NCBI GenBank assembly: GCA_013138735.1
Contig: WTCE01000107.1
Coordinates: 1,771-65,770, forward strand
DNA from: Crocinitomix sp.
GTDB lineage: Bacteria; Bacteroidota; Bacteroidia; Flavobacteriales_D; Crocinitomicaceae
DNA length: 64,000 nt
Direction of reading: 5' to 3'
Part shown: positions 1 to 64,000 of the stretch, piece by piece
Layout: the number at the start of each line of letters is the position of its first letter
How positions within the stretch are numbered: the stretch's first letter is position 1
Position numbers and translations under genes: made by a program
Notes under the pieces: model-generated
Database searches by the model: none
Told to the model about the DNA's origin: nothing
What the model saw: only the letters and a program-made list of their open reading frames with translations

Positions 1-609
1 TCCTGCCGCATATTTCCAATCGTTTCCTTCTGGGTAAAGTAAATCTAAGGGATAAGGAATTAAATAATCTTTCAATAACATGGAACTATCAATCTGCCAA
101 TCTTTTCCATCTCCTGTAAACATTTGAAATTTCTCGTTATTCGTAATCGTTGGCATTATTACGTTTAACTTTTCGTTGTATTTAATACCTAAAGAACCCG
201 TTTCATTTATGGCATCTATATAAATCATTCCGTTAGACTTCAGTAAGTCTCCATTAGAGGTTGTACTTAGTTCTGAAGTGATCATATCAGTTAATGTAAA
301 GACTTCCACTAATTCGATCTCAACCGTACCTTGCACTTCCTGCCCATTTCTATCAATAAAACAATTGGCTGGAATAAATATTTCAGTACCATTTGTGCCA
401 GCAATGACATTACTTGTTTTCGTATCGATTTGGAAGTATTGTTTTTGCTGACCAATTTCCTGATAGGTTGAAGTGAGCGGTGTTTCAACAGTGACTTGTC
501 TGTCTGTAATATTCTCATCAGAAGTAAACTGCTCTTTATCTTTCTCACAACTAGAGAGAAAAATAAGACACAAACTAAAAAGGAAATAAGAAAGATAGGG
601 AGATTTCAT
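1..609 (-). CDS. Putative lipoprotein, partial (runs off window start); not in ORF track
   Basis: Manual translation from ATG at 609 gives MKSPYLSYFLFSLCLIFLSSCEKDKEQF..., with lipobox LSSC and no stop to position 1. Confidence 0.8.
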   Translation of the reverse strand, partial: MKSPYLSYFLFSLCLIFLSSCEKDKEQFTSDENITDRQVTVETPLTSTYQEIGQQKQYFQIDTKTSNVIAGTNGTEIFIPANCFIDRNGQEVQGTVEIELVEVFTLTDMITSELSTTSNGDLLKSNGMIYIDAINETGSLGIKYNEKLNVIMPTITNNEKFQMFTGDGKDWQIDSSMLLKDYLIPYPLDLLYPEGNDWKYAAG

Positions 610-678
610 TTTGGCTTTTTATAATTAACGTAGTAATTAGTATTAATTGCATACCGCTTCCATAAAATAGCAATATTA

Positions 679-722
679 AAAATAGAAAAGAGCGGTCTAC
701 CTTATGGGTAAAACCGCTCTTC
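679..722 (-). terminator. Intrinsic terminator after the ECF/anti-sigma/PorP operon
   Basis: Stem AAGAGCGGT (688-696) / ACCGCTCTT (713-721), followed by a T-rich tract on the minus strand. Confidence 0.65.
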
Positions 723-825
723 TCAAACAAAGAAATCAAATCAGGGAACCACCCCCTCTTATCCAATACCTCGCTGTTCAGATAATTTAAACCAAACAAT
801 GCTGAACAGAAAGTATTTTATCTTA

Positions 826-1815
826 CTAGAACGACGGGCAAGAAATCGTTCTAAATCTTTTTGGTTTGTCTTTACAAGACAAGTTAAATCCTAATGACAA
901 TTCATGCGACCCGCCCGAAGCATTTGTCAAAGGAGAAATTGTAATATCATAACTATAGCCGAACTTAAATGAACCGGCATCAATTCCTACTGAAAGGATA
1001 AATGCATCTCTTGGTCTCCACCAAGCTCCTGCTGTAAATGCTCCGTATTTAATATAGGTTCCAACGTTTAGTTGCATGAACCCATCTTGGTACGTATAAA
1101 TAACGTTAGGTGAGATTGAAGTTACATTAGAATACTGCGAACCTTTTCCAAATTCAATATTGGCTCCAACATGTCCTGTAAATCGCATTGGCAAATTACT
1201 TTCCCCATCAGGATTCAATATTAAACTCTCTTCTGGTGTATTTAAGTGCTTTGCAGCAAAACCAAAGTAAAAGTTCTCTGAATATCCTACAATTCCTGCA
1301 TTAATATCAAAAAATCCTTTTGTTCCCCAGTTTCCACCATCACCCCAAAAGTTACCACGAGGCAAATCTCCAGTTTGGTAAATAAATCCTCTTCTTGGAT
1401 CAATTTGATCGCCAAAGGTTAATTTACTCCAATCTAAAAACTTTTGATTCCATCCTGCTTGAGCACCAAATAAAAGGGTAAACTTTCTTGAAACTTGTAA
1501 GTGATAAGAATAAGCCAAATTGATTGTTGTCCAATTGAGCGTATTCTTGCCAGCCATATCGTTTGTTACAGAAAGTGCCACACCACCTTGAAGTACGTTT
1601 ACAAATTGGTCATACGAGACACTATTTGTTACAAATGCGCCAGATATATTGGCCCATTGATTCCGATAATTCATATTTACGCGTGGACAACCATGCGTCC
1701 CTGCCATTGCCGGATTCAAATAAATCGGATTGGCATAGAACTGTGTAAACTCAGGATCTTGTGAAAATCCGTTGAGCGACGCCAGAGCAATTAATAAAGT
1801 AAGTATTCTCTTCAT
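826..1815 (-). CDS. PorP/SprF family type IX secretion system outer-membrane protein
   Basis: Signal peptide then QDPEFTQFYANPIYLNPAMAG...YRNQW; C-terminal GYSYD...GGSHELSLGF motifs. Confidence 0.92.
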   Translation of the reverse strand: MKRILTLLIALASLNGFSQDPEFTQFYANPIYLNPAMAGTHGCPRVNMNYRNQWANISGAFVTNSVSYDQFVNVLQGGVALSVTNDMAGKNTLNWTTINLAYSYHLQVSRKFTLLFGAQAGWNQKFLDWSKLTFGDQIDPRRGFIYQTGDLPRGNFWGDGGNWGTKGFFDINAGIVGYSENFYFGFAAKHLNTPEESLILNPDGESNLPMRFTGHVGANIEFGKGSQYSNVTSISPNVIYTYQDGFMQLNVGTYIKYGAFTAGAWWRPRDAFILSVGIDAGSFKFGYSYDITISPLTNASGGSHELSLGFNLSCKDKPKRFRTISCPSF

Positions 1816-1824
1816 ATATTCTAT

Positions 1825-3540
1825 TTATTTGAAACGTGCATTTTTAGTTTTTCCATTAAAACGAATTCCCAAGTTATGTGAACCAATTTGCTCGTTATTG
1901 AGCAATGTTGTAGTTCTATCATACTGATAAATCATCTTAAAGTTTTTAAATTTCATACCTATTGCGGCAGTAAAGTCATTATTCGTTGAGTATGAACCTC
2001 CTATGGTGAAGTGATTTATTCTAAAATTCGCTCCAGCCCATGCTTCTTGTGATTCTCCAAAATGTCTTGCAGCAATAAATGGACTTATGGACATATTCTT
2101 ATTTGCTGATTCATAATCTGCTCCAATTACGCCACTGTAAAGAACGGATGTTCTAATTGGTTCATTACTTCCTTCTTCACGATAAACGCTTGCATAGTGA
2201 CGGCCAATATTGTCTGCACTTAAACCAGCATAAAACCATTTCGTATTTAGCACAAATCCTAAACCATAATCTTTATACCATAATTTATCGGTTTGTTCAT
2301 TGTCAGATGCAAAACTAGAGTTTAATAACATCCCTCTGTCCAATTCAAAACTCATTCCTTCTTCCAATTTGGAAGAATTTCCGGTTAGTACACCAAGTGA
2401 AACTTTAATCCCTGGTTCAAGTACCGCGTTTGGTCCTAAACTAATTTTAGGTGAATAAGTCATATCAACAGAATAATCTCCAAATGCTCCATTTCCATAT
2501 GTTGCAGAATTTACTGAAACTCCAAATCCACCTCTTACTTGATGAACGTAGTTATCAAAGCTAAATTGCGTTTTTTGTGCATTCATTTCAGATCCTAACC
2601 ATTGGTTTCTATAACTCAATTCAAATCTAGGCATTAGCATTCCACCTGCAAACCCAGGATTGGATGAAACCAATGAATTTTCTGGCAATAATAATTCAGG
2701 ATCTCTTAGATTAACTAAACCAACAGGATAACCGAACATGCGTTCAATTTTTCTGTAAATTCGTTTTGTTACATTGCCAAAAGAGTTCAAATTAACGTTA
2801 TTCTTTTTTCTCAAATCTATTTCGGAATGCCCTTCTGTTGGGTTATGCGCATATTTAGAGGAATGATTGTCCGACTTGTATTTTGCTTGTTCTTGCTTCA
2901 TGGCAGCATTTACAGTTACATAATAGTCAGCATCATTAAAATCATCCTCTTCAGCTGCATTCGAATTTGTTGCACCTAAATTATCAGTTGCTCCATTCAA
3001 ATCCTCTTCTCCATTTCCGTTACTCACGCCACTATAAGTTTCATTTGTTAAACTCGTTACAGCAATTTGATTTTGATATTGTGCGGCAGTCGTATAATTA
3101 GTTGTTTCGTTTGTGTTATTTCCGTTCTCGGAAACAATTGAATTATTATTTGAAGTAGCGTCGTTCGCTTTATTATTCTCAGAAAGGTAATTAGAAGAAG
3201 TTTCGTTGTAAGCTTTAGAAAACTGAGCGAATTGCGTATCAGCGGTATTATTACTAGTGGCATTGATGGCAAAATAACCACCTACACCTATTAATACAAC
3301 TAAAGCTGCAGCTGCGCTCCAACCGAACCAGCCGGCAAATTTTCTGTTACGTTCTAAACTACTTTGTTGTGGATAAACTACAGTATCAATGGGGATAATT
3401 GAATTTTGCCAAGCATCTGCGGCTGGTTCAAAACCAGGGTTTTGCAATAGAAATTGCTCGAACGCATTAACTTCAGTTGGCGAGAGGTTGCCCTCCATGT
3501 AGTCGAACATCCACCTGTCGAAATTTTCAGGAATATTCAT
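1825..3540 (-). CDS. Anti-sigma-like N-terminus + TM helix + low-complexity linker fused to a C-terminal PorP/SprF beta-barrel
   Basis: N-terminal DYMEGNLSPTEVNAFEQFL helix; TM WSAAAALVVLIGVGGYFAI; N/T/S/E-rich tract; then NPGFAGG...YRNQW...GSHNLGIRF; ATGA overlap with the ECF sigma gene. Confidence 0.85.
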   Translation of the reverse strand: MNIPENFDRWMFDYMEGNLSPTEVNAFEQFLLQNPGFEPAADAWQNSIIPIDTVVYPQQSSLERNRKFAGWFGWSAAAALVVLIGVGGYFAINATSNNTADTQFAQFSKAYNETSSNYLSENNKANDATSNNNSIVSENGNNTNETTNYTTAAQYQNQIAVTSLTNETYSGVSNGNGEEDLNGATDNLGATNSNAAEEDDFNDADYYVTVNAAMKQEQAKYKSDNHSSKYAHNPTEGHSEIDLRKKNNVNLNSFGNVTKRIYRKIERMFGYPVGLVNLRDPELLLPENSLVSSNPGFAGGMLMPRFELSYRNQWLGSEMNAQKTQFSFDNYVHQVRGGFGVSVNSATYGNGAFGDYSVDMTYSPKISLGPNAVLEPGIKVSLGVLTGNSSKLEEGMSFELDRGMLLNSSFASDNEQTDKLWYKDYGLGFVLNTKWFYAGLSADNIGRHYASVYREEGSNEPIRTSVLYSGVIGADYESANKNMSISPFIAARHFGESQEAWAGANFRINHFTIGGSYSTNNDFTAAIGMKFKNFKMIYQYDRTTTLLNNEQIGSHNLGIRFNGKTKNARFK

Positions 3541-4025
3541 ACGAGTATTGTTAGATCTTTTAACTGTTTTTTAATTTTATTTCGGGCTCTAAATAAATAG
3601 ACTTTTACTTGAGCTTCACTTAGCTCGAGTATTTCGCCTATTTCCTGATACGTATAACCTTCTAAATCGCGCAGAAGAATAATTGATTTTTGAAGTGGCG
3701 GAAGTTTAGCTAAACTTTTTTCTATAATTTCCTTCATTTCAAAATCCCGAGAGTGGCACACAGCAGTGTCAGATGATACCGTATTTGCTTGGTATGTAAT
3801 CCGACTATTTTTCTTGATGAGGTTTATTAATGCATTGTGTGCACAAGTAAACAACCAAGATTTTGCCTTCTCAGTAACAATTTTTTTTCTGTTTTTCCAT
3901 AATTTTTCAAAAACATCTTGAACAATATCGTTTGCGTCTTCGGTATTTTTTAAATACTTCAAAGAGTAGCCATACAACCTTCCGGAGTATTCTTTAACAG
4001 CGATATTGTATTCTTTTCTCGTCAA
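3537..4025 (-). CDS. ECF-type RNA polymerase sigma factor
   Basis: Region 2 (DANDIVQDVFEKLW...KSWLF) and region 4 (LRDLEGYTYQEIGEILELSEAQVKVYLFRAR); TTG start. Confidence 0.93.
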   Translation of the reverse strand: MTRKEYNIAVKEYSGRLYGYSLKYLKNTEDANDIVQDVFEKLWKNRKKIVTEKAKSWLFTCAHNALINLIKKNSRITYQANTVSSDTAVCHSRDFEMKEIIEKSLAKLPPLQKSIILLRDLEGYTYQEIGEILELSEAQVKVYLFRARNKIKKQLKDLTILV

Positions 4026-4071
4026 ATTAGGGCGTGGTTAAATCAGGTAAAGTTCCCTTTCAAACAGTTAA

Positions 4072-4098
4072 AACAATCTAAATACCCAAAAAGTTACA
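4072..4098 (-). promoter_or_regulatory. Candidate ECF autoregulatory promoter TGTAAC-N17-TGTT
   Basis: AAC-type -35 and GT-type -10 with a 17-nt spacer, about 50 nt upstream of the ECF start. Confidence 0.35.
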
Positions 4099-4255
4099 TG
4101 CACTTTAAAGTTTTTAGTGATTATTTTTTCTCCAAGTTACAAAATTATTACCACGTGTCCGATTAATAAAGGAATTTTAGTATCTTTCAAAACAAAGAAA
4201 AATTATTAATGTCTGCTTGGAAATAGACATTTAAATCATAAAGAACTCGAAATAG

Positions 4256-6016
4256 ATGGAAGTAAAACGATTATTTGATATTCCTTATTACCAATTAGAG
4301 CAATTTCCACAGGAAGATGCTTTTGTAGATAAAGTTAATGGTAAATGGGTTAAGACGTCCACAAAGACATATATAGAAAAGGCGAACGCTATTAGCAGAG
4401 GCCTTATAAATCAAGGGATTAAGCCCGGAGACAAGATTGCTTTAATCTCCAATAACCGATCGGAATGGAATATTTGCGATATTGGAATTCAGCAAATTGG
4501 CGCCATTGGCGTTCCTGTTTATCCTACCATTAGTGCAGATGTGTATGAATACATATTTAATGATGCAGGTGTAAAATTGTGCATTGTTTCGGATGATGAA
4601 TTGTATGGTAAGGTTTTATCGATTAAAGATAATGTATCCACTTTGACTGAAGTTTTCACCTTTAATGATGTACCCAATGCAAAATCTTGGACTGAATTAT
4701 TAGCTGAACCAGATGAAGCGTTGGATGCTGAAGTTGAAAAAAGAAAAGTTGCCATTGATTATGAAGATTTGGTGACTTTAATTTATACCTCAGGCACAAC
4801 AGGAAATCCTAAAGGAGTTATGTTGTCGCATAAAAACTTATTGAGTAATGTAAAAGATTGTCAACCACGCTTGCCTGTTGATTCAAATGCAAAATCTGTG
4901 AGTTTCTTGCCAGTGTGCCATGTATACGAACGTATGTTATTGTACTTGTATCAATACACGGGTGTATCAGTTTACTTTGCAGAATCAATGGAAACCATTG
5001 GTGATGATTTAAGAGATGTGCAACCTAATGTATTTACAGCGGTTCCACGTTTATTGGAAAAAGTCTACGATAAAATTATCGCAAAGGGCGAAGCTTTAAC
5101 TGGAATCAAACGGAAACTATTCTTTTGGGCAGTTGAGTTAGGTGAAGAATATGATGTAGTTGGAAAATCCGGTTGGTATAAATTTAAATTGGGTATTGCA
5201 CGTAAACTCATTTTTAGTAAATGGCAAGAGGCATTGGGTGGTAAGTGCGAAGCAGTGGCATCAGGAAGTGCGGCCTTACAACCGCGATTAGCTCGTATAT
5301 TTTTAGCGGCTGGCATACCTGTTATGGAAGGTTATGGATTAACAGAAACTTCTCCTGTAGTTAGTGTGAACTATGAAAAAGGAAATAATGTACGTATTGG
5401 AACTACGGGTCCCGTATTGGATAATGTAACTGTAAAAATTGCCGAAGATGGTGAGATTTTAGTAAAAGGACCAAACGTCATGTTGGGCTATTATAATATG
5501 CCTGAAAAAACTGCCGAAGAAATTGATTCAGACGGATGGTTCCACACAGGTGATATTGGAGAATTTGTTGAAGGCAAATTCTTGAAAATTACGGACCGTA
5601 AAAAAGAAATGTTTAAAACCTCTGGCGGTAAATATATTGCGCCACAGTTAATGGAAAACAAATTTAAGGAGTCGCGTTTTATTGAGCAAATAATGGTGAT
5701 TGGTGAAAACCAAAAAATGCCAGCAGCCTTAATTGTTCCGGCTTTTGAATTCATCCAAGAATGGATCAAATATAAAAAATTAGACATTGGACTTTCAAAT
5801 GAAGAGATTGCGAACGATCCAAAAGTCATTGCTCGAATTGCAGAAGAGGTTGATGAGTTTAATGTTGGTTTTGGTAAATGGGAACAATTGAAGCGCTTTG
5901 AATTAGTTGATGCACTTTGGACTCCTGAAACAGGTGAGTTAACGCCAACATTAAAACCGAAAAGGCGTGTGATTTTAGCAAAGCATAAGGATTTATATGA
6001 TAAGATTTATTGTTAA
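4256..6016 (+). CDS. Long-chain fatty acid-CoA ligase (AMP-dependent synthetase)
   Basis: YTSGTTGNPKG, GYGLTE, TGDIG and ELTPTLK motifs. Confidence 0.93.
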   Translation: MEVKRLFDIPYYQLEQFPQEDAFVDKVNGKWVKTSTKTYIEKANAISRGLINQGIKPGDKIALISNNRSEWNICDIGIQQIGAIGVPVYPTISADVYEYIFNDAGVKLCIVSDDELYGKVLSIKDNVSTLTEVFTFNDVPNAKSWTELLAEPDEALDAEVEKRKVAIDYEDLVTLIYTSGTTGNPKGVMLSHKNLLSNVKDCQPRLPVDSNAKSVSFLPVCHVYERMLLYLYQYTGVSVYFAESMETIGDDLRDVQPNVFTAVPRLLEKVYDKIIAKGEALTGIKRKLFFWAVELGEEYDVVGKSGWYKFKLGIARKLIFSKWQEALGGKCEAVASGSAALQPRLARIFLAAGIPVMEGYGLTETSPVVSVNYEKGNNVRIGTTGPVLDNVTVKIAEDGEILVKGPNVMLGYYNMPEKTAEEIDSDGWFHTGDIGEFVEGKFLKITDRKKEMFKTSGGKYIAPQLMENKFKESRFIEQIMVIGENQKMPAALIVPAFEFIQEWIKYKKLDIGLSNEEIANDPKVIARIAEEVDEFNVGFGKWEQLKRFELVDALWTPETGELTPTLKPKRRVILAKHKDLYDKIYC

Positions 6017-6061
6017 CAAAATTTTATGAGCTAAACACTCGAAGACCGTATTTTCAAATTT

Positions 6062-6100
6062 AAAAAAGGGATGCTAACAATGTTAAGCATCCCTTTTTTT
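6062..6100. terminator. Bidirectional intrinsic terminator
   Basis: A6-GGGATGCT...AGCATCCC-T7 between convergent genes. Confidence 0.85.
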
Positions 6101-6122
6101 ATAATAATGAAATCTGAGTGTT

Positions 6123-6458
6123 CTACCAAGATGCCCGCTTAGTTTCCAAAGCAGCCATATATAAGGCAATCGCATTGCCAAAATTCGAAATCACCTTACT
6201 TACTTGTCCTTGTCTAATATATGAGACGTTATTGATTCTATCTTTAACGAAAAACATTTTTCCATATGTAGATCCTGTTTCTAGGTTTTCATATTTGTCG
6301 ATATAATCAAAAACATACTTATACGTGTCGGTATCGTTATATGGCGCTTCGCTCAATTGCGTTTCTCTAATAAATTTATGCTTTCCTTTAAAGTTGTTTT
6401 CCACACCCCTTTTCAAGTATTTATCATAGCTTTTACGCACCCTTATCACACAAAGCAA
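6123..6458 (-). CDS. Hypothetical protein; 5' end uncertain, possibly eroded
   Basis: ORF track; the frame stays open upstream to about 6655 without a canonical start codon. Confidence 0.5.
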   Translation of the reverse strand: MLCVIRVRKSYDKYLKRGVENNFKGKHKFIRETQLSEAPYNDTDTYKYVFDYIDKYENLETGSTYGKMFFVKDRINNVSYIRQGQVSKVISNFGNAIALYMAALETKRASW

Positions 6459-6649
6459 TACAAATTCTTCTTTGCCAAAATCCGGAGGAATGGCTTTATT
6501 TTCTTCGGTATAAACTTTCCCATTATCTTCTACACATGGTAGTTCATTCGACTTTTCTGAAAAAGCAAAAATGGTGAATACTCCTTTGAGTAATACTAAA
6601 CTAAGACTTGTCGTTTGATATTTAGAATGTGGGAATTGGGAATTGAAAA

Positions 6650-7513
6650 CTAATAATCAAACTCAGCCTTCAGACTCAAATCTAAACTCTTATAAGAATG
6701 CGTTAAGGCGCCTGATGAAATAAAATCAACTCCAGTTTCTGCGTAAGCTAAAATCGTGTCTTCGTTAATTCCTCCAGAAGCTTCGGTTTCATATTTATCG
6801 CGATCAATTATAGCGAGGGCTTCACGAATTTGATCTGGCGTGAAATTGTCTAACATGATGCGATCTACTTGACCAACTGCCAAGACTTGTTTCACCTCAT
6901 CTAAATTACGAGTTTCAATTTCTATTTTGAGTGACTTGCCTTTTGCTTTCAAATAAGCATTGGTACGTTCAATGGCTTGGGAAATTCCTCCTGCATAATC
7001 AACATGATTGTCTTTAATCATAATCATGTCATAGAGTGCAAAGCGGTGATTATTTCCACCACCAATCGTTACTGCCCATTTCTCCATAATTCGGATGCCG
7101 GGAGTCGTTTTGCGAGTATCTAATAATTTCGTTGGAAGGTGCGCTATGATTTTAGCCAATTCATGTGTTTTGGTCGCAATTCCACTCATGCGTTGCATAA
7201 AGTTTAGCACCAATCGTTCTGAACTTAAAATAGAGCGTGAAGAACCCGTTACGTAAAAGGCAATCTCCCCTTTTTCAACATAGGTTCCATCCTCAATTAA
7301 AACTTCAATTTCCAAATTTGGATCAACTCTATGAAAAATGGTTTTTGCCAGTTCAACTCCAGCTAAAATTCCATTGTCTTTAACCAATAAACGGGCTTTT
7401 CCTTGTGCATTTTCTGGAACAGTAGAAAGTGACGTATGATCGCCGTCTCCTAAATCTTCGCGCAATGCATTGTCAACAATTTCGAGAATCGCATCCTGTT
7501 TCAAATAATCCAT
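6650..7513 (-). CDS. nadC: Nicotinate-nucleotide diphosphorylase (carboxylating)
   Basis: EDLGDGDHTS, DTRKTTPG, NHRFALYDMIMIKDNH, EIE, IMLDN and EASGG motifs. Confidence 0.97.
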   Translation of the reverse strand: MDYLKQDAILEIVDNALREDLGDGDHTSLSTVPENAQGKARLLVKDNGILAGVELAKTIFHRVDPNLEIEVLIEDGTYVEKGEIAFYVTGSSRSILSSERLVLNFMQRMSGIATKTHELAKIIAHLPTKLLDTRKTTPGIRIMEKWAVTIGGGNNHRFALYDMIMIKDNHVDYAGGISQAIERTNAYLKAKGKSLKIEIETRNLDEVKQVLAVGQVDRIMLDNFTPDQIREALAIIDRDKYETEASGGINEDTILAYAETGVDFISSGALTHSYKSLDLSLKAEFDY

Positions 7514-7517
7514 AGGC

Positions 7518-8687
7518 TTATTTTCCGCTCACAAATGTTTTCACATCAGTTGAAGTAATTTCGGATCCGCACAAAATAATCAAACGCTCAACAATATTTC
7601 TTAATTCACGAATATTACCTGTCCAGTTTACTTCTTGCAAAGCTTTTAAAGCATCACTAGAGAATGTTTTTAGTGCCATACCGTGTTCTTGGCATAATTT
7701 CTCAATAAAATAGTTGGCTAAAATTGGAATATCATCTTTTCTATCATTCAACGAAGGCACATCTATAATGATAACACTTAAACGGTGAAATAAATCTTCA
7801 CGGAATTGTCCGTTTTCAATCATTTTACGCAAATCTTTATTGGTTGCAGCAACCACTCTTGGATTTACTTTAATATCTTTCTCACCACCAACTCGTGTAA
7901 TTCTACCTTCTTGCAATGCCCGTAAAACTTTCGCTTGAGCAGATGCGCTCATGTCTCCAATTTCATCCAAAAACAGTGTGCCGCTAGTAGCCAATTCAAA
8001 TTTTCCTTTTTTCTGCTTAATGGCAGATGTAAAGGCGCCTTTTTCATGCCCAAAAAGTTCAGACTCTATTAATTCAGATGGAATAGCCGCACAGTTAACT
8101 TCGATAAATGATTCCTTAGCTCTTGCACTATTTTCATGCAATTGTCTTGCTACTAATTCTTTTCCGGCTCCGTTTGGCCCAGTAATTAAGACCCGTGCAT
8201 CAGATGGCGCAACCTTCTCAATCATTTCACGGATTTTTTCCAATGGTTCGGAATTTCCAATGATATTGTAATTTTTAGAATGTTTACGGATTTGTTTCTT
8301 CAAGACTTTTGTCTCTTCTACCAGGTCCGTTTTTTCTAATGCATTTTTAATCGTCACTAAAATCCGATTCAAATCCAATGGTTTTTCGATAAAATCGTAA
8401 GCTCCATTTTTGATTGAATCAACAGCCGTTTCAATATTTCCATGACCAGAAATCATGATAATTGGAGTTTCTAAACCGTCATTTTTCAATTTAGTTAGTA
8501 CTTCAATACCATCCATTTGAGGCATTTTAATATCGCAAAATATTACGTCATAATTATTCGCCTTTGCCTCATTAACACCAGCAATTCCGTCCTCAACGGC
8601 CTCAACTGTGTAATTTTCAAACTCTAGAATTTCTTTTAACGTTCTTCTGATGCTTCTTTCATCATCAATAATTAATATTTTCGGCAT
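7518..8687 (-). CDS. Sigma-54-type response regulator (receiver + AAA+), no C-terminal HTH
   Basis: IIDDE...DIKMP receiver; GPNGAGKE Walker A; ESELFGHEKGAFTSA; LFLDEIG; GNIRELRN. Confidence 0.92.
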   Translation of the reverse strand: MPKILIIDDERSIRRTLKEILEFENYTVEAVEDGIAGVNEAKANNYDVIFCDIKMPQMDGIEVLTKLKNDGLETPIIMISGHGNIETAVDSIKNGAYDFIEKPLDLNRILVTIKNALEKTDLVEETKVLKKQIRKHSKNYNIIGNSEPLEKIREMIEKVAPSDARVLITGPNGAGKELVARQLHENSARAKESFIEVNCAAIPSELIESELFGHEKGAFTSAIKQKKGKFELATSGTLFLDEIGDMSASAQAKVLRALQEGRITRVGGEKDIKVNPRVVAATNKDLRKMIENGQFREDLFHRLSVIIIDVPSLNDRKDDIPILANYFIEKLCQEHGMALKTFSSDALKALQEVNWTGNIRELRNIVERLIILCGSEITSTDVKTFVSGK

Positions 8688-8925
8688 AATCTCTCTTATA
8701 TTTTCGCTACTGGTTAACGACTGGTAAAGATATTAATTTTTAATTGAATTTGCTCATGAAAACGACTCCATGTTAGAAGTAATCGACCAATGACAAGCAA
8801 AAATAATATTAAAGCAAATTAATCTAAATCTGATTAAAAGATTTATTTTCGTTAGGCTCTTTGAATAAAATGCTTTTTCGCATTAAAATTCGAATTTTAA
8901 AATCCATGAGCAAGGCTAAATTATT

Positions 8926-10305
8926 ATGTCAAAATCTTCACTAACAATTATCGGAAGTCAAGAATGGTGTGCATTTCCAAGTCTAAATACGCCTGCCGTT
9001 CGCGCCAGAATAGATTCTGGGGCGCAAACCTCTTCAATTCATGCCTCAAACATTCAGCCCTTTATAAAAGATGGTGAAGATTGGGTTCGATTTGAAATTC
9101 ATCCTTTGCAGGAATCGCCTAAAATCACTATTAAAAACGAGGCTAAAGTTGAGTCGGTTCGGAAAGTAAAAAACACGGGTGGAACAAGTGAAAGTAGATA
9201 TGTTATAAAAACGCCATTAACAATTGGAAAAGAAACTTTTGATATTGAGTTAACTCTCTCGAATAGAGACGCTATGGGCTTTAGGATGTTATTAGGTCGA
9301 GAAGCAATGATCGATCGTTTTATGGTAAACCCGTCGGTAAATTATGAGTTGGGCGATTATACAGTACTTCAAATCAAAGACTTTTATAAAGCGGTAAAAA
9401 GAGTAAAACCTGGATTAAAAATAGCGCTATTAGCAACAAATAGAAACTTATATAGCAATTTGCGCCTTATGCAGGCAGGCGAGGAACGTGGCCATGAAAT
9501 GCAATTTTTAAACATTGAACAATGCTTCATGAAAATGGATGCTGCTCAACCAGAAGTGCGCTACCGTGATGGATCAGTTTTAACTGATATAGACGCCGTG
9601 ATTCCACGTTTACGACCTTCAATGACACATTATGGTTGTGCTTTGGTGCGTCAATTTGCCTCCATCAATACGTATAGTTTAAACTCTGCAGAAGCTATTA
9701 CACAATCACGCGACAAATTATTTTCTTCCCAAATATTTTCGAAAAACGGTATCAATACGCCCATTACAGGATTCGCCAAATCACCATTAGACACTAAGGG
9801 TTTAATTGAAATGGTAGATGGTGCCCCGTTAATTGTAAAACTATTGGAAAGTACGCAAGGAAAAGGTGTAGTATTGGCTGAAACGAATAAGGCGGCGGAA
9901 AGTGTCATCAATGCGTTCAAAAGCTTAAATGCGAACATTTTGGTTCAGGAATTTATTCGTGAGGCGAACGGAAAAGATATTCGTTGTTTCGTAATTAATA
10001 ATAAAGTAGTTGCCGTAATTCAGCGCGAAGCAGAGAAGGGTGAATTTAGATCTAACATTCACATGGGAGGAAAAGCGAGTGTAATCAGAATCACCGCAGA
10101 AGAACGCAAACTTGCTATTAAGGCTGCAAAAGTGCTCGATTTACCAGTTGCTGGTGTGGATATTATTCGTTCAAATAAAGGTCCAATGGTTTTAGAGGTT
10201 AATTCATCTCCAGGTCTAGAAGGGATTGAAGGCGCAACAGGAAAAGACATTGCAGGACTCATGATTACAGCTATTGAGAAAAAATTGGGTTTCGTTAGAC
10301 CTTAA
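8926..10305 (+). CDS. rimK: RimK alpha-L-glutamate ligase with an N-terminal retropepsin-like (RimB-type) protease domain
   Basis: N-terminal RARIDSGAQTSSIHA and MLLGRE; C-terminal ATP-grasp SRDK, GTQG-like STQGKG, QEFI, RSNIHMGG, EVNSSPGLEGIE. Confidence 0.92.
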   Translation: MSKSSLTIIGSQEWCAFPSLNTPAVRARIDSGAQTSSIHASNIQPFIKDGEDWVRFEIHPLQESPKITIKNEAKVESVRKVKNTGGTSESRYVIKTPLTIGKETFDIELTLSNRDAMGFRMLLGREAMIDRFMVNPSVNYELGDYTVLQIKDFYKAVKRVKPGLKIALLATNRNLYSNLRLMQAGEERGHEMQFLNIEQCFMKMDAAQPEVRYRDGSVLTDIDAVIPRLRPSMTHYGCALVRQFASINTYSLNSAEAITQSRDKLFSSQIFSKNGINTPITGFAKSPLDTKGLIEMVDGAPLIVKLLESTQGKGVVLAETNKAAESVINAFKSLNANILVQEFIREANGKDIRCFVINNKVVAVIQREAEKGEFRSNIHMGGKASVIRITAEERKLAIKAAKVLDLPVAGVDIIRSNKGPMVLEVNSSPGLEGIEGATGKDIAGLMITAIEKKLGFVRP

Positions 10306-10430
10306 ATTGAACCGTACTAGCATTTGATTGTTAATTATTTATAAATCGATCATAAATTTATTTGGAATAATAATTGTAACTTGACTGTTACCTTAGAAAA
10401 TCGATTAGAAAAAACATACTATTTGCTCTT

Positions 10431-12095
10431 ATGCATTTGTCAAACTTATTAAAAGCACGCATAACTATTCTACTATTTTTATGCTCATCTATTGGATGGA
10501 ATCAAAGTACTCAATGTGAAACATTGGAGAATGCCATTCGCTCAGATCAACATATTATAACGCTAGATATTCGCAATTGTGAGTTGGAAGAAATTCCAGC
10601 CGAATTGAAGTCCTTAGTAGATTTAAAATCGGTTAATTTGGATGGCAATATTATTCGATATATCACCTTTGAAAACGTACCTCTAATTGAATCAATATCA
10701 CTCAAAGAGAATGGTGCTGTTAGTTTGCATCAGTCAATCAGCACAATGGCCTTTCTCCGATATTTACACCTTGATTATAATCGCATAACCAAAATTCCAG
10801 GAAGTATTAAAGGAGCTTCAGAATTAAGAACATTAACGCTAGGTTCCAACCTTTTAAAGGATATACCAAGTAGTATTGGTGCTTTGGCCAAGTTGGACAC
10901 CTTAGATTTAAAATCGAATCAATTAACAAACATTAAACCGTGGATTGAGAACTTAAACGAATTGGATTATTTGCACTTAGCCGCTAACGAATTGGTTGAA
11001 ATTGCTCCAGAATTATGGGGATTAGAACAACTAAACTATTTAAATTTAAGTGAAAACCAATTGAACGCTGAAGGGCTCAATATAACTGAAGGTTCTTCCA
11101 CGTTAGAATACTTGCATTTAGAAGTCAATGATTTGGTTGCCTTCCCAATGGGCATTAATAATTGTACGGCGTTAAAATACTTGAATATTTCTTCTAATCA
11201 AGTGCGATCAATTCCGAGTTCACTTAATGGTTTAAAAAAACTAGAAACGCTCATTTTAAAATGGAATTTATTGGAAGACTTGCCTATTCCAATTGGAGAT
11301 CTAGCTGCGCTGCAAAATTTAGAGATAGATCATAACGCAATTAAAACATTGGGAGATGCCTTGAGCGGTTTGAATAACTTAACTGTTTTGAAAGCCAACG
11401 ATAATTTAATTTCTGAAATCCCGGAATCCGTGCTTCAATTAAAGTCACTCAAAAAACTTCAAATTGCTGGAAACTTATTGAAGAGTTTGCCCAATAATTG
11501 GTCAAAAATGACGGCATTAGAATTTTTAGATGCCTCCAGAAATAATCTGGATTCAATACCTACAAACCTCTTAAGTTTAACAGGATTGATATCATTGAAT
11601 TTACGTAATAACACCATTGAAACTATTCCAACTCAGGTTAAAAACTTGGCCCGATTGAAGGAATTAGATTTAGGGGAAAATAGCATTGAAATTTTACCAA
11701 TTGAATTAGCCGAATTAAAAAATCTAACCTCGCTCAAATTAGATGGAAACTTGATTCAAAAAATTGATCCCTTAATTATGTCTTTAAAAGGATTAACGAG
11801 TCTTGAATTGGACGGGAATTTGATTAAAAAACTTCCAAAAAATTTGGGCGAATTATCCAATTTAAAATACCTCAGCATTAATGGTAATCAGCTCAAAAAA
11901 CTACCTGAATCAATCGGCGATTTATCGAATTTAATTTACCTAAGTGTAGAAGCCAATTTGCTAAAAAAATTACCGGAAACAATTCAAAATTTAAAGAATT
12001 TGAAATACCTTTCTATCTCGAAAAACCTAATGGATTTTGAGGAGCAAAAGAAGATCAAAGCATGGCTTCCTGAGGGTTGTGTAATTTTAATGTAG
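10431..12095 (+). CDS. Exported leucine-rich repeat protein
   Basis: Signal peptide; roughly 20 LxxLxLxxNxLxxLP repeats; C-cap KIKAWLPEGC. Confidence 0.92.
   Translation: MHLSNLLKARITILLFLCSSIGWNQSTQCETLENAIRSDQHIITLDIRNCELEEIPAELKSLVDLKSVNLDGNIIRYITFENVPLIESISLKENGAVSLHQSISTMAFLRYLHLDYNRITKIPGSIKGASELRTLTLGSNLLKDIPSSIGALAKLDTLDLKSNQLTNIKPWIENLNELDYLHLAANELVEIAPELWGLEQLNYLNLSENQLNAEGLNITEGSSTLEYLHLEVNDLVAFPMGINNCTALKYLNISSNQVRSIPSSLNGLKKLETLILKWNLLEDLPIPIGDLAALQNLEIDHNAIKTLGDALSGLNNLTVLKANDNLISEIPESVLQLKSLKKLQIAGNLLKSLPNNWSKMTALEFLDASRNNLDSIPTNLLSLTGLISLNLRNNTIETIPTQVKNLARLKELDLGENSIEILPIELAELKNLTSLKLDGNLIQKIDPLIMSLKGLTSLELDGNLIKKLPKNLGELSNLKYLSINGNQLKKLPESIGDLSNLIYLSVEANLLKKLPETIQNLKNLKYLSISKNLMDFEEQKKIKAWLPEGCVILM
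11500..11539 (+). repeat. 40-bp direct repeat, copy 1 (inside the LRR gene)
   Basis: GGTCAAAAATGACGGCATTAGAATTTTTAGATGCCTCCAG; 39/40 identical to 13286-13325. Confidence 0.9.
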
Positions 12096-12141
12096 AAAAA
12101 AAAGCGTAAGAATTGTACAAACGATCCCCTATTCTCTCACT

Positions 12142-13161
12142 TTATTCAATTTCCAGTTCAAGTTCTATTTTCCTTCTTACTTTGAGTATGGTTTGTTCAA
12201 TGTTGCCAAAAAACCGATTCCGTTCTTTAGCGTTAGCCTGAGAAATCAAACAGGAATTATTCGTGAATTGATCTAAGATTAATTTAGTTTCTTTTGTGTA
12301 ATGAGGGTCAGCAGTGGTCAGGTAATTCATGATGTTATGCGAGAAATAGACAGCCGAACCTCCATTCCATTCGAAAAAATAGGTATTATCATAAATATAA
12401 GTATCATTAGAATACATTTGAAATTCATTTCCGGATGTAACGGGTTCATTATTGAGTGCAAATTTCCGACCTACTTCAGCCTGTTTTTTCATGTGCATCA
12501 ATAACTTAATTAGATCATCTAATAACTTCAAGGCATAATGTGGATCTTCAAATAATCGTGCATCAAAATAATATAGAATTTGTCTTAATGTCCCTCGAAG
12601 GCTTTCAGGAGAATATATTTCAGTGGAAGGAATAGAATTGTACAAATTGTGCGCTTCAATACTGATTTGAAGCACCTCATTATCAATCTTTTCATTTGCA
12701 AACTTTAGACTATCAAATTCTGGAATTTTCAGGTAAGTCTTGGCCCAAAAAAAGAACTTGAATCTCGTTAAATCTGGCAAGTTAAACAACTGAAAAATAG
12801 GTGTATCATTGACACTAGCAAGTAATCGAGGATCCTCTAAATTCTTAATTCGTCTCAAATCTTCTCGCATTCCAATGAGGTAGGATTTAAAGTTAACTTG
12901 ACGTCTATCTAAAGGATTGTAGGTAAATTCAACTCTACCCTTTTCTATGTTTCCAAAAACGTTAAAGTCTATTTTGAAATTTTGGCAGAGCCTTCTAGTT
13001 TCACTTAATGTGAGTTCAACTTTGCCCCTGAGCCTTCTGTATGCTGCGTCTTGTGAAACATAGAGCGTATCCATTAATACCTGAACTAAACTGTCGTCAT
13101 TTGGCAGCTGCATCTTAATACTGTCAAAGATTCTTTTTTGAACTTCATACTCTTCTTCCAT
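12142..13161 (-). CDS. Putative transcription regulator with N-terminal HTH
   Basis: SLVQVLMDTLYVSQDAAYRRLRGKVELTLSE resembles an HTH; remainder unassigned. Confidence 0.6.
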   Translation of the reverse strand: MEEEYEVQKRIFDSIKMQLPNDDSLVQVLMDTLYVSQDAAYRRLRGKVELTLSETRRLCQNFKIDFNVFGNIEKGRVEFTYNPLDRRQVNFKSYLIGMREDLRRIKNLEDPRLLASVNDTPIFQLFNLPDLTRFKFFFWAKTYLKIPEFDSLKFANEKIDNEVLQISIEAHNLYNSIPSTEIYSPESLRGTLRQILYYFDARLFEDPHYALKLLDDLIKLLMHMKKQAEVGRKFALNNEPVTSGNEFQMYSNDTYIYDNTYFFEWNGGSAVYFSHNIMNYLTTADPHYTKETKLILDQFTNNSCLISQANAKERNRFFGNIEQTILKVRRKIELELEIE

Positions 13162-13200
13162 TATTCAATGTAAGCATTTTTAGTTAATAGTCTGAATGAC

Positions 13201-13222
13201 AGAAGGATTTGGCAATCCTTCT
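13201..13222. repeat. Intergenic palindrome
   Basis: AGAAGGATT-TGGC-AATCCTTCT perfect 9-bp stem. Confidence 0.6.
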
Positions 13223-13285
13223 ATCTGCAATTCAAAGCTCTATCCGATTAATTGAAGGGATATTGAATGAGCAACGCTTGTCGAA

Positions 13286-13325
13286 GGTCAAAAATGACGG
13301 CATTAGAATTTTTAGATGCTTCCAG
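13286..13325 (+). repeat. 40-bp direct repeat, copy 2 (intergenic), abutting a REP-like GCTTGTCGAAGG
   Basis: 39/40 match to 11500-11539. Confidence 0.9.
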
Positions 13326-13360
13326 TCCAAAACTAATGACTAGAAACTAGTGACGATTGC

Positions 13361-13780
13361 CTACTTCAACCTTCTTGCTAAAATTCGATTTCCAGTAATC
13401 TCAGTAGACCACATGTCGGATGGAAAAACTTTGGGTAAAAATCGTGCGTAGAGTTTAGTTCTTTGGGAGGTATGTTCGCCTTGGTCATCCTCTCTTAGAA
13501 TTCCTGTAAACTCAACAATTTGCATATTTGGATGCTCCCTTAAATACATGCGAATTACTTCTGCAATTGTTGTCATTACGCGCAAAGCATCTCCCTTATT
13601 GGTCACAACATACTCTTCGCCTTCATACTCATCATTTAAAACGCCAAAAACTACAACAGAATGTAAAATATTCTCTTTTTTGCGTCCAAAACGAACCTCA
13701 TACTCCACATCATAGGGAGTAGTGAACTGGTATACCTGTCCAGATGGAATTGCAGGGGCTATTATGTGATAAGGATTCAT
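13361..13780 (-). CDS. Hypothetical protein (139 aa) coupled to the caspase gene
   Basis: ORF track; its ATG directly abuts the upstream TAA. Confidence 0.8.
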   Translation of the reverse strand: MNPYHIIAPAIPSGQVYQFTTPYDVEYEVRFGRKKENILHSVVVFGVLNDEYEGEEYVVTNKGDALRVMTTIAEVIRMYLREHPNMQIVEFTGILREDDQGEHTSQRTKLYARFLPKVFPSDMWSTEITGNRILARRLK

Positions 13781-16700
13781 TTATTTCCCGAATATAATAT
13801 AATCCATGATAATATTTTCCTCTCTTGCTGTTGGGGTTTGCTTTTCATTGGATAATTTTTTAACTTCACGGTTAACATAAGTTCGAATTTGGGACAAATA
13901 CACACTGCCTGTATCCGTTTGACTTAAACCCTGAATAAATACATATGTAAAAAGCCCATTACTCCATTGGTCGCTTTCCATTGCGTATTCGGCACCTCCA
14001 GCACTTGAAATAACTGTTGCTCCGGTGCCTTTGCTAATGTCCTCAAACAAACTTTCGGTAAGCTTTCTAGAATTGTCTAATCCAACACCATCCTTTTTTC
14101 GAATATTTGTTGCGACTCCCCTAAATTGCACATCTCCCTGTTCCACTTCTGGATTCTGCCCTTCTTCAACATCATCCTCATCTAATTCACCCGAATGGCA
14201 AGTATCCATAATTAACAACTTTTGATAGGCCTTGACTTTATCCAATATTCCTGAAATTTGCGTGTATGGAATCCCTCTTTCATCTGGTGAATCAAAATCC
14301 ATATCATAGGATCCATAAAAATAATCGTAGTCCACATTTAGCACACCATGCCCTGCTATAAAAATAATGGCAAAATCTTCATGCGTGCAGGTGCTAAAAA
14401 ATTCCACTAAGCTTTGAATACCTTCTTTTGTAACAGCCTCATTTACGAGCAATTTTGAATGTACTTCATTATAGCGTTCCTTTCCTTTTTCTTCATTGAA
14501 CTTTTTTAAAACATCCTCAGCATCTTTTGTCGGATACTTCAAGTTAAACCGGTCGTCTTTGTAATTTGAAACGCCAATTGCTGCAATATATAAGTCGTGC
14601 TTTTCTAATTCTGAATCGCGGATAATCTCAAAACCTTCATATAGAGATTCTACACCATTAGAGTTCATGCAATAAATTATTATCTTATTTTTATTATTCA
14701 CAAGTGGAATTTCTATCTCCTTTCTAATCGATTTTATATTGCCATCAATGGCTAGACCTTGTCCCCCATAAATAGGAACATTATTAACGTAAACATGCAA
14801 ACTCCTCAAGTTATAGTCATCATCCCAAGCACTAATCCACACTTTTTGTGAAGGTTCTGTCGTGATAAGATCATGTTTAGTTTCAATTTTAATCGTTGGT
14901 AAATTAAAATCCATGTTCAATGAACCTTCGTCTAAGTTTAGTTTCTTTAATCTTTTTTTATAGAGATAATAATAAAGATTAATCAATTGCTCAGAGGTTT
15001 TACCAATGCGCTTACCAACAATGTCTGGTCGATTAAGGTGTACATGAAATTGATCAAAGGGCACTAATTTATCCCCCATCCTAAACGCTATTCCTTGCAA
15101 AGCACTTCTTGAGGCCATGTAATAATTATCTGGCGTATAAATCATGAATTCTTTGTCTCCAATTGCTTGATAAGTTGCTATCAGTTCGCAAGTTTTATAA
15201 TCAAAATACTTAACCGCACCATCTCTAGAGGCTGAGAAGAACCGATTATTTAGAGGATCGCAAATAACTTTAATAAGTTCACCTATATGATCTTCAAATC
15301 GACAAGTGCTTTTCCCTGTTTTAGTATCCCAAACTATTACTGAATTATCCGTTTCGCTAACCGTACTGCTGCCTCCACCAGATATTAGTACAGTTCCATC
15401 CGCCGAATAATCAATTGTGTTAACAATGTTAAGATGTCCCACTAAAATATGGTCCAAACTCCAATCACTTGTACTGCGTAAATAAATCGTTTTATCCCAC
15501 GCGGCGGTGGCCAAATGATTTCCATCTGGACTAAACTTTACATCATGAATCGAAATGGTTTGTTCGTCAAATTTTACCACTTCTTTTTTAGTTTCGTAAT
15601 TCCAAACCCTTGCTGTTTGATCTAAGGATCCAGAAACTACCCAAGGTTTTGTTGGATGAAAGTCTAAGCCCAATATTCCACCTTCATGCCCTTCTAATTC
15701 AGCAACCATTTTAGTCGACTCAATATCCCAAACTTTAACTTTGTTTTGATATCCTGCGCCTGTAAGCTTTTTTCCATCATTAGAAACGGCAACCGTTTGA
15801 ATGAGTTCGTAACCTGTATCAAAGGTTTTTATTTTTTTTCCTGTTTCAACATCAAATAAACCCAAGTTGATTTGATTGGTCATTGCCACTATTGACTTTC
15901 CATCTGGTGTAAACTCACAGGGGAAAAATCCTGGCACACTTCTAACCACTCTATTTAAAGTTAAATCCCAAATTTTCAACTCTAATTCATCACGGGGTGC
16001 TACAGCCAAATAATGCCCTGTGGGATCATACGCCATATTTTCTATACGTTTGATACGTGAATCAAACTCCTTAAGAATTTGCTTTCTCTTATAATCATAG
16101 AACGTAATTAAATCATGATTGGCCAAAACAACTATTTCGCCATTTGGATGAGATTGGACACATTGCGTGTTAAATACGCTGTTTGCAATCACCTCTTTAT
16201 CAACTACTTTTTTTGTTTGATAATTAAATATTATCACATCTCCAGCGTGCGTGGAAACATAAACAATTGGCTCAATACGATCGATTGCCAAACTCACTAA
16301 TTTAGTATCATACGCTCTCGACTCAAATTCAAATTCGCCTTTTTCTGTATTGAAAATTCGCAATTTATCGTCATTGAAACCGTAGGCTATATATTTACCA
16401 TCAGCTGAGATGTCCGAATTACAAACTAGCGGATTAAATTTGTCAAACAATTGATATGTCTCTTCTGTTGCTCCACTCGACATGTTGATTTTACGCATAG
16501 CTCCCAAATGATCGAGTGAATAAATCATTCCCCTCTCTACATCTGCAATAAAATACGTTACAGGACTTTCAGTTAATACGGTCGTTGTTTTTGATATTAA
16601 ATCATAGACAGAAATTTGCGTATCGTCATTGATGAAGAAGAGCTTGTTTCCATCTTTAGAAAAGTTCAAACCGTTACCTGAACCTGCAATACCACTATGA

Positions 16701-17023
16701 ATAACTTCACCCGTGATGACATCCCAAATCAGCAATTCTTCGTTATAAGTTGTACCAGCTAAATGGCGATTATTGGGTGCATAAACGAGTTTATCTACCC
16801 TGCCTGCCATATCAGAAATTGTACGAAATTCCATTCCTGAAGTAATATCCCAAATTTTGATTTGCTTATCGATAGATGCACTTGCGAGAAATTGTCCATT
16901 CGACGTAATTTCCATGGCATTAATACGTTCAACATGACCAGTTGTCAAAACAACATCTGGCGTAATTTGACCGTGAGCCAAACAAGCTATAAACAAAACC
17001 AATATGGATAAACTCTTGCGCAT
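13781..17023 (-). CDS. Exported WD40-repeat protein with a C-terminal caspase-like (peptidase C14) domain
   Basis: Signal peptide; many GH...WD repeats; His-Cys dyad in FIAGHGV and MDTCHSG; ESDQWSNGLFT. Confidence 0.9.
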   Translation of the reverse strand: MRKSLSILVLFIACLAHGQITPDVVLTTGHVERINAMEITSNGQFLASASIDKQIKIWDITSGMEFRTISDMAGRVDKLVYAPNNRHLAGTTYNEELLIWDVITGEVIHSGIAGSGNGLNFSKDGNKLFFINDDTQISVYDLISKTTTVLTESPVTYFIADVERGMIYSLDHLGAMRKINMSSGATEETYQLFDKFNPLVCNSDISADGKYIAYGFNDDKLRIFNTEKGEFEFESRAYDTKLVSLAIDRIEPIVYVSTHAGDVIIFNYQTKKVVDKEVIANSVFNTQCVQSHPNGEIVVLANHDLITFYDYKRKQILKEFDSRIKRIENMAYDPTGHYLAVAPRDELELKIWDLTLNRVVRSVPGFFPCEFTPDGKSIVAMTNQINLGLFDVETGKKIKTFDTGYELIQTVAVSNDGKKLTGAGYQNKVKVWDIESTKMVAELEGHEGGILGLDFHPTKPWVVSGSLDQTARVWNYETKKEVVKFDEQTISIHDVKFSPDGNHLATAAWDKTIYLRSTSDWSLDHILVGHLNIVNTIDYSADGTVLISGGGSSTVSETDNSVIVWDTKTGKSTCRFEDHIGELIKVICDPLNNRFFSASRDGAVKYFDYKTCELIATYQAIGDKEFMIYTPDNYYMASRSALQGIAFRMGDKLVPFDQFHVHLNRPDIVGKRIGKTSEQLINLYYYLYKKRLKKLNLDEGSLNMDFNLPTIKIETKHDLITTEPSQKVWISAWDDDYNLRSLHVYVNNVPIYGGQGLAIDGNIKSIRKEIEIPLVNNKNKIIIYCMNSNGVESLYEGFEIIRDSELEKHDLYIAAIGVSNYKDDRFNLKYPTKDAEDVLKKFNEEKGKERYNEVHSKLLVNEAVTKEGIQSLVEFFSTCTHEDFAIIFIAGHGVLNVDYDYFYGSYDMDFDSPDERGIPYTQISGILDKVKAYQKLLIMDTCHSGELDEDDVEEGQNPEVEQGDVQFRGVATNIRKKDGVGLDNSRKLTESLFEDISKGTGATVISSAGGAEYAMESDQWSNGLFTYVFIQGLSQTDTGSVYLSQIRTYVNREVKKLSNEKQTPTAREENIIMDYIIFGK

Positions 17024-17031
17024 CTTCCTAT

Positions 17032-18120
17032 TTACTTAAAGTATCTAAAATCGTGCCCAGCTTTAATATTCAATAAGGTTTCATAAATTAATTGAATTCC
17101 ATTTTCAACATCATCCTTATGTGCCATTTCAACCGTTGTGTGCATATAACGCAATGGCGTTGAAATTAAAACAGATGGAACACCTGAATTAGAATAAGCA
17201 AATGCATCCGTATCTGTGCCCGTTGCGCGAGAAGCCGCGGCGCGTTGAAACGGAATTTTTTTCTTCTCAGCTGTTTCAATTACCAACTTCAATAAATTAT
17301 TTTGAACAGCAGGCCCATATGTTAATACTGGTCCACGCCCATTCTTTAAATCTCCCTGAGATACTTTAGTAATCATTGGAGTTGATGTATCGTGACAAAC
17401 GTCTGTGACAATGGCCACATTTGGCTTAATTTTCTCCGCTACCATTTGCGCACCTCTTAATCCTACTTCTTCTTGAACAGAATTGGTAATGTAAAGTCCA
17501 AATGGTAATTCTTTTTTATTTTCTTTTAACATTCTTGCTACCTCAGCAATCATGAATCCTCCAATGCGATTATCCAAGGCACGGCCAACATATCTATTCT
17601 CATTTAAAATGATAAACTCATCTTCGTAAGTAATAACGCACCCTACATGCACTCCTAATTTCTCAACTTCCTCTTTGGAATCGCATCCACAATCCAAACA
17701 AATATTTTTTATGGTAGGTCCTTCTTCTTTTCCTTTGCGCGTATGAATTGCTGGCCAACCAAACACGGCTTTTACAATGCCATTATCGGTATGAATATTC
17801 ACGCGTTTTGAAGGAGCTATTTGATGGTCGGATCCTCCGTTACGACGTAAGTAAATGAAACCGTCATCTGTTATATAATGCACAAACCAAGAAATTTCAT
17901 CTGCATGCGCCTCAATAACAACCTTATATTTTGCTTCAGGATTAATGATAGCTACTACTGTTCCGTAATTATCTACCCAATAATCATCTATATATGGCTT
18001 AACGTACTGCAACCATAATTTTTGTCCTTCTTGCTCAAATCCAGTAGGTGAAGCATTGTTTAAATATTTCTCTAAAAATGTCAGTGCTTTTTTACCGCTA
18101 ATAGATTTTCCTTTTCCCAT
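17032..18120 (-). CDS. M42 family metallopeptidase
   Basis: SPTGFE, EAHADEI, RALDNRIGG, VQEEVGLRGA, GTDTDA, RYMHTTVE. Confidence 0.93.
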   Translation of the reverse strand: MGKGKSISGKKALTFLEKYLNNASPTGFEQEGQKLWLQYVKPYIDDYWVDNYGTVVAIINPEAKYKVVIEAHADEISWFVHYITDDGFIYLRRNGGSDHQIAPSKRVNIHTDNGIVKAVFGWPAIHTRKGKEEGPTIKNICLDCGCDSKEEVEKLGVHVGCVITYEDEFIILNENRYVGRALDNRIGGFMIAEVARMLKENKKELPFGLYITNSVQEEVGLRGAQMVAEKIKPNVAIVTDVCHDTSTPMITKVSQGDLKNGRGPVLTYGPAVQNNLLKLVIETAEKKKIPFQRAAASRATGTDTDAFAYSNSGVPSVLISTPLRYMHTTVEMAHKDDVENGIQLIYETLLNIKAGHDFRYFK

Positions 18121-18453
18121 ACCCTAAAAATAAGCAAATACTTCGTTTTTTATGTCCAGATAATGAATGTATTGCCGATTTCGGATAAAGAATGTTTCCG
18201 ATATGATAATCGGTAGCAAAACAAATTGATTTCTAAATTCCTTCCTCAAGAATCTTGAAATGTTAATTGATTGATTCTAAATAACGTACAATTGATCATT
18301 TGGTCGACTTTATCACATCCTTTATCTAATGGCGCTAGCATAAACCATAGGGATTCCGTATCTTCGATAAGAGGAAGACACCTTACTCATTTATCCTGCC
18401 ATTTTTAAGACAATTTATGTGAGGGAAAATGTTCTCCATTTTGTTTTAATTAT

Positions 18454-19494
18454 ATGCGTTTCATCTTAACATATCTTTTTCTTATCTCCTTGAATGTTCA
18501 AGGACAAGATTTGGTTTATAGTGAAGGCGTTATTGCCAATTATGAAAGTGGCGTATTGGCACATCAAAACAATGATTCTAAAACTGCATTGGATTTCTTT
18601 TCGCTATGTATCCAAGCAGATTCTACTTGTTTTGAAGCGTATTATGGTTTAGGCTTAATTCATTTTGAGGCTGGACGATTTAACCAAACATTACTAAATA
18701 CTAGCAAAGCGGAAACACTCCGCCCTTTTGATCCAGAATTAACTGGATTAATTGGCAGAACTTCATACCAAACACAGAATTATGCGAATGCCGAAGTATA
18801 TTTAAAAAGAGCCATTTCAATTGGGGTTTACAACCCAGACAATCTTCTGTATTTGGCGCTTTCGCTACAAAAGCAACTAAACTACACTTATGCTTTACAT
18901 TATTTTGACCAGTTGCTCATAGAAGATCCTTCAAATAGAGCATATCGCTTTAACCGAGGATTACTTTATGTTGAGATGGAAGATTTTGAAAATGCGCTTG
19001 GCGATTTTCAAAAGACCTTATTGAGCGGACAAAAACCACTGCCATATCACTATTTTCACTTGGCAAAAACGTCTCTATCACTAAATGAAGGCCAACAATG
19101 CTTGGCTTATATTGAACAAGGGCTTCCGATTGCCAGCAAGGATGAAAAAATAGACCTTTTGATTTTGAAAGGCACATTTTACCGCGACATTGGGGAATAC
19201 GAAATAGCTCAAAAACACTATCAAACTGCCTATGAATTAGAAAATGAAAACCCTCTTGTTTTAACGCACCAAGCAGCCGTATTGATTGATTTGGAGAATT
19301 ATGAATTGGCGATTGAAAAATGTGATGCTGCAATAGCACTCAATCCAAGCCAAATGGAAGCTTATTTTAATCGCGGAATTGCAAATGAAATGATTCGAGA
19401 TTTGGATCAAGCTTGTAGTGACTGGCAAAAAGCATTTGTACTAGGATCACAAAAAGCAATACACTATTTAAACGGACCAGTCTGTAATGAATAA
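18454..19494 (+). CDS. Tetratricopeptide repeat protein, exported
   Basis: Signal peptide and TPR-like helical repeats (AYFNRGIANE...ACSDWQKA). Confidence 0.85.
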   Translation: MRFILTYLFLISLNVQGQDLVYSEGVIANYESGVLAHQNNDSKTALDFFSLCIQADSTCFEAYYGLGLIHFEAGRFNQTLLNTSKAETLRPFDPELTGLIGRTSYQTQNYANAEVYLKRAISIGVYNPDNLLYLALSLQKQLNYTYALHYFDQLLIEDPSNRAYRFNRGLLYVEMEDFENALGDFQKTLLSGQKPLPYHYFHLAKTSLSLNEGQQCLAYIEQGLPIASKDEKIDLLILKGTFYRDIGEYEIAQKHYQTAYELENENPLVLTHQAAVLIDLENYELAIEKCDAAIALNPSQMEAYFNRGIANEMIRDLDQACSDWQKAFVLGSQKAIHYLNGPVCNE

Positions 19495-21607
19495 ATGGAA
19501 GTCCATAGCGCTTTTTATCTGCCTTTTTGTAGGTTATTCTGCATTGACTCAGGAAAAGGACATTCCATTTGATAAACGCCTTTTTGAATCTCAAAAATTA
19601 GAATTTGAAGAAGCTGCCAAGGAAATTAAATTAGGAGACTTCTACTTTTTTGATGGAAGGGATGAATTTTTGATGGTCGCCTTATCCCATTTTGAAAAAG
19701 CTCAAAAATTCAATCCATACTCTTCTATTCTGAATTATAAAATAGGGATTTGTTACTTGTATAGCTCAAATAAGTCTGAGAGTTTGCACTATTTAGAATT
19801 CGCGCATAAGGTGAATCCAACATTAGACATTGATTTAAAATTCTACCTGGCGCAAGCTTATCAATTGGACGGGAATTTTGAAACAGCTATTCAATATTAT
19901 AAGCTTTATCAAAACTTGATTCCAGCAAATGATAAAAGACAACAACGCTATGTTGCAAAGAAAATATCTGAATCACGAACAGGAATTGAATTAATGGAAT
20001 CTCCAATTCGTGTTTGGGTTGACAATTTAGGCGATAGTATTAACTCTGAATACTCTGAATTTTCACCAGTTATTTCAGCCGACAATCGTGTGCTCTTTTA
20101 CACCTCCCGAAGACCAGATTCGCAAGGGCAAAAAACAGATCGTTTGGGTAAATATTATGAAGACATTTATTATTCAATGCGCAATTCTGAAGAGGAATGG
20201 GCAGCTGCAGAAAACATTGGTGCTCCAGTAAATACAGAATCGCATGACGCAACTGTAGGTGTCGCTGCTGATGGTAAAAGTATCTTAACCTACCAAGGTT
20301 TAAGTTCTAAAAACGGCGATATTTTAATTACAAAACAAAATGAAGATGGTTCTTGGGAAACACCTAAAAGTTTAGGCGTTGGCATTAATTCAAAGCACCA
20401 TGAATCAAGCGCAACATTATCATTTGATGAAAAAACACTCTTTTTCGTTTCAGATCAACCCGGCGGTTATGGACAACATGACATTTATGTTTCCACATGG
20501 AATGAAAAAAAGCAAGAATGGGGAAAAGCAAAAAATTTAGGCCCTGAAATTAACACTGATTTCGAAGAGATGGGTGTATTCTTTCACGCTGATTCTAAAA
20601 CCCTTTATTTCTCGTCAGACGGTCATAAAAACATGGGCGGTTTAGATGTATTTAAAAGTGTTTATGACGCCGAGTCAAAAGAATGGTCAGAACCTGAAAA
20701 CATTGGCTACCCAATTAACACACCTGATGATGACATTTATTTTGTAGTTACGGGTAATAACCGTTACGCCTACTATTCCTCTAACCGCCCTGGTGGTTTT
20801 GGCGAAAAGGATATTTATAAAATCACGTTTTTAGGCCCTAAGAAAATCCCGGCTTTACCAACATCAACTAAAGAACAGGCTATTGTTGAAAATGAAGCCC
20901 AACAATTTCAAACATTAGCAAAAGCTGAACCAAAATTCTTATTGACAGGACGAATCATAGATGGTGAAACGGGAATAGGCATGCCCGGACAATTATTCAT
21001 TATTAACGCGCAAACCAATGAGCGAGTTTACGCCATTAGAACACATCCAGATGGTTCCTATTCTGCGGTGCTTTCCCCTGGTGAACAGTACGCTTTAACA
21101 GCTGCAGGGAAATATTTTTCAATTGGTTCACAAATCTTAACGTCAGACGAATCGTTTACTAATCAAGAAAAAACACTGGACTTTGTACTTTATCCACCAA
21201 CAACAGATGGAAGCTCTGGGAATTCATTCGCTTTAAGAAATATCTACTTTGGCTTTGATCAAACCAATTTAGATTATACGGCTTTTGGTTCTCAAGCGCA
21301 AGTTGAATTGGATTTATTGGCAGATTTATTAGAGAAAAACCCTACTATAATAATTGAATTGGGCGGACATACGGATCGTCGTGGTGCGAGTAATTACAAT
21401 GAGGAACTTTCAAATAACCGTGCCTTTATAGCCAAACAATATTTGGTAGATAAAGGAATTGATGAAAAACGAATTAAGATGGTGGGTTATGGCGAAACGC
21501 AGCCTGAAGTAGCCTGGGAAGTAATTAAAGATTTGAAAGATAAAAAGGCGCGAGAAGAAGCGCATCAACGCAATCGTAGAACTGTAATAACAATTCTATC
21601 TCAATAA
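19487..21607 (+). CDS. TPR + PD40 + OmpA_C protein (PorE-like architecture)
   Basis: TPR; PD40 repeats (LYFSSDGHKNMGGLDVF); OmpA motifs IYFGFD, GGHTDRRG, LSNNRA, NRRT. Confidence 0.9.
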   Translation: MNKWKSIALFICLFVGYSALTQEKDIPFDKRLFESQKLEFEEAAKEIKLGDFYFFDGRDEFLMVALSHFEKAQKFNPYSSILNYKIGICYLYSSNKSESLHYLEFAHKVNPTLDIDLKFYLAQAYQLDGNFETAIQYYKLYQNLIPANDKRQQRYVAKKISESRTGIELMESPIRVWVDNLGDSINSEYSEFSPVISADNRVLFYTSRRPDSQGQKTDRLGKYYEDIYYSMRNSEEEWAAAENIGAPVNTESHDATVGVAADGKSILTYQGLSSKNGDILITKQNEDGSWETPKSLGVGINSKHHESSATLSFDEKTLFFVSDQPGGYGQHDIYVSTWNEKKQEWGKAKNLGPEINTDFEEMGVFFHADSKTLYFSSDGHKNMGGLDVFKSVYDAESKEWSEPENIGYPINTPDDDIYFVVTGNNRYAYYSSNRPGGFGEKDIYKITFLGPKKIPALPTSTKEQAIVENEAQQFQTLAKAEPKFLLTGRIIDGETGIGMPGQLFIINAQTNERVYAIRTHPDGSYSAVLSPGEQYALTAAGKYFSIGSQILTSDESFTNQEKTLDFVLYPPTTDGSSGNSFALRNIYFGFDQTNLDYTAFGSQAQVELDLLADLLEKNPTIIIELGGHTDRRGASNYNEELSNNRAFIAKQYLVDKGIDEKRIKMVGYGETQPEVAWEVIKDLKDKKAREEAHQRNRRTVITILSQ

Positions 21608-21687
21608 CTCCTCACCTTATCTGCCGTTCTTAAGCACAGTTATTTTTATCTTAGCAATTCGAAATAAGACCTTCAAAATCAATACTT

Positions 21688-22770
21688 ATGAAACGAATCC
21701 TTCTTTTAGTCCTTTCTCTATCTATCTTACCTTCATTTGCACAAGACTATAGCTTGAGCGATTTTTTTGTTTATGATGCCGAATTGGAACAAAAAATAGA
21801 TGACGTTTTCGACGCGTTAAATGACACCACTCGCGCAGGACAAATGATCATTCCTGCTGCTGGAAGATTAGGAAAATCGCAAGAACATTTAAATGCATTA
21901 TTGGCTAAAAATTATATTGGCGGAATCTTGCTATTAAATGGAACCAAAGAAGGTTTTACAACCATGGTGAATGACTTTAATGCCTTGAACGAATCAAGCA
22001 AAGGTCTGCCCCTCCTCTATTCGGCAGATGCAGAACCGAGTTTAATTGGTTATAAAATTAAAAATTGTACACCTGTTAAAAAGGCGAATCAAATGATTAG
22101 CCGGGCAGAGGTTAAAAAGTTTGCAGCATCTATTTGTAAAGATTTGAATGACATTGGAATTAATTACAATTATGCACCTGTGGTAGATATGTCTCCGAAT
22201 GAGGCTATTTCTTATCGCGCATTTGGCGATAATGCAGACACTGCTCAAATTTGGTCGCGTGTGTTTATTGAAGAAACGCAAAAGGCAGGAATTGTAGCTA
22301 CAGCAAAACATTTTCCAGGGCATGGCTACGTGGTTGGCGACACCCATAAAAAACTGGTTTATATTGATGGAGAAATGAGAGAGGTTGAAAATTACACCCC
22401 ATTAATTAATGCAGGAGTACTTTCAATTATGGTGGCGCATATTGCGATTAAAAACAATGATAAATACAATACCAATGACTTGCCTTCAACAGTTTCAAGA
22501 AAGATTGTAACGGATCTTTTAAAGCATGAAATGAAATTCAAAGGTGTAGTTGTAACTGATGCTATGAATATGGGCGGTGTAGCTTCTATTCCAAATTGTG
22601 AATTAAAAGCGGCGCAAGCGGGTTGTGATTTAATTCTAATGCCAGTTAATGAGGAAAAAGCACTATTTGATATTATTGGCGGAATGCAAGCAGATGAAGT
22701 ATTTAAAAAACAAGTCTATGCTTCTGTTCGAAAAATTATTCGCTTGAAGATTTGTTTGGCCTTGCTTTAA
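21688..22770 (+). CDS. GH3 beta-N-acetylhexosaminidase (NagZ-like), exported
   Basis: SADAE, YAPVVD, KHFPGHG..GDTH and VTDAMNMGG motifs. Confidence 0.9.
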   Translation: MKRILLLVLSLSILPSFAQDYSLSDFFVYDAELEQKIDDVFDALNDTTRAGQMIIPAAGRLGKSQEHLNALLAKNYIGGILLLNGTKEGFTTMVNDFNALNESSKGLPLLYSADAEPSLIGYKIKNCTPVKKANQMISRAEVKKFAASICKDLNDIGINYNYAPVVDMSPNEAISYRAFGDNADTAQIWSRVFIEETQKAGIVATAKHFPGHGYVVGDTHKKLVYIDGEMREVENYTPLINAGVLSIMVAHIAIKNNDKYNTNDLPSTVSRKIVTDLLKHEMKFKGVVVTDAMNMGGVASIPNCELKAAQAGCDLILMPVNEEKALFDIIGGMQADEVFKKQVYASVRKIIRLKICLALL

Positions 22771-23375
22771 TCGGTGACCTTTAAATCAAAACGACCATCC
22801 GTGAAATTAGCCCGATAAGTATTTTCACTCGTATCTGTTGTGTCTGCATATTCGTTATGCGTCGAAATAATAGAATATAACGGCTCGAAGGTTAGTTCAA
22901 AATTTCCGGAGAGGATCTTTTGTTCGTAATCTACAAATGTTATTTCCACAAAATTTGTAAGCGTTGAATCCATTGAATAAACGCCTTTCGTATTATAAAC
23001 ATTATTTAGGACTTCATAAGTGGCTCCGGTAAATGAAAAGGCTCCCGCTCCGTCATGAGAAAGTGAAAAGGATAAAACTTTATAAGCTTCATTATTCCAA
23101 GTCGTCAGTTTATAGCGAGAATCACTTGTAATAGCGATCACACTGTCGCCAAAAGTAAAAACGTCATTTTCCCCAGCAAAAGGACTGCCATATGATTGCC
23201 CATCTAAAACATATCCAAATGTATTATCTCCAACAATTGTTTCATCTGGAAGCGTATCTATCTTGGTACAACTCATTAATAATAGGACAACTAAAGTAGT
23301 TGCTCCAAATTTTAAGTGATTCATTACTCTAATCTTTAATGCCGCTTTATCATTCATAAAAATCAATAAAGTCAA
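22767..23375 (-). CDS. Lipoprotein, paralogue 1 (DUF6252-like)
   Basis: Lipobox LLMSC; TLPDETIVGDNTFGY; C-terminal GRFDL; true start probably a later Met. Confidence 0.75.
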   Translation of the reverse strand: MTLLIFMNDKAALKIRVMNHLKFGATTLVVLLLMSCTKIDTLPDETIVGDNTFGYVLDGQSYGSPFAGENDVFTFGDSVIAITSDSRYKLTTWNNEAYKVLSFSLSHDGAGAFSFTGATYEVLNNVYNTKGVYSMDSTLTNFVEITFVDYEQKILSGNFELTFEPLYSIISTHNEYADTTDTSENTYRANFTDGRFDLKVTD

Positions 23376-23440
23376 CTATTTGTAATTTAAAGATACGTAA
23401 TAAATCTTGATTTAAAAATCGCTATTACTCAGGATTTCCT

Positions 23441-23565
23441 TTAATGCCGAAAAAGCACTATTCGACATTATCCGCGGCACACAAGCAGCCCATGTGTTTC
23501 AAAAACAACTACATACTTCTATTCGAAAAAAAAATCGCTTGAAAATTTGTTTGGGTTTACTTTAA
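23441..23565 (+). pseudogene. Degenerate duplicate of the last 125 nt of the GH3 gene
   Basis: Ungapped manual alignment to 22646-22770 gives 98/125 identity; translates NAEKALFDIIRG...RLKICLGLL*. Confidence 0.9.
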
Positions 23566-23575
23566 AATAGGCGTA

Positions 23576-24103
23576 TTAATAACGAATATCGAAACGCCCA
23601 TTCTCTAATTCTAGCAAGGGTTCAATTTCAACTTCAACTAAACTATCAGCATCATAGGTACTATCAATACTGACGAAATTTAACCCAAATGTTCCAGATA
23701 GAATATTCTCTGTTTGATAATCAATAGAAAAATATCCAGGAAACGAAGCATCCAAATCCCCTTTCACTCCGCGGTATTTATATCCAGCACTATCCAATAA
23801 ATAGGTATCTAAAATTGTGTCTTTAATTAAAAATAATTGGATTTTATTAGCTCCATCTGAATCAGCATTATGATAGATGGAGACAGCCGCCCCATCTTCA
23901 TGTGTAATAATTGAATCCTGTTCTCCAAATTCTCCCCCAATCAATTTACCCTCAGAAATTTTATAACCGATCGTATTTCTACCTTCATATGTTTTAGCAA
24001 CCAGTTGCTGACCAGGTATAGGGTCGTAGTGACATGCGAAAAAACCGAGACATAATATCAACATAATTACCCCCCTATTCAAGTTTGCTTTCATTTGTTT
24101 CAT
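23576..24103 (-). CDS. Lipoprotein, paralogue 2 (DUF6252-like)
   Basis: Lipobox FFAC; TYEGRNTIGY; ILSGTF; C-terminal GRFDI. Confidence 0.75.
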   Translation of the reverse strand: MKQMKANLNRGVIMLILCLGFFACHYDPIPGQQLVAKTYEGRNTIGYKISEGKLIGGEFGEQDSIITHEDGAAVSIYHNADSDGANKIQLFLIKDTILDTYLLDSAGYKYRGVKGDLDASFPGYFSIDYQTENILSGTFGLNFVSIDSTYDADSLVEVEIEPLLELENGRFDIRY

Positions 24104-24516
24104 TATTCTATGATATTCATTTCAAGATCAAATCTTCCTTCTCTCACCAATTTTCTTGTACTATCTGTGGCAACTAAATCGATATTAAAAGTACCTGCAA
24201 TAATATTCTCCGAAAGATCCAATTTTGAGATTGTTAATTGATTGATTCCAGTTGAGTCGATACCAAAAAAAGTATCATAACTTAAATTTACCCATTCTTC
24301 ATTCGTATTATCGAACTCATAATCGCCAGTACCAAAAATACCTTCTAGTACAAATAAACGAAATTCAAATTCGGGACTAATACTTTCTAGAAAAAGATAT
24401 CCTGACGTTTTATTATATGTAATTGGCTCATGTGCTTTCGAAATATATGTTTCATTACCAACATGGCACGCGAACACACCAAGTCCATCCATTGTATGTT
24501 TCGGCAGAGTTTTGTG
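24103..24516 (-). pseudogene. Lipoprotein paralogue 3, 5'-truncated by the IS
   Basis: Frame reads HKTLPKHTMDGLGVFACHVG from the IS end; no signal peptide; IIAGTF and GRFDL shared with the paralogues. Confidence 0.7.
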
Positions 24517-24549
24517 GGATCAAGTACAATTGTTGTTGTTATCTGAGTG

Positions 24550-25506
24550 TTAAGCAAAAATTTTCTCTAATCTAAAAAGGAAATAATTGACATCTCTAAC
24601 GCCTCTAAATTGAGATCTAAAAGCTTTAATTTTTGAATTAAATGATTCAGCTGATGCGTTTGTACTTCTATTATCAAAATAATTTAAGATTGAAATATAA
24701 TGCTGCTGAATAGTTCTTATAACTGTATTAAATATTTTGAATTCTGATTTTTCCACATCATTATACCAATGTGCTAATTTAGTATAAGCGACACCTTTAT
24801 CCTTGATGTTTTCATATATATAATACAAAGCCATACTTAATTTATAGGCTTTATGAATTTCAGGGTATCTTTCAAATAATATCTTAGATCTTTCTTTTTG
24901 TTTTTCAGTCCATTTTGAGTGGTGTTTAAATAATAAACACCTACTCCTTACAAGTAATTGCTTCAACGTATCTCCGTTTGGTAAGAGTTCTGCAACATAG
25001 GTTATACCTTTGCTTTTAGCTAATTCAAATTCTGCATTATCTATGTCAAAGGCTTCCCATCTGTATTTTATTCTCATATTTTGAACTGCTTCATTTGCTA
25101 ATTTTTGAACATGAAATCTATCAGTAACTTGCTTTGCTTTTGGGAAGGTGTTTGTGCTAATATTTATCATTGTATGTGCCATATCCAACGTGATTTCTTC
25201 CACTTTATCTCGTTGACTTTTCGGAATTAATTTTATACATTTTGATACGTGCTCTGCTTGAACACCTTTGACTATTGCCACAATTGAACCTTTTTTACCT
25301 TTTGCTTGTTTAGAGGTAACGATTGTGTACAAATCTCCATTTGTAAAGGCGGTTTCGTCAATTGATAATTGTTTAGATATATTCTGTGGGTAAATTAAGT
25401 AGTCTGCTGCGTGACACCCCGCCTTCCAGTCTTTAAAGTTACTTAGGTTTGATTTGTATTGCCTACTTAAAGCTCTGCCATCAACTCCATATAACTCACC
25501 TATCAC
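24550..25506 (-). CDS. ISL3-type transposase, DDE portion
   Basis: SIDET, ITLDM, DRFHV and TNASAESFNSKIK motifs. Confidence 0.92.
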   Translation of the reverse strand: MIGELYGVDGRALSRQYKSNLSNFKDWKAGCHAADYLIYPQNISKQLSIDETAFTNGDLYTIVTSKQAKGKKGSIVAIVKGVQAEHVSKCIKLIPKSQRDKVEEITLDMAHTMINISTNTFPKAKQVTDRFHVQKLANEAVQNMRIKYRWEAFDIDNAEFELAKSKGITYVAELLPNGDTLKQLLVRSRCLLFKHHSKWTEKQKERSKILFERYPEIHKAYKLSMALYYIYENIKDKGVAYTKLAHWYNDVEKSEFKIFNTVIRTIQQHYISILNYFDNRSTNASAESFNSKIKAFRSQFRGVRDVNYFLFRLEKIFA

Positions 25507-25528
25507 CTTAACACTTAATGGTGTTTTA

Positions 25529-25879
25529 TCAATTAAGTTCTTTTAAAAAAGAGGCAAACTCATCTGTCATACGAGTGCCTTTTGCTATTAATTTCCAGTC
25601 AGTTGAAATCACCTCATTCGTCTTTTTATTAAGCCATCTACGCCTTTTAATATTCAAATTAACTTGTTTCCCACGCATTGGAAAATCTTTAATTTTAATC
25701 TGCTTATGAAAACCGTGCAATATAAAAGAACCTGAGATGAATTCTTGTGGTAATGTTTTGTTCTCTTCAAGATAAAGTTCAATTCTTGATGAAGATTCTT
25801 CAATTTTTGTTATCTCAAAATTATCAACTAAAAATTCTGGTAAAACTAATTTTAAAATAGATTGTAAGTCTGTATTCAT
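25529..25879 (-). CDS. ISL3/ISAon1-type transposase N-terminal region
   Basis: IKDFPMRGKQVNLNIKRRRW...GTRMTDEFASFLKE. Confidence 0.85.
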   Translation of the reverse strand: MNTDLQSILKLVLPEFLVDNFEITKIEESSSRIELYLEENKTLPQEFISGSFILHGFHKQIKIKDFPMRGKQVNLNIKRRRWLNKKTNEVISTDWKLIAKGTRMTDEFASFLKELN

Positions 25880-25932
25880 AGTCTACAAAACTAAAAACAT
25901 TTATAGCTAACAACAACTTTTTGCATTGATCC

Positions 25933-26224
25933 GCATTTTTTCATGTAAGCTGATTGTTACTTTTTCGAATCTAAAAGAGGTTGTATCTCCGTAGAACGCA
26001 TCTTTCTCACCGATATCGTATTTATAGCCAAATCCAGGAGAATTTGCCTCAAGTACCATGATTTCGTTCGGATATGATTTAAAAATGGCTTGAACCTGGT
26101 CTGGAGCTGCTAACAGCTCACTGTCAGCATTTAGCGAGTTCCACTTTACAGAATGGCATCCATAAGCTGTCAATAAAAAGCCAATTATTGCTAGAGATTT
26201 TAGTCGCATTTTCATCTTTTGCAT
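25933..26224 (-). pseudogene. Lipoprotein 3'-truncated by the IS
   Basis: Lipobox AYGC; the ORF reads into the IS terminal repeat and stops at 25907 inside it. Confidence 0.65.
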
Positions 26225-26434
26225 GCGTTAAACATGCTAAATTAGTAGGTTTACTAAATTAAGAATAAAGATTGATGTTGGCTGAAGCGAGTAAATATTA
26301 ATTCAGAATTGCGCATGATAATAGTAGATTCAATGTTCATTAAAATTCCTCTTGTTATCCCAGTCCAACTAACAATCACTTATTCATAAACACTTTTAAC
26401 ACGCCTCTATTTTCAAGAGATAACTTGTAATTTT

Positions 26435-27769
26435 GTGAATTCATACATTTTGAAAACACCTCCCTCAATGAACAAAATAAGCTATTTCGGATTTCTAGTG
26501 CTTACCTATTTATTTGTTGCATGCGGCGGAAATAAGGAGCCAATTGTTGAAGTAGTAGAAAAGGACTCGATAATAATCCCACCTCCTGTCATTGAATACG
26601 GCTTTGTTTTAGATTCATTTCAAGTAAAACGCGATACGGTAGAGGACAATTGGACAATGAGCCATATGTTTGCGCCTTACGGGGTTTCGCAATGGGAAAT
26701 TAATGTTGCCGCAGATCGCGCAGCCGATTCGTTGGTAGGATTACGTTATGTGAAAGAAGGTACGCCCTTTATTATTTTGTCCGCAATTGGTGATACTTCA
26801 GAAACCGCAGAGTATTTTATTTACCCCAAGAATGTTGTAGATTTTGTGGTCTTTGATTTTAGAGATTCAGTAGTAGTAGAAAGACGCTCAAAACCAAATG
26901 AGATTCACGAACAAATTTTGTCGGGTGAAATAATCAAAAATTCTAACCTCACCTTTGCTTTGGACCAACAGTTAAAAGACATTAATATGACTGGTGAAAT
27001 GGCCGAATATGTTGCGGGCGTTTTTGCATGGACGATTGACTTTTTCCGTTTGCATCCCGGAGATGAATTTAAGGTGATTTATAATGAAAAGTCGGTTGAA
27101 GGAATGCCTTACGCAATTGGCGGAATTACATCTGCATGGTTTAAACATCAAGGGCATGAATTTTACGCTTTTCAATATGCTTTAGACTCTGCTGGCACAC
27201 AAATTGGCTTTTTTAATGAAGAAGGAAAAGAAATGCGACGACCATTCTTAATGGCTCCGGTTAAATATTCACGCATTAGTTCTGGTTTTAGCGGACGCCG
27301 TTTTCATCCTGTTCAAAAAAGATGGAAAGCACATTTAGGAACAGATTATGCAGCACCAAATGGAACGCCAATTATGTCCACAGCAAACGGAACTGTTATT
27401 GCAGCTTCTTATACGAGTGGCAATGGAAATTATGTGAAAGTGAAACATGACGATACCTACACAACGCAATATTTGCACATGACTGGTTTTGCAGATGGAA
27501 TTCGAAAAGGTGTTTATGTAGAACAAGGTCAAACCATTGGTTATGTTGGAAGCACTGGACTTGCAACTGGTCCGCATGTATGTTATCGTTTTTGGAAAAA
27601 TGGCAAACAAATTGATCACCGTGCTGAGAAATTTCCAAGCTCTATTCCTATGGTAGATTCACTATTGCCTTCTTATATGGAGTATATCCAACCGATTCGT
27701 GCGCGGATTGATTCCATGCCGGTTACACCTTATTTTGTTGAAGCCGAAGTTGTTGATTCGATTTTGTAG
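26435..27769 (+). CDS. M23 family metallopeptidase (MepM-like peptidoglycan endopeptidase)
   Basis: HLGTDYAAP, YLHM and ATGPHVCY (HxxxD / HxH zinc ligands). Confidence 0.92.
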   Translation: MNSYILKTPPSMNKISYFGFLVLTYLFVACGGNKEPIVEVVEKDSIIIPPPVIEYGFVLDSFQVKRDTVEDNWTMSHMFAPYGVSQWEINVAADRAADSLVGLRYVKEGTPFIILSAIGDTSETAEYFIYPKNVVDFVVFDFRDSVVVERRSKPNEIHEQILSGEIIKNSNLTFALDQQLKDINMTGEMAEYVAGVFAWTIDFFRLHPGDEFKVIYNEKSVEGMPYAIGGITSAWFKHQGHEFYAFQYALDSAGTQIGFFNEEGKEMRRPFLMAPVKYSRISSGFSGRRFHPVQKRWKAHLGTDYAAPNGTPIMSTANGTVIAASYTSGNGNYVKVKHDDTYTTQYLHMTGFADGIRKGVYVEQGQTIGYVGSTGLATGPHVCYRFWKNGKQIDHRAEKFPSSIPMVDSLLPSYMEYIQPIRARIDSMPVTPYFVEAEVVDSIL

Positions 27770-27788
27770 AGATTGGTTTTGACAGACT

Positions 27789-28460
27789 TTAATTAGTTTG
27801 CTGTAGTTTTTCAAACTGCGCTAGCGTAATGTTTTCTATATAGGTGATAGAAGTAATATCAACACTATTGTAATAAACCATTTTCGTTGTACCAATTCCT
27901 GCAGTATATTCTATTTCAATTGGAAAATTTTTGGAATAAGAAGCGCCATTATCTGGATTGAAAGTTTGATTCATACTTCCAGAGGTAAACATCTTATGTT
28001 CGCTATAGCTATGTTCAAATTTATCGATTTTCCAGTCCGATTGCTCTTCCCTAAATATGCCGATCAAAGCATCATAACCTTGAACTTCTAACTCACCAAT
28101 ATTTTTAGTGTTAAAAGAAAATATTTGTCCTTTAATAATTTCAGAGTCTAAAGCATTTCCTTTGTCATCAAAATGCCTTGATTCGATTAACTCAATGCCT
28201 TTGGATGTATACAAGTCTGTTAATTCAGAGGTTAAGTCAAAGCTCCCGTTATAGACCATTATCTTTAGCATCGAATCTGATACTTTTTCTAGATGCAAAT
28301 ATTGTTTCTCTGATTTTACTCCAACTACATATTCGTAAACATAAACTTTTGGGGTTTCAAATGAGTTTAATGAATAGAAGTATTCTTTTTGAAGTGGATC
28401 ATTTTCTGTTGAACAAGAATAGGCTAAAAAACCAATTATCAGATATAAAAGCTTTTTCAT
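27789..28460 (-). CDS. Hypothetical lipoprotein
   Basis: MKK...LAYSC lipobox. Confidence 0.75.
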   Translation of the reverse strand: MKKLLYLIIGFLAYSCSTENDPLQKEYFYSLNSFETPKVYVYEYVVGVKSEKQYLHLEKVSDSMLKIMVYNGSFDLTSELTDLYTSKGIELIESRHFDDKGNALDSEIIKGQIFSFNTKNIGELEVQGYDALIGIFREEQSDWKIDKFEHSYSEHKMFTSGSMNQTFNPDNGASYSKNFPIEIEYTAGIGTTKMVYYNSVDITSITYIENITLAQFEKLQQTN

Positions 28461-28488
28461 TCAACTTTGTCTATGACATTATTAGCGC

Positions 28489-28737
28489 CTAGCGCTTAAA
28501 TAATTTTCTATTCAAGAAAATAAGTATGATTGCTCCCAATGTTCCTGTGACCAATGATCCTATCCAAGATCCACCTTCGCCTCCAAAGCCGAATATGCCA
28601 AAGAGCCAACTCCCAGCAAATCCACCAACAATACCCAGCAAAATATTCCAGACAATGCCTTCTGATTTTGATTTCATCATTTTACCAGCGAGCCAACCTG
28701 CTGCACCACCAATAATTATTGCAACTATAATATCCAT
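28489..28737 (-). CDS. GlsB/YeaQ/YmgE family small membrane protein
   Basis: IIIGGAAGWLAGKMM...NILLGIVGGFAGSWL...GAIILIF. Confidence 0.9.
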   Translation of the reverse strand: MDIIVAIIIGGAAGWLAGKMMKSKSEGIVWNILLGIVGGFAGSWLFGIFGFGGEGGSWIGSLVTGTLGAIILIFLNRKLFKR

Positions 28738-28930
28738 ATGGGTAATTTTTTATTTTTAATGTAAGGTAATAAATTAAGATGATCCTGCTGAGTGCCGCTT
28801 GATTTAATATACAGAATGGCATTTATTTTCGATTAGTGGGATGGGTTGGACTTGCTTCAATAGCAACAAATGAAATGGGAATAGAGGCTTTGAAAGGTTA
28901 GCAAATCTCTAGAGTACTAATTGTTACACA

Positions 28931-29400
28931 AGGTTTCAAACCCGCAAGTGTTCGGAACCTTGATACTTAGAGTTTGGGCCTTGCATAAAAAATCAGTCCG
29001 CCTGAGGCGGACTAAAATCTGTGTTCCCATAGTGATCGGGGGCTGAGTTCTATTAATTAACTCTTGCTTTAAAGTTCAGCTTCAAAGACTTGAATGAAAA
29101 TTTTGTGCTTTTTGCTCGACCAAAAAGTACCAAAAAAGTCTCCCTAGCAGGGCTTGGCACTTTAGAGGCCCATTCGAAAATCAATTGCACCTTCCCCTGT
29201 AATAAGTTCGGTCAGGTGATCTCCTACGGAGCTTCCCTACTCCCTAATCACAGGCTTTGATGAAATCACTTTTCGAACGGAACGCCACTGACCACTGGAA
29301 CAAGCAAAAACATAAGGTTGAATTGAAAACTCTTATCATTTAGCATTATTCATTAAAATTAAAGGCTCCGAACACTTGTTGGACTGCAAACCCTGCACAC
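28931..29400. repeat. Intergenic MITE/REP-like element with nested inverted repeats
   Basis: IR CAAGTGTTCGGAACCTT (28945-28961) vs AAGGCTCCGAACACTTG (29362-29378), 16/17; internal palindrome AGTCCGCC-TGA-GGCGGACT (28995-29013). Confidence 0.5.
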
Positions 29401-29443
29401 GTTAGGACCAAATTTGGTTTATATTGAGGGGCAGGCTGCATTA

Positions 29444-32400
29444 TTAGCGCTCATGCTTCACACCAATAATGCAAACATCATCCACTTGTTCAAAGTCCAT
29501 TTTCCAATCAATAAATGTTTTGCGCATTAAATCTTTTTGCTCTGCTAATGATTGATCTTGAATTGAAACGATCAGTTTTTTCAATTTACCTGATTTAAAC
29601 TTTTTGCCTTTTTCTCCGCCAAATTGATCTTGAAAACCATCTGACATGATATAAACAACATCTGCTGGTTCAAGCTCAAAACTATGTGATGTAAATGGAG
29701 TGGCCCGATCAAATGATCCAATGGGTTGTTTATTGGCCTTGGTTTCTAATAGCTCACCGCCTCTAATAATCCAAAGGGGATTATATGCACCAGCGTAAAT
29801 CAATTTATTGCCTTGCAATGCGCAAAGCGCTATATCCATTCCATCACTTACTTCTTGGTTTTTTTGTGCAAATTCCCGAACAACTAATGCCCTTGTTTTA
29901 TCCAAAATTTCCGCTGGATCTGACAGGTTAAACTCGCGTACGGCTCGGTTCAATGCATTAATACATACAATGCTCACCATTGCACCAGGCACGCCATGTC
30001 CTGTGCAATCACCAACTGCAAAAAGCGTTAATTCCTCCCGTTGTTCCATCCAATAAAAATCTCCTGCAACAACGTCTTTTGGAAGATATAAAACAAATGA
30101 ATTTGGCAATTGCTGTTTTACTAAATTCATTGGTGGCAAAATGGCGTGTTGAATGCGCTTGGCGTATGCAATACTATCGGTTATTTCACGGTGTGCGTTT
30201 TCAATGACTGCCTTTTGATGCTCTAGTTCGTCCCTTTTTTGAATGATTTCACGGGTGGCCGCTTCAACTTCAGACTCTAGTTCTTTTTGCCGTTGTTTTA
30301 ATTTATTTGTGCGCCAACTTACAAATCCAAAAATGAGGATTCCGAAAAAGACAAAATAACCAATTCTTGCCCACCAAGTATGCCACCAAGGTGGATGAAT
30401 GCTAAATGTATATTCAAATGGTGCGCTCCATTCTTCCGCAATTCCTTTGGCCCTCACTTTAAACGTATAGTTGCCATGAGTCAAATTTCTATAATCTGCT
30501 TTATTATCCTTAGAGGGAACACTCCAATTGCTGCCTTCGCGCCCGTCCATTTTGTAACTATAAACTATTTTGTGTGGTGCTTTCCAATCTATTCCGGTAA
30601 AGTAAAATGAGATGTGATTATGGTCATAATCTAATTCCAAGTCTTGTGGATAATTAAAGTGTGGTGTTGCCGAACTGTATTTAAAACCAAGACTATCTTT
30701 TAATCCAGCTGCATGATAATCATGAAATTGTGTATTAATCCCCACAGAACGTAAATGAATACGTGGCGGTGTGTGGTCAATTTCATATTCCTCTAAATGC
30801 AATTGCGTCAATCCTTTTCCTGTACCCCACCAACCTCTATTTCTGCTGTCAATCAAACCTACACCTCCATAAATGTTTTGCCCCATTAGTCCATCCTGTT
30901 TGGTTAGACCAATTATCCGTTTTGGATGCTGATCAAAATCTACCACTTCGTGTTCCCCAAAATCTAAAATAGAAATGCCTTTTATAGTCCCCACCCAAAT
31001 TCTATTTTTGCGATCAAAATTGATGCTTCTTATTTTATCATCCGTTAAATTTTCATGCACCGTATAGTATGTGAATGATCCTTGAGAATTTTCAGCATTA
31101 GGTGGTTTAAACTTGTTTAAGCCCCCGCCTTTCGTTCCAATCCATATATTTCCTTGGTTATCATTTTTTATGGTAATTAATTCATTGTCAGAAAGCCCCT
31201 CACGCTCTGTAAAAGATGTAAAGCGACCTTTAGTTTTGTCACCTTTTATCGGTTCGTATCGTATAATTCCAAATTCCTCCGTACAGAACCATAGTTCTCC
31301 ATTTTGCCCGTTACAAGCTGATCGTATGTAATCGTTTACGAGGCCGTTCGCTTCAGTAAACTGAATAATTTCAAATCCATTTGAACTTTTAATGAGTTGA
31401 TTGATTCCATTCGGAGTGCATGCCCATAAATTCCCACTATCATCTTGTAACAAGGATTCAACGTAATTATGCGACAACCCTTGATTGGTTGTAAAAACAA
31501 GAAATTGTTCCCCATCAAAACGGGCCATTCCACCACCCTTCGTTCCAAACCAAATATTACCCGCTTCATCCTCCAACATACAGGCTACATTTCTATTACT
31601 AAATATTTCTTTTGCGGGGTAATGATAAATCGTCTGACCGTCGTGTTTATTAATTCCAAGTCCATTACCGCCAAACCAGATATTGCCCTTGCTATCTTCA
31701 AAAAGTGAACGAATAGTTAAATTGTTTTTTCCATATAAATTGTCTAATAATCTAAAACTCCCTTGATTGAACTTACTTACGCCTAAACCCCACGAACCTA
31801 ACCATAAATTACCGCCACTATCTACCAATATTTTACTCACATTGTCAGATGTAAGTCCGTTTTCTTTCTTATAATGTACAAAGGCTCCTTTATTATTATT
31901 TGCAGATAAATCCAATTTGTTAATTCCTGCATTTGATGTTCCAAACCAAAGATTTCCATCTTTATCAAGTCCAATAGCAATTACTTTATTGTCTGACAAG
32001 CCTTGTTTGGTGGTGTAGTTCGTTAATACATCACCCTGCAATTTGCTTATGCCATCAAAGGTTGACACCCATATATTTCCTTCTAAATCATTCTGAATTG
32101 ATGTAACATGATTGCCAATTAAACCCTCTTTAACGGTGAGATGCACGAATGCTTCACCGTCAAATTTGTTCAATCCGCCACGCAATGTTCCCACCCATAA
32201 ATTTTCGTCCTGGTCAATATAAATTTCTCGGATATTATTGTCTGAAAGCCCTTCATTAGTAGTGTAGTAGGTTAACGCTTCACCGTCATATTTCACCAAA
32301 CCTTGATTGGTAGCAAACCATAAATTGCCACTATAATCTTCATTAATTGCAAACACATAATGGCTCAAAAACCCCTCAGAACCAGATAATGATTCAAAAT

Positions 32401-33265
32401 TTAATCCGTCGTATTTACAAATGCCTTGTCCTTTTACTCCGAACCAAATATTGCCTTGACTGTCTTCAAAAATGGACTTTATATTATTACCGGGCAAGCC
32501 GTTTTCGCGTGTAAAGTGCCAAAAGTGACTGCCATCATATTTACTGAGTCCACCGCCGCGTGTAGCCATCCAAATATTGCCATATTGATCCTCGATCATA
32601 TCCTGAACATAGGATGCATTCATTCCTTCATCCACATCTAAATGCTGAACATTAATGCTTGGTGCGCCTTTATAATCTGGCGCAAGTGCCTCAATAAAAT
32701 CTGGGTGTTTGCAGGGTTTTGTTCTTGGTGAAACGGATATGGGCACACCTGTTTTAACGTTATTGCCATATTTATCTACTAATTTAAATGTCGTATCCGA
32801 TTCTTTCAAATTATAGACGGGCAAATTATCCCAATTAATTGTTATTTGCTTTGGAGCGGTTCCAATTGGAAAAACATTGCTTTCTGCTTTGATTTCAAGC
32901 GGTGTTTGTGCCGATATAACGAATGGCAATTGCATTGAATCCATGAGAACGCGATCACCCTGAATTTCTATTGCTACTCCCGTAGGAATGGTATCGCCTA
33001 CCGAATTTATTTGTGGAAAGACACTATCGTTCGTATACTGATTTACCAAATAACCTTCGTCCATATTGAGCGGAACCACTATTGGATTAATCCCCTCAGT
33101 CAGAACTTGATCACCCGTTTCAACAGTACTTTCTCCACATGAATGGAGCAGCACAAATAAAATAAAATACGGTAATTGCTTAAGCATGGGTCTTGTTTGG
33201 TATATGCTTAAAAGTAACGAAATAAAATAAAATGGGAATAGATGCTTGAATTTGAGCCTTTTCAA
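29444..33265 (-). CDS. Membrane sensor: Reg_prop beta-propeller repeats + Y_Y_Y + TM + SpoIIE/PP2C phosphatase
   Basis: Repeated EDxxGNxWF units; YRNLTHGNYTFKVRAK; TM WWARIGYFVFF; VVAGDFYW, GDCTGHGVPGA, SDGFQDQFGG, QVDDVC; likely start at 33187 with lipobox LHSC. Confidence 0.92.
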   Translation of the reverse strand: MKRLKFKHLFPFYFISLLLSIYQTRPMLKQLPYFILFVLLHSCGESTVETGDQVLTEGINPIVVPLNMDEGYLVNQYTNDSVFPQINSVGDTIPTGVAIEIQGDRVLMDSMQLPFVISAQTPLEIKAESNVFPIGTAPKQITINWDNLPVYNLKESDTTFKLVDKYGNNVKTGVPISVSPRTKPCKHPDFIEALAPDYKGAPSINVQHLDVDEGMNASYVQDMIEDQYGNIWMATRGGGLSKYDGSHFWHFTRENGLPGNNIKSIFEDSQGNIWFGVKGQGICKYDGLNFESLSGSEGFLSHYVFAINEDYSGNLWFATNQGLVKYDGEALTYYTTNEGLSDNNIREIYIDQDENLWVGTLRGGLNKFDGEAFVHLTVKEGLIGNHVTSIQNDLEGNIWVSTFDGISKLQGDVLTNYTTKQGLSDNKVIAIGLDKDGNLWFGTSNAGINKLDLSANNNKGAFVHYKKENGLTSDNVSKILVDSGGNLWLGSWGLGVSKFNQGSFRLLDNLYGKNNLTIRSLFEDSKGNIWFGGNGLGINKHDGQTIYHYPAKEIFSNRNVACMLEDEAGNIWFGTKGGGMARFDGEQFLVFTTNQGLSHNYVESLLQDDSGNLWACTPNGINQLIKSSNGFEIIQFTEANGLVNDYIRSACNGQNGELWFCTEEFGIIRYEPIKGDKTKGRFTSFTEREGLSDNELITIKNDNQGNIWIGTKGGGLNKFKPPNAENSQGSFTYYTVHENLTDDKIRSINFDRKNRIWVGTIKGISILDFGEHEVVDFDQHPKRIIGLTKQDGLMGQNIYGGVGLIDSRNRGWWGTGKGLTQLHLEEYEIDHTPPRIHLRSVGINTQFHDYHAAGLKDSLGFKYSSATPHFNYPQDLELDYDHNHISFYFTGIDWKAPHKIVYSYKMDGREGSNWSVPSKDNKADYRNLTHGNYTFKVRAKGIAEEWSAPFEYTFSIHPPWWHTWWARIGYFVFFGILIFGFVSWRTNKLKQRQKELESEVEAATREIIQKRDELEHQKAVIENAHREITDSIAYAKRIQHAILPPMNLVKQQLPNSFVLYLPKDVVAGDFYWMEQREELTLFAVGDCTGHGVPGAMVSIVCINALNRAVREFNLSDPAEILDKTRALVVREFAQKNQEVSDGMDIALCALQGNKLIYAGAYNPLWIIRGGELLETKANKQPIGSFDRATPFTSHSFELEPADVVYIMSDGFQDQFGGEKGKKFKSGKLKKLIVSIQDQSLAEQKDLMRKTFIDWKMDFEQVDDVCIIGVKHER

Positions 33266-33573
33266 TGCCTCTTAATGTCCCAGACAAACATACTTTTTTA
33301 AAAACGATCTCGTTCATTCATCATGATCGCAAAAAAATATTTCAAAATCACGTTTGCTGTGAGTTTATTGTGTCTGTCATCCTCTGAATATCTGCTTGAT
33401 AGCATGATTTACTCCAATAAAATGCAACCCGCGCATTAATCGACCCGTGCGGTGATACGCTATGTGTGTATTCCGAATGCGGTGGGTCTTATGAAGATGC
33501 CTCAGATAATTGCAAAGTTCGGAAGACGAAGATTATACCTGTGAGTGCAGTACAGAAAATATTGATTAGTCTT

Positions 33574-35781
33574 CTATTTTACTACCCATTTATGTGTTGA
33601 ATTCACTCCGTTAACGCGCATGGTGATAATGTATACCCCTGCACTTAACTCTGATTGGTTCAATAGAAATTGCTTGGAATCTAAATTCTTATTCTCAAGA
33701 ATTATTTTACCGTCTAAAGTCGTTATTAGAATAGCCTCAATTGCAGAAGCAGCTGTAATTCGTGTTTGACCATTTGACGGGTTCGGAAAAATGGCAATTG
33801 ACGGCTCTAATATTTCATTGCCTATACTTGCCAGAACAACATCACCTGTTCTAAACAAACTTTGCCCATAAGTCCCCACAATTAAATCGCCGTTATTCGC
33901 TACGGCCAAGGCAGTATTTCCGTAAATATTATTGTTAGTTAAATTACCTGTCAAATCAATCCACGATTCACCATTGTCAATAGATTGCCAAACGCCACCG
34001 CTTAAATTATGAGATGAATCTTGTTCGGCACCGTTTAAGCCAACAATTATCGAATTGCCTTCATACATCAGGTTTCTCACCTCAGCGGGTCCATCACCAT
34101 TCCAATCACCCGTTATCTCTTCCACCAAACCGTCATTATCAATTTTAAAAAGCTTACCGTCTTTTGTTCCAGCATATAAATAAGGACTGTTATAGGCGAT
34201 ACTCAAAACTACATCTCCTCCAAAATAAGCTGGTGTAGGATTAATGCTCTCCCCATTATCATCACTAATATAAATCCCGTTTTCTGTCGAGAAAAAAACC
34301 GTGTCATTGTCAGAATTATAAACAATTTGTGTGGCCGCTAAATCTCCTGTATTATACCAAGTATCCCCTCCATCTGTCGATTTAAAAACACCTGTAGTAA
34401 TGGTCGGAATGTCCAGTTCAGAAAGGATCATTTCAGCTGTGTTTTCAGGGTCAATTACTAGATCTAAAATCAATTTATTACCAGCACGGGCAGATTCCCA
34501 TGTTGCAAAGCCATCTGTCGTTTTAAAAAGACCTTGCGCGAAAGTGCCTAAAAATAGTGTTTCAGAATCATCAGGATGTATCACCAAATCCATTCCATGC
34601 GCTAAAGGACCTGTTCTTGTCCATGTACTACCGTCATCTTCAGATATCGCCAACACCTCTTTGTTATAGCGATCTCCACTTAAATTATAGCTGTGTTGCA
34701 GCGACGTATATATATGGTCAGAGTTTGGATCAACGCGCACGGATCTAATTTCGGTGGCAATTGGGTTTGACACAAACGCATTCCATGTTGCACCGTTATC
34801 TGTCGATTTTATGATTTCGGTAGAACTGAAAATTCCTGCAATGATTAAATCATCAACCGCATCAATCCCTATTAGGATATGGTCTTCCAATAAAGGATCA
34901 GTAATCGCTGTCCACAATAATGTTTCGGATGTAAAATGATTCGGGTGAAAAAACCCAGTTGAAATAATTTCGAAATTTGGTGTTGTGGACAAAATTGCCA
35001 AATCAAAATTAGACTCTCCAATAATTCCAATATTTGCAAATGTGAGTCCATTATCAAAGCTGACATATACGCCATTTGCACCACCAGAAATTGCAAGTAC
35101 ACCGTCCATTATATCAATTTGCAAAACGGTGGCTGTATCAGGAACATCTGGGTGAAGCTCCCATGTTACACCAATATCATCAGAAAACCACAGGCCATTC
35201 TCATCTGTTCCGGCCAATAAACGCTCTGTTGCGGAAATATTAATGCAATGAACAGAATGATTTTGAAGTCCCGCATAATTCCATGTGGACCCTCCGTTAT
35301 AACTCGAAAAAATACCGTTTCCAATTCTACCAAAATCATCTCCTTCTCCTGTGCTGGCAAATAGGGTGTCGCCATCTCCAGGGTAGATCACTAATTGCGT
35401 GGTTTGCAAGTCACGATTAAAGTTAAAGCCGTCTGTTAAATGTTCAAATGTGTCACCTCCATCTGTCGTTTTTAAAATGCCATAGCGTCCATATAATTCA
35501 CAAAAATAAAGTGTGTCTGGATGTTCTAAATCCATAGTCATGTGCCAGCCTGTAAAGTTTGGATAGTCACCGGTTAATAAATCCCAAGAATCACCCCCGT
35601 TTATGGTTTTCCAAACGCCACCTCCGTCATCACTTCCGGCATAAATAATATTGGAATTGCTTGGATGAATAACAAAGTCTTTAAAAAATCCGCCTTCTGG
35701 TCCAATATTATTCCACGTTTGTGCAGATGCATTTGATACAAATAAAGTGACTATAAAAAGTAGTAAGTAGGAATTTTTCAT
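33574..35781 (-). CDS. T9SS cargo with BNR/VPS10-type beta-propeller repeats and a type A CTD
   Basis: KT.DGG.TW repeats; C-terminal IFPNPSNG...LSAGVYII. Confidence 0.88.
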   Translation of the reverse strand: MKNSYLLLFIVTLFVSNASAQTWNNIGPEGGFFKDFVIHPSNSNIIYAGSDDGGGVWKTINGGDSWDLLTGDYPNFTGWHMTMDLEHPDTLYFCELYGRYGILKTTDGGDTFEHLTDGFNFNRDLQTTQLVIYPGDGDTLFASTGEGDDFGRIGNGIFSSYNGGSTWNYAGLQNHSVHCINISATERLLAGTDENGLWFSDDIGVTWELHPDVPDTATVLQIDIMDGVLAISGGANGVYVSFDNGLTFANIGIIGESNFDLAILSTTPNFEIISTGFFHPNHFTSETLLWTAITDPLLEDHILIGIDAVDDLIIAGIFSSTEIIKSTDNGATWNAFVSNPIATEIRSVRVDPNSDHIYTSLQHSYNLSGDRYNKEVLAISEDDGSTWTRTGPLAHGMDLVIHPDDSETLFLGTFAQGLFKTTDGFATWESARAGNKLILDLVIDPENTAEMILSELDIPTITTGVFKSTDGGDTWYNTGDLAATQIVYNSDNDTVFFSTENGIYISDDNGESINPTPAYFGGDVVLSIAYNSPYLYAGTKDGKLFKIDNDGLVEEITGDWNGDGPAEVRNLMYEGNSIIVGLNGAEQDSSHNLSGGVWQSIDNGESWIDLTGNLTNNNIYGNTALAVANNGDLIVGTYGQSLFRTGDVVLASIGNEILEPSIAIFPNPSNGQTRITAASAIEAILITTLDGKIILENKNLDSKQFLLNQSELSAGVYIITMRVNGVNSTHKWVVK

Positions 35782-35883
35782 TGTATGGTTGTTATGGTTA
35801 CAATATAGTATCGTTTGACAAATGTTGAACCCCTATTTTAAATAAATGCCAACTGATAGATGTGTACATGCGTTAATGAAGAT

Positions 35884-36591
35884 GTGAAAAGGATCTTATC
35901 CATAATACTGTTCTTAAGCTTAGTTGCTTTTGCCTCTTGCAGAAAAGATCCTATTATTCCTGCGCATGTTCCAACTTGCGACACTACTTTTACAAAGATC
36001 TACACCTTTGACACCATCTATCCTTCTGAATATTTAATGGCCTAGCCAGGCTCTTGGTGGGAATATGATAATGGGGATCGTGTTGATTGTGAAAGTTGGG
36101 AATATATCCCGGTTTTATCGCAATCTAAAAACGAAAATGGCTGTTTATTGGTCGAATCAAATTATGCTTATTATCCTAAAATGAGTGGGCCTACCAGCAA
36201 ATACATTTCTGGAAATTTAGGGTTAGGGACAAATAGCGACCCTTATAAAACTACGCTTTTTCACCTTATTCTTAAACCCTGGGAGAAGTTAAACTTTTAC
36301 GGAGAATCTAATGACGTTTACGGGGTAGAAATCTGGATGGAACTCTATGAGAATATTGATTCGCTTGAAGTGAATGGCGTAATGTTTTATGATGTAATTG
36401 ATATTCGAACACAATCAAAAATATCGTATTATGAATTGGCTGGTGGTGGTCCGTTGAATTCTACACACGCTTATTATGCAAAAGGAATAGGACTACTTCA
36501 AATGGTGTTTTACATAAATACAGACGAAAATGATACTGGAGAAGGCGATATTCATAAATCCATCACAGACTATTATATTGCTCCTCATTAA
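35884..36591 (+). pseudogene. Lipoprotein interrupted by a single in-frame TAG at 36043-36045
   Basis: GTG start, lipobox FASC; SEYLMA*PGSWWEY continues in frame into ORF 36148-36591. Confidence 0.8.
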
Positions 36592-36600
36592 AACAATCAC

Positions 36601-36819
36601 TTATTCCTGAACCGATTTTAAAAACTTTTTAAATTTCATCATTTTATAAAGTGACATCCCAATGGCCAATGTACCAAACACATAAGCACAAAGCATAAAT
36701 AGGATGTATTTACGTCCAAGTCCTAAATGGACGCTAAGCCCAAATATAAGCACAGCGCATCCCAATATGAAAGTAACCCGTAAACTGCGCCAAATTTTAT
36801 TTTGTTCCTCTTTTGTCAT
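36601..36819 (-). CDS. Small two-TM membrane protein
   Basis: Two hydrophobic helices and a basic tail. Confidence 0.65.
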   Translation of the reverse strand: MTKEEQNKIWRSLRVTFILGCAVLIFGLSVHLGLGRKYILFMLCAYVFGTLAIGMSLYKMMKFKKFLKSVQE

Positions 36820-36988
36820 TTTCGATTTACTAAACTATTTTTTGAAGCAATAAGGGGTTCAATAATGCAAGACTGCCACCTCAACAATTATTGACACCGC
36901 TATTAAAACGCTATAAGATTTCAACTTCACTTTTATATTTATAATCGTGTAAGATAATATATTGCGCAACTTTTCGTATAATGATAAT

Positions 36989-37648
36989 ATGAAAACGTTT
37001 TGGATCTTACTTGTATTTGTCTCTTTAATAGGGAATTCACAAGTTGTGAGGTATAGTCCCAATCGGAAAATTGAAAAAACCGTTTCACAAAACTATTACG
37101 ATACTGAATTTCTATTCCTAAAAAACATTACATCAAAATCATTGGATTTGAGTTTTGAAGTGATTGAAAACACGTTAAATCCCAATTGGAGTGCAACCTT
37201 TTGTACCAATCTACAATGTTATAGTCAAATTCCTGATTTCGGAAGTTTAGGATCTCTTGCGCCAGAAAGTGAAGCCTATTTCTCATTCAATTTTTCTGCA
37301 AATGAAACCCTAGGGACAGGTCAAGTGCGCATTTTAATCACCAGTACAACATCCGCCGAATTAAGCGATACGGTAACATTTAAATATAAAGTAACTGAAG
37401 ATGGGACAGTTAAAGCAGGCCCTTGGGCAAATATAAATTACGGACAAGGTGTGTTGACGGTACTTTTACAAAACCCAGAAATAAAAACGACTTTACAAGT
37501 AATTGACATGAATGGAAAATTCATTTTTGATCAGGAAATTGGACATATTATATCCATTCCACTACGCGATTATCCTAAAGGTTTATACATTATTGCCATT
37601 AGAGATGAAAACGACCGCATAATAAAAGAAAAGTTAGTTCATTATTAA
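36989..37648 (+). CDS. Exported protein with a T9SS type A CTD-like C-terminus
   Basis: MKTFWILLVFVSLIGNSQ signal peptide; QVIDMNGK...YPKGLYII; track start 36962 is upstream of the likely ATG. Confidence 0.75.
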   Translation: MKTFWILLVFVSLIGNSQVVRYSPNRKIEKTVSQNYYDTEFLFLKNITSKSLDLSFEVIENTLNPNWSATFCTNLQCYSQIPDFGSLGSLAPESEAYFSFNFSANETLGTGQVRILITSTTSAELSDTVTFKYKVTEDGTVKAGPWANINYGQGVLTVLLQNPEIKTTLQVIDMNGKFIFDQEIGHIISIPLRDYPKGLYIIAIRDENDRIIKEKLVHY

Positions 37649-37684
37649 GGGTTGACCAAAGCGTTTTAGCAAAGCCATTTTCAT

Positions 37685-37720
37685 AAAAAAAGCCGAGTAT
37701 CAAATTGAAACTCGGCTTAT
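37685..37720. terminator. Hairpin terminator between convergent genes
   Basis: AAGCCGAGT (37690-37698) / ACTCGGCTT (37710-37718) with an A-tract. Confidence 0.7.
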
Positions 37721-37738
37721 CGAAACACTTGGCTTTCT

Positions 37739-38122
37739 CTAATCTTCGTTCTCCTTCTCCTCAGCCGAGCTTAATTTAGAATCTTCATCAACCTCTTTTG
37801 CACCACATTTGGATTTACCAGAAAACTTTGATTCCCATTTCATTTTATCTTCCTCAGACATGTTTGCCCACTTGTCTTTAAATTTATGTTTCCATCCACT
37901 GTGGTTTTTTGAACCTTTCCAAGACCCTCCTCTTTTTCCTCCACCAAAACCACCGAATAATAATTTAGATAAGGCTAACAAACCTAATGCTTGCCAAAAA
38001 GTTATAGTGGTCAAATCAAAAATTTCTGGCATTAACCAGTTCCAAAGCAACATCAAAATCCATGTTACCAATGCGGCCATTCCTACAAAGAAAAACGGTA
38101 TAAAAATCATTTTCTTTTTCAT
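37739..38122 (-). CDS. Small membrane protein coupled to an ECF sigma factor
   Basis: LLWNWLMPEIF...ITFWQALGLLALSKLLFGG; ATGA overlap with the sigma stop. Confidence 0.8.
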   Translation of the reverse strand: MKKKMIFIPFFFVGMAALVTWILMLLWNWLMPEIFDLTTITFWQALGLLALSKLLFGGFGGGKRGGSWKGSKNHSGWKHKFKDKWANMSEEDKMKWESKFSGKSKCGAKEVDEDSKLSSAEEKENED

Positions 38123-38679
38123 TCTCCTAATATTTCATTATACAATTCACTCAATTTTTTCCGCAAATAAAGTATCGCATAGCGCTTTCTAGAAATTAAG
38201 GTGTTTACTGTTTCACCTGTCACTTCTGCAATCTCTTTAAACGATAAGTCGTCAAATTCATGCATGGTGAAAACATCTCTTTGCGCTTCTGGAATTTCAG
38301 TTAAACCTTCTTCCAACACTTCCCACACCATTTCACGTGTTAATAATGCATCTGGCAAATCATTTAAATCCGGAATGTATGCTTCAAATTGCAAGGATCC
38401 TTCATCATCTGTTGCCACATTATTCATGTCCGAAAAATTTAAACTCTTTTTCTTTCGGTACAAATCTGTAATTCGATTGCGCGCTACTTGAAATAACCAT
38501 GCGCTCATTTTTTCAATCGTGTTCACGTCTTCCGAAACGCGCACCAATTGATAAAATACATCTTGTAAAATATCTTCTGCGTCTAATGTAGACTTTACTC
38601 TTTTACGAATAAAGTTAAAAAGCCGACTCTGCTCTTTCGCTACTGTTTTAGATATGACTATTTCGTTTGCGGTTGACAT
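38119..38679 (-). CDS. ECF-type RNA polymerase sigma factor
   Basis: DAEDILQDVF...AWLFQVARNRITDLYRK; FKEIAEVTGETVNTLISRKRYA. Confidence 0.93.
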   Translation of the reverse strand: MSTANEIVISKTVAKEQSRLFNFIRKRVKSTLDAEDILQDVFYQLVRVSEDVNTIEKMSAWLFQVARNRITDLYRKKKSLNFSDMNNVATDDEGSLQFEAYIPDLNDLPDALLTREMVWEVLEEGLTEIPEAQRDVFTMHEFDDLSFKEIAEVTGETVNTLISRKRYAILYLRKKLSELYNEILGE

Positions 38680-38702
38680 TTTCTATTTGCGTTCATTCTA
38701 GG

Positions 38703-38730
38703 AGACGAACCAAGGTCAAAGATATTTTAA
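38703..38730 (-). promoter_or_regulatory. Candidate ECF autoregulatory promoter (AAAATA...CGTC)
   Basis: CGTC -10-like box about 25 nt upstream of the sigma start. Confidence 0.3.
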
Positions 38731-38905
38731 TTGAAGCGAATAAAAATTTAAAATCAATGAAAATCAACGATTTATCAATGAACCGTTTTACTGTTCTGCA
38801 ACAGTATTTCAACTCGAAAACCACTTAATTAGATTAATTTTTAAGAATTTGAAGATAAAAAACATCAAAAATAAAATTTGACTAAAAAAATCTTTAATTT
38901 CAATC

Positions 38906-40747
38906 ATGCGTTTATTGAGCACGGTTATTTTGTTTACATCCCTTTGCACAAATGCAATCGCACAAACATCAGATTTATTAATCTACGAGGCGGTACAGAA
39001 AGCACCTTTGGATGCTGAAAATTCTGAATTGGATGAAGTTCTCGATTTGTTTTACACCTACTTGAAAGTTGGATCAAGAAGCGAACAAGACTCTATTTAT
39101 GAAATATTTAATTTGCAACGCAATTTAATCCATTCACAGCAGGATTCGGCTTATAGCTTTTATTGTTTGGGATATCTCGAACTGAAAAAATCAAATTATA
39201 TAGAAGCGCGCTTCTATTTAAATAAAGCTGGAATTTTATTCGATAAAACTGGAGATGTACTAGGCAGTTTATACACTAAAAACCAAATGGCCAACCTCGA
39301 CTATTTCATGAGACGATTGGAAGAATCCTCTAGCCAATATCACGAAATACTACAAAATCCAAATAGAGATTCTACATTAACCGCTACAATGCATCATAAT
39401 ATTGGCTGTTTAATGCTCGAGCTCGATTATGAAGAATATGGCTCTGATGACGAAACAATAAGTCAAAAGAAACTAAACGAAATAGCGGGCCATTTTGACG
39501 AGTCGCTACGTATTAATAAAATTTTGAAAAATGAAAAAGAAATGTCAGGCACTTACGGTGTCTACCTAAACGTTAAAATATTTCAGCATGATTTTGCAGG
39601 TGCGCAAATGGTTTTAGATTCAAGTGAGGCAATTGCTTTCAGAAATAATGATATTGGACGCCAAGCATTTTTAAACATTAAAAAGGCCATGCTTTATGAC
39701 ACCTTGGGGTATCATCAAATGGCAATTGACACAGCACAAAAAGCCGCCGAACATTATAATTCAACAGAAAATTTCGCTCAAGAAATACATGCTTTAACTT
39801 ATGTTTATAGAGCAAATTACAAGCTAGAAAGGTTTCAAGAAGCTGCTGATGCCATTTTTAAAATGAATCAACTCGGGCAAAAACGCCTTGACAAAGAGTT
39901 AACGACGAGTTTAACCAAATTTGAAGCCGAATTTGAAACTGAGAAAAAATCGCTTGAACTGGAAAGAAAGCAGGCCCAATTAGAGCAAGAAAAATTGAGC
40001 AATTACAATAAGAATATTCTAATCGTAACGATTATCATTATTGCCATCTCTTTACTACTAGTGGTACTCTTAATTCAACAGAAAAGAAAAAGACGTTTGC
40101 TTGAAAAACAAGCAAACGAAACGATCCGCATAAAAGAGCAATCTCTACAATCTATTATTCAAGCACAAGAAAATGAACGTCAGCGAATTGCAAAAGACTT
40201 ACATGATAGTATTGTTCAACAATTGGGAAGTCTAAAAATAAGGCTTTCAAGCACTTTTTTAAATCGCAATATATCGGATGATTTTTCAATTGAATTATTG
40301 GAAAAAACAACCTCAGAATTAAGAGAATTATCCCACCGGATGATGCCAAAATCATTAGAAGAATTGGGATTAATTGCAGCGGTAGAGGATACGTTGTCCA
40401 TCAGTTTTGACCTAACCGCAATAAAATATACGTTTGATTGTTTTGGTGTTGTGGGTCGTTTGCCTCAAAAGCTGGAGATTACCATTTTCAGAATTTTACA
40501 AGAATTGATCAATAATATTATTAAACATAGTCAGGCAAGCGAGGTTAGTGTTCAAATCATCAAAAACCAATCGCATACAATCGTAATTGTAGAAGACAAT
40601 GGTGTAGGATTTTCGATTAAAAGTGACAAGAGCGGAATAGGTTTACTTAATATAAACAGCAGGTTGGACTCGGTAGATGGTAGTGTGAATTTTGAGCCTT
40701 CTGTTGAAAGTGGAACGTTAGTCACGATTAGAATTCCTAATGAATAG
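38906..40747 (+). CDS. Sensor histidine kinase (helical/TPR periplasmic domain, HisKA_3 + HATPase)
   Basis: ERQRIAKDLHDSIVQQL; QELINNIIKHS; EDNGVGF; GIGLLNI. Confidence 0.92.
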   Translation: MRLLSTVILFTSLCTNAIAQTSDLLIYEAVQKAPLDAENSELDEVLDLFYTYLKVGSRSEQDSIYEIFNLQRNLIHSQQDSAYSFYCLGYLELKKSNYIEARFYLNKAGILFDKTGDVLGSLYTKNQMANLDYFMRRLEESSSQYHEILQNPNRDSTLTATMHHNIGCLMLELDYEEYGSDDETISQKKLNEIAGHFDESLRINKILKNEKEMSGTYGVYLNVKIFQHDFAGAQMVLDSSEAIAFRNNDIGRQAFLNIKKAMLYDTLGYHQMAIDTAQKAAEHYNSTENFAQEIHALTYVYRANYKLERFQEAADAIFKMNQLGQKRLDKELTTSLTKFEAEFETEKKSLELERKQAQLEQEKLSNYNKNILIVTIIIIAISLLLVVLLIQQKRKRRLLEKQANETIRIKEQSLQSIIQAQENERQRIAKDLHDSIVQQLGSLKIRLSSTFLNRNISDDFSIELLEKTTSELRELSHRMMPKSLEELGLIAAVEDTLSISFDLTAIKYTFDCFGVVGRLPQKLEITIFRILQELINNIIKHSQASEVSVQIIKNQSHTIVIVEDNGVGFSIKSDKSGIGLLNINSRLDSVDGSVNFEPSVESGTLVTIRIPNE

Positions 40748-40758
40748 GCCAACAATAT

Positions 40759-41250
40759 TTGAAACGCAAAATGAATCCGTCTAAAATTGAAATATCATAT
40801 ACAGAGCTTAAGTCGGTTTATAGCCAAGTACTTTCATTTGTGCATAAGGAAGCACCCTGGGATAAAAACACTAACGCAACGACTCAAATTGAGAATGATT
40901 TAGAGCTGATAGGTTGGGACAATGAGTCCTTTTTCGAATCCTTTTCCAATAAATTTACGGTTGATTTTAGTCAAATGGAATACGCTGAATATTTCGATCC
41001 TGAAATGGGTCCTGATTTAGAATCGGTTTTTCATTTTTTCGTTTTTTTGCCCCTTTTTGTGCTAAAAACGTTTATTTTTCTACTTTTTTGGCCATTTTCT
41101 AGTGAAATAGCGTCAAAAATTCGTAATTTCTCATTTATCGCAAATCAAGAGAATCCTAAAAAGGATGTTACTATTGGCGATTTAGTCGTTTCTGTCATAC
41201 AGAAGCGTTTCTCTGAACGGAGGGATTTTAAAATCGAATTAAAACGATAG
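40759..41250 (+). CDS. DUF1493-like protein
   Basis: IENDLELIGWD..SFFESF...FTVDFS....YFDPE...DVTIGDLV pattern. Confidence 0.6.
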   Translation: MKRKMNPSKIEISYTELKSVYSQVLSFVHKEAPWDKNTNATTQIENDLELIGWDNESFFESFSNKFTVDFSQMEYAEYFDPEMGPDLESVFHFFVFLPLFVLKTFIFLLFWPFSSEIASKIRNFSFIANQENPKKDVTIGDLVVSVIQKRFSERRDFKIELKR

Positions 41251-41258
41251 GTACATTA

Positions 41259-42206
41259 TTGGCCTCAATACTTATGAAGAATTGTGTTTATATCTTGGCT
41301 CTCAGTAGCTTTTTGTTCGGATGTTATTCGGGCAACTCAAATGAAAATAATTCCACCGGTTGGGAATCTGCTAATGGTACTAATTGCATTCTAGCGGTTG
41401 AAGATTCTATATTTATACAAGCAGAGTTTGAACCCATTGATACTTTTTTTGATCGCTCCTCAATAATAGAACGTCTGCAAACTAAAAAGGAAAATAAACA
41501 TCCTTTAATCGTTCACGTTTATGTGCCGCTTTGCGACAATGAGCATCAAGGAATTGTTCCTACTACTCCTTCTTTAGGAAACGGTATGAGCTTAAAAAGT
41601 AATTTATATTGGGCAACAAGTGGCGGAACAAAAGCCTACTTTAAAAAACAATCCGACTGGAAATTAATTTACGAAGGCTTAGACATTGACACGAATGTTT
41701 TAGAACGGGTAGTATTTGAAAAAAACTATGACGACACAAAAGTTTATTTGGTGGCAGATGCTTATCGTGGCGACAGAATGGAAGAAACGGTGAATGATTA
41801 TTTGGCGGCCATTTCAGGCAATCGACCACAAACAATTTTATTGAAGGATTCGTCAGAAGTAAAAGTGGCAGATGCGGCAGACTTAATCATGTTTAACGGG
41901 CACAATGGTGTCATGGATTATATTGACGTTCAACCTTGGATCAATTTATCTGACAAACGAACAGATATTGTAATGAACGCCTGTGTTTCTTATGGTTATT
42001 TGCAGGAAGAATTTATGTTAGCCGGTGGTTATCCCTTGGTGCGCTCCAATAGTTTGTTATATCCTGGCGCTTATGTTTTAGAACAAATTGTGGACGATTG
42101 GGTGGTGGGAATAGATGAAAAGCAACTTTGTTTAAATGCGGGTGCCACTTATTGCAAAAAACATGATTGTGGTTATGGCACCAAGGTTTATTCAAGTGGA
42201 TGGTAA
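41259..42206 (+). CDS. Hypothetical lipoprotein
   Basis: Lipobox LFGC; long ORF. Confidence 0.75.
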   Translation: MASILMKNCVYILALSSFLFGCYSGNSNENNSTGWESANGTNCILAVEDSIFIQAEFEPIDTFFDRSSIIERLQTKKENKHPLIVHVYVPLCDNEHQGIVPTTPSLGNGMSLKSNLYWATSGGTKAYFKKQSDWKLIYEGLDIDTNVLERVVFEKNYDDTKVYLVADAYRGDRMEETVNDYLAAISGNRPQTILLKDSSEVKVADAADLIMFNGHNGVMDYIDVQPWINLSDKRTDIVMNACVSYGYLQEEFMLAGGYPLVRSNSLLYPGAYVLEQIVDDWVVGIDEKQLCLNAGATYCKKHDCGYGTKVYSSGW

Positions 42207-42208
42207 AA

Positions 42209-42931
42209 TTATTGCATTGGCGACCGAGTTCCTGTTTTCTTAAATTTTGAGAAAAATATCCCTAATGACAAGTAGATTACTGATCCATCAACCACTATGG
42301 TTTGAATTCCTCCACCTAATTCGAATCCTGTCAAAAATTTATCCTTTTGATCGGCGTAATCAAATAATAAAGATGCACCTACCGTCCAAGGCATGTGGCC
42401 TTCTCTCAAACCAAGAAAACTATTTAATCCAAATGTTAACTGCCACTTTTTAGTCTTTCTGCCTTCCGGAGAAATCAATAAAGAAGTAGAGATATAGGGG
42501 ATTACAACTTCTTGAGACACAAATTCATACAAACCAGTGCTGCCATTTTTATGAATAGTTCCAAAATAATTATTAATAAAAATTCCTTCTTTGAACTTAA
42601 TTGCAAAAAGATCTTTGACAAGGGAAAATTTTTGATCCAAAGAAATTTGACCGTAAAACACACGGTCAACCCAATCGGGCTTGGTTGAATTAATATTAAA
42701 GTCCGCTGATGTTCCAAAAGTAAACTTATCTGTTACTCCAATTCTTCCCCCTATGCCAGTACCAAAATTATATTCAGTCCCCAAACCGCCGCCAACATTT
42801 CCTGTTGCATAAGTCAAGATTTCTGCTTCATTTTCATCCAACATCACAGCACGATCAGCTGAATGCACGTTCATCATACAGCTTGACAAAATTATACTAA
42901 TAATAGGCAGTATTAGTAAACACTTTTTCAT
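42209..42931 (-). CDS. Hypothetical lipoprotein / beta-strand-rich outer-membrane protein
   Basis: MKK...LSSC; amphipathic beta-strands. Confidence 0.7.
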   Translation of the reverse strand: MKKCLLILPIISIILSSCMMNVHSADRAVMLDENEAEILTYATGNVGGGLGTEYNFGTGIGGRIGVTDKFTFGTSADFNINSTKPDWVDRVFYGQISLDQKFSLVKDLFAIKFKEGIFINNYFGTIHKNGSTGLYEFVSQEVVIPYISTSLLISPEGRKTKKWQLTFGLNSFLGLREGHMPWTVGASLLFDYADQKDKFLTGFELGGGIQTIVVDGSVIYLSLGIFFSKFKKTGTRSPMQ

Positions 42932-42960
42932 ATCAGGTTGCTTTATTCCCTACAAGATAT

Positions 42961-42992
42961 AAAAAAGGTGCTAATCAAAGATCAGCACCTTT
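42961..42992 (-). terminator. Intrinsic terminator
   Basis: AAAGGTGCT / AGCACCTTT stem with a T-tract on the minus strand. Confidence 0.7.
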
Positions 42993-43015
42993 AATAATAA
43001 ACAGAGTTGTAAAAT

Positions 43016-45046
43016 TTAATCCTTTATGATCTTTATAACTTGATTTCCTTCGCTAGTAATAACTTCTAGAAAGTAAATTCCTTTTTCACCTTTAATATTC
43101 AACTGAAGTGTGTTAGAATCATTCTCAAATTCTTGTAACATTTTTCCTTCTACATTGGTAATTCGAATTAGAACCGTTCCAGTATTCTCAGTAAATATTA
43201 GGTTAATCTCACCTTGCGTAGGATTAGGATAAACTGTAAATAAGTTTGCTGTGTTTTCAAAAATCGATACACCACTAATATTCACACAAGCAGAAGTATC
43301 TACACATTCTCCTTTCGTTAACTCAACGGCATAATTTCCATCCATTAAGGCTTCAAAGCTTATTCCTGTCTCACCATCAATAACGGCATAATCAGCATCA
43401 CAATCTAACCATTGATAAGCAGCTGCGTCTGCATCATCTGCAGTAATCGTAAATCCGTCTAGTGTTGTTCCATTATCAATTACAATAAAGCTCACATTAA
43501 TTGATTCTGTTTGCTCACAGCCATTATCATCAATAACTGTTACTGTATATTCATCTGATACAACAACAGGGTTAATTTGTGTCGCTGGTCCATCCTCCCA
43601 ACTATAAGATGCAAAGTCATCACCAGCATCAATCAAAACCGTATCATCACATGAAGTAATGTCGTCTCCTAAATATAGTTCTGGGCTAAAATCATAAACA
43701 TCAACAGTAGATGTAATTAAACTATCACATCCATAAGTTACAGTTTCAAAAATGCTTGTATTGATAATAGTTTCAGTGATTACTTCAACCGAGCCATCAG
43801 GAAAGGTATAACTTGTTCCAGAGCAAACTACTTCTGCTAGTTCAATCGCATAAATTGGCGCAACGATCACCTCAATTGAACCTTCTTGAAAACAACCTTC
43901 ATCATCTGTCACCGTAATTGAATACGTACCAGATGCATCAACCGTTTCTAGTTGATCTTCTCCGCCTGAACTCCAATCGTAAATGGCATATCCTTCACCA
44001 GCATCTAATATTGCTTCAACACAACCAATAACTTCTTCATCCAAATCTAACAGGGGTCCTGGTTCAAATACTACTGGAAGTTCAACCCCAATTGTAGGTG
44101 GAAATTCGGCATATTTTCTAACACGAACCCAATCCAAGTTCATTGATCCTGAACCTGATGATATTCCACCAAGCAATAAACGTAAGTCTTCATCTTTAGC
44201 ATACAAACTGTTGTCAGTTGTAATTTCGCCTACAGTTGGAAAATCAGCAATTAAATCCCCTGTTGCGCGCCAAGTAAAAGACCAAAGTCCTTCAGAGCTT
44301 GTGTAAGTTTCTAATATAGATGCCCAGTTATGTCCAGAACACCAATCCGTTCCACCACCAGTTAAAGAAATTCTGGCTTGACTTCCATTTGTCATTAAAC
44401 CATAGTTCTTTTTCGTGGTTTCTCTTGCCCAATAAATAGCAGGCCATGTTCCACTAACACCGTTTGACATCATTTCAGCCGTATAGATTTCCTCCATTGG
44501 AAAAGTCATTGCTGTCCCAATCATACCGCTGCTTCCCCATGATAAGTTTAAATTCCCTCCAGAAACAGTTGAGTCTGATATACTCCCGCACATGTATTCA
44601 AATCCTGTATATTCATCATCAAATCCCGCCCAAAATGTAAAAGTACACGCAGCATCAGAAACTGCTTCAGCGCCACTATTTCCAAAAAACGCATAAATTG
44701 TTTCGGTAGCTGCTGCATCAATTAAAGGAATATTAACCCAAATTACAGTACTTGCCGTGTTAATCCCACTCTCTATAAAATAGCAAAGTTGATCGCAACA
44801 GCCATCTGCTGTAAAACGAATATCACTTCCGTCAGATTCCATTTCACCCAAGGCAATTGGAGTTGCGGTATCAAATATTAATTGAATTTGATAATCTGTT
44901 AATTCGCTCCCAGCTGTATTGTCAATTGTAATAGGAACTTTGTTTGTCCAGTCAGTGAGACAGGTTTGACTTTGACCAGCAAAGTTCATAAAAACTATGC
45001 TCAGTAGTGCTAGCATTAGTTTTGTCGATAGTAATGTTGTTTTCAT
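43016..45046 (-). CDS. T9SS cargo: DUF2341-like N-terminus, Ig-like repeats, type A CTD
   Basis: KVPITIDNTAG.ELTDYQI...DGSDIRF...IWVNIP; YDWSSG repeats; VYPNPTQG...GIYFLEV. Confidence 0.85.
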   Translation of the reverse strand: MKTTLLSTKLMLALLSIVFMNFAGQSQTCLTDWTNKVPITIDNTAGSELTDYQIQLIFDTATPIALGEMESDGSDIRFTADGCCDQLCYFIESGINTASTVIWVNIPLIDAAATETIYAFFGNSGAEAVSDAACTFTFWAGFDDEYTGFEYMCGSISDSTVSGGNLNLSWGSSGMIGTAMTFPMEEIYTAEMMSNGVSGTWPAIYWARETTKKNYGLMTNGSQARISLTGGGTDWCSGHNWASILETYTSSEGLWSFTWRATGDLIADFPTVGEITTDNSLYAKDEDLRLLLGGISSGSGSMNLDWVRVRKYAEFPPTIGVELPVVFEPGPLLDLDEEVIGCVEAILDAGEGYAIYDWSSGGEDQLETVDASGTYSITVTDDEGCFQEGSIEVIVAPIYAIELAEVVCSGTSYTFPDGSVEVITETIINTSIFETVTYGCDSLITSTVDVYDFSPELYLGDDITSCDDTVLIDAGDDFASYSWEDGPATQINPVVVSDEYTVTVIDDNGCEQTESINVSFIVIDNGTTLDGFTITADDADAAAYQWLDCDADYAVIDGETGISFEALMDGNYAVELTKGECVDTSACVNISGVSIFENTANLFTVYPNPTQGEINLIFTENTGTVLIRITNVEGKMLQEFENDSNTLQLNIKGEKGIYFLEVITSEGNQVIKIIKD

Positions 45047-45254
45047 AGCTTAAATCTTGTTATTCATAACAAAAATATGTAATATTTTTCTAAGATAATG
45101 CCATTTCTAAATTGCATTACTAAAATGTCTGCTAAAACAGTTTCCGAAGTAACAATAAAATGCCGTTCATAGCAAATAATCGACAATTCACCACATTTAT
45201 TAAAAAACCTCCCTTTTTTCTTTGTTTTTCATCATTTAATCGAGACTAAAATAA

Positions 45255-45262
45255 TACCTTTG
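45255..45262 (+). promoter_or_regulatory. Bacteroidota sigma-70 -7 element (TAnnTTTG) upstream of purH
   Basis: TACCTTTG, 35 nt before the ATG. Confidence 0.6.
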
Positions 45263-45297
45263 CAACTTCTAGTAACTGAACTGATTTAAGACAAGAA

Positions 45298-46827
45298 ATG
45301 GCGGATAGAAAAAGGATCAAAAACGCATTGATTTCGGTATTTGACAAAACCGGCTTAGATGACATTGCCAAAGCATTGGATGCGCAAGGAGTAAAGATCT
45401 TCTCAACAGGAGGAACTCAAAAATTTATTGAGGCTTTAGGAATTCAAGTTGAGCGTGTTGAAGACCTCACATCTTACCCATCAATTTTAGGTGGGCGTGT
45501 TAAAACATTACACCCAAAAGTTTTTGGTGGAATTTTAGCGCGAAGAGATCATGAACAAGATCAAATTCAAACAGCTGAATATAATATTCCAGAATTGGAT
45601 GTTGTTATTGTAGATCTTTATCCATTTGAGGCGACGGTTGCTTCTGGGGCAGATCATGCAGATATTATTGAAAAAATTGATATCGGCGGAATTTCTTTGA
45701 TTAGAGCTGCTGCAAAAAATTATAAGGATGTTGTGATCATTCCTTCAAAAAATCAATACGGTGATTTTTTGAATATCATTACAGATAGTGACGAAGGCAC
45801 AACAATGGATGAGCGTAAGGAATTTGCTTCGGCAGCTTTTGAAGTTTCATCTCATTACGACACAAATATCTTTAACTACTTTAACCAAGGAGAAAAAGAT
45901 ATTTTCAAAGCAAGCATTTCACAATCCTCCATATTACGATACGGAGAAAACCCGCATCAAAAAGGTGTTTTTTATGGTGACATGGATGCCATGTTTGAAA
46001 AATTGCATGGGAAAGCACTTTCTTACAATAATCTTTTAGATGTTGATGCAGCCGTACAACTGATGGCCGATTTCAAAAACGAGAAGCCAACATTTGCAAT
46101 TCTTAAACACAATAATGCATGTGGTTTAGCAACGCGCGACACATTGGCAGAAGCCTATGCAGACGCTTTAGCGGGTGACCCGGTTTCGGCATTTGGTGGG
46201 ATTTTAATTTCGAACACAATTATTGATGCGGCAACTGCCAATCAAATTCACGAATTATTTTGTGAGGTTGTAATCGCACCTGGTTATGATGCTGATGCAC
46301 TTGAAATTTTAAAAGGAAAGAAAAACCGTGTCCTTCTCATTCAAAAAGAAGTTGAATTGCCAACAAAACAATTCAGAACCATTTTAAATGGTGTTTTAGA
46401 ACAAGACAAAGACACAATTACAGATATAAAAGAAAATTTTGAAGCACGAACAACAGCGACCCCTACGGCGCAGGAGTTAATTGATTTAGAATTTGCAAAT
46501 AAATTAGTAAAACATACCAAATCAAACACGATTGTATTGGCAAAAAATGGTCAATTATTCGCAAGTGGTGCGGGACAAACTTCCAGAGTAGACGCTTTAA
46601 ACCAAGCGATACACAAAGCACAATCATTTAAATTTGACCTAAATGGAGCCGTTATGGCCTCTGATGCATTTTTCCCTTTTCCGGATTGTGTAGAAATTGC
46701 GCATAACGCTGGAATTACTGCTGTAGTTCAGCCAGGTGGGTCAATCAAAGATGAATTATCGATTGCCTATTGTGACACTGTTGGAATGAGTATGGTATTT
46801 ACAGGTAACAGACATTTTAAACATTAA
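45298..46827 (+). CDS. purH: Bifunctional AICAR transformylase / IMP cyclohydrolase
   Basis: ALISVFDKTG, GRVKTLHPKV, IDIGGISL, RYGENPHQ, KHNNACG, ASDAFFPF. Confidence 0.97.
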   Translation: MADRKRIKNALISVFDKTGLDDIAKALDAQGVKIFSTGGTQKFIEALGIQVERVEDLTSYPSILGGRVKTLHPKVFGGILARRDHEQDQIQTAEYNIPELDVVIVDLYPFEATVASGADHADIIEKIDIGGISLIRAAAKNYKDVVIIPSKNQYGDFLNIITDSDEGTTMDERKEFASAAFEVSSHYDTNIFNYFNQGEKDIFKASISQSSILRYGENPHQKGVFYGDMDAMFEKLHGKALSYNNLLDVDAAVQLMADFKNEKPTFAILKHNNACGLATRDTLAEAYADALAGDPVSAFGGILISNTIIDAATANQIHELFCEVVIAPGYDADALEILKGKKNRVLLIQKEVELPTKQFRTILNGVLEQDKDTITDIKENFEARTTATPTAQELIDLEFANKLVKHTKSNTIVLAKNGQLFASGAGQTSRVDALNQAIHKAQSFKFDLNGAVMASDAFFPFPDCVEIAHNAGITAVVQPGGSIKDELSIAYCDTVGMSMVFTGNRHFKH

Positions 46828-46927
46828 CAAACAAAATCCTTTTAGAAACAGACAATTCAGTAACTTTTTTACGAAAACACAGTACACTAAAGGATTAAAC
46901 CACGAATAACAGAAATAATATTGTCGA

Positions 46928-47953
46928 ATGGGACTATTTGATTTTTTTACACGCGAAATTGCGATCGATTTGGGTACAGCCAATACGCTTATCATTATGA
47001 ATGATAAGGTTGTGGTAGATGAACCTTCAATTGTAGCAAAAGACATTCAATCTGGGGCAATTGTTGCCATTGGAAAAACCGCGCAGCAAATGCACGGTAA
47101 AACGCATAAATTAATCGAAACCATTAGGCCCCTGAAAGATGGCGTAATTGCTGATTTTGAATCGGCCGAACAAATGATTCGCGGAATGATCAAAATGATT
47201 CATACGGGAAATCGACTCATTACACCTTCGTTAAGAATGGTAATTTGTATTCCATCAGGAATTACTGAAGTAGAAAAAAGAGCGGTAAGAGATAGTGCAG
47301 AGCATGCTGGAGCGAAGGAAGTATTTTTGATTCACGAACCAATGGCAGCTGCTATTGGAATTGGAATTGATGTAGAGGAGCCAATGGGAAATATGATTAT
47401 TGATATAGGTGGTGGAACATCTGAAATTGCAGTAATCGCATTGGGTGGAATTGTTTGTGATAAATCAATTCGTGTTGCTGGTGATGATTTTACTACTGAC
47501 ATTGAAGAATATATGCGTCGTCAACACAACATCCTTGTTGGGGAACGCACAGCTGAGCAAATTAAAATTGAAGTAGGTTCTGCTTTAACTGATTTAGGTG
47601 ATAAAGCTCCACCACCGTTCGCGGTTCGTGGACGAGATTTAATGACGGGTATTCCAAAAGAAATCTCTATTACTTATTCAGAAGTTGCGCATGCACTAGA
47701 TAAAAGTATTTCTAAAATTGAAGAAGCTATTTTAACTGCCTTGGAAATGACGCCGCCAGAACTTTCTGCGGATATCTATAAAACTGGTATTTACTTAGCT
47801 GGTGGAGGTTCAATGTTAAGAGGTTTGGATATTCGAATTTCAGAAAAAACGAAATTGCCAATTCATATTGCTGAAGATCCACTAAGAGCTGTTGCTAGAG
47901 GAACAAGTATTGCTTTAAAGAATATTGGACGTTTCCAATTCTTAATGCGATAA
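46928..47953 (+). CDS. mreB: Rod shape-determining actin-like protein
   Basis: AIDLGTANT, EPMAAAIG, DIGGGTSE, LAGGGS. Confidence 0.97.
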   Translation: MGLFDFFTREIAIDLGTANTLIIMNDKVVVDEPSIVAKDIQSGAIVAIGKTAQQMHGKTHKLIETIRPLKDGVIADFESAEQMIRGMIKMIHTGNRLITPSLRMVICIPSGITEVEKRAVRDSAEHAGAKEVFLIHEPMAAAIGIGIDVEEPMGNMIIDIGGGTSEIAVIALGGIVCDKSIRVAGDDFTTDIEEYMRRQHNILVGERTAEQIKIEVGSALTDLGDKAPPPFAVRGRDLMTGIPKEISITYSEVAHALDKSISKIEEAILTALEMTPPELSADIYKTGIYLAGGGSMLRGLDIRISEKTKLPIHIAEDPLRAVARGTSIALKNIGRFQFLMR

Positions 47954-47960
47954 AAAACAG

Positions 47961-48106
47961 AAGGGCATTTCGAGGACAGCAAACGCACTTCGAGAGTCTC
48001 AGTGAGCTTGATTCAGGTAATTACCGCTTGATTAGAAATACAAACCCTCTTCAGGAGGAGCTAGGCTCTCATTAAGTAAGGACATTGAGGCACTCGAAAT
48101 GCCCTT
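47961..48106. repeat. REP-like cluster bounded by a perfect 14-bp IR
   Basis: AAGGGCATTTCGAG (47961-47974) / CTCGAAATGCCCTT (48093-48106); internal CACTTCGAGAGTCTCAGTG. Confidence 0.75.
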
Positions 48107-48145
48107 ACGAGTATTAATTAACCAAAAGGTGAATGTTAAAACCAA

Positions 48146-48979
48146 ATGCGAAACTTAATTCAATTCTTAAAGAAATTTAGAACTTTTTTAGTCTTCTTCG
48201 TTCTGCAAGTCTTTGTATTAACGCTTTTTTTTAACAGTAAAGATTACCACCGCTCAAAAATGACCAATACCTCTTCTAGTATTATTGGTTGGTTCGTCGA
48301 AAAGAAACATAACATTGATAAACACTTTAGTTTGTCTGAAGCCAATGAACGCTTAATGGATCATAATGCGGCACTTTTATCGCAGCAGCCCAACAGCTTT
48401 TATGTATTACAAGGCGACACCTATTATGTTAACGACACCCTAAAGAAAGAACAATTTAAATATATTCCAGCAACGGTCATTAACTCCTCCAGTACCAGAC
48501 GTGATAATTATTTTACACTAAATAAAGGAGCGGCACAAGGAATAGAAATTGGCATGGGCGTAATTGCTGATGATGGTGTTATTGGCATTGTGACAGACGT
48601 CTCTAATCATTACGCCATTGTGATGACTATATTAACCGAGAAATCGAACATTAATGTCAAACTACTTAAGAATAATGAATATTGGTTTTTGACCTGGGAT
48701 GGTAAAGACAATGCATACGCACAGATTGATGCTGTCAAACGAGATATTTCTATTGAAATTGGCGATCATGTGGTAACCCGTGGCGGTGGCACTCAGTTTC
48801 CCGAAGGAATTGCTGTTGGAACTATAGCAGAAGTTTTATCAAAAGATGGTGAACAAACCATTGGCTTAAACATAAAATTAGATGTGAATTATAATGCGGT
48901 TTATCATGTTTACGTGGTAAAAAACTTGATGCGAAACGAACAGTTAGAATTGGAGCAAGGCTATTTTGGAGATGAATAA
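48146..48979 (+). CDS. mreC: Rod shape-determining protein MreC
   Basis: N-terminal TM, coiled coil, TLNKG...GIEIGMGVI..GVIGIV, FPEGIAVG; synteny. Confidence 0.95.
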   Translation: MRNLIQFLKKFRTFLVFFVLQVFVLTLFFNSKDYHRSKMTNTSSSIIGWFVEKKHNIDKHFSLSEANERLMDHNAALLSQQPNSFYVLQGDTYYVNDTLKKEQFKYIPATVINSSSTRRDNYFTLNKGAAQGIEIGMGVIADDGVIGIVTDVSNHYAIVMTILTEKSNINVKLLKNNEYWFLTWDGKDNAYAQIDAVKRDISIEIGDHVVTRGGGTQFPEGIAVGTIAEVLSKDGEQTIGLNIKLDVNYNAVYHVYVVKNLMRNEQLELEQGYFGDE

Positions 48980-49487
48980 TACATGGGTTAAATATGGCGC
49001 TTATTTTATCTTGATTGTACTCATTCAGGGTTTGGTCGTGAATAACTTTCAATTCAGTATGTACATCAATCCTATGATCTATCCGGTTATGATTTTGATG
49101 TTGCCATTTGAGCTAAACATTCTAATTACCATGCTTGTGGCATTTGTCTTAGGAATCTCTGTTGATGCCTTTAGCAATACATTTGGATTGAATGCTTCAG
49201 CGGCACTGGTCATTGGATATTTACGCCCAACAGTTTTGAATATAATAAAACCTCGGGATGGTTATGACCCCGTTCTATTGCCCTCTATTCATGATATGGG
49301 CAAATTATGGTTTTTAACTTACGCAGCAGTCTTGCTTTTTATTCATCATTTGTGGTTTTTCATTATAGAAGTGCTCCGTTTTGATCAAATTGGACAAATT
49401 TTACTCAAAACTATCATTAGTCTAACCTTTTCATTGTTTCTCATTATATTATTTCAATATATTTTCTACAAACCGTCTAAGAAATGA
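48972..49487 (+). CDS. mreD: Rod shape-determining protein MreD
   Basis: Multi-TM; GISVDAFSNTFGLNASA; lies between mreC and mrdA. Confidence 0.9.
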   Translation: MNNTWVKYGAYFILIVLIQGLVVNNFQFSMYINPMIYPVMILMLPFELNILITMLVAFVLGISVDAFSNTFGLNASAALVIGYLRPTVLNIIKPRDGYDPVLLPSIHDMGKLWFLTYAAVLLFIHHLWFFIIEVLRFDQIGQILLKTIISLTFSLFLIILFQYIFYKPSKK

Positions 49488-51334
49488 GAAACATAGACAA
49501 CAGAAAATATGTAATTGCGATCATTTTTGTTCTAATTCCGCTTTCATTTATTGTACGGCTGTTTTATATGCAAGTGGTGGATGATAAATGGAAAGACAGA
49601 GCCGCTACTATATCTGAAAATAAAATTTTAACCTATCCTGCTCGTGGAATCGTTTATGATAGAAACGGGCAAAAAATAATTTCGAATGAGGTGTATTATG
49701 ACATTCATGTTATTCCGCGCCAAGCAAAAAACACCGACAGTTTAGCACTTGCTCAATTGCTTGGAATTTCAATGGAAGAATATAGTGCAAAAATGGCCAA
49801 GGCTCGCGCTTATTCATCCAAAAAACCTTCAGAAGTTGTCCGTCAAATTCCACCCAATGAATTTTCGCAAATTGCTCCTGAATTATATAAATTTCCAGGA
49901 TTTTTTGAGGTTGCTCGAACCTTGCGGGTTTATCCTAAAGAAATTGCAGCCCATGTTTTGGGTTATATGAATGAGGCCAGTCCTAAAGATATTGAAAAGG
50001 ATCCTTACTATAAACCTGGAGATTATATTGGGCGCACAGGAATTGAGCGCATGTATGAAAAACAATTGCGCGGGCAACGTGGTGTAAAATACTATTTGCA
50101 GGATGCCATTGGAATGCAAACCGGCGAATATGAGGATGGGAAATATGACACCATTGCCGTTCAAGGCCAAAACATAACCCTGTCAATTGATTGGGAATTG
50201 CAAGAATATGGTGAGCGTTTGATGCAAAACAAACTTGGAAGTATCGTTTGTATTGAACCTGCAACAGGCGAAATATTGGCCATGGTTTCTGCCCCATCTT
50301 ACGATCCGAACTTATTGGTTGGGCGACATTTGGGCGCCAATTATGGTCGTTTACAGAAAGACACGCTTTTACCATTACAAAACCGATCCATCAACTCGGC
50401 CTATATGCCCGGATCAATTTTTAAAACGGTAATGGCACTCATTGGAATGCAAGAAGGTGTTATTACTGAAAACTCGAGCTTTCCTTGTAATAAAGCCTTA
50501 TTAGGTTGCCATAACCATCCAACAGCACAGGGCGTTTCTGATGGTGTGAAAATGTCTTGTAACCCCTATTTTGTTCAACTTACGCGGCGAATCATTCAGC
50601 AGGGTAAAGATCCAAGCGTATTTAAAGATGCCGCAATTGGATTAGATATTTGGGCAGACTACGTGCGTAGTTTTGGAATTGGTGTGGATTTAAAAACTGA
50701 TTTTCCTACCAACGTAACGGGAAATGTACCCGATACAGATTATTATAACGAACGTTTGGATTTTAGATGGGCCTTTAGTACAATTCAATCAATCGCAATT
50801 GGTCAAGGGGAGGTCTTAATTACACCAATGGAAATGGCTAACCTTGCCGCAATAATTGCCAATCGTGGTCATTATTATTATCCGCATTTTATTAAAGACA
50901 TTGAAGGATCAAGCGTCCCCGATATTTATTTAACTCCGAACAATACCATGGTAGATTCTTCCTATTTTGAACCTGTAGTAGATGGGATGTGGCGGGTAGT
51001 TCATGAAAGTGGCGGAACAGCACGTCGTGCAAGAGTTGATAGCTTGGCCGTTTGTGGAAAAACGGGCACGGTTGAGAACTTCAAAAGAATAAGCGGCAAG
51101 GTATATCAATTAACAGATCACTCCAACTTTATGGCTTTTGCACCAAGAGACAATCCGCAAATTGCCATTTCAGTATTTATTGAAAATTCGGGCTTTGGTG
51201 GAACTTGGTCTGCGCCTGTTGCGGCATTAATGATCGAGAAATACATCAATCGAACCATCAAGGACACGGTGAAAGAAAATCGCATTTTTAATGCCAATTT
51301 AATCCCAGATATAAACGATATTATTCGGGAATGA
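49484..51334 (+). CDS. mrdA: Penicillin-binding protein 2
   Basis: RGIVYDRNG, PGSIFK (SxxK), SCN, KTGT. Confidence 0.96.
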   Translation: MRNIDNRKYVIAIIFVLIPLSFIVRLFYMQVVDDKWKDRAATISENKILTYPARGIVYDRNGQKIISNEVYYDIHVIPRQAKNTDSLALAQLLGISMEEYSAKMAKARAYSSKKPSEVVRQIPPNEFSQIAPELYKFPGFFEVARTLRVYPKEIAAHVLGYMNEASPKDIEKDPYYKPGDYIGRTGIERMYEKQLRGQRGVKYYLQDAIGMQTGEYEDGKYDTIAVQGQNITLSIDWELQEYGERLMQNKLGSIVCIEPATGEILAMVSAPSYDPNLLVGRHLGANYGRLQKDTLLPLQNRSINSAYMPGSIFKTVMALIGMQEGVITENSSFPCNKALLGCHNHPTAQGVSDGVKMSCNPYFVQLTRRIIQQGKDPSVFKDAAIGLDIWADYVRSFGIGVDLKTDFPTNVTGNVPDTDYYNERLDFRWAFSTIQSIAIGQGEVLITPMEMANLAAIIANRGHYYYPHFIKDIEGSSVPDIYLTPNNTMVDSSYFEPVVDGMWRVVHESGGTARRARVDSLAVCGKTGTVENFKRISGKVYQLTDHSNFMAFAPRDNPQIAISVFIENSGFGGTWSAPVAALMIEKYINRTIKDTVKENRIFNANLIPDINDIIRE

Positions 51335-52716
51335 GAACCCAAGAAAACAAAATATTTGCCAATATTGATTGGGCGCTTTTGGGTGTCTATTTTGTGTTGG
51401 TATTGTTGGGAATCAGTAATATTTACTCTTCTGTTTATAATCCCGAACGACCCGGATTATTTGATTTGAATACGGAACATGGTAAACAAATAATGTGGTT
51501 GGGAATCGCCTTATTTTTAGGTATAATTGTCTTCTTTTTAGAGTCAAACTTCATTCGAAAGTACGCCTATTGGTTTTATGGTTTTACCATGTTATTATTA
51601 ATTGCTGTGCTTTTTACAACACCAATCCACGGAGCAAAATCTTGGTTTGGTTTTGGAGGAGTTGGTATTCAACCGTCCGAATTTGCTAAAGTTGGTGTAG
51701 CGCTCGCTCTTGCCCGTTTCATTGATCAAAACAGCAGCTCAAAAGAGCGAAAGAAGATGGGTAAAAATGCAGGGATTTCCTCACTTTGGGGAATCATTCC
51801 TTTCATTGCAAAAAATAAAGGAACAGCACTTATTTTGGGAATTCCCTGCGTACTGGTTTTAATGCAACCTGATGCGGGAACCTTTATCATATTCACCTCC
51901 TTTTTACTTGTGCTTTATCGGGAAGGTTATGCGGGAAATATCCTCCTCTTTTTAGTAATCTCGGTTATTATTGCAGTGCTGACCTTATTGGTTGCCGATT
52001 CTAATTTTATGTTGCCATTCACCAAAATGCAACTGTCGGGTAAAACTGGAATTATTATTGCCTTAATTTTTATAACAGGGGCTTTTGCTTTTGTCATTAA
52101 GTCATTCGTGATGCGACGGAATCGTAAAAGTCTCTACCGCTCGCTTTTTGGAAGTTTTATTATAGCCGTTGTATTCGTAAATTTTGTGGAGATTGGGTAT
52201 ACCAATATTTTGCAATCGCATCAAAAAGTGCGCATTGATTTGCTGCTCGGTAAAATTGATGACCCTGATGGAGAAGGGTATAATATTAACCGAGCAAAAG
52301 CAGCTATTGGTTCGGGTGGATTTATTGGTAAGGGCTATCGATCAGCAACCTTAGCCAATGCGAGTCAACGCCACGTACCCATGCAGAGTACCGATTTTAT
52401 TTTCTGTACTTGGTCAGAAGAGCGCGGGTTTTTAGGCTCTTTTGTTTTGGTGGGCTTGTATACCTTTTTGCTCCTAAAAATGGTGGTAATTGCAGAACGG
52501 CAACGCTCAATCTTTACGCGCGTTTATGCCTACTGTGTGGCCAGTATTTTCTTTTATCATTTCATGATTAATGTAGGCATGGCTATTGGTTTAGCTCCTG
52601 TAATTGGAATTCCGCTTCCGTTTTTTAGCTACGGCGGTTCTTCCATGATGTCTTTCTCAGTTTTGATTTTTATTTTGCTTAAATTGGACTCTGAACGAAA
52701 AATTGTATTGCAATAA
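51331..52716 (+). CDS. rodA: SEDS peptidoglycan polymerase RodA
   Basis: IQPSEFAK, QPDAG, AIGSGG, TDFIF...EERG, IGIPLPFFSYGGSS. Confidence 0.96.
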   Translation: MRTQENKIFANIDWALLGVYFVLVLLGISNIYSSVYNPERPGLFDLNTEHGKQIMWLGIALFLGIIVFFLESNFIRKYAYWFYGFTMLLLIAVLFTTPIHGAKSWFGFGGVGIQPSEFAKVGVALALARFIDQNSSSKERKKMGKNAGISSLWGIIPFIAKNKGTALILGIPCVLVLMQPDAGTFIIFTSFLLVLYREGYAGNILLFLVISVIIAVLTLLVADSNFMLPFTKMQLSGKTGIIIALIFITGAFAFVIKSFVMRRNRKSLYRSLFGSFIIAVVFVNFVEIGYTNILQSHQKVRIDLLLGKIDDPDGEGYNINRAKAAIGSGGFIGKGYRSATLANASQRHVPMQSTDFIFCTWSEERGFLGSFVLVGLYTFLLLKMVVIAERQRSIFTRVYAYCVASIFFYHFMINVGMAIGLAPVIGIPLPFFSYGGSSMMSFSVLIFILLKLDSERKIVLQ

Positions 52717-52719
52717 ATT

Positions 52720-53484
52720 ATGCTAAAAACCTTTTCACCTGGCTTGCAGGTTATCATGTTCATTCTGCTCGTTATTTTTTCAGCAATGATGGGCAATGCG
52801 CTGCTTGGTTTAGCGCTTGCAGTTACGGTGAGTCAAGACACCTTAATGCAGATAGATATTACTGACCCTCGATTGGTTATTGCACTCAATTTATTTAGTC
52901 AGGTTTTTTCATTTCTTGTGGCTTTTTTATTGTATTTGCGTTTAAGTGGCGAACGTTTTTCGGACATGGTTCACATGCAATCCATCAAATTAAAACCACT
53001 CTTATTTACGGTGGGGCTATTAATAGTATGTTTTTATGCATTTCCTTTATTCGAATTTATTAATGAACCACTTCGGCAAATCTTGCCTGTTGAAATCTTA
53101 GAATCAGAAATTTTAACCGACCAGCGTCACGACGCTCTTTTTATTCAATCTGATCCCATCCAATTTGTCTTTGCTTTGATAGTAATGGCATTACTACCAG
53201 CAATTTTTGAAGAACTGGTATTTAGAGGGTTTTTAATCAAAAAAATGTTGCAATCTGGCATGTCAGAATATGGTGCAATATTAATGAGTAGTGCCATTTT
53301 CGCCCTTGTGCATATGCAACCCATGAAGTTTTTAGCCATGTTTACATTAGGAGCAGCTTTAGGATTTGTCTACATGAGATTTCGGAATTTAAAATATGCA
53401 ATGGTCCTACATTTTCTTTTCAACGGTACTCAAATTACAATGACCTTTTTGGCAGGTTCTGGATTGCCTTATCTTGATTTTTAA
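52720..53484 (+). CDS. CPBP (Abi/CAAX-like) intramembrane glutamic endopeptidase
   Basis: PAIFEELVFRG, FALVH, HFLFN. Confidence 0.9.
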   Translation: MLKTFSPGLQVIMFILLVIFSAMMGNALLGLALAVTVSQDTLMQIDITDPRLVIALNLFSQVFSFLVAFLLYLRLSGERFSDMVHMQSIKLKPLLFTVGLLIVCFYAFPLFEFINEPLRQILPVEILESEILTDQRHDALFIQSDPIQFVFALIVMALLPAIFEELVFRGFLIKKMLQSGMSEYGAILMSSAIFALVHMQPMKFLAMFTLGAALGFVYMRFRNLKYAMVLHFLFNGTQITMTFLAGSGLPYLDF

Positions 53485-53494
53485 ATTGCTACGT

Positions 53495-54232
53495 ATGCGG
53501 ATCTTTATAACAACATTCATTTTAATAGGGCTCATTGCTTGTTCAACTCCAACCGGTGAAAATAAGTGGGAATCTGACGCAAGTGCAACAACATTAGAAT
53601 TAGATACCGCCAATTATAACGTGGCCTTTTTAATTATGGACGGCGTTTTCAATTCGGAATTGACTGCGCCTTATGATATTTTTCACCATACCATTTTCAG
53701 AGACAGCATTAAACCCATGAATGTGTTTACCGTTGCAAATAGTATGGCACCCGTGACAAGTTTTGAAGGACTTAGGATTTTACCCGACTTTGATTATTTA
53801 CAAGACGACTTACCAAAAATTGACATTTTAGTTATACCCAGCGCCGAGCATCATTTGGATAGTGATTTAGAAGATACACTCATGCTTGACTTTGTGAAAA
53901 AAACCGCCGAAAATGCTATTTACGTTACCTCACATTGTGACGGCGCATTTGTTTTAGCAAAAGCCGGTTTGTTAGATGGTGTGGTTTCTACAACCTTCCC
54001 AGGAGATGTGCAAGCCATGCGCGAAATGTTTCCAAAGCTTGACGTAAGAGATAGCACTTTATTTGTGCATGACGGAAAGTTTATTACCTCAGCAGGAGGG
54101 GCCAAAAGTTTTGAAGCTGCCCTTTATTTATGCGAAATTATGTATGGAAAAAAGGTTGCAGAGGATCTTGCTGGAGGATTGGTCATTGATTGGGATTTGG
54201 AAGATGTGCCGCATATTGTTATTGAAAAATAG
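53495..54232 (+). CDS. DJ-1/PfpI family lipoprotein
   Basis: Lipobox LIAC; SHCDGAFVLAKAGLLDG; ITSAGG. Confidence 0.88.
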   Translation: MRIFITTFILIGLIACSTPTGENKWESDASATTLELDTANYNVAFLIMDGVFNSELTAPYDIFHHTIFRDSIKPMNVFTVANSMAPVTSFEGLRILPDFDYLQDDLPKIDILVIPSAEHHLDSDLEDTLMLDFVKKTAENAIYVTSHCDGAFVLAKAGLLDGVVSTTFPGDVQAMREMFPKLDVRDSTLFVHDGKFITSAGGAKSFEAALYLCEIMYGKKVAEDLAGGLVIDWDLEDVPHIVIEK

Positions 54233-54422
54233 ATGTAAGACCACTACGTTATTAGTTCCCGATAGCTATTAGGATAGATCGCTGTGCTGTTAAATTGATT
54301 CCTGCACGGTTTTACCAATTTAGACTTAATCATTGATAATTCAATATTATCATCATTTTTGATGAGGGCAAACTACAACATTCTTCTAATCATTGTATCC
54401 ATTTATTTTTTAAAACGAAACT

Positions 54423-54896
54423 ATGACTGAAGGAATTGATTACGTACTTGTTGAAAATGCCCAAACAATTAACTATGCAAACATAATGGACCGTATAAAA
54501 TGCGTTTTTATTGGAACCAAAAACTACTTCTTTGCAATACCCTATTCCATTACAAATTATGCCAATGATTATCGTGAAGATATGATAGGAAAAGCTGATA
54601 TCAAACATGATGGAATGCCACTGCAAGAATACATCCTTAACGAACTGAAAAATTCTAAAATGAGTATCCAAGAATTTGAGGATTACATTATCAAACAAGG
54701 ATTTGATTCTTTAAAAATTGTGAATCTTAACACGGGTTGTCAGCAAATAAAAGCGAAAGCAAGTTTTCTAAGTACTGGATTAATGTATAATGAAACCACT
54801 GAAAGAAAAGGGTGGAAACTATTCCTTACTAACTATAAACACAGTAAACACGCTGTAAAAGAATTTTACCGCAATCATTCTAAAACAGTCGACTAA
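54423..54896 (+). CDS. Hypothetical protein
   Basis: ORF track only; no recognised motif. Confidence 0.65.
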   Translation: MTEGIDYVLVENAQTINYANIMDRIKCVFIGTKNYFFAIPYSITNYANDYREDMIGKADIKHDGMPLQEYILNELKNSKMSIQEFEDYIIKQGFDSLKIVNLNTGCQQIKAKASFLSTGLMYNETTERKGWKLFLTNYKHSKHAVKEFYRNHSKTVD

Positions 54897-55091
54897 TTAG
54901 TCAAAGATATTAGACCGCTGCGCTATTGGATGAAATGTTTTGGCTGTAGGCAAAAAGTTGAATTTGACGGTTTGAAAATTAATTTTGAACCAATTGTATA
55001 TTTATACATTCAAATCTTCACTCATTAAATCATTGAAAATTAACAACTTCTTTACCAATCGAATCGTCATTAGGGAAACCAACCCAGTAAT

Positions 55092-56951
55092 ATGAAACCA
55101 ATTCGCACCTTTCTAATTCTGCTTTTACTGTTTTCACAACACGGTTTTTCACAAATTGGCGTAAATATTGGCTTGCCCGAACGCGGTGGAACTTATATTG
55201 ATTTAGCCAAAGAGAATTACCGGTGGAACAATTTAGCCACAGCCACACCCATAAACTCAGGCGAAGTAGATGCCAGTGGATGGCCGACAATTAATGCCGA
55301 ATATATTATTGATTTCAGACCTGTTGCAGAATGGGGTGGGTTTATTGATGATCCAGAGGTGTATCGATTAGACGTCAGCGGCACTTGGAAATGTTCTTTT
55401 ATTGGGCAAGCAGATCTCACGGCTTCTGGAGGAACAATAACAAGTGTGACCTACGATTCACCCAGCAATACCACAACCTTTGATTTTGTTGTAGCACCTG
55501 GCAGTCCTGGTTTGTTCTTTATGCAATTTGACAATACACAACGTACCGATACCGACCCTTTAAACACAGGGTTTACTAATTTTAAAATGTTGCGGCCTGG
55601 TTATGCGAATGACGACAACCTCTTTCATACTGCATTTTTAGACTTATTTAATGAACTTGATTTTAGTGCCATTCGCTACATGGTTTATACCAACACCAAC
55701 GGCAGTGATCCTATTTATCCATCTGAAAAAAACTGGGCAGATCGAAAACTAGCGACAGATGCTGCACAAACTAGAATGGATGCACTGAATAAAAAAGACG
55801 GCGCGTGCTGGGAACATGTGATTGATATCGCCAACCGAACAGAAACGGATGCATGGATTAATGTACCGATATCGGCAAGTACAACTTATATTACTGAACT
55901 AGCAACGTTATTTAAAGCGAACCTATCTGCCGACTTAACGCTATATGTTGAAAGTAGCAATGAAGTTTGGAATACAGCCCCCGGTTTTGAACAAAGCGAT
56001 TATAATGAAAGCGAAGCTGCTGCTCTTGGAATAAGTGCAATTGAAAACCATGCAAGACGAACAATTGAAATTGCTCAAATTTTTGAAACCATTTACGGAC
56101 TAGGAAGTTTAAACAACGAAGTCCAAGTCATTTTGTGCAGTCATAAACCTATGCTGCAATGGTGGGTTGAACCAATGCTCGAATATGTTGAATCAAACTT
56201 TGGTGCGCCTTCCAATTATATTTCGGCCATTAGTTGCCAAACCTATTTTTCTGGCGGAGAGGATGACGGTGAAAGTATTTCCGAAATCCTAAGCGATTGT
56301 CATACTTCAATTACCGATCAAATTGATGATGGTGGTGTTGATTTAGCAGGAAGAAAACAATGGATTGAACGTGCCAACGCTTGGGAATTAAGTGGTGGAT
56401 TTACTTCGTATGAGGGTGGGCCTGACCATGGCGGCGGTGGAATCGTCAATATAGAAAATCGGATTATGGCGGAACGCTCGGAGGGCATGTGTGAAGAAAT
56501 GCGTTATAATTTAGACGAAGGTTTTTTACAATTAGGCGGGAAATTAGCCATGCAATTTACACTGACAAGTAGTTATAATCGCTACGGCTGCTGGGGTTTG
56601 ACGGATGATGTGAATGTTCCTGATCGTAATTATAAATTTCAATGCATGAAAGATTTATTAGACGCAGAACCCTTGACCATTGCTGACAGAAATACGCAAG
56701 AACCTGTTTTGGTCTACCCAAACCCTGCACAAACTACCATTAATTTTTCCTTTAACTTGATCGAAAATTCTGATCTCGCAATTTCAATTTTCGACCCAAC
56801 TGGTCGATTGGTGAAAACGATTACAAAAATCAATCAAAACCAAGGAGAACATACTATGCAGTTTGAACGCGAAGAATTAATGAATGGCCTTTACTATTTT
56901 ATGTTTGAAGCTGGGTCGCAAACCGCAAACGGTTCCTTTGTTCTTGATTAG
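55092..56951 (+). CDS. T9SS cargo with a putative clan GH-A-like catalytic domain
   Basis: AIRYM, DAWINVP, YVESSNEVWN, FTSYEGG, YGCWG; CTD VYPNPAQ...GLYYF. Confidence 0.75.
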   Translation: MKPIRTFLILLLLFSQHGFSQIGVNIGLPERGGTYIDLAKENYRWNNLATATPINSGEVDASGWPTINAEYIIDFRPVAEWGGFIDDPEVYRLDVSGTWKCSFIGQADLTASGGTITSVTYDSPSNTTTFDFVVAPGSPGLFFMQFDNTQRTDTDPLNTGFTNFKMLRPGYANDDNLFHTAFLDLFNELDFSAIRYMVYTNTNGSDPIYPSEKNWADRKLATDAAQTRMDALNKKDGACWEHVIDIANRTETDAWINVPISASTTYITELATLFKANLSADLTLYVESSNEVWNTAPGFEQSDYNESEAAALGISAIENHARRTIEIAQIFETIYGLGSLNNEVQVILCSHKPMLQWWVEPMLEYVESNFGAPSNYISAISCQTYFSGGEDDGESISEILSDCHTSITDQIDDGGVDLAGRKQWIERANAWELSGGFTSYEGGPDHGGGGIVNIENRIMAERSEGMCEEMRYNLDEGFLQLGGKLAMQFTLTSSYNRYGCWGLTDDVNVPDRNYKFQCMKDLLDAEPLTIADRNTQEPVLVYPNPAQTTINFSFNLIENSDLAISIFDPTGRLVKTITKINQNQGEHTMQFEREELMNGLYYFMFEAGSQTANGSFVLD

Positions 56952-57003
56952 TCAAAAGTCAAAAAATAAAATTAATAATTGACCCGTTGATAATTGCACA
57001 TTT

Positions 57004-57984
57004 CTAATGTCTATTATCACAACTAATTTCAATAAAAGATTGTTTATCATCCACAAAATAAAGACTATTACAACCGAACATAGGTTCAATGAAATTGAAA
57101 AAAACAGTCGCTTTATTTTTAAATAATTTTCCAGCCCACTGACAATCTGAACTAGTTGCATCACCTCGCTCTACCCTTAAGCTTATCACGTCATGATCGC
57201 TCTCTTGGAAAAACAATTTCTTGTAAATCAATTGATTTGTTAATGAATCCGCAACAAGTAAATATGGAATTACATTTCGGCGATACCTTGAATAATTCAT
57301 CACATAATAAGTCAAGCCATCCATATTACTCTGGTAAATATCTTGGACAGAAAATGAATCTAATTCACTAGGAAAGTTCTTCACTCTATGAAATGATGGA
57401 AAGTTATCCGTTTCCAATTTTGTCCAAATCATAGGTTTAAAATGCCCCACTTGAAACGGACAATCTTTCCCAATCGACACAAAGTCATTTCTATAATTCC
57501 CCAATTCATGCATATCTAACAGCTTGCTTTTTATCTCAAATCCAATATAATAATCGGAATCTGGAATTGGAAGTTGCGGTTCATACGGAGTTAGATATGC
57601 AACAAGAGCTAAATCACTCACTTCAAAGGTGTAAATAGTATCTTCAACAAGATGATAGATATAAAGCTTATCCGATTCTTTTATGCCTAGTCGCGATAAA
57701 AACCGTTGCCGATAAATCGAGTTCAATGTATGCGCATTATCCCCTACCGCTTCTAAATCAAGATTTCCCAAATGTTCATCCGCTATTACTAACGAATCAG
57801 GATGTTCACTAAATGGAAAACCGTCCGTTAATGAAACAAAACCGAATTGAGGTCCATCCACGATATAATACTCAGATAGTCTATATATTTTCGACTCTTG
57901 TCCATCACCATATATTGGTGAGAAGATGATTAGTATTAATAGCAATGTGAATCGAAAAATTTTCATTTCAGTGGATAAGTTCAA
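57004..57984 (-). CDS. Hypothetical exported protein
   Basis: Signal peptide from MKIFRF; long ORF. Confidence 0.7.
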   Translation of the reverse strand: MNLSTEMKIFRFTLLLILIIFSPIYGDGQESKIYRLSEYYIVDGPQFGFVSLTDGFPFSEHPDSLVIADEHLGNLDLEAVGDNAHTLNSIYRQRFLSRLGIKESDKLYIYHLVEDTIYTFEVSDLALVAYLTPYEPQLPIPDSDYYIGFEIKSKLLDMHELGNYRNDFVSIGKDCPFQVGHFKPMIWTKLETDNFPSFHRVKNFPSELDSFSVQDIYQSNMDGLTYYVMNYSRYRRNVIPYLLVADSLTNQLIYKKLFFQESDHDVISLRVERGDATSSDCQWAGKLFKNKATVFFNFIEPMFGCNSLYFVDDKQSFIEISCDNRH

Positions 57985-58182
57985 GAACTAAGTTAACCAT
58001 AGCTTTTAGAAGCACTCGTCCCTAATTCCATAATTATTACTCGCAATTATTATAAATAACAAACCAGCTATTATTCGATTAAGCGCTTGTACGAAGTCAA
58101 TCTCGTATGGATTCAAAACAATACAAGCACGATAAATTCGGTGTTTCTGAATCGAATATTGCGCTATTTTGGAACGCCCGTG

Positions 58183-58221
58183 AAATAAAAGAGGGAAATA
58201 TCCTTTCGAATAAATCCCTCT
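58183..58221 (-). terminator. Intrinsic terminator directly after the Cys-rich small ORF
   Basis: Minus strand AGAGGGA-tt-TATTC-GAAA-GGATA-tt-TCCCTCT-TTTATTT. Confidence 0.8.
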
Positions 58222-58228
58222 CGTGTTT

Positions 58229-58312
58229 TTAACAACAGCTATTGGTTGTTTCACACGTACAAGTGCAATTATTGTTTTCATCACAGGTACATGTACAGTT
58301 ACAATTTTTCAT
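58229..58312 (-). CDS. 27-aa Cys-rich metallothionein-like peptide MKNCNCTCTCDENNNCTCTCETTNSCC (not in ORF track)
   Basis: Manual translation; 9 Cys; A-rich leader; own promoter and terminator. Confidence 0.8.
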   Translation of the reverse strand: MKNCNCTCTCDENNNCTCTCETTNSCC

Positions 58313-58348
58313 CTTTTAATTTATTAAGTGATACATTCTTTTGTCACT

Positions 58349-58381
58349 TATACAAACGCAGTACTTTAAAAAAGACGCAAA
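58349..58381 (-). promoter_or_regulatory. ECF promoter copy upstream of the Cys-rich peptide: TTTGCGTC-N15-CGTT
   Basis: Same boxes and spacing as the copy upstream of the sigma gene. Confidence 0.75.
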
Positions 58382-58396
58382 CAAAATAATCTTAGG

Positions 58397-58930
58397 TTAA
58401 CAATCACAGTCTTTTTCATCTGCATCCAGTACATTCCCATAAGTGTCTGTTTGGATGGCACAACACGCAACAAATAAGTTTTTCAATTTTTCCTTTGCTC
58501 GTTGCGACCGTGATTTAACGGCTGAATAGCCTAAGTTTAAACTAGCGGCATATTCTTTTTGACTCATTGAGCCAAACGCTGTTTTATTGAGTAGGTCTTG
58601 ATCCTTTTCAGACAGTTCTTTTACGAATGAAGTCAAACATTTGCTTAAATCCTGAGTGGATTCAGTTGATTCTTCTGGAAATTTTTCTTCGATCGTTTCT
58701 TGATAAACAACCCATTTCTTTTTTCGATAAGAATCAATGATTGTATTGCGTGTGATGCGATAAATCCAGCTAGCCAAATTGGTACCTTCCGTTAATCCTT
58801 TTAGGTTCATATGAATCTTAATGAACACTTCTTGTAAAAGGTCCTCGGCCAATTCATGATCGTTTATTCGGGACTTTATAAACCCAAACAATTCTCCTTT
58901 AAAATCATTCCAAACATGTTCTGTTGTCAT
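58397..58930 (-). CDS. sigZ: SigZ-family ECF sigma factor with a Cys-rich C-terminal tail
   Basis: AEDLLQEVFIK...SWIYRITRNTIIDSYRK; SQKEYA...YSAVKSRSQRAKEKLK..FVACC...YGN...CDC. Confidence 0.85.
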   Translation of the reverse strand: MTTEHVWNDFKGELFGFIKSRINDHELAEDLLQEVFIKIHMNLKGLTEGTNLASWIYRITRNTIIDSYRKKKWVVYQETIEEKFPEESTESTQDLSKCLTSFVKELSEKDQDLLNKTAFGSMSQKEYAASLNLGYSAVKSRSQRAKEKLKNLFVACCAIQTDTYGNVLDADEKDCDC

Positions 58931-58940
58931 TGTTTTCTTT

Positions 58941-58973
58941 TATTAGACGTACTATCTTTAAAAAGACGCAAAA
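58941..58973 (-). promoter_or_regulatory. ECF autoregulatory promoter TTTGCGTC-N15-CGTC upstream of sigZ
   Basis: Minus strand TTTTGCGTCTTTTTAAAGATAGTACGTCTAATA. Confidence 0.75.
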
Positions 58974-59000
58974 ATTAGCGCAAATCTTTATCTTCGTATT

Positions 59001-61457
59001 ATGCAAATTACTCAATCTATAGCAAATGCATTAATCCGGTCAATGTGTCTTGTGGTTTTTTGCTGTTCAGGGTTTGTATATGGTCAGGAAGAGGAATTGC
59101 TTGAATTTCCCGTAGAAAGTGCACCCAAAAAAGGTGAAACCATCATTACGAGAGTTGATGGAGCGTATGCCTTAAAAAGAGATGACTCAACCTTTGTTGT
59201 TGGTGATTATAATAGGATTGAAAAACTTAGTAATCGCGCGTTTCTTGTAAAAACAGAAGGTAAATGCGGTCTAATTAATGAAGATGGCCTTTTAATTATT
59301 CCCCTTAAATACAGTTCTATTGCTTATATAAATAAGAAGCATTCAAATGATCTTCTCATAAAAAAGGGAAATAAATATGGTTTGATGAATGATTCAGGGG
59401 ATTTACTATTGCCCACCAAATATTGTGAGATTTACTATGGGAACTCGTTTAGTAAACTCTATCTAGTTAGAGATAAAAAGGGGAGGTTGCAACTATTAAT
59501 GGGTGCAAAGCCTGAACTATTAACAGGAATAGACAAATTAACTTTTTTCAAAGACGGCGCGCTAATTGAAAAAGCAGGAAAATTTGGTTTCATTCATCAA
59601 GGAACACTTACAATTCAACCTGAATATGATGGAATTGAAGTTGAAATGAGCACAAAAAGTGCAACGCATTTAGCAAACGACAGCTATTATAAAAGCCTTA
59701 CTCAAAATGCCATTCATGCTGTTGTAGTCGAAAAAGATGGAAAAAAGGAGCTTTACAAAGTTAACGGGGGAAATGTTTTTGATACCGACTTAGACGAAAT
59801 AAAATTCGATAACCTTAGAAAAGTATACACAGTAAAACGTGGAGACAAATGGGGGGCTTACATCCCAATTTATGATACGAAAATTGACCTGATTTATGAT
59901 CGTGTTTACTTGTTTGGAATGGATCGTCTCTCACCTATCAAAGATGGCAAACAAGGTGTAATAGATTATTCGGGTAAGACTATAATTCCATGCGCGTATA
60001 GCTCTGTTCAAGAACAATTAACCGGTGATTTCATAGTGAAAAACGGCGGTAAATCTGGCCTCATCAGCAAATCTGGAGAAGCCATTTTTCCTGTTGAATA
60101 TGATAAAATTGAAAAAATCTTTTCTAACCGAAAGCTTTATAACCACTACCATGTTGCCCGTAATGGACTTGTAGGCATCATCATGCCCGGTGAGATAATT
60201 GTCCCTATTGCATTTAAAACTATTCTAGAAAAGGCCGATTATTTTATCGTAGAAAAGGCCGGATTATTTGGAATCTATAATTTTGAGGGACTAGAAATAC
60301 TCGCTCCGATTTACGATAAGGTATTTGAGAGCAGAACGAATAAAAGTAACATAATTATTACTAGAAAAGGGAAGGAATTAGCTCTTGTCAATCAATCTAA
60401 AAACCCCATACTATTAGATCATTTAAAAACAATTCGATACATCAACAATAGCTATAATTTAAACAACTCCGCATCCGAAAATAAGACGACAGCTTTTTTA
60501 GGCGTACAAAGTGAAAATGGAAAATGGGGGGTTTTTGAAGAGCTGAAGCCTAAGTTGGTCGTCCCGATCATTTATGATGAAATAATTCAAAGGTTAGACT
60601 TAGAAAAAAGCACTTATTTCATTGTAATGCAGGACAATAAAATGGGTGTAATTAATTCAAAAAATGAAATTCTAATCCCAATTGAATACCAAAGCCTCGA
60701 CTTCGATAATGTATCTGCTCAAACAATAACTGAACCTTTCGAAGTTAATATTGTTGCGAAAAAAAATGGTAAATACGGTTTGATCGATTTAGAGAATAAT
60801 ACTATGATTCCTTTTAAATATCATCACCTTGCAAAAATAAGTTTTGATGACATTTATAAGGCCAAAACCAAAACTACTTATCGGGTGATTAATAGCAATA
60901 ATGAAAAGATTTTTGAGACTGAGTTCGATAATATTGGAATTTTCGAAAAAGAAACTGCACTCACTTTTAAGGCTGGAAAAATGCGTGTCATTAATCAAAG
61001 CGGCACTTATATAACGGACGCTAAACCTATGACATACCATCAAGGTTATCGCACTTTTGAAGCGCTTAAAATTGATCTTATTAATGCTTTGAATAGTAAA
61101 AGTAATGCCCAACTTTCTGATTTTGCACATAAAATAACACCGAGTAAGCATATGCTCTATCTTTATTCTAAATCCTCACATACCAAAGCTTATTTAGAAT
61201 ATTCGTCCCCTAAAAAAATTGGTAAGCGTTATTATGAAGTGCTTTTAGAAATTAAAGGCGCGTGGAACAGTGGTTCATTTGATCATAAAAAGTTGACGAA
61301 AGTTGAGGATTACACCTATTTCTCTGGCAAGTTTTATTCAAATTCACTAAAAATATATGAGGATTATGGCAGTCGAGAATTAGGATGGATCTTAAGTGAT
61401 GCTGTCCGTTTAGATGGCTTTTGGGTAAGCACTTTCTTTTTGAAGCACCGCTTTTAA
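59001..61457 (+). CDS. WG-repeat-containing exported protein
   Basis: Repeated K.GKYG.I...G..IIP..Y units. Confidence 0.85.
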   Translation: MQITQSIANALIRSMCLVVFCCSGFVYGQEEELLEFPVESAPKKGETIITRVDGAYALKRDDSTFVVGDYNRIEKLSNRAFLVKTEGKCGLINEDGLLIIPLKYSSIAYINKKHSNDLLIKKGNKYGLMNDSGDLLLPTKYCEIYYGNSFSKLYLVRDKKGRLQLLMGAKPELLTGIDKLTFFKDGALIEKAGKFGFIHQGTLTIQPEYDGIEVEMSTKSATHLANDSYYKSLTQNAIHAVVVEKDGKKELYKVNGGNVFDTDLDEIKFDNLRKVYTVKRGDKWGAYIPIYDTKIDLIYDRVYLFGMDRLSPIKDGKQGVIDYSGKTIIPCAYSSVQEQLTGDFIVKNGGKSGLISKSGEAIFPVEYDKIEKIFSNRKLYNHYHVARNGLVGIIMPGEIIVPIAFKTILEKADYFIVEKAGLFGIYNFEGLEILAPIYDKVFESRTNKSNIIITRKGKELALVNQSKNPILLDHLKTIRYINNSYNLNNSASENKTTAFLGVQSENGKWGVFEELKPKLVVPIIYDEIIQRLDLEKSTYFIVMQDNKMGVINSKNEILIPIEYQSLDFDNVSAQTITEPFEVNIVAKKNGKYGLIDLENNTMIPFKYHHLAKISFDDIYKAKTKTTYRVINSNNEKIFETEFDNIGIFEKETALTFKAGKMRVINQSGTYITDAKPMTYHQGYRTFEALKIDLINALNSKSNAQLSDFAHKITPSKHMLYLYSKSSHTKAYLEYSSPKKIGKRYYEVLLEIKGAWNSGSFDHKKLTKVEDYTYFSGKFYSNSLKIYEDYGSRELGWILSDAVRLDGFWVSTFFLKHRF

Positions 61458-61461
61458 ACCG

Positions 61462-62181
61462 CTACTGAATAATATTATCTTCCTCCACCAAGTTCTCATT
61501 TCTAAACTTCAAGAACAACTGAATGAGGGCAATCACATCTTTTTGGCAATACACCACTATGCGCTCTAGGTCGTTTTCTTCGTAATAAACACGCGCTACA
61601 TCTGCTCCTGTAATATCATCCTTTGGCGTGGGCACATTAAATATATGGCACAATAAACTCATGGATGTATAATGTTTATAGTCGCCGAATTTCCACAATT
61701 CCATGGTGTCTAAATGATTAATTTCCCAAGGCTTTTTGCCTGCAATATCCAAAGCGGCAGGTAAATCAATTCCGTGAATTAACATCCTTCTCGCCAAGAA
61801 CGGAAAATCAAATTCTTTAGCATTATGCCCACATAAAATATGATGAGGTGCATTATATCTTTCATTCAACATTTTGGCAAACTCAAGCAACAATTCCTTT
61901 TCATCATCTCCTGCAAAAGATTTCATTCGAATGCTTTTTCCATCTTCAGTATGGTGCACAATTCCGCAAGAAATACAAACAATTTTACCGAACTCTGCAA
62001 AGATCCCTGCCTTTTCATAAATTTCGTCATTCGATAATTCATCCCGTTCTTGAATGTATTTGTTTTTGTGTAAATACAACTCGGCGGTTTTGGAATCTAG
62101 TTCACTAAATTTATAGAGTTGTGGCACTGTTTCAATATCTAAAAATAGAATCTTTTCGAGGTTTATTTTTTTTAGTTGCAT
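61462..62181 (-). CDS. Predicted 3'-5' exonuclease (PolB-like DnaQ superfamily)
   Basis: ExoI FLDIETVP; ExoII GHNAKEFDFPF; ExoIII YCQKDV. Confidence 0.9.
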   Translation of the reverse strand: MQLKKINLEKILFLDIETVPQLYKFSELDSKTAELYLHKNKYIQERDELSNDEIYEKAGIFAEFGKIVCISCGIVHHTEDGKSIRMKSFAGDDEKELLLEFAKMLNERYNAPHHILCGHNAKEFDFPFLARRMLIHGIDLPAALDIAGKKPWEINHLDTMELWKFGDYKHYTSMSLLCHIFNVPTPKDDITGADVARVYYEENDLERIVVYCQKDVIALIQLFLKFRNENLVEEDNIIQ

Positions 62182-62465
62182 GGGCGATTTTGTTTATTGG
62201 AACTAATTTAGTGAAAAATATTATTGGGATCAATTTATTGGGTTTTGATGTTTGATTTAACTTCAAAAAAAATTGTAGCTTAACAAAAAAGAACTTATGA
62301 AAACAATTAACAAGGCAAAAATATCCGACAATGCTTTTAAAGCAACGGAGGGATGTATTAAAATCTAGCGTTTATTTCATTAGGTATAAATAGTTGCCAG
62401 CCAACCATTTCAAAAGCAGTTCCGTATTAAAGGAAAGGCGACCTTTGCCATTAAACGATAACCCA

Positions 62466-63272
62466 ATGAAACAATTATTCCTTAGCTTATTACTTTTTTC
62501 AGCCATTGGCACTTGCAAGGCACAATCCTATTATTTTACTTGTGGCGATTTCGACTATGCTGCCTACTCGGGCGGAGGCACCTTTGAAAATGTCGCTGAA
62601 AGTGGAGTAGATATTTCTATTTCAGGTTTGGCCGCGGACTGGTGTAACGGCATATCCTTTGTTACTGGAATTAATAATGGCGTCAATGATGGTGTTGTGC
62701 ACACCTACACCTATACTTTTTCTGAAGCAGTTGATGTAAGCTTTTCAATCAGTAATATTAACGTTGATGCCGAATTACCGTGTTATAGTGATCTCTTGGT
62801 TTTTTCAGGTGACCCCATTTTTAACGATCCCTCAAATGTTACAGTTGATGGAGACAGCATCATTCCAATGATTGGTCTCGGAATGCCAGCATATGTCGGA
62901 ATTAGTTATGAGAATATTACAAGCTTTACAATTACCCATGGTGATGGCGGGGCAATTTGTAATCCAGGTTATGTTATGATTTCAAATATGAATTTCAACA
63001 AAGTTGAACAGCATTTGGATGTTGCACAATTGGATAAAAGTGAGTCTTACATCCTGAATTCATTTGTTCAAGAAAAACTTATTTTAAAAGGCGATTTTGA
63101 AGAACTTCCAGAACTATCCGTCGTCGATATTATGGGTAGAAAAATGAACGTATCATACACTGAAGGTGATGGCATTATCGTGGATGTTGCAATTTTACCA
63201 AACGGTCAGTACTTCTTGTATTATGAAGAAAACGAGGGGATCAAAGTGGCCCGTTTTATCGTTAGTCACTAA
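62466..63272 (+). CDS. Exported protein with a T9SS type A CTD-like C-terminus
   Basis: MKQLFLSLLLFSAIGTCKAQ signal peptide; VVDIMGRK...LPNGQYFL; track start 62394 is upstream of the likely ATG. Confidence 0.8.
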   Translation: MKQLFLSLLLFSAIGTCKAQSYYFTCGDFDYAAYSGGGTFENVAESGVDISISGLAADWCNGISFVTGINNGVNDGVVHTYTYTFSEAVDVSFSISNINVDAELPCYSDLLVFSGDPIFNDPSNVTVDGDSIIPMIGLGMPAYVGISYENITSFTITHGDGGAICNPGYVMISNMNFNKVEQHLDVAQLDKSESYILNSFVQEKLILKGDFEELPELSVVDIMGRKMNVSYTEGDGIIVDVAILPNGQYFLYYEENEGIKVARFIVSH

Positions 63273-63550
63273 TTGCTTTTTTTGACCTTCATAACTTCAC
63301 CCCTATTATGCAAACAACATGTAACTCCGCTGGGTTTGTTTGCAATCCCCTCCGCATTATCGTTCTAAATTGATCATTAAAATACATTTGTGCTTATTTG
63401 GGATTAAAAATTCTTTCATTTTTTTAAACGCAGGGTTGCAATCCCAGCGAAGCGGCTTGTATAAACAGTTTCTAGTTTTCAACTCCCTTTAGTTTTTAAT
63501 TTCCAACCCTTATGTAAATAATTACGTGATGAATATATAACACAAAGCTT

Positions 63551-64000
63551 ATGCGCAAAATTCTCATTCTCACACTTATTTTATCCTCTTCATATTCTGC
63601 TAAGGCGCAAGAAACTGGTTGGGTAGATGAAGGAGCCACTTGGCATTATAATTTTTGGAACCTTTTCGTGCAAGGATACTATGAATATAATTATACATAC
63701 GATACGTTAATTGAAGGGCATACCTGCCAAGTGATTGAAGGAGAACGGCACATGTACGCTGAAAGTCCTGAATTAGAACTATTAAGTGTCTCGTCATTAC
63801 CCACACAATATGTTTACATGTCTGGAGATACTCTTTTCTACAGAGACCATGATGCATTTTTTGTGATGCTAAATTTTAATGCCGAAGTCGGAGATACTTG
63901 GATCATTTCTACCACGAACACAGGTTTTGAAATGTGTGACGACACATCCCGAGTCGAACTATTGGAAATTGGAACTATTACTATTGATGGCGTTGTTTAC
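63551..64000 (+). CDS. Exported protein, partial (runs off window end); not in ORF track
   Basis: Manual translation MRKILILTLILSSSYSAKAQETGWVDEGATWHY..., open to 64000. Confidence 0.8.
   Translation, partial: MRKILILTLILSSSYSAKAQETGWVDEGATWHYNFWNLFVQGYYEYNYTYDTLIEGHTCQVIEGERHMYAESPELELLSVSSLPTQYVYMSGDTLFYRDHDAFFVMLNFNAEVGDTWIISTTNTGFEMCDDTSRVELLEIGTITIDGVVY

What the first reader, a model, noticed from the sequence alone, without database searches (positions are those of the whole stretch)
1825..4025. ECF sigma factor paired with an anti-sigma-like protein whose C-terminus is a PorP/SprF T9SS barrel
Seen: the ECF gene overlaps the next gene by ATGA. That protein has a ~70-aa N-terminal domain, one TM helix, ~140 aa of N/T/S/E-rich low complexity and then a domain that aligns by eye with the neighbouring PorP/SprF protein (NPGFAGG..YRNQW vs NPAMAG..YRNQW; GSHNLGIRF vs GGSHELSLGF). 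Established: the dual-membrane-spanning anti-sigma factors (Dma) of Bacteroides thetaiotaomicron have this cytoplasmic domain-TM-disordered tether-OM barrel layout, and PorP/SprF proteins are T9SS OM barrels. Inference: this is a Dma-like regulator whose sensor is a T9SS component, which could report T9SS or cargo status to transcription. I am not aware of this fusion being described.
Basis: partly seen in the sequence, partly recalled or inferred. Interest (0 to 1): 0.85.

Follow-up and report, generated by a model that had tools for sequence, protein, structure and literature searches.

The report
Anti-sigma factor fused to PorP barrel
A gliding marine/freshwater bacterium (family Crocinitomicaceae) carries a conserved three-gene operon whose sigma-factor inhibitor is one long protein, predicted to reach from the inner membrane to an outer-membrane barrel of the type IX secretion PorP/SprF family; this is an unpublished variant of the two-membrane "Dma" regulators found in gut Bacteroides in 2024.

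Summary
On the minus strand an ECF sigma gene (4025..3537) overlaps by ATGA a 571-aa gene (3540..1825). That gene encodes a three-helix N-terminal domain, one TM helix, a roughly 110-aa disordered N/S/T-rich tether, two conserved periplasmic helices and a full 14-strand PorP/SprF barrel. A stand-alone PorP/SprF gene follows (1815..826).

The fusion is real. It is full-length in 36 of 61 sampled Crocinitomicaceae genomes (18 of 29 genera), including cultured strains. I did not find it in other families.

The N-terminal domain belongs to a large Bacteroidota family that always lies just downstream of an ECF sigma gene, so it is an anti-sigma domain.

New here:
- An invariant promoter, TGTAAC-N16-TTGT, precedes the sigma gene in 33 loci. 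It also precedes a conserved array of ~125-aa lipoprotein genes, but only in genomes that have the fusion.
- Barrel-less paralogues use TGTAAC-N16-CGTC.
- The downstream PorP is a spare copy of the gldJ-linked core PorP.

The architecture works like Dma, but the protein is not a Dma-family member: the barrel and the sigma group both differ. That it senses T9SS or cargo status is unproven. I rate it a new variant of a known kind, of moderately high interest.

The parts
4071..4098 (-). Predicted sigma-dependent (autoregulatory) promoter TGTAAC-N16-TTGTTT; the -10-like element ends 45 nt before the TTG start
   Evidence: Only match in the window, 0.05 expected. Same motif at fixed spacing upstream of the sigma gene in 33 related loci, down to 28% protein identity. 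Homologous position to TGTAAC-N16-CGTC upstream of the barrel-less paralogous sigma genes.
4116..4141 (-). Second, upstream ECF-like element TGTAAC-N16-CACT (TGTAAC/CGTAAC-N15-CGTT in most relatives)
   Evidence: Conserved in the Crocinitomix-clade upstream regions. Resembles the CGT-type promoters of the paralogous systems. Function not tested.
3537..4025 (-). ECF sigma factor, 162 aa, TTG start, GFO_1088/PG0214 family
   Evidence: Pfam Sigma70_r2/r4_2; NF058625 132.7 bits against cut-off 130. TTG start conserved in all loci.
3391..3540 (-). Fusion aa 1-50: cytoplasmic anti-sigma domain (three helices). It is the most conserved part of the protein (mean column identity 0.72)
   Evidence: AF2 helices 4-16, 21-33 and 35-47; pLDDT 82 when modelled alone. 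Conservation. Profile hits lie downstream of ECF sigma genes. The ATGA overlap points to translational coupling.
3262..3336 (-). Fusion aa 69-93: single TM helix with the N-terminus inside (RNRKF before it); conserved W-S-A-A-A
   Evidence: Hydropathy peak; AF2 helix 69-93; alignment.
2932..3261 (-). Fusion aa 94-203: disordered N/S/T-rich periplasmic tether. Sequence is not conserved (0.19), but length is constrained: TM end to barrel motif is 152-203 aa
   Evidence: pLDDT below 50; composition; length and conservation statistics.
2671..2931 (-). Fusion aa 204-290: conserved periplasmic segment with two helices (204-222, 254-268; YRKIE.M.GYP...NLRDPEL)
   Evidence: Alignment invariants K220, N233, P234, N277, L278, D280; AF2.
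1825..2670 (-). Fusion aa 291-571 plus stop: 14-strand PorP/SprF-type outer-membrane barrel
   Evidence: PF11751 E 9e-30; TIGR03519 110.5 bits against cut-off 90.55. AF2 pLDDT about 90. Foldseek matches FadL, OmpG and PorV barrels. Fused barrels form one clade with 100/100 support.
826..1815 (-). Stand-alone PorP/SprF, 329 aa: a spare copy of the slow-evolving core PorP type that elsewhere sits next to gldJ and porV
   Evidence: PF11751 E 2e-62. Synteny conserved. Tree and paralogue context. Two copies in most fusion-positive genomes checked and one in fusion-negative genomes.
743..757 (-). Terminator-like stem-loop about 70 nt after the PorP stop; probable operon end
   Evidence: Consensus scan. 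The count is not above chance and only the position is suggestive.

Best explanation
This is a sigma/anti-sigma switch whose anti-sigma factor is covalently tied to an outer-membrane barrel. The ECF sigma (162 aa) is made together with the 571-aa protein and held by that protein's cytoplasmic three-helix N-terminal domain. One TM helix anchors the protein in the inner membrane with its N-terminus inside. A disordered tether plus two conserved helices (152-203 aa in all) crosses the periplasm. The C-terminal 280 aa fold as a 14-strand PorP/SprF-type barrel in the outer membrane. When the barrel end is disturbed, the tether is probably cut, for example by failed assembly, loss of a partner such as the core PorP or gliding/T9SS complex, or outer-membrane damage. 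The TM helix is then probably cleaved by the RseP-type site-2 protease, and the sigma is freed. The free sigma reads TGTAAC-N16-TTGT promoters. These precede its own operon, so more sigma, more anti-sigma and a spare core-type PorP are made, and they precede an array of small, probably periplasm-facing lipoproteins. Shown here: the domain architecture, conservation of the fusion, anti-sigma family membership by context, the promoter motif and its co-occurrence with the fusion. Inferred: sigma binding, the two-membrane topology, the signal, and the proteolytic release.
For: Architecture. Real, conserved fusion with sigma-fusion-PorP synteny. Anti-sigma identity: the N-terminal profile hits 43 of 401 Bacteroidota genomes, and the partner gene is always directly downstream of an ECF sigma gene. 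21 of 29 upstream ORFs BLASTP-match this sigma, 12 of them at 39-49% identity. There are 5105 representative proteins at E<=1e-3; those with a single copy of the domain and 545-658 aa are PorP fusions, and those with 2-6 repeats lack a barrel. The ASD is the most conserved region (0.72) and the tether the least (0.19), yet tether length is kept at 152-203 aa. Promoter: fixed spacing in 33 loci; it occupies the same place as TGTAAC-N16-CGTC of the paralogues. Regulon: the same motif lies upstream of homologous ~125-aa lipoprotein genes in several genera and in this genome at G000:C134:47745. It is present at 17 of 23 lipoprotein loci in fusion-positive genomes and 0 of 7 in fusion-negative ones (Fisher p 8e-4), with 0 of 30 on the opposite strand. 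An intact M50 site-2 protease is present. Precedent for the topology: Dma1 was shown experimentally to span both membranes, and its first 40 aa bind Das1 (PMC10927553).
Against: There is no direct evidence of sigma binding; AlphaFold-Multimer was not available. The N-terminal domain has no significant match to solved anti-sigma structures. The profile search against PDB gave 0 hits. Foldseek gave E>3, although 4 of its 10 listed chains are anti-sigma factors in sigma complexes. Pfam zf-HC2 is not hit by this protein. Six of 23 lipoprotein loci in fusion-positive genomes lack the strict motif, and the genomes are related, so the Fisher test overstates independence. No T9SS core gene carries the motif in this genome, so a T9SS-specific role is not indicated by the output side.
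Confidence: 0.6

Rival explanations
1. The fusion is a synthesis or assembly device only. The barrel is cut from the anti-sigma part as soon as it is assembled, so the mature cell holds an ordinary inner-membrane anti-sigma factor and a free PorP-like barrel, and no signal passes between the membranes.
For: Dma1 itself yields C-terminal fragments, and in stationary phase no full-length protein is seen (PMC10927553). The tether sequence is unconserved.
Against: Tether length is constrained to 152-203 aa, and the fusion has been kept across 18 genera down to 28% identity. If only co-expression were needed, separate genes would serve, as in the split paralogue.
Confidence: 0.15
2. The barrel is a passive anchor or docking module, not the sensor. 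It places the anti-sigma factor next to the gliding/T9SS machinery, and the signal is read by the conserved periplasmic helices (aa 204-290) or by the adjacent core-type PorP.
For: The segment aa 204-290 is conserved with several invariant residues. The operon always carries a core-type PorP. Barrel-less paralogues end in a short conserved peptide and are followed by a separate OMP_b-brl_2 barrel, which suggests peptide-barrel contacts.
Against: The fused barrels sit on a long branch but are well conserved among themselves (0.60 mean column identity), which argues for more than anchoring.
Confidence: 0.15
3. The N-terminal extension is only a signal-anchor for an odd PorP paralogue and has nothing to do with the sigma factor; the adjacency is coincidental.
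For: No curated anti-sigma HMM passes its threshold (NF052375 scores 20 bits against cut-off 100).
Against: The ATGA overlap; invariant sigma adjacency in every locus; the domain family lies downstream of ECF sigma genes across the phylum; the N-terminal 50 aa are the best-conserved part of the protein.
Confidence: 0.03
4. Assembly or frameshift artefact that joins an anti-sigma gene to a porP gene.
For: None found.
Against: Full-length, stop-free frames occur in dozens of independent assemblies, including complete genomes and isolates.
Confidence: 0.01

Closest known systems
Dma family: Dma1/Das1 and Dma2/Das2 of Bacteroides thetaiotaomicron, Reo/EcfO of B. fragilis (PMC10927553; bioRxiv 10.1101/2025.09.27.678952)
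   Same: Encoded next to an ECF sigma gene; short cytoplasmic N-terminal sigma-binding region; one TM helix; long disordered periplasmic linker; C-terminal OM beta-barrel in the same polypeptide; restricted to Bacteroidota; the regulon includes small lipoproteins (NigD1/2 there, an unrelated ~125-aa Ig-like lipoprotein here).
   Different: The barrel has 14 strands and is PorP/SprF (PF11751), not the eight-stranded OMP_b-brl_2. The sigma is of the GFO_1088/PG0214 type, not ECF21. The N-terminal domain belongs to a different, repeat-forming family. The operon carries a second PorP. Distribution is one family (Crocinitomicaceae), whereas Dma1 is found in almost all Bacteroidota. This genome also has a separate Dma1-like gene (G000:C49:12179-13627).
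Barrel-less paralogous system: GFO_1088/PG0214-type sigma, multi-repeat anti-sigma and a separate OMP_b-brl_2 barrel gene (own genome C134:11909-14444; probably the PG0214-PG0218 cluster of P. gingivalis, PMC11018363)
   Same: Homologous sigma (39-49% identity) and homologous anti-sigma N-terminal domain. Same TGTAAC -35 element and spacing. Inner-membrane anchor followed by a low-complexity periplasmic region. An OM barrel is encoded in the operon.
   Different: The anti-sigma has 2-6 copies of the domain and ends in a short conserved peptide instead of a barrel. The barrel is a separate gene of another family. The -10 element is CGTC, not TTGT. The content of the PG0214-18 cluster was not examined here.
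PorA - PorXY - SigP signalling of the P. gingivalis T9SS (PMC7712824, PMC12152298)
   Same: T9SS status is relayed to an ECF sigma factor, and T9SS components are among the outputs.
   Different: That relay runs through a two-component system and a cargo CTD that binds PorY in the periplasm. SigP has no anti-sigma factor and nothing is fused to PorP.
Cell-surface signalling FecA-FecR-FecI (from established knowledge; reviewed in PMC9249621)
   Same: An OM barrel controls an inner-membrane anti-sigma factor and an ECF sigma across the periplasm, with release by regulated proteolysis.
   Different: There the barrel (a TonB-dependent transducer) and the anti-sigma factor are separate proteins that touch through a signalling domain. 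Here they form one chain, and no TonB box or plug is present.
PorP/SprF proteins (P. gingivalis PorP, F. johnsoniae SprF)
   Same: Same barrel family by HMM, and full-length alignment with the neighbouring PorP.
   Different: No cleavable signal peptide; a 290-aa N-terminal extension; no adjacent type-B CTD cargo gene; a long-branch, separate clade.

Membership tests
[quoted passage not shown] 2024) | Gene adjacent to and co-oriented with an ECF sigma gene, with a short cytoplasmic N-terminal region | tested here: met
   ATGA overlap with the sigma gene; conserved in all loci.
[quoted passage not shown] 2024) | Single TM helix followed by a long intrinsically disordered linker | tested here: met
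   Hydropathy and AF2: TM helix 69-93, pLDDT below 50 for aa 95-207.
[quoted passage not shown] 2024) | C-terminal eight-stranded OMP_b-brl_2 barrel | tested here: not met
   The barrel is PF11751/TIGR03519 with 14 predicted strands and has no PF13568 hit.
[quoted passage not shown] 2024) | Cognate sigma of the ECF21 group | tested here: inconclusive
   The best model is NF058625 (GFO_1088/PG0214). The sigma of the genome's Dma1-like pair scores only 80.8 bits on that model and best on TIGR02985. No ECF21 model was on hand.
[quoted passage not shown] 2024) | Experimentally shown to bind sigma and to sit in both membranes | not testable with these tools
   Needs pull-down and fractionation experiments.
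PorP/SprF (PF11751, TIGR03519) | HMM score above the curated cut-offs over the whole barrel | tested here: met
   104.6 bits (cut-off 22.3) and 110.5 bits (cut-off 90.55), profile positions 17-273 of 273.
PorP/SprF (PF11751, TIGR03519) | Stand-alone protein of about 300-360 aa with a cleavable signal peptide | tested here: not met
   571 aa with an N-terminal cytoplasmic domain and a TM anchor. The other 21 PF11751 hits in the genome lie in frames of 300-361 aa.
PorP/SprF (PF11751, TIGR03519) | Encoded next to a type-B CTD cargo gene (the SprB-SprF pattern) | tested here: not met
   The neighbours are the sigma gene and another PorP. The downstream 554-aa lipoprotein has no family and is not syntenic.
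PorP/SprF (PF11751, TIGR03519) | Functional part of the T9SS | not testable with these tools
   Needs genetics or interaction data.
GFO_1088/PG0214 ECF sigma family (NF058625) | Score above the equivalog cut-off | tested here: met
   132.7 bits against 130, only just above. The barrel-less paralogue's sigma scores 123 bits.
Class I anti-sigma domain (ASD; zf-HC2 / RsiW, RslA, ChrR type) | Sequence or fold match to a known ASD | tested here: inconclusive
   No Pfam zf-HC2 hit for this protein; relatives hit it sub-threshold at E 0.001-0.009. The profile search against PDB gave 0 hits. Foldseek E>3, but ChrR, RslA (twice) and RsiW are among its 10 listed chains.

The most novel reading that the evidence does not exclude
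The fused barrel is a PorP that docks into the gliding/T9SS outer-membrane complex (the GldJ/GldK-PorP neighbourhood), so the sigma factor reads out whether that machine is assembled or loaded. Its output would be a spare core PorP plus small periplasmic lipoproteins that repair or remodel the machine. This would be a direct, single-polypeptide feedback line from a secretion and motility apparatus to RNA polymerase.
Probability: 0.2. Interest if true: 0.8.

Novelty: new variant of a known kind. Interest (0 to 1): 0.62.

Why it matters
Dma-type regulators, described in 2024, are the only known anti-sigma factors that physically span both membranes. Only one barrel type and one sigma group are known for them, all from gut Bacteroides.

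This locus shows the same design built independently. A different anti-sigma family, normally barrel-less and partnered with a separate barrel gene, has been joined to a barrel of the type IX secretion/gliding family. Tethering an inner-membrane regulator to an OM barrel would then be a recurrent solution in Bacteroidota rather than a one-off.

The system also comes with a testable wiring diagram:
- a sharply defined promoter, TGTAAC-N16-TTGT;
- a small conserved regulon;
- a paralogue with a different -10 element in the same cell, which gives a natural specificity pair;
- cultured hosts: Crocinitomix catalasitica ATCC 23190, C. algicola and Paracrocinitomix mangrovi.

If the barrel does dock to the T9SS, this would be the first direct regulatory line from that machine to transcription outside Porphyromonas.

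Tried and rejected
1. Artefact hypothesis: rejected by the homologue and genome surveys.

2. Fusion widespread across Bacteroidota: not seen.
- The N-terminal profile against 401 phylum genomes found no PorP-bearing partner outside the family.
- A PF11751 scan of 151 phylum genomes showed long frames only in another family. These proved to be PorP barrels with normal signal peptides and C-terminal TSP3-like extensions, not anti-sigma fusions. That scan scored at most 15 hits per genome and its list was cut, so weak barrels could have been missed.

3. Full 35-nt PWM scan of the genome: over-fitted to flanking conservation, so only the own site scored high. I replaced it with core-motif regex scans and cross-genome comparison.

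4. OMP_b-brl_2 gene C84:27026-27793 as a regulon member: it has a perfect motif 25 nt upstream of the gene, but the gene is found in only 8 of 61 family genomes. It is at best a lineage-specific target.

5. Fold or sequence match of the N-terminal domain to solved anti-sigma factors: nothing significant.

6. Pfam and NCBIfam on the lipoproteins and on the 554-aa downstream lipoprotein: no family.

7. Names for divergent fusions through cluster look-up: none carried a name.

9. A sigma-ASD complex model: not possible, because only single window-encoded chains can be folded.
Full report
**What is there.**

The window is C79:1771-65770 of a 6.84-Mb, 188-contig genome. Homologue names place it in Crocinitomix, family Crocinitomicaceae. 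On the minus strand lie three genes:
- an ECF sigma gene, 4025..3537 (162 aa, TTG start);
- a 571-aa gene, 3540..1825;
- a 329-aa gene, 1815..826.

The first two overlap by ATGA...CTC GTA TGA read against ATG AAT ATT. A terminator-like hairpin at 757..743 follows the third gene. A 554-aa lipoprotein gene comes next, at 609 and running off the window end (C79:715-2379). It has no family and is not syntenic in relatives. The conserved unit is therefore three genes.

**Domains.**

- The sigma has Sigma70_r2 and r4_2. It just passes the NCBIfam equivalog NF058625, the GFO_1088/PG0214 family (132.7 bits against a cut-off of 130).
- The 329-aa protein is an ordinary PorP/SprF (PF11751, E 2e-62).
- Aa 291-561 of the 571-aa protein match PF11751 (E 9e-30) and TIGR03519 above their cut-offs. 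This region aligns along its whole length with the neighbouring PorP (27% identity, E 7e-21).
- There is one hydrophobic segment at about aa 69-93, with RNRKF on its N-terminal side. By the positive-inside rule the N-terminus is cytoplasmic.
- The next 140 residues are 19% N, 13% A, 12% T and 11% S.

AlphaFold2 on a 40-sequence alignment gives:
- three helices (aa 4-16, 21-33, 35-47; pLDDT 73-87);
- the TM helix;
- pLDDT below 50 for aa 95-207;
- two helices (aa 204-222, 254-268);
- 14 strands over aa 305-562 at pLDDT about 90.

Foldseek matches the barrel to FadL, OmpG and PorV chains of T9SS structures (6h3i_F, 8gl6_F). This confirms an OM barrel fold, though not a specific one.

**The fusion is real and confined to one family.**

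- 190 homologues were found, more than 100 of them full length at 35-88% identity. All named ones are Crocinitomicaceae, and all are annotated only as 'PorP/SprF family'.
- 36 genome loci were recovered, including C. catalasitica ATCC 23190, C. algicola and Brumimicrobium at 28-30% identity.
- The order sigma-fusion-PorP holds in the complete Paracrocinitomix mangrovi genome, in Putridiphycobacter and in more divergent members.
- In an even sample of the family, 36 of 61 genomes and 18 of 29 genera carry it.
- This genome has 22 PF11751 hits, and only this one sits in a long frame.
- I found no such fusion outside the family. The N-terminal profile against 401 phylum genomes found no PorP-bearing partner. 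The long PorP frames in another family are signal-peptide PorPs with C-terminal TSP3-like extensions.

**The N-terminal domain is an anti-sigma domain.**

- A profile of aa 1-95 hits 43 of 401 Bacteroidota genomes. In every locus examined the hit begins a gene directly downstream of an ECF-sigma-sized ORF.
- 21 of 29 such upstream ORFs BLASTP-match the window's sigma, 12 of them at 39-49% identity.
- Against 1.84 billion representative proteins the profile finds 5105 proteins at E<=1e-3, in two architectures.
  - A single copy at the N-terminus of 545-658-aa proteins. 14 of 17 of these have a PorP barrel by a tuned HMM, and the other three end in PorP-like C-terminal motifs.
  - Two to six tandem copies in 340-650-aa proteins with a late TM helix and no barrel.
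- Within the fusion family the first 50 residues are the most conserved part (0.72). The tether is the least conserved (0.19), yet the distance from the TM helix to the barrel motif is held at 152-203 residues.
- A direct fold or sequence match to solved anti-sigma factors was not obtained. Foldseek gave E>3, although ChrR, RslA (two chains) and RsiW, all solved in sigma complexes, are 4 of its 10 listed chains.

**Evolutionary setting.**

The same genome holds two relatives of this design.
- A split system at C134: a sigma (13956-14444), a 346-aa anti-sigma with two copies of the domain (12905-13945), and a separate OMP_b-brl_2 barrel (11909-12724). The same trio occurs in other Bacteroidota families. 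Family members that lack the fusion carry only this barrel-less type of anti-sigma.
- A classical Dma1-like protein at C49:12179-13627. It has 482 aa, with an N-terminal domain, a TM helix, a low-complexity linker and an OMP_b-brl_2 barrel, and its own sigma gene.

The PorP fusion is thus a third, independent way of coupling an anti-sigma factor to an OM barrel. It derives from the GFO_1088-type pair, not from Dma1.

In a tree of PorP barrels the fused barrels form one clade (100/100) on a long stem. That clade is sister, with modest support (89/80), to the clade of the operon's stand-alone PorP. The stand-alone clade evolves slowly. It includes a copy at C71:103600-104592 that lies beside gldJ (TIGR03524, 460.8 bits against cut-off 458.2) and two porV genes. 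Of the seven fusion-positive genomes checked, five have two copies of this core-type PorP, one has three and one has only the operon copy. The five fusion-negative genomes checked have one copy each.

**Promoter and regulon (new here).**

- Upstream of the sigma gene, all 33 loci share TGTAAC-N16-TTGT(TTTA) at fixed spacing, even at 28% protein identity. In the window it lies at 4098..4071, as the only match, with 0.05 expected.
- The barrel-less paralogues have TGTAAC-N16-CGTC in the same position. The two systems therefore share the -35 element and differ at -10, which is the pattern expected for insulated paralogous ECF sigmas.
- Scanning 25 family genomes for the motif recovered the sigma promoters. 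It also repeatedly recovered sites upstream of a homologous ~125-aa lipoprotein gene.
- This genome has two tandem copies of that gene (C134:47932-48306 and 48429-48818). They are preceded at C134:47745 by TGTAACTTTT...AACTGTTA, the second-best PWM hit in the genome.
- The lipoprotein is present in 58 of 61 family genomes.
- The motif lies upstream of the lipoprotein gene at 17 of 23 loci in fusion-positive genomes and 0 of 7 in fusion-negative ones (Fisher p 8e-4). It occurs on the opposite strand at 0 of 30 loci. The genomes are related, so the p-value overstates independence.
- The lipoprotein has no family; weak hits are to Ig-like and CarboxypepD_reg folds. Basic residues follow its lipobox Cys, so by my own knowledge of the Bacteroidota lipoprotein export signal it probably faces the periplasm.
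- No T9SS core gene in this genome carries the motif.

**Most likely mechanism.**

The sigma is held at the inner membrane by the N-terminal domain. The chain crosses the periplasm and ends in an OM barrel. Disturbance at the barrel end leads to cleavage of the tether. Intramembrane cleavage follows, by the RseP homologue present at C57. The conserved W-S-A-A-A in the TM helix is a plausible cleavage site and Ala-rich degron, by analogy with RseA (inference from memory). The freed sigma activates its own operon, including the spare core-type PorP, and the lipoprotein array.

Confidence by step:
- Sigma/anti-sigma pair with a covalently attached PorP-type barrel: about 0.85.
- The two-membrane topology: about 0.65.
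- Release by proteolysis on barrel perturbation: about 0.4.
- A T9SS-specific signal: about 0.2.

**Comparison with what is known.**

Functionally this looks like a Dma. It fails two defining features of that family: the eight-stranded OMP_b-brl_2 barrel, and probably the ECF21 sigma (PMC10927553).

Papers holding 'anti-sigma' together with PorP or SprF, and both Dma papers, do not mention such a fusion.

There is precedent for T9SS-to-ECF signalling:
- PorA-PorXY-SigP in P. gingivalis (PMC7712824, PMC12152298);
- an ECF-type promoter on T9SS genes in F. psychrophilum (PMC9723704).

Both use different wiring.

Earlier agents of this scan saw the same three-gene operon in other genomes and reached the same architectural reading. 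Those notes are not independent evidence. I re-derived the architecture here and added the promoter, the regulon, the paralogy and the distribution.

**Verdict.**

This is a new variant of a known kind. Interest is moderately high because it is unpublished, mechanistically explicit and testable in cultured strains.

Noticed in passing
window 4116-4141 (-): A second ECF-like element about 40 nt upstream of the main promoter: TGTAAC-N16-CACT here, and TGTAAC/CGTAAC-N15-CGTT in most Crocinitomix-clade relatives. It resembles the CGT-type promoters of the barrel-less paralogous sigma genes, so the paralogous sigma might also drive this operon as a cascade.
   Followed up: partly
window 1-609 (-), continuing to C79:715: A 554-aa lipoprotein gene (lipobox LSSC) directly downstream of the operon. 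It has no Pfam or NCBIfam family and is not found at this position in relatives.
   Followed up: partly
G000:C134:11909-14444 (outside the window): A split paralogous system: a GFO_1088-type sigma, a 346-aa anti-sigma with two copies of the N-terminal domain and a conserved C-terminal peptide (YGFKLGKFEFERKK), then a separate OMP_b-brl_2 barrel. The same trio is widespread in other Bacteroidota families and may itself form a non-covalent two-membrane complex.
   Followed up: partly
G000:C49:12179-14228 (outside the window): A classical Dma1-like pair: a 199-aa ECF sigma and a 482-aa protein made of an N-terminal domain, TM helix, low-complexity linker and OMP_b-brl_2 barrel. Three different sigma-to-OM-barrel designs therefore coexist in one genome.
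   Followed up: partly
G000:C84:26973-27793 (outside the window): A perfect TGTAACTTTT-N12-TTGTTTTA site 25 nt upstream of a 255-aa OMP_b-brl_2 gene. The gene is found in only 8 of 61 family genomes, so it is possibly a lineage-specific regulon member.
   Followed up: partly
G000:C84:28998-29858 (outside the window): A 286-aa Peptidase_M50-like ORF (66 bits). By eye, the position of the HExxH motif reads YNLSM, so it may be an inactive RseP-like protein. An intact 431-aa M50 protease lies at C57:12631-13857.
   Followed up: no
L170-L172 (G071:C25, G067:C53, G067:C54): In another Bacteroidota family, PorP/SprF barrels with normal signal peptides carry C-terminal extensions with thrombospondin-type-3-like Asp-rich repeats (frames of 594-629 aa). 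Each lies downstream of type-B-CTD-like cargo genes. These are a different kind of PorP fusion.
   Followed up: no
whole genome G000: The assembly is 6.84 Mb, while three genomes of the same genus are 3.3-3.7 Mb. It holds three copies of the core-type PorP (C79, C71, C98), and the C79 and C71 copies are nearly identical in the tree. Contamination is given as 0.71%, so this may be real expansion, but a mixed assembly was not excluded.
   Followed up: no

Follow-up and report, generated by a model that had tools for sequence, protein, structure and literature searches.

A 27-codon cysteine-rich gene paired with a SigZ-type sigma factor in Crocinitomix and its relatives: a candidate metallothionein-like effector

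Can a reading frame of 27 codons, reported by no gene caller and lying next to the gene of an ECF sigma factor, encode a working peptide, and what would such a peptide do? The question is raised by a window of 64,000 nucleotides from Crocinitomix sp. (by window we mean the whole stretch of DNA analysed), in which a first-pass annotation had pointed to an unannotated, ultra-small metallothionein-like peptide with its own promoter and terminator. The peptide gene lies 84 nt from sigZ, on its downstream side. Table 1 gathers the features of this locus.

Table 1. Features of the sigZ-peptide locus in the 64-kb Crocinitomix window
Feature	Position	Strand	Description or basis
sigZ, 177-aa ECF sigma factor, SigZ/ECF238 type	58397..58930	minus	SigZ models, Pfam domains
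Peptide gene, 27 codons, encoding MKNCNCTCTCDENNNCTCTCETTNSCC (9 Cys)	58229..58312	minus	ATG start, TAA stop, translation
SigZ-type promoter before sigZ, TGCGTCTTTTTAAAGATAGTACGTC	58946..58970	minus	TGCGTC (-35), 15-nt spacer, CGTC (-10)
Second SigZ-type promoter, before the peptide gene, TGCGTCTTTTTTAAAGTACTGCGTT	58355..58379	minus	TGCGTC, 15 nt, CGTT
Intrinsic terminator	58183..58222	minus	8-bp G+C-rich outer stem and 5-bp inner stem, then UUUUAUUU
Inverted repeat AAGTGA-N12-TCACTT, predicted 5′ end of the peptide mRNA	58326..58349	minus	Invariant in five Crocinitomix loci
Overlapping 92-aa open reading frame	58006..58284	minus	Frame different from that of the peptide gene

The translation of the small frame is exactly the one first proposed. 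Nine of its 27 residues are cysteines (33%), which form five CxC motifs and a single, terminal CC; aromatic residues and His are absent and Met1 is the only hydrophobic residue. Such a Cys content is an outlier in the window: among 362 M-started frames of 20-60 aa, the peptide frame included, the 361 others contain at most five cysteines, and a frame with nine was reached in one of 100 Markov-1 simulated windows. The start codon stands in an A-rich, unpaired context with A at -3, a position occupied by A in 5/5 species. This context fits translation initiation in Bacteroidetes, which does without Shine-Dalgarno sequences (PMC6847099). The longer frame overlapping the gene runs through the terminator into sequence unconserved between species and has no family match, so that the label ‘spurious’ given to it earlier is a fair one.

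The argument for a genuine gene comes from its relatives. SigZ orthologues were searched for in 41 genomes, the window's own and 40 related ones. Nine of the latter carry a full-length orthologue, giving ten loci with that of the window, spread over three further genera of the family and two other families. A Cys-rich mini-ORF of 26-49 aa with 8-14 Cys adjoins sigZ at every one of these ten loci, against 0/20 loci around other ECF sigma genes of the same genomes (Fisher P = 3e-8, calculated by hand). Persistence of the Cys pattern beside homologous sigma factors, the test set beforehand, was thus seen in 10/10 related genomes and, in addition, in six metagenome loci. In four other Crocinitomix species, whose sigma factors are 77-84% identical to that of the window, the peptide is identical at 27 of 27 positions. 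The five coding sequences nevertheless differ at eight sites with nine alleles, all of them third-position and synonymous; with 16% of possible single changes being synonymous, this pattern would have a probability of 7.9e-8 if changes were random. Nucleotide turnover is complete in other genera and families, yet the Cys-rich reading frame is kept, as in MNNQNQCKCNCNCNCCNGGNCSCEGNCNC and MNNCKCINCECKKCNCGNCLENQCPCTKCECSKCDCC. From the identical peptide, the exclusively synonymous changes and a frame that persists despite nucleotide turnover, we conclude that, as judged by comparative sequence analysis, the gene is translated and that strong purifying selection acts on its protein product. The first-pass view of a real protein-coding gene missed by annotation is therefore well founded.

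Two members of the genus display local peculiarities. In L005 (G010:C6, 1501-2034), the sigZ orthologue is interrupted by TAG at codon 73 and TAA at codon 142. Its frame is otherwise well conserved, with no frameshift, and the adjacent peptide gene, promoter and terminator are intact. A broken sigZ next to an intact peptide gene is odd if SigZ were the sole activator of the peptide; the stops could reflect a recent pseudogene, an assembly error or expression of the peptide by another route as well. In L002 (G002:C1, about 2035-2165), an insert of ~130 nt, absent in the other four species, separates the sigZ stop from the peptide promoter and may be a small mobile element.

What kind of peptide is encoded? 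Its relatives abound in N, T, S, G, D, E and K and contain hardly any aromatic, His or hydrophobic residue. Eleven distinct peptides, amounting to 385 residues, contain 27-38% Cys and 4-8 CxC motifs each, with one Tyr and one His in all. Between genera, length (26-49 aa) and sequence drift and composition alone is retained; the number of cysteines (8-14) indicates no fixed stoichiometry. Metallothioneins are recognized by a size below ~10 kDa, a high Cys content in the form of CxC, CC or CxxC, and few or no aromatic and His residues, besides their metal-thiolate clusters and their induction by the metal. The peptide, of 2.9 kDa, displays the three properties of size and composition and the metallothionein-like composition noticed at the outset stands up well. 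This resemblance is one of composition, since no sequence similarity to any metallothionein family was found. With E values up to 10, the peptide and five relatives matched no Pfam family, Metallothio_Pro/SmtA/BmtA (PF02069) included. The peptide had no match in NCBIfam, and its best PDB profile hit (E 1.2) is attributable to chance. When 5.8 billion protein clusters were searched by word index with an alignment of six peptides, all seven candidates retrieved failed to score. Nor did 1.84 billion representative proteins, searched exhaustively with HMMER, yield a match at E <= 0.001, the profile being one of 33 positions, low in complexity and of limited power. The peptide thus belongs to no recognized family, in agreement with the first reading, and given the limited power of so short a profile this absence means ‘not annotated’ rather than ‘unique’. 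It is partly explained by gene callers, which ignore such short ORFs.

Comparison with known metallothioneins helps to place the peptide. Its 27 residues are half the length of SmtA/BmtA and MymT (~53-56 aa). Fungal copper metallothioneins of 25-26 aa exist: those of family 8, in Neurospora crassa and Agaricus bisporus, have seven Cys and resemble the peptide in size, in their CxC-rich spacing among N, S and G and in the absence of aromatic residues. Consequently, the qualification ‘ultra-small’ is justified for a bacterial protein but does not hold among metallothioneins in general. Unlike the peptide, the family-8 proteins are eukaryotic and differently regulated, and they show no detectable homology to it. 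With SmtA/BmtA (under the SmtB repressor, in cyanobacteria and Pseudomonas) and MymT (under RicR, in Mycobacterium tuberculosis), the peptide would share the nature of a small cytoplasmic Cys-rich chelator and a sense-and-sequester logic, which we propose here and in which the sensor of a metal turns on the gene of its chelator. It differs from them by the lack of any sequence relationship and by having neither His nor aromatic residues. Moreover, their regulators are repressors of the ArsR/SmtB or CsoR type, whereas the regulator here would be an alternative sigma factor acting positively. The peptides would thus represent a new sequence family of the metal-induced thionein type, placed under an alternative sigma factor and not a repressor. 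MymT itself has been named as a RicR-regulated copper metallothionein (PMC10141476).

The sigma factor carries the Pfam domains Sigma70_r2 and r4_2. Its best matches are the SigZ models NF007215 (3.7e-54, 183.5 bits for a cutoff of 212) and TIGR02959 (1.9e-49, 167.8 bits for a cutoff of 168.65), both scores being below the curated cutoffs. It probably belongs to the same ECF group as CorE, CorE2 (both formerly ECF44) and Bacillus subtilis SigZ: ECF238 unites the SigZ and CorE groups, its sigma factors have no anti-sigma factor, and B. subtilis SigZ has no known function (PMC7826278). In Myxococcus xanthus, CorE (Cu) and CorE2 (Cd/Zn) are activated directly by metals through a Cys-rich C-terminal tail, which serves as sensor, and a linker CxC; they have no anti-sigma factor, are partly autoregulated and have metal-detoxification targets next to the sigma gene (PMC7826278; PMC4937300; PMC6851896). 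The CxC, located in the linker between sigma-2 and sigma-4.2, is essential in both (PMC4937300).

The sigma factor of the window echoes this architecture in part. It has a short Cys-bearing C-terminal extension (CC...CDC) and no anti-sigma gene, the peptide being its sole conserved neighbour. Its cysteines are found in the linker (Cys98), at Cys156-Cys157 and in a C-terminal C-D-C (C-terminus ...FVACCAIQTDTYGNVLDADEKDCDC), and Cys98, Cys156, Cys157 and Cys177 are invariant in eight orthologues. Unlike CorE and CorE2, which need the linker CxC, this clade has a single conserved linker cysteine, Cys98 in an S-K-C-L context, with CC at that place only in L008 and L010. CorE promoters display the usual AAC -35 element, whereas the promoters here have TGCGTC. 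The absence of both the linker CxC and the AAC element makes the window sigma factor, on sequence criteria, SigZ-like and not CorE-like, and its sensing mechanism may differ from that of CorE and CorE2.

The promoters connect the two genes. The pattern TGCGTC-N14-17-CGTY matches exactly twice in the 64-kb window (0.38 expected), once before sigZ, ending 15 nt ahead of its ATG, and once before the peptide gene, ending 42 nt ahead of its ATG. As the first-pass annotation had it, an ECF-type promoter precedes the peptide gene, and it is a twin of the sigZ promoter. Paired copies, before sigZ and before the Cys-peptide ORF, recur across genera at 11 loci (L001-L007, L009 and the metagenome loci L041, L042 and L063), in the form TGCGTC-N15/16-CGTY, and this repetition supports the earlier claim that the peptide gene is wired to a SigZ-type sigma factor. 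Where the peptide gene lies upstream of sigZ, as in L008 and L115, a single motif copy with a variant -10 is placed ahead of the peptide gene; in L115 and L010, sigZ comes after a hairpin. Judged by the motif positions, an ECF sigma factor that regulates its own gene and a target gene would show just this twin layout.

Behind the peptide gene, the terminator hairpin (GAGAGGGA...TCCCTC, then the T-tract) has a dG of -20.4 kcal/mol and a z of -3.12, and none of 200 shuffles folds as well. In L001-L005, both the hairpin and its T-tract are kept amid diverging flanks. The terminator starts 6 nt past the stop codon, or 8 nt, the distance first given, if the stem is counted from GAGGGA. No terminator-like structure was found between sigZ and the peptide gene. 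For this reason, sigZ transcripts probably read through the peptide gene, with the hairpin ending both transcripts, and the peptide is probably made from the sigZ transcript as well as from its own promoter. The ‘own transcription unit’ of the first-pass annotation thus has its promoter and its terminator but is not fully independent, nothing of the terminator kind separating it from sigZ. The inverted repeat, which falls where the peptide mRNA is predicted to begin, could serve a second regulator as operator or stabilise the 5′ end as a stem. Its fold is weak (-5 kcal/mol, z -1.8) and it is not conserved beyond the genus; the idea of a conserved 5′-UTR hairpin as a regulatory element was dropped on these two grounds.

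Which ligand would such a pair handle? No arsenic or metal gene was found near the pair in the window, and the indications come from more distant loci. A metagenome scan with the sigma factor alignment recovered 80 SigZ-like loci (32-53% identity), many of which have a TGCGTC...CGTC motif after sigZ, over a G+C range of 0.30 to 0.69. At ~44 of the 80, the neighbour is arsM, an ArsP_1 permease gene or a DUF2703 gene, and in most downstream cases among these the same promoter motif precedes the neighbour. In 20 loci the arsenite methyltransferase gene comes immediately after sigZ, and in a further 10 immediately before it (arsM calls with NF008823, 326 and 365 bits for a cutoff of 263). A permease of the ArsP_1 family (PF03773) is encoded beside sigZ in 11, and DUF2703/‘DF family (seleno)protein’ in 4-5. 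The Cys-rich mini-ORF occupies this place in 6/80, all on low-G+C contigs. On the sigma factor tree, the peptide-linked factors cluster, with five changes for a mean of 12.4 after shuffling and 0/500 shuffles as low, a clustering which is understated, since two rows scored ‘none’ in this test actually carry the peptide. They sit among low-G+C arsM-linked relatives.

No Cys-ORF was found within 2.5 kb of the genes for the SigZ-like sigma factors of Shewanella and Marinilabilia (34% identity). With this absence and the presence of the peptide in just six of the 80 metagenome loci, a universal SigZ-peptide association was dropped, and the peptide is, according to the loci compared, specific to a low-G+C subclade of Bacteroidota. 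Homologous sigma factors are also found on plasmids, in 1,375 records of which 1,049 are from Klebsiella. One enterobacterial record was examined, that of a Citrobacter freundii plasmid (L122, CP056908.1, 4959-7720); there, the gene of a SigZ-like factor (~32% identical) lies directly before arsD-arsA, and a variant of the promoter motif, GCGCATC-N...-CGTT, follows the sigma gene. The sigma factor copy of a Hymenobacter plasmid (42% identity) is located 2 kb from arsC and the gene of an ACR3 arsenite pump. The presence of arsM, an ArsP-type permease or arsD-arsA in the slot beside sigZ suggests arsenite or organoarsenicals at least as much as the classical metals, this context being drawn from other sigma lineages (32-45% identity) and not from the present clade.

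Taken with the composition of the peptide and the nature of the regulator, these observations lead us to favour, as reasonably probable, the following explanation: the ORF is translated into a metallothionein-like thiol sponge that works in the cytoplasm and serves the neighbouring SigZ-type (ECF238) sigma factor as its dedicated effector. SigZ, having no anti-sigma partner, would itself be the sensor of a thiophilic ligand, the conserved linker Cys and the C-terminal CC...CxC tail serving for detection in the manner of CorE and CorE2. Once active, it would read TGCGTC-N15-CGTY before its own gene, resulting in positive autoregulation, and the second, near-identical promoter, which would turn on the 27-codon gene. 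The peptide, with nine thiols in 27 residues, would then chelate the ligand, the likeliest ones being As(III), organoarsenicals or one of the soft metals (Cd, Cu(I), Zn or Hg, for instance). With less free ligand, SigZ would return to the off state, closing a two-gene sense-and-sequester circuit with negative feedback.

A sponge for arsenic-like or other thiol-seeking toxic metals thus appears the most likely role of the peptide, because it combines a slot otherwise used by detoxification effectors, a metallothionein composition and a regulator group whose studied members sense thiophilic metals through cysteines. Arsenite or an organoarsenical would be favoured by the gene context in other lineages, whereas Cd, Zn or Cu would be favoured, by analogy, by the precedent of CorE and CorE2 and by the CxC motifs. 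The known targets of CorE and CorE2 are pumps and oxidases, whereas the target proposed here is a Cys-rich peptide. Chelation by thiol-rich peptides has its counterparts: it is how As(III) and Cd are detoxified by phytochelatins and by metallothioneins that bind As(III) (PMC9917255), and this is the role that the arsenic genes at related SigZ loci suggest for the peptide. Phytochelatins are synthesized enzymatically from glutathione, without the ribosome, whereas the peptide is gene-encoded. Against the sponge explanation, we count the resemblance to metallothioneins in composition only, the variable number of cysteines, the lack of an arsenic or metal gene nearby, the origin of the arsenic context in other sigma lineages, the single linker Cys, the -35 element unlike that of CorE promoters and the stops in the sigZ of L005.

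Alternatively, the peptide could be a regulatory partner of SigZ, acting as a miniature anti-sigma factor, or else loading or stripping the Cys tail of the sigma factor as a metal or redox donor or acceptor. We regard this as unlikely, although the behaviour of the pair is partly in its favour. The two genes remain strictly adjacent across genera while their order flips and the other neighbours change; neither has another known partner, and the sigma factors of ECF238 work without anti-sigma factors. On the other hand, 74 of the 80 metagenome SigZ-like loci lack the peptide, and enzymes or transporters, that is effectors, stand in the same position. Furthermore, the free drift of length and sequence between genera, with composition kept, suits a chelator better than a specific interface. 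It is chiefly the absence of the peptide from most SigZ-like loci and this conservation of composition alone that render the partner reading less likely, and the intact peptide gene next to the disrupted sigZ of L005 also speaks against it.

The detoxification genes found in the slot bear as well on a redox role, in which the peptide would be a sacrificial thiol buffer against oxidants, electrophiles or disulfide stress, and SigZ a redox sensor. A peptide with nine thiols could indeed scavenge electrophiles, thioredoxin-like DUF2703 genes fill the slot in some loci, and Cys pairs of sigma/anti-sigma systems often sense oxidation (PMC7826278). However, the slot is most often filled by genes specific to arsenic (arsM, ArsP_1, arsD-arsA), not by those of peroxidases or reductases, and the characterized relatives CorE and CorE2 respond to metals. 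Such a redox function seems to us quite improbable.

The immediate neighbourhood is informative for the two next proposals, both disfavoured by the lack of any conserved neighbour other than sigZ. A small Cys-rich ORF could be a RiPP precursor, many of which are unannotated, or a secreted Cys-rich natural product. However, beyond the genus only sigZ and the peptide gene are common to the loci, and no modifying enzyme, protease or transporter is conserved beside them. The peptide is not organised into leader and core, and no segment of it is hydrophobic or signal-like. In the window itself, the pair is surrounded by genes for a T9SS-sorted secreted protein, a WG-repeat protein, a PolB-like exonuclease and unknown proteins, none of them related to RiPP maturation. 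The RiPP precursor was rejected on this neighbourhood, as already anticipated from the absence of a modifying enzyme nearby, and we hold it for very improbable.

A short ORF rich in one amino acid, followed 6 nt past its stop by a hairpin and a T-tract, also recalls the leader of a transcription attenuator, in which Cys codons and the hairpin would govern downstream genes according to the supply of Cys-tRNA. The ORF and hairpin do precede sigZ in L008, L010 and L115. Yet the gene after the peptide is usually convergent, and in most loci (L006, L007, L009, L031/L032, L041) it is convergent or unrelated, leaving nothing downstream to control. In addition, no alternative antiterminator pairing is evident, and purifying selection bears on the whole amino-acid sequence and not on the Cys codons alone. 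The attenuator leader was likewise rejected on gene neighbourhood and is hardly credible. Finally, a chance ORF, untranslated within a non-coding RNA or spacer, would agree with the very short length, the absence of an SD sequence and the silence of all gene callers, but its likelihood is negligible in view of the synonymous-only differences (P ~8e-8) and of a Cys-rich frame kept across families despite complete nucleotide turnover, the missing SD sequence being uninformative in Bacteroidota, which do not use it.

Coming back to the sponge explanation, it can be extended to a broader proposal, which we put forward tentatively and consider possible more than probable. SigZ-type sigma factors would each act alone in sensing arsenite or organoarsenicals and other thiophilic metalloids, the mini-ORFs would encode the first ribosomally made arsenite-chelating peptides of bacteria, and the pair would form the smallest known self-limiting sense-and-sequester circuit. 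If true, this circuit would consist of one sigma factor, two copies of one promoter and an effector of 27 residues, and it would have been overlooked across Bacteroidota because gene callers skip the effector. In the literature, we found no description of a Cys-rich peptide beside SigZ/CorE-type sigma factors, of an ECF sigma factor controlling arsM or of a bacterial gene-encoded arsenite-binding peptide. The pair would add a very small metallothionein-like family to the bacterial ones, in Bacteroidota, a phylum with none described. It would also give the SigZ branch of ECF238, which has no assigned function so far, a concrete output and a promoter. A module of two genes is compact and could be rebuilt, in a laboratory strain, as a biosensor-plus-chelator for metals or arsenic. 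This case also illustrates that a strongly selected gene can be missing from billions of predicted proteins because it is 27 codons long.

Several observations concern other thiol-rich products at related loci. A cultured strain, Hymenobacter sp. YIM 151858-1, has on its plasmid (L121, 6094-6174) a short ORF ending in ...MNNEPDDCCDGTCCGGNTSGCC, which may represent a Cys-peptide partner that was displaced. This ORF is flanked on one side by an FRG-domain gene, located downstream of that for the SigZ-like sigma factor, and on the other by arsC/ACR3. In L095 (2635-2832), a 65-aa peptide with five CC doublets is encoded behind the same promoter motif, and in L078 (2801-4202) several CC-rich ORFs follow sigZ. 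Thiol-rich products of different designs can apparently fill the SigZ target slot. DUF2703/‘DF family (seleno)protein’ genes, whose products have Cys-rich tails (...CCG), are repeatedly found behind SigZ-type promoters (L086, 625-1161; L099, L112, L108 and L071), which hints at a role of DUF2703 in the handling of arsenic or soft metals.

Follow-up and report, generated by a model that had tools for sequence, protein, structure and literature searches.

Matching promoter boxes before a SigZ-type ECF sigma factor gene and a cysteine-rich peptide gene in Crocinitomix: a candidate self-contained metal(loid)-response module

The DNA analysed here is a stretch of 64,000 nt from Crocinitomix sp. (contig WTCE01000107.1, positions 1,771 to 65,770), referred to below as the window. 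Its minus strand carries a compact locus in which a promoter box (P1), a sigma factor gene, a second box (P2), a dyad, a Cys-rich peptide gene and a terminator follow one another in that order. The features are listed with their coordinates in the window.

58941..58973, minus strand: P1, box TTTTGCGTCTTTTTAAAGATAGTACGTCTAATA, predicted SigZ-type promoter of the sigma gene (motif; weight-matrix score 32.5 bits)
58970-58965 and 58949-58946, minus strand: the P1 elements TGCGTC and CGTC, with 15 nt from GCGTC to CGTC
58397..58930, minus strand: SigZ-type ECF sigma gene (ECF238-like), 177 aa (domain and family models)
58349..58382, minus strand: P2, box GTTTGCGTCTTTTTTAAAGTACTGCGTTTGTATA, second predicted SigZ-type promoter (motif; weight-matrix score 33.0 bits)
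58379-58374 and 58358-58355, minus strand: the P2 elements TGCGTC and CGTT, with a 15-nt spacer
58326..58349, minus strand: imperfect dyad AAGTGACA-N8-TATCACTT in the peptide leader, beginning 6 nt past the P2 -10 element
58229..58312, minus strand: Cys-rich peptide gene, 27 codons, unannotated, product MKNCNCTCTCDENNNCTCTCETTNSCC (ORF and conservation)
58185..58222, minus strand: intrinsic terminator GAGAGGGA...UCCCUCUU followed by UUUU (folding and conservation)

At P1 the -35-like element is TTTGCGTCTTTTT, which includes TGCGTC, and the arrangement TTTGCGTCTTTTT-N10-CGTC lies 15 nt upstream of the sigma ATG (58930), giving a predicted leader of only about 8-9 nt. P2 begins 14 nt past the sigma stop codon and places TTTGCGTCTTTTT-N10-CGTT 42 nt upstream of the peptide ATG (58312). 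No terminator was found between the sigma and peptide genes, which form one operon; transcripts from P1 would thus be expected to read through into the peptide gene. Downstream of the peptide gene, the terminator hairpin folds with -18.3 kcal/mol (z -5.6), a value equalled by none of 200 shuffles, and is kept across the genus. It had been overlooked by a simple consensus scan for promoters and terminators; its stem has an internal loop and was seen on folding. This single terminator is predicted to close the transcripts of both promoters. The flanking ORFs, coding for a WG-repeat protein and for a 326-aa product without a family match, gave no matches to an anti-sigma domain, and the genes adjoining the module differ between lineages.

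The first-pass annotation of this DNA had described two promoters sharing GCGTC, a 15-nt spacer and CGT(C/T), and had proposed that the sigma factor directly drives itself and the peptide as a two-gene regulon. All the promoter strings quoted in it were recovered on the minus strand where it had placed them; the distance from GCGTC to CGT is exactly 15 nt in each, and TTTGCGTCTTTTT is also common to both boxes. Two copies of the pattern TGCGTC-N15-CGTY lie in the window, where 0.11 would be expected, and ten lie among the 13.7 M positions of the 6.84 Mb assembly (both strands). Two of these ten are P1 and P2, separated by 591 nt on the same strand and each close before a start codon. A looser pattern gave 21 matches genome-wide, and those beyond P1 and P2 lie nearly all within long ORFs and lack the T-tract. 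One of the loose matches, on C147, was considered as an extra regulon member; it runs antisense within an ArsP-like gene, has a poor score and was treated as chance.

To score the boxes, a weight matrix trained on 72 boxes from other genomes was used (consensus tttatTTTGCGTCTTTTTtaAA...CGTCTaTA). A T before GCGTC, the T-tract and a T after CGTC are present in 65-71 of the 72 boxes, although the search did not impose them. The -10-like CGTC is found in 69 of the 72; P2 here reads CGTT. The matrix gave 33.0 bits for P2 and 32.5 bits for P1, and the next best of the 13.7 M genome positions scored 18.1. With an N16 spacer, the matrix gave no site in the whole genome a score higher than 20, the maximum attainable being 43.7 bits. 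A chance origin of the box pair is ruled out by the window count, the genome count and the matrix scores. Since the third-best site reaches only 18.1 bits, the predicted regulon in this genome consists of P1 and P2. Thus, the two-gene regulon stands computationally for this genome (matrix, N16 matrix and scan of loose matches), but not for the family, where the regulon is broader and arsenic-related. In the matrix scan no box was found before this genome's own ArsP-like or methyltransferase genes, and the arsenic link is therefore not visible locally.

The recurrence of the module was followed in related genomes. A sigma homologue is present in 10 of 41 of them, and both genes with both boxes occur in the same order in G002, G005, G009, G010, G017, G019 and G026. 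Among Crocinitomicaceae, each genome in which sigma is followed by the peptide has this pair of boxes. The box-to-ATG distances are constant across orthologous loci while the spacer sequences vary; P1 stands at the same distance in G002, G005, G009 and G010 and at distant loci. Recent duplication of one promoter was rejected as the source of the pair, because the spacers of P1 and P2 differ in other taxa while the motif positions are fixed. With a strict pattern, TGCGTCYTTTT-N10-11-CGTY, exactly two matches per genome were obtained in seven sigma carriers, all at the sigma locus, and one in G026, also at the sigma locus. The 31 sigma-less genomes have zero or one stray match each. All seven two-match genomes are among the ten sigma carriers (Fisher 5e-6), a correlation that is partly trivial, the boxes being part of the module. 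In two more distant carriers the Cys-rich ORF is upstream of sigma, with a variant box TTTGCGTCTTTTT...CAGTCTATA in G037 and a degenerate box TGTATCTTTTT...GGTCTA in G018. Two in-frame stops interrupt the sigma gene of G010, yet the pair of boxes and the peptide gene are undamaged there; either the inactivation of sigma is recent or the peptide is not strictly dependent on this sigma factor.

A wider search, with a four-sequence sigma alignment as query and one genome per species, gave 80 loci with sigma relatives. At least one strict box lies near sigma in 63 of the 80; among these 63, the box precedes both sigma and peptide at 28 loci, the peptide only at 7 and sigma only at 9. In most Bacteroidota loci a small Cys-rich ORF (19-80 aa) is found downstream of sigma, with a second box upstream of it. 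The box is also present at sigma loci of Chloroflexia, Anaerolineales, Paenibacillus (Bacillota), Planctomycetota and Limisphaerales (Verrucomicrobiota). At sigma loci without the peptide, it stands before arsenite methyltransferase genes (NF008823, 329 and 364 bits), and also before genes for ArsP_1 permeases and Cys-rich proteins of 83-105 aa.

The association was then approached from the DNA side. A metagenome scan seeded with the box alone, TTTGCGTCYTTTT-N10-11-CGTCTA, gave at least 120 loci. Within the fetched DNA, a SigZ-like sigma was found in 93 of the 120 listed loci and in 50 of the 56 listed loci of at least 5 kb. At least three Cys are present in the last 32 residues of 80 of the 97 SigZ-like sigma ORFs among the matches listed. 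The box and the SigZ-type sigma family imply each other. The ORFs of at least 60 aa directly behind the box (84 among the matches listed) were clustered by BLAST. Arsenite methyltransferase ArsM accounts for 37 of these 84 (36 of them match NF008823), followed by sigma (12), DUF2703 (7), ArsP_1 (5), glyoxalase-fold proteins (5) and DUF6428 (2). Small Cys-rich ORFs are also seen behind the box among the matches listed. The family-wide cargo is mostly arsenic-related. No paper linking an ECF sigma factor to arsM was found in the literature searched.

An experimental anchor is provided by Bacillus. In B. inaquosorum and B. spizizenii a box TTGCGTCTGCTTTACGTTTG..TCGTC (TGCGTC-N16-CGTC) lies on the strand opposite sigZ, 20-66 nt upstream of a yrpG-like aldo-keto reductase gene, and no box was found before sigZ itself in these two species. 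According to a review, which is second-hand evidence, no genes other than yrpG and gsiB have been proposed as sigma-Z-activated, overexpression of sigma-Z is reported to raise yrpG, and B. subtilis sigZ is reported not to be autoregulated (PMC4105308). A yrpG with the box and a sigZ that lacks it and is not autoregulated both fit the box being the SigZ promoter. The proposal that the sigma factor drives itself and the peptide is thus supported by comparative evidence: the recurrence of the arrangement in near and distant genomes, the box-seeded scan and the Bacillus yrpG box.

The boxes could instead be recognised by something other than this sigma: by the housekeeping Bacteroidota sigma (-33 TTTG, -7 TAnnTTTG), or else by a transcription factor that is not linked to the locus and binds the direct repeat of CGTC. 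The box does begin with TTTG and has CGTC twice about 20 nt apart, and the G010 genome retains intact boxes beside a sigma pseudogene. However, TAnnTTTG is absent at the right distance, and the box is kept, accompanied by a SigZ-like sigma, in phyla with different housekeeping promoters; a housekeeping Bacteroidota promoter was rejected on the absence of TAnnTTTG and the conservation of the box outside the phylum. The layout, moreover, is that of an ECF promoter, and the box-bearing yrpG is, in the review cited above, reported to be raised by sigma-Z overexpression. Recognition of the boxes by another factor is therefore considered highly improbable.

The sigma protein matches Sigma70_r2 (PF04542, 8.3e-14) and r4_2 (PF08281, 1.4e-06) within its 177 aa, as expected of an ECF (group 4) sigma-70 factor. 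The SigZ models are by far its best family matches and align over the full length, with 167.8 bits for TIGR02959 (cut-off 168.65) and 183.5 for NF007215 (cut-off 212). Cysteines are at positions 98, 156, 157, 175 and 177, and the C-terminal sequence is CCAIQTDTYGNVLDADEKDCDC. The Cys pattern is conserved: CC occurs within the last 45 aa in 78 of 78 relatives, the local tail being CC156-157 ... C175xC177. As in autoregulated ECF systems, the family motif is found upstream of the sigma factor's own gene and of its predicted targets. The Casas-Pastor 2021 supplement reportedly carries a predicted ECF238 promoter motif. The ECF238 group, which holds B. subtilis SigZ and Myxococcus xanthus CorE2, is described as lacking an anti-sigma factor and as ending in a short extension, about 20 aa long and rich in Cys (PMC7826278, Casas-Pastor 2021); the protein here has such an extension and no co-encoded anti-sigma.

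CorE2 is activated by Cd/Zn through its Cys-rich C-terminal extension (PMC8999054, PMC6851896). CorE and CorE2 of M. xanthus (former ECF44, now in or next to ECF238) are, like the sigma factor here, ECF sigma factors without an anti-sigma, and combine direct metal sensing by a Cys-rich C-terminal domain with partial autoregulation and a small detoxification regulon (PMC6851896, PMC8999054). They differ from the present case in the stretch that links sigma-2 to sigma-4, where a CxC is essential in CorE/CorE2 (PMC8999054, PMC6851896), whereas a single Cys98 is found here; linker CxC is present in only 2 of the 78 relatives and absent in 76. For this reason the sigma factor is not filed as CorE-like in the strict sense, and the CorE/CorE2 analogy is functional only. 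The targets also differ: P1B ATPases, a multicopper oxidase and a cation diffusion facilitator for CorE/CorE2, a Cys-rich micro-peptide here and ars-type genes elsewhere. The promoter motif described here was defined by comparison, not by experiment, and the CorE2 paper gives no promoter consensus. B. subtilis SigZ (ECF238 subgroup 9) is the best family match, has the same type of box before the yrpG-like gene in B. inaquosorum and B. spizizenii, and lacks an anti-sigma, but unlike the sigma factor here it has no box of its own and no adjoining Cys-rich peptide gene, and its function is listed as undetermined.

The peptide has Cys at 9 of its 27 residues (33%), arranged in CxC repeats, and contains neither aromatic residues nor His. 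This corresponds to the operational metallothionein composition (small, about 30% Cys in CxC/CC, no aromatics). The exact sequence is absent from a 15-billion-protein collection, and no match to Pfam or NCBIfam models was obtained. Five Crocinitomix species encode the identical peptide; at the DNA level eight sites vary, each a synonymous third position. This pattern indicates that the gene is translated and under purifying selection. The Cys-rich partner ORFs found elsewhere (19-105 aa) are highly variable in sequence and have Cys density as their sole common trait. A role as a metal sponge that binds the inducer is suggested.

The same observations bear on the possibility that the peptide mainly regulates sigma, competing with the Cys tail for the ligand or handing it over (a micro anti-sigma or metallochaperone). 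The tight coupling of a Cys-rich partner to the sigma gene across lineages, in either gene order, would fit such a role, as would a peptide invariant in the genus beside a sigma factor only 77-84% identical. Against this, the partners share nothing beyond Cys density over their wide range of lengths, and many SigZ loci carry ArsM in place of the peptide. A primarily regulatory peptide is therefore regarded as unlikely. Being small, Cys-rich and served by a promoter of its own, the ORF might also encode the precursor of a modified, exported peptide (RiPP), its production set by the promoter pair. No leader/core division is apparent in the peptide, the flanking genes gave no matches suggesting maturation, export or immunity, and the neighbours vary by lineage. 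The RiPP reading, which has a very slight chance of being right, was rejected for want of conserved maturation genes.

The nature of the signal can be judged from the cargo of the box. As the same promoter elsewhere mainly drives ArsM, ArsP-type, DUF2703, glyoxalase-type and DUF6428 genes, the inducer is most likely a trivalent arsenical, or else some other soft metal(loid). Alternatively, the signal may be thiol-oxidative or electrophile stress, with the sigma cysteines as a redox switch and the peptide as a sacrificial thiol buffer. Cys clusters are able to sense oxidation as well as metals, and enzymes of redox or electrophile metabolism do occur behind the box (the yrpG aldo-keto reductase in Bacillus, a thioredoxin-reductase-like protein, a PatB C-S lyase, glyoxalase-fold proteins). 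Nevertheless, arsenite methyltransferases dominate among the targets, further families typical of ars clusters are ArsP, DUF2703 and DUF6428, and the characterised relatives CorE/CorE2 respond to metals (PMC6851896). Redox or electrophile stress thus appears improbable as the signal.

The dyad in the peptide leader, which had been noted in the first reading of the locus, is present at 58349-58326, with 7 of 8 positions complementary. Its local fold is -5.0 kcal/mol (z -2.4). In many peptide leaders a stem-loop of 7-11 bp starts 4-6 nt past CGTC, with a sequence that differs by lineage (stems AGGTTATA/TATAACCT, AGGGTGA/TCACCTT and AGTGACA/TATCACT). When whole leaders were aligned with MAFFT (A3), the 5' arm of Crocinitomix came out misregistered, and a trimmed alignment of 13 sequences (A4), with seeds chosen because they fold, was used instead together with a covariance model. 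In these 13 fold-selected sequences the helix is 93.4% paired, with both-side changes in 5 of 7 pairs. Covariation was 0.511 against 0.270 in shuffles, none of 500 shuffles being as high, and controls with a slid partner were at most 55% paired. The pairs are thus kept by compensatory changes, as expected of a conserved RNA stem-loop, in an alignment whose seeds were fold-selected.

When the covariance model built from A4 was run on 508 kb, its matches were peptide leaders and one ArsM leader only, including sequences outside the training set and Crocinitomix relatives of the window (L003-L005). The window's own leader gave no match at E <=1 in this 508 kb search. An alignment of 32 sequences (A5) is 84.7% paired with frequent G.U pairs; being fitted by the model, it leans towards structure. 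The frequent G.U pairs speak for a helix formed in RNA, and against a DNA dyad bound by a protein. The dyad is this locus's copy of a stem-loop that is conserved, covaries and lies at the predicted 5' end of the peptide mRNA.

By the usual geometry of ECF promoters, the start site would here fall on the first bases of the helix. A start at this position suggests a 5'-terminal stabiliser, of which the ompA leader is an example in bacterial mRNA. As in ompA-type stabilisers, a short helix stands at the predicted 5' end, and an A-rich stretch without structure separates it from the start codon. The case here differs in that the 5'-terminal position is deduced from promoter geometry only and the local copy is weak (-5 kcal/mol), so that the stabilising effect is putative.

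Taken together, the findings favour, with a probability of roughly 0.8, a self-contained module in which the sigma factor uses P1 and P2, a thiol-seeking metal(loid) switches the sigma factor on, and the peptide binds the inducer. P1 and P2 would be the cognate promoters of the encoded ECF sigma, with the form TTTGCGTC(T/C)TTTT, 15-16 nt from GCGTC to CGTC, and CGTCTA. Sigma made at a basal level would bind a thiol-seeking ligand through C98, CC156-157 and C175xC177 and so become able to use P1/P2; by analogy with CorE/CorE2, direct activation by the ligand is the most likely route. P1 would provide positive autoregulation, amplifying sigma and, by read-through, the peptide. P2 would add peptide-only transcripts starting at or beside the stem-loop, which probably stabilises the short peptide mRNA, and the transcripts of both promoters would end at the terminator. 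Binding of the ligand by the peptide would then serve detoxification and exert negative feedback on the signal.

Such a circuit has counterparts in repressor-based systems. In the SmtB-SmtA system of cyanobacteria, a cytoplasmic sensor switches on a metal-binding protein, small and rich in Cys, which reduces the amount of free inducer. In RicR-MymT of Mycobacterium tuberculosis the sensor induces a small Cys-rich metal binder, with negative feedback (PMC10141476), and the module here is proposed to act likewise. SmtB and RicR are, however, repressors that leave the DNA on binding metal, whereas the proposed sensor here is a sigma subunit acting positively, and the peptide is unrelated in sequence to both SmtA and MymT. 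ArsR-controlled ars operons contain the kinds of cargo that the box has in other bacteria (arsM, arsP, glyoxalase-type, DUF2703, DUF6428). They differ in being controlled by a repressor, the box genes by what is predicted to be a dedicated ECF sigma promoter.

A wider reading, tentative and held at somewhat less than even odds, is that SigZ-type sigma factors (ex-ECF24, now ECF238) are widespread one-protein, anti-sigma-free sensors of trivalent arsenicals or of other metal(loid)s that seek thiols, with a near-invariant promoter and tiny regulons, and that the unannotated CxC-repeat peptides are a new bacterial family of sponges for arsenic or soft metals. The taxa concerned would be Bacteroidota, Chloroflexota, Bacillota, Planctomycetota, Verrucomicrobiota and others, the promoter TTTGCGTC(T/C)TTTT-N10-11-CGTCTA, and the regulon sigma together with ArsM, ArsP, DUF2703 and glyoxalase-type genes or Cys-rich micro-peptides. 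If true, this would offer a testable function for B. subtilis sigma-Z, which has long lacked one. The analysis defines, at the level of sequence, the promoter of a large ECF family that includes B. subtilis sigma-Z, and ties the SigZ family to arsenic/soft-metal detoxification genes and to tiny Cys-rich genes missed by gene callers. As a search pattern, the box can bring out micro-genes that lack annotation and help to predict whether a given ars-type gene is under sigma or under ArsR control. With one sigma factor, two promoters of about 30 nt, no anti-sigma and two strong sites per genome, the module is also a candidate orthogonal ligand-responsive switch or biosensor part. When ten distant genomes were searched whole, extra strict matches were found before genes for a PatB C-S lyase and a weakly ArsO-like flavoprotein, which could be real targets or chance, and the strict box was nearly confined to the sigma locus.

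In the window, the SigZ-type sigma gene has a divergent gene as its neighbour:

59001-61457, plus strand, WG-repeat gene (818 aa), divergent from the sigma gene.

The sigma ATG is separated from this gene by only 70 nt (window 58931-59000), and P1 therefore occupies much of the common divergent control region. Elsewhere in the genome, a loose match of the form TGCGTC-N15-CGTT was seen outside the window on contig C147 (about 20811-20835), where it lies antisense within an ArsP-like permease gene, in the 5′ portion. Its matrix score was poor and it was taken as a chance occurrence.

In the related sigma carrier G002 (loci L002 and L011), the interval between the sigma stop codon and P2 is about 119 nt longer than in the window. 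The orthologous sigma gene of G010, an uncultured Crocinitomix MAG (loci L005 and L012), is located at 1501-2031 of the locus and is interrupted by two in-frame stops: codon 73 is TAG, and a TAA lies close to codon 141. Despite these stops, the 27-codon peptide gene and both promoter boxes are intact.

In seven loci of Marinifilum and Labilibaculum (L061, L062, L065, L066, L070, L081 and L087), a box is found about 500 nt upstream of sigma. As a predicted promoter, this box would drive the gene for a Cys-containing protein of 83-85 aa (MNNECCGSQ...CACKGLGPCQC...CGCGEGCGC), which is followed by sigma in the same orientation. The protein matched no Pfam or NCBIfam model. In Marinifilum breve (locus L093), a gene for a MerTP-like Cys-rich membrane protein (1631-2356, plus strand; 63 bits to NF033556, below the cut-off) is divergent from a PatB C-S lyase gene, and the latter has a box in front of it.

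Three consecutive boxes on one strand were seen in the metagenome contig L156, at 3589, 4201 and 5122. The genes that follow them encode a SigZ-like sigma factor, ArsM and a 299-aa protein with no assigned family, which carries a signal-like segment at its N-terminal end.

On the yrpG side of the Bacillus loci, B. inaquosorum and B. spizizenii (L071 and L083) have a short reading frame, MKQLLNQLNCSCCKK..., that contains the motif CSCC:

About 2430-2480 in L071 and L083, strand opposite sigZ, CSCC-motif short frame, after the SigZ-type box and before the start codon of the yrpG-like gene.

Only one of the two species has this short frame in the same phase as yrpG.

Follow-up and report, generated by a model that had tools for sequence, protein, structure and literature searches.

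SigZ has been an orphan sigma factor since the Bacillus subtilis genome, and ECF238, the group in which it falls, is large and spread over many phyla. According to the main text of Casas-Pastor 2021 (PMC7826278), members of the group carry a short C-terminal extension of about 20 aa with conserved cysteines, joined in some by a cysteine in the linker; B. subtilis SigZ is subgroup 9, and its C-terminal cysteines are proposed there to be functional. The same main text likens the cysteines of the SigZ group to the metal sensor of CorE2, and that idea is therefore already published and not new. CorE2 of Myxococcus xanthus, subgroup 15 of ECF238, requires its Cys-rich domain and is activated by cadmium or zinc (PMC4937300). 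[quoted passage not shown] Their Cys-rich domain spans 21-50 residues and has six cysteines in CorE and CorE2.

The window described here, by which we mean the whole analyzed stretch of 64,000 nucleotides from a Crocinitomix sp., contains a sigma factor gene of this kind. The gene and the regions of its product are as follows.

58397..58930, minus strand: SigZ-type ECF sigma factor, 177 aa, the coordinates being the exact bounds of the ORF (ORF reading, family profiles, Pfam, AF2 and alignment)
Sigma factor residues 10-73: sigma-2
Sigma factor residues ~73-92: disordered linker
Sigma factor residues 98-150: sigma-4
Sigma factor residues 156-177: Cys-bearing C-terminal extension

Pfam recognizes Sigma70_r2 over residues 10-73 (51.6 bits, cut-off 24) and Sigma70_r4_2 over residues 98-149 (28.2 bits, cut-off 25.7), and the TIGR02937 sigma70-ECF score (79.4 against 42.9) places the protein among the ECF (group 4) sigma-70 factors. 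SigZ is by far its best family. The NCBIfam profile NF007215 spans residues 1-177, tail included (183.5 bits), and TIGR02959 likewise aligns from end to end with the tail (167.8 bits); both scores lie slightly under the equivalog cut-offs, which are 212 and 168.65, respectively. The same-genus orthologues G002, G005, and G009 are over the SigZ cut-off (168.9-174.8 bits), as is G014 (181.7 bits), whose family is a different one within the same order. By its sequence, the 177-aa protein is best placed as a SigZ-family ECF sigma factor of the non-CorE branch of ECF238, and the SigZ assignment made in a previous sequence-only reading is supported by profiles that align over the whole protein.

The tail ends ...NLFVACCAIQTDTYGNVLDADEKDCDC, and the ACC, YGN, and DCDC elements noticed in that reading are all there (C156, C157, C174, and C176). 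The internal linker cysteine that it reported is C98, the single cysteine of that region (...TQDLSKCLTSF, with C98 in DLSKCLTSF), and it is placed at the linker/sigma-4 boundary because the Sigma70_r4_2 match begins at residue 98. Both features are kept in an alignment of 80 relatives, out of 575+: C156 is found in 80/80, C157 in 77/80, at least two further tail cysteines in 73/80, and C98 in 69/80. Two residues of the D-x-YGN hairpin, D162 and G165, are kept in 68/80 and 70/80, respectively. The extension at residues 156-177, with its conserved CC and CxC, is thus of the ECF238 type, and its Cys pattern, as seen in the alignment, is not due to chance.

ECF sigma structures in the PDB stop aligning at about residue 153-156, so that residues 157-177 constitute a family-specific extension. 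In the AF2 model, calculated from 30 sequences (mean pLDDT 76, below 50 in the linker), a helix at residues 135-157 ends at the CC and is followed by a hairpin at residues 160-169; the clustering of the five sigma cysteines into one site is putative, with a low pLDDT of ~56 in the tail. Four tail cysteines are present in 7 of the 11 sigmas without a linker cysteine, compared to 1 of the 69 that have one. Since sigmas lacking the linker cysteine usually have four in the tail, this pattern, which stems from only two or three lineages, suggests that linker and tail cysteines serve one site.

A promoter-like motif, TGCGTCYTTTT-N10-11-CGTCT, stands before the sigma gene and again before an unannotated gene of 27 codons. 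These and the remaining features of the locus are listed here.

58945..58971, minus strand: P(sigZ), promoter-like motif TTGCGTCTTTTTAAAGATAGTACGTCT, with -35-like TGCGTC and -10-like CGTCT; its end lies 14 nt upstream of the sigma start codon
58354..58380, minus strand: P(pep), second copy of the motif, TTGCGTCTTTTTTAAAGTACTGCGTTT, beginning 16 nt past the sigma stop codon
58326..58349, minus strand: small stem-loop AAGTGACA...TGTATCACTT close to where the peptide mRNA is predicted to start, -5.0 kcal/mol, a weak feature
58229..58312, minus strand: unannotated 27-codon gene MKNCNCTCTCDENNNCTCTCETTNSCC, with 9 Cys, no His, and no aromatic residues
58190..58221, minus strand: intrinsic terminator GAGAGGGA..TATTC-GAAA-GGATA..TCCCTCTC then TTTTATTT, recognized by direct folding and closing the two-gene unit

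When scored with a position matrix derived from 50 instances in other loci, P(sigZ) is the best match in the genome (32.3 bits) and P(pep) is the second best (24.4 bits); by regular expression and matrix together, these two are the only good matches in the 6.84-Mb genome. The third-best site (C175:8015, 19.0 bits) was considered as a regulon member, has mismatches in both core elements, and was taken as a chance match. The P(sigZ) motif is retained at its position in the majority of the 80 related loci, the layout with two motifs recurs in the same-genus orthologous loci, and the same motif precedes the sigma gene and the gene downstream of it across phyla. Of 21 related genomes, the six with the sigma are the only ones to have the motif, and in each it lies at the sigma locus; the reversed-pattern control gave three hits, scattered elsewhere. 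P(sigZ) and P(pep) appear to be the whole regulon in the Crocinitomix genome, and from the motif copies we predict a two-gene unit in which the sigma switches on only itself and the 27-residue peptide.

The tiny chelator that the sequence-only reading had paired with the sigma is a real gene, with nine cysteines in its product and its own copy of the sigma's promoter. The peptide is 33% Cys, with CxC and CC motifs, and is metallothionein-like in composition only. It is identical in five other loci, namely the same-genus copies L082-L085 and a public Crocinitomix sp. record (L001) that may duplicate one of them. Across the identical-peptide loci, eight codon columns vary, with eight synonymous and no nonsynonymous differences; judged from these codons, the peptide is under purifying selection. 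A Cys-rich ORF lies behind the second motif in 45 of the 80 related loci. The peptides in this slot range from 20 to 89 aa and vary in sequence as well as length, and composition alone is conserved. Eight of them gave no match at E <= 1 to Pfam families, metallothioneins included, and for this reason we do not file the slot peptides as metallothioneins. Hairpins similar to that in the 5' leader are seen in many loci, in most of which the folding energy is no better than that of shuffled sequences. The folded stretch at the terminator is strong (-22.6 kcal/mol); a scan for consensus terminators found nothing, presumably because this is no simple short-loop hairpin. The locus has no match in Rfam.

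No gene adjacent to the sigma gene encodes a recognizable anti-sigma factor, as the sequence-only reading had claimed and as expected for ECF238. The divergent upstream neighbor encodes a WG-repeat protein of 818 aa. On the 3' side, the sigma gene is followed by the peptide gene, the terminator, and then a gene for a protein of 326 aa. The latter is without a Pfam match, and its N terminus resembles a signal peptide, so that a cytoplasmic anti-sigma domain would not fit. This direct reading of the window agrees with the relatives: there are no anti-sigma families among the 25 commonest Pfam families of the 149 genes that flank the sigma at 78 of the 80 related loci, and clustering of all ORFs in the 80 loci gave no conserved neighbors other than ars genes.

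The small ORF sits in the +1 position, where an anti-sigma gene is usually found, and both the sigma and the peptide end in Cys pairs, so one could imagine that the peptide is a regulatory partner, bound to the sigma by way of a metal site common to both, or the precursor of a modified peptide natural product. Against a partner or precursor, the peptide gene has its own copy of the sigma's promoter, and the slot peptides, at 20-89 aa, keep only their composition. Furthermore, the arsenic enzymes and transporters ArsM, ArsP, and ArsI fill the same slot in relatives, which makes it a target slot, and no conserved maturation enzyme (radical SAM, cyclase, or protease) lies nearby. We reject both roles because of this context and leave them only the slightest probability.

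With no anti-sigma and with the predicted positive feedback of the sigma on itself, the activity of the sigma would have to be gated within the protein. Our preferred reading, to which we assign about an even chance of being right, is that the sigma acts as a self-contained, one-component sensor that responds to trivalent arsenicals or other soft metals and drives a metallothionein-like sponge. The gate would consist of conserved cysteines, five in number: C98, with which sigma-4 begins; C156-C157, a vicinal pair closing the -35-recognition helix; and C174-x-C176, which the D-x-YGN beta-hairpin would fold back so that all five come together in one thiolate site. A thiophilic ligand bound there would hold sigma-4 and the tail in a promoter-competent state, much as cadmium or zinc does with the Cys-rich domain of CorE2. 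As(III), methylarsenite, and possibly Sb(III) would be the leading candidates, followed by cadmium and other soft metals. The nine cysteines in the 27 residues of the peptide could provide three S3 sites or one M3S9 cluster; by sequestering the ligand, the sponge would withdraw the inducer and so close a negative-feedback loop. Since a Cys-rich peptide gene sits under the sigma's promoter, a circuit of sensor plus chelator is a reasonable reading of the anatomy; direct sensing by the sigma, the ligand, and the feedback through the peptide are parts that we infer.

The candidate ligand comes from the relatives, in which recognized arsenic-detoxification genes lie behind the cognate promoter; in the Crocinitomix genome, its targets are the sigma and the peptide only. 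ArsM stands behind the motif in seven loci (329-373 bits, cut-off 263) and is the most frequent large target, in 10 of the 80 loci. ArsP (ArsP_1) is behind the motif in two loci, DUF2703 is in three, and ArsI/CadI is in one (197 against 116). ArsR genes accompany the sigma in 6 of the 80 loci, and in four (L031, L034, L063, and L019) the sigma lies inside an ars operon (ArsR/Acr3/ArsB/ArsC). The gene orders in three of these are as follows.

L034: ArsR, ArsC-like, ACR3 (418 against 283), sigma, peptide
L031: ArsR, ArsB, ArsC, ArsI, sigma, peptide
L063: ArsR, ArsC, ArsM, Acr3, sigma, ArsP

In the tree, sigmas linked to a peptide gene are intermixed with those linked to ars genes. There are no ars genes within the two-gene unit or nearby in the window, and the ArsM-like gene of the genome (C7:77636) lacks the motif, so the arsenic link for the Crocinitomix clade rests on its relatives; genes like those for ArsR (two of them) and ArsP lie elsewhere in the genome. 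It is because ArsM, ArsP, ArsI/CadI, and DUF2703 lie behind the promoter, and because sigmas are found in ars operons, that we place trivalent arsenicals first. The comparative context points to these rather than to the copper of CorE, the model in the sequence-only reading.

Some of the same loci can be read differently. The sigma may be a relay, in which the cysteines form a structural zinc site, a zinc-ribbon-like knuckle that steadies sigma-4, and the signal enters elsewhere: an ArsR-type repressor may control the sigma promoter, or proteolysis or an anti-sigma encoded at another site may be responsible. The sigma would then only amplify the response and distribute it to the peptide gene. 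CC...CxC around a beta-hairpin is a typical structural zinc arrangement, and the Cys4-type site here could equally be one. In L034 and L063 no motif precedes the sigma gene, which comes last in an operon headed by an ArsR gene, and in these few relatives ArsR may therefore supply the arsenic input; the ArsR genes in six loci and the two ArsR-like genes of the Crocinitomix genome fit such an arrangement too. In most loci, however, that of Crocinitomix included, the sigma promoter is autoregulatory and regulator genes are absent from the vicinity, and a positively autoregulated sigma without a gate would latch on. The number and placement of the tail cysteines differ between clades, as they do in sensory sites, and in CorE2, the nearest characterized relative, the Cys-rich domain is the sensor (PMC4937300). 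We consider a relay unlikely, but the strongest of the alternatives to direct sensing.

The sigma could also sense directly, as we prefer and as the sequence-only reading proposed, but respond to cadmium, zinc, copper, or mercury as in CorE and CorE2, with the peptide as a classical metallothionein and the arsenic context elsewhere reflecting a retuned specificity. Nine cysteines in ~30 residues is the makeup of the M3S9 beta-domain of animal metallothioneins, which the peptide resembles in this respect. Arsenic specificity is not strict for the ArsI/CadI-family targets or for the ArsP-like ones (SO_0444 Cu/Zn efflux-like), and no ars genes lie near the Crocinitomix locus. Of the relatives, only CorE2 (Cd/Zn) and CorE (Cu) are characterized, and a change of one Cys is enough to switch their specificity (PMC4937300). 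On the other hand, ArsM predominates among the large targets, complete ars operons surround several of the sigmas, no copper, zinc, or cadmium efflux family is among the 25 commonest flanking-gene families, and the CorE-type linker CxC is absent. Taken together, we judge such a specificity rather improbable for this sigma.

Disulfide or electrophile stress is sensed for SigR by the ZAS anti-sigma RsrA. By the same principle, but within one polypeptide, the sigma cysteines might be a thiol-redox switch responding to oxidation or alkylation, with the peptide as a sacrificial thiol buffer. Vicinal and CxC cysteines are redox-reactive, one-third of the peptide is Cys, and diamide was among the candidate signals of the sequence-only reading. 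Behind the motif in L054 is a flavin disulfide-reductase-like gene (a distant YpdA/ArsO-type match), and in L045 and L056 the genes beside the sigma look like flavoprotein genes, by appearance and not by comparison with a family library. The functions of ArsM, ArsP, ArsI, Acr3, and ArsB are nevertheless specific for metalloids rather than redox, and genes for thioredoxin, peroxiredoxin, or thiol synthesis are not conserved next to the sigma, which makes a redox switch very improbable.

Extended to the family, our preferred reading of direct sensing becomes a tentative proposal, which we think possible but somewhat doubtful: SigZ-type (non-CorE ECF238) sigmas may be one-component sensors of trivalent arsenicals, in which As(III) or methylarsenite bound to CC...CxC(+C98) would lead to transcription from TGCGTCYTTTT-N-CGTCT independently of ArsR. 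The main output in Bacteroidota would be tiny (20-89 aa) Cys-rich peptides that bind arsenic or soft metals, and the Crocinitomix-type locus would be a minimal positive-plus-negative loop. If true, this would be the first sigma-factor-based arsenic sensor, together with a previously unrecognized family of tiny Cys-rich peptides. We found no report of a promoter, a peptide target, or an arsenic context for SigZ in the searchable literature, including the main text of Casas-Pastor 2021 (supplement apart), where the terms "arsen," "methyltransferase," and "metallothionein" do not occur (PMC7826278). Nothing relevant was found in the searched literature that connects SigZ or other ECF sigmas to arsenic, arsM, or ars operons, and a review of metal-responsive ECF sigmas does not mention arsenic (PMC6851896).

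With one sigma, two promoter copies, one peptide, and a concrete ligand hypothesis, the locus is a complete test system of very small size. If the hypothesis is confirmed, ArsR would be joined by a second, activator-type logic for controlling arsenic genes, unannotated metallothionein-like microproteins would prove to be a widespread class in marine and soil Bacteroidota, and biosensing would gain a compact orthogonal sensor-promoter pair. Should the cysteines be only structural, the promoter and the two-gene regulon would still be the first predicted targets of SigZ-type sigmas.

Compared to CorE and CorE2, the Crocinitomix locus likewise has an ECF sigma without an anti-sigma and a small regulon that adjoins the gene (PMC4937300, PMC8999054). 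In the M. xanthus proteins the extension is the metal sensor and is needed for activity (PMC4937300, PMC8999054); a similar role in the Crocinitomix sigma would follow by analogy. Unlike CorE and CorE2, the Crocinitomix sigma has a single cysteine in place of the linker CxC, and its tail of ~22 aa has 4 Cys, compared to 6 Cys in 28-38 aa in theirs. The likeness to CorE put forward in the sequence-only reading therefore holds for the missing anti-sigma and the conserved Cys-rich extension, and does not hold for the linker CxC and the six-Cys domain. The genes corE and corE2 are at most partly autoregulated (PMC6851896), whereas the copy of the sigma's promoter that precedes the Crocinitomix sigma gene suggests that this gene is strongly autoregulated. 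The targets differ as well, with a Cys-rich peptide here and ars genes in the relatives, compared to P1B ATPases, a multicopper oxidase, and a CDF pump for CorE and CorE2, as do the hosts, a member of the Bacteroidota and M. xanthus.

B. subtilis SigZ represents the best-matching family, from end to end with the tail, and similarly has no anti-sigma. To this family the Crocinitomix sigma adds a promoter that is defined, one target gene, and a family context linked to arsenic. The ArsR-family regulators of As(III) and MAs(III) control the same kinds of genes (arsM, arsP, arsI, and acr3). The sites of AfArsR, CgArsR, and SpArsR are built from three cysteines, many of them with a vicinal pair and many close to the C terminus. 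ArsR is a winged-helix repressor freed by its ligand, however, and the Crocinitomix protein, with no sequence kinship to it, is a subunit of RNA polymerase, which its ligand would activate. SmtA/BmtA with SmtB, and MymT, are thiol-rich sponges induced by the sensor of their ion so that sequestration provides feedback, and the 27-aa peptide would be comparable to them in this respect. It is half the size of SmtA, with no His and no zinc-finger fold, and appears to be controlled by a sigma factor rather than by a repressor.

Judged from its sequence, the locus is a minimal, self-contained SigZ module, with an ECF sigma factor gene followed by a gene for a micro-protein that is its sole predicted output and is metallothionein-like in composition. 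Its features are as follows.

58971-58945, minus strand: promoter-like motif P(sigZ), TTGCGTCTTTTTAAAGATAGTACGTCT, ending 14 nt before the sigma start codon
58397-58930, minus strand: SigZ-type ECF sigma ORF, 177 codons (ORF reading)
58380-58354, minus strand: promoter-like motif P(pep), TTGCGTCTTTTTTAAAGTACTGCGTTT, starting 16 nt after the sigma stop codon
58229-58312, minus strand: 27-codon peptide gene, encoding MKNCNCTCTCDENNNCTCTCETTNSCC (ORF reading)
58190-58221, minus strand: intrinsic terminator, an extended hairpin capped by a GAAA tetraloop and followed by the T-run TTTTATTT (direct folding)

The sigma protein shows Sigma70_r2 at residues 10-73 and Sigma70_r4_2 at residues 98-149 (Pfam). 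Two SigZ models lead its NCBIfam ranking by a wide margin, both aligning end to end: NF007215 (residues 1-177, 183.5 bits against a cut-off of 212) and TIGR02959 (167.8 bits against 168.65). The protein ends in ...LKNLFVACCAIQTDTYGNVLDADEKDCDC and has a further cysteine, C98, in DLSKCLTSF. The sequence-only reading, which had described a Cys-rich tail and an internal linker cysteine, was accurate, with one refinement: C98 sits where the linker meets sigma-4 and not in mid-linker.

A protein search returned at least 82 relatives, mostly unnamed proteins of Bacteroidota; among the matches listed, the closest named one is a Crocinitomix sp. MAG protein with 84% identity. We aligned the window sigma with those of 79 of the 80 loci fetched from relatives, giving 80 rows. 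C156 is kept in all 80, C157 in 77, and C98 in 69; at least two more tail cysteines are present in 73, and D162 and G165 are kept in 68 and 70, respectively. The cysteines are evidently a family feature and not due to chance. Seven of the 11 sigmas that lack the linker cysteine have four tail cysteines (CSCC, CCCC, CCRC), compared to 1 of the 69 that have it, a pattern that looks like compensation within one site; it is no more than suggestive, because the seven stem from only two or three lineages. In a small clade (L058, L062, and L076), every tail cysteine beyond the CC position has been lost, and the clade may be a functionally diverged offshoot.

Searched against all PDB sequences, the family profile matched canonical ECF sigmas alone (SigW, SigH, SigE, SigL, and CnrH), and since every match ends at profile position 153-156, residues 157-177 form an extension outside all solved structures. 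An AlphaFold2 model built on a 30-sequence alignment (mean pLDDT 76; below 50 in the linker, residues 73-92, and about 56 in the tail) has a final sigma-4 helix at 135-157 that closes at the CC pair, followed by a short beta-hairpin at 160-169 and then the terminal CxC. The modelled geometry of helix and hairpin could bring CC and CxC together.

Downstream of the sigma gene, the order is the 27-codon ORF, the terminator, and a gene for a 326-aa protein that begins with a signal-peptide-like hydrophobic stretch and has no match in Pfam. Upstream and divergent is a gene for an 818-aa WG-repeat protein (59001-61457, plus strand), which also adjoins the orthologous module in the public Crocinitomix sp. 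locus L001, and a gene at 55092-56951 (plus strand) encodes a 619-aa protein that carries a type IX secretion sorting domain; in other lineages, neither the WG-repeat nor the type IX protein is linked to the sigma module. In a clustering of every ORF of 90 aa or longer in the 80 loci, the neighbours common to several lineages were arsenic genes only. No anti-sigma gene had been noticed beside the sigma in the earlier reading, and this was borne out, both by the neighbours in the window and by the 25 commonest Pfam families among 149 proteins flanking 78 of the 80 loci, none of which is an anti-sigma family.

Because the search pattern came from P(sigZ) and P(pep) themselves, a motif count inside the window is circular; four independent tests avoid this. 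In the 80 loci taken from other genomes, TGCGTC[CT]TTTT-N10-11-CGTCT was found before the sigma gene and before the adjoining gene, in Bacteroidota, Balneolota, Bacillota, Pseudomonadota, Acidobacteriota, Cyanobacteriota, and other phyla. A position matrix built solely from 50 motif instances in other loci was scanned over the 6.84-Mb genome and ranked P(sigZ) top at 32.3 bits and P(pep) next at 24.4 bits; the third-ranked site (19.0 bits) is mismatched in both core elements. The strict pattern found these two sites, one wrongly spaced site, and nothing else. Of 21 related genomes, six have a SigZ orthologue; the motif occurs in these six, each time at the sigma locus, and in none of the other 15. 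A reversed-pattern control over the related genomes gave three scattered matches. In shape, with a -35 element and a -10 element of the CGTC type, the motif resembles an ECF promoter. We read it as the cognate promoter of the sigma and therefore predict autoregulation, with a regulon here of the sigma and the next gene. The gap between the sigma gene and P(pep) is too short for a terminator; the strong terminator at 58190-58221, which was missed by a consensus scan, sets the two-gene unit apart from the gene for the 326-aa protein. A short stem-loop (58326-58349, minus strand) lies near the point where the peptide mRNA is predicted to start, and small hairpins of lineage-specific sequence recur in the peptide leaders of L004, L005, L007, L008, L029, L043, L048, and L060, with folding energies mostly no better than those of shuffled controls.

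The peptide has nine cysteines in 27 residues and neither aromatic residues nor histidine. An identical peptide is encoded in five other loci, the same-genus copies L082-L085 and L001, which may duplicate one of the four, whereas the sigmas of close relatives are just 80-86% identical to that of the window. All eight variable codon columns of the peptide gene are synonymous; by this codon pattern, the ORF is a real gene under purifying selection. In 45 of the 80 loci, a Cys-rich ORF of 20-89 aa follows the motif beside the sigma, usually starting M-x-N-Q, with many CxC and a CC at the end; none of eight such peptides matched any Pfam family. In Marinifilaceae (L032, L035, L037, L038, L042, L050, and L051), a protein of 83-84 aa that has CC and CxC and ends in CGC is encoded upstream of the sigma behind the motif, the two genes apparently forming one transcript with their order reversed. 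Saprospiraceae have a signal-peptide-bearing variant: in L014, L019, L022, L024, and L044, the sigma's motif drives an opposite-strand gene for a protein of 94-118 aa that has a signal or membrane segment at its N-terminus and is Cys-rich in its C-terminal half, which looks like an exported or membrane-anchored form of the Cys-rich output; that of L019 adjoins ArsC, Acr3, and ArsR.

In other relatives, the place behind the motif is taken by one of these genes.

L028, L041, L057, L066, L068, L069, L075: ArsM arsenite methyltransferase (the first three by NF008823, 329-373 bits against a cut-off of 263; the remaining four placed with them by clustering)
L063, L072: ArsP-type permease (L063 by PF03773; L072 a truncated 42-residue ORF assigned by eye from likeness to the L063 N-terminus)
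L079: ArsI/CadI C-As lyase-type enzyme (197 against a cut-off of 116)
L055, L073, L074: DUF2703 (PF10865 in the first two; L074 by similar sequence)
L058: PhzF family isomerase
L054: flavoprotein

Several sigmas sit inside what their gene content marks as full ars operons. The orders are ArsR, ArsC-like, ACR3 (418 bits against 283), membrane Cys protein, sigma, and Cys-peptide in L034; ArsR, ArsB (727 bits), ArsC, ArsI/CadI, sigma, and 68-aa Cys-peptide in L031 (Paenibacillus); ArsR, ArsC, ArsM (350 bits), Acr3, sigma, motif, and ArsP in L063; and Cys-rich protein, sigma, ArsC, Acr3, and ArsR in L019. The sigmas of L034 and L063 are each the tail gene of an ArsR-headed operon with no motif of their own, which favours the main rival to direct sensing, a relay in which the cysteines hold structural zinc and the sigma only passes a signal on. 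Directly before the sigma in two ars-type loci (L034:3496-3975 and L045:752-1474) is a membrane protein with a conserved FACCKxGACVGVC and no match in NCBIfam.

A recognised ars gene lies within 4 kb in 16 of the 80 loci, and DUF2703 in three more. Peptide-linked and ars-linked sigmas are intermingled in the tree, which shows at least seven switches, and the large Bacteroidota/Balneolota peptide clade includes the window, L028 with its ArsM, L034, and the ars-linked Saprospiraceae loci. The recurrence of the promoter and the swapping of targets thus indicate a family in which the promoter stays and the output module is replaced, the great majority of the predicted modules being related to arsenic or rich in thiols. 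Given the genomic context, the small ORF is unlikely to have an anti-sigma-like or natural-product role.

The sigma is single-copy in its genome, where other ECFs are at most 35% identical. An ArsM-like gene on contig C7 lacks the motif. C89 and C54 each carry an ArsR-like gene, and on C54 its neighbour is ArsP-like; the genome thus has classical arsenic control apart from the SigZ unit. Of 13 genomes of the genus, five have the unit, which is best described as an accessory island. In one of these five, G010 (L085, C6:54679-55179), the sigma orthologue has two in-frame stops, at the W73 and S141 positions, while both promoters and the peptide gene are intact; this may be either an assembly error or a sigma inactivated recently whose target persists.

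A sigma with positive autoregulation and no partner would have to be gated intrinsically, and a thiolate cluster of C98, C156/157, and C174/176 would be the gate. ArsR, ArsD, and ArsI usually bind As(III) through a vicinal cysteine pair plus a third cysteine. The ligand would be a thiophilic metalloid or metal, with trivalent arsenicals leading because of the ars context of relatives and this vicinal-plus-third pattern; specificity for another metal (Cd, Zn, Cu, or Hg) and a redox switch are lesser alternatives. The peptide would sequester the same ligand, its nine thiols perhaps forming three S3 sites or one M3S9 cluster, and so close the negative feedback loop suggested in the sequence-only reading. 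Such a two-promoter, two-gene system deserves attention because it makes the long-open question of SigZ-type sigma function directly testable.

Searching the literature, with the Casas-Pastor supplement, which may cover ECF238 neighbourhoods, lying outside that search, we found no account of this promoter, of any target of a SigZ-type sigma, of the Cys-rich peptide family, or of the arsenic link. The likeness of the peptides to metallothioneins is one of composition only. For the sigma, ligand binding would activate, by analogy with CorE2 of Myxococcus, in which deletion of the Cys-rich domain abolishes activity and Cd and Zn activate (PMC4937300). Casas-Pastor et al. (2021) merged the old ECF24 and ECF44 into ECF238, with a Cys-rich extension of about 20 aa and an occasional linker cysteine, placed Bacillus subtilis SigZ in subgroup 9, and suggested from CorE2 that its C-terminal cysteines may be functional (PMC7826278). 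The earlier proposal of a metal-sensing sigma is partly supported: it is reasonable, but it extends a published hypothesis to a new member, for which the ars genes of relatives make an arsenic-like ligand likely rather than copper. According to Marcos-Torres et al. (2022), the CxC linker signature is limited to old ECF44 members, about 15% of the group (PMC8999054); the window sigma falls outside this CorE-like set and inside the SigZ-like majority of ECF238.
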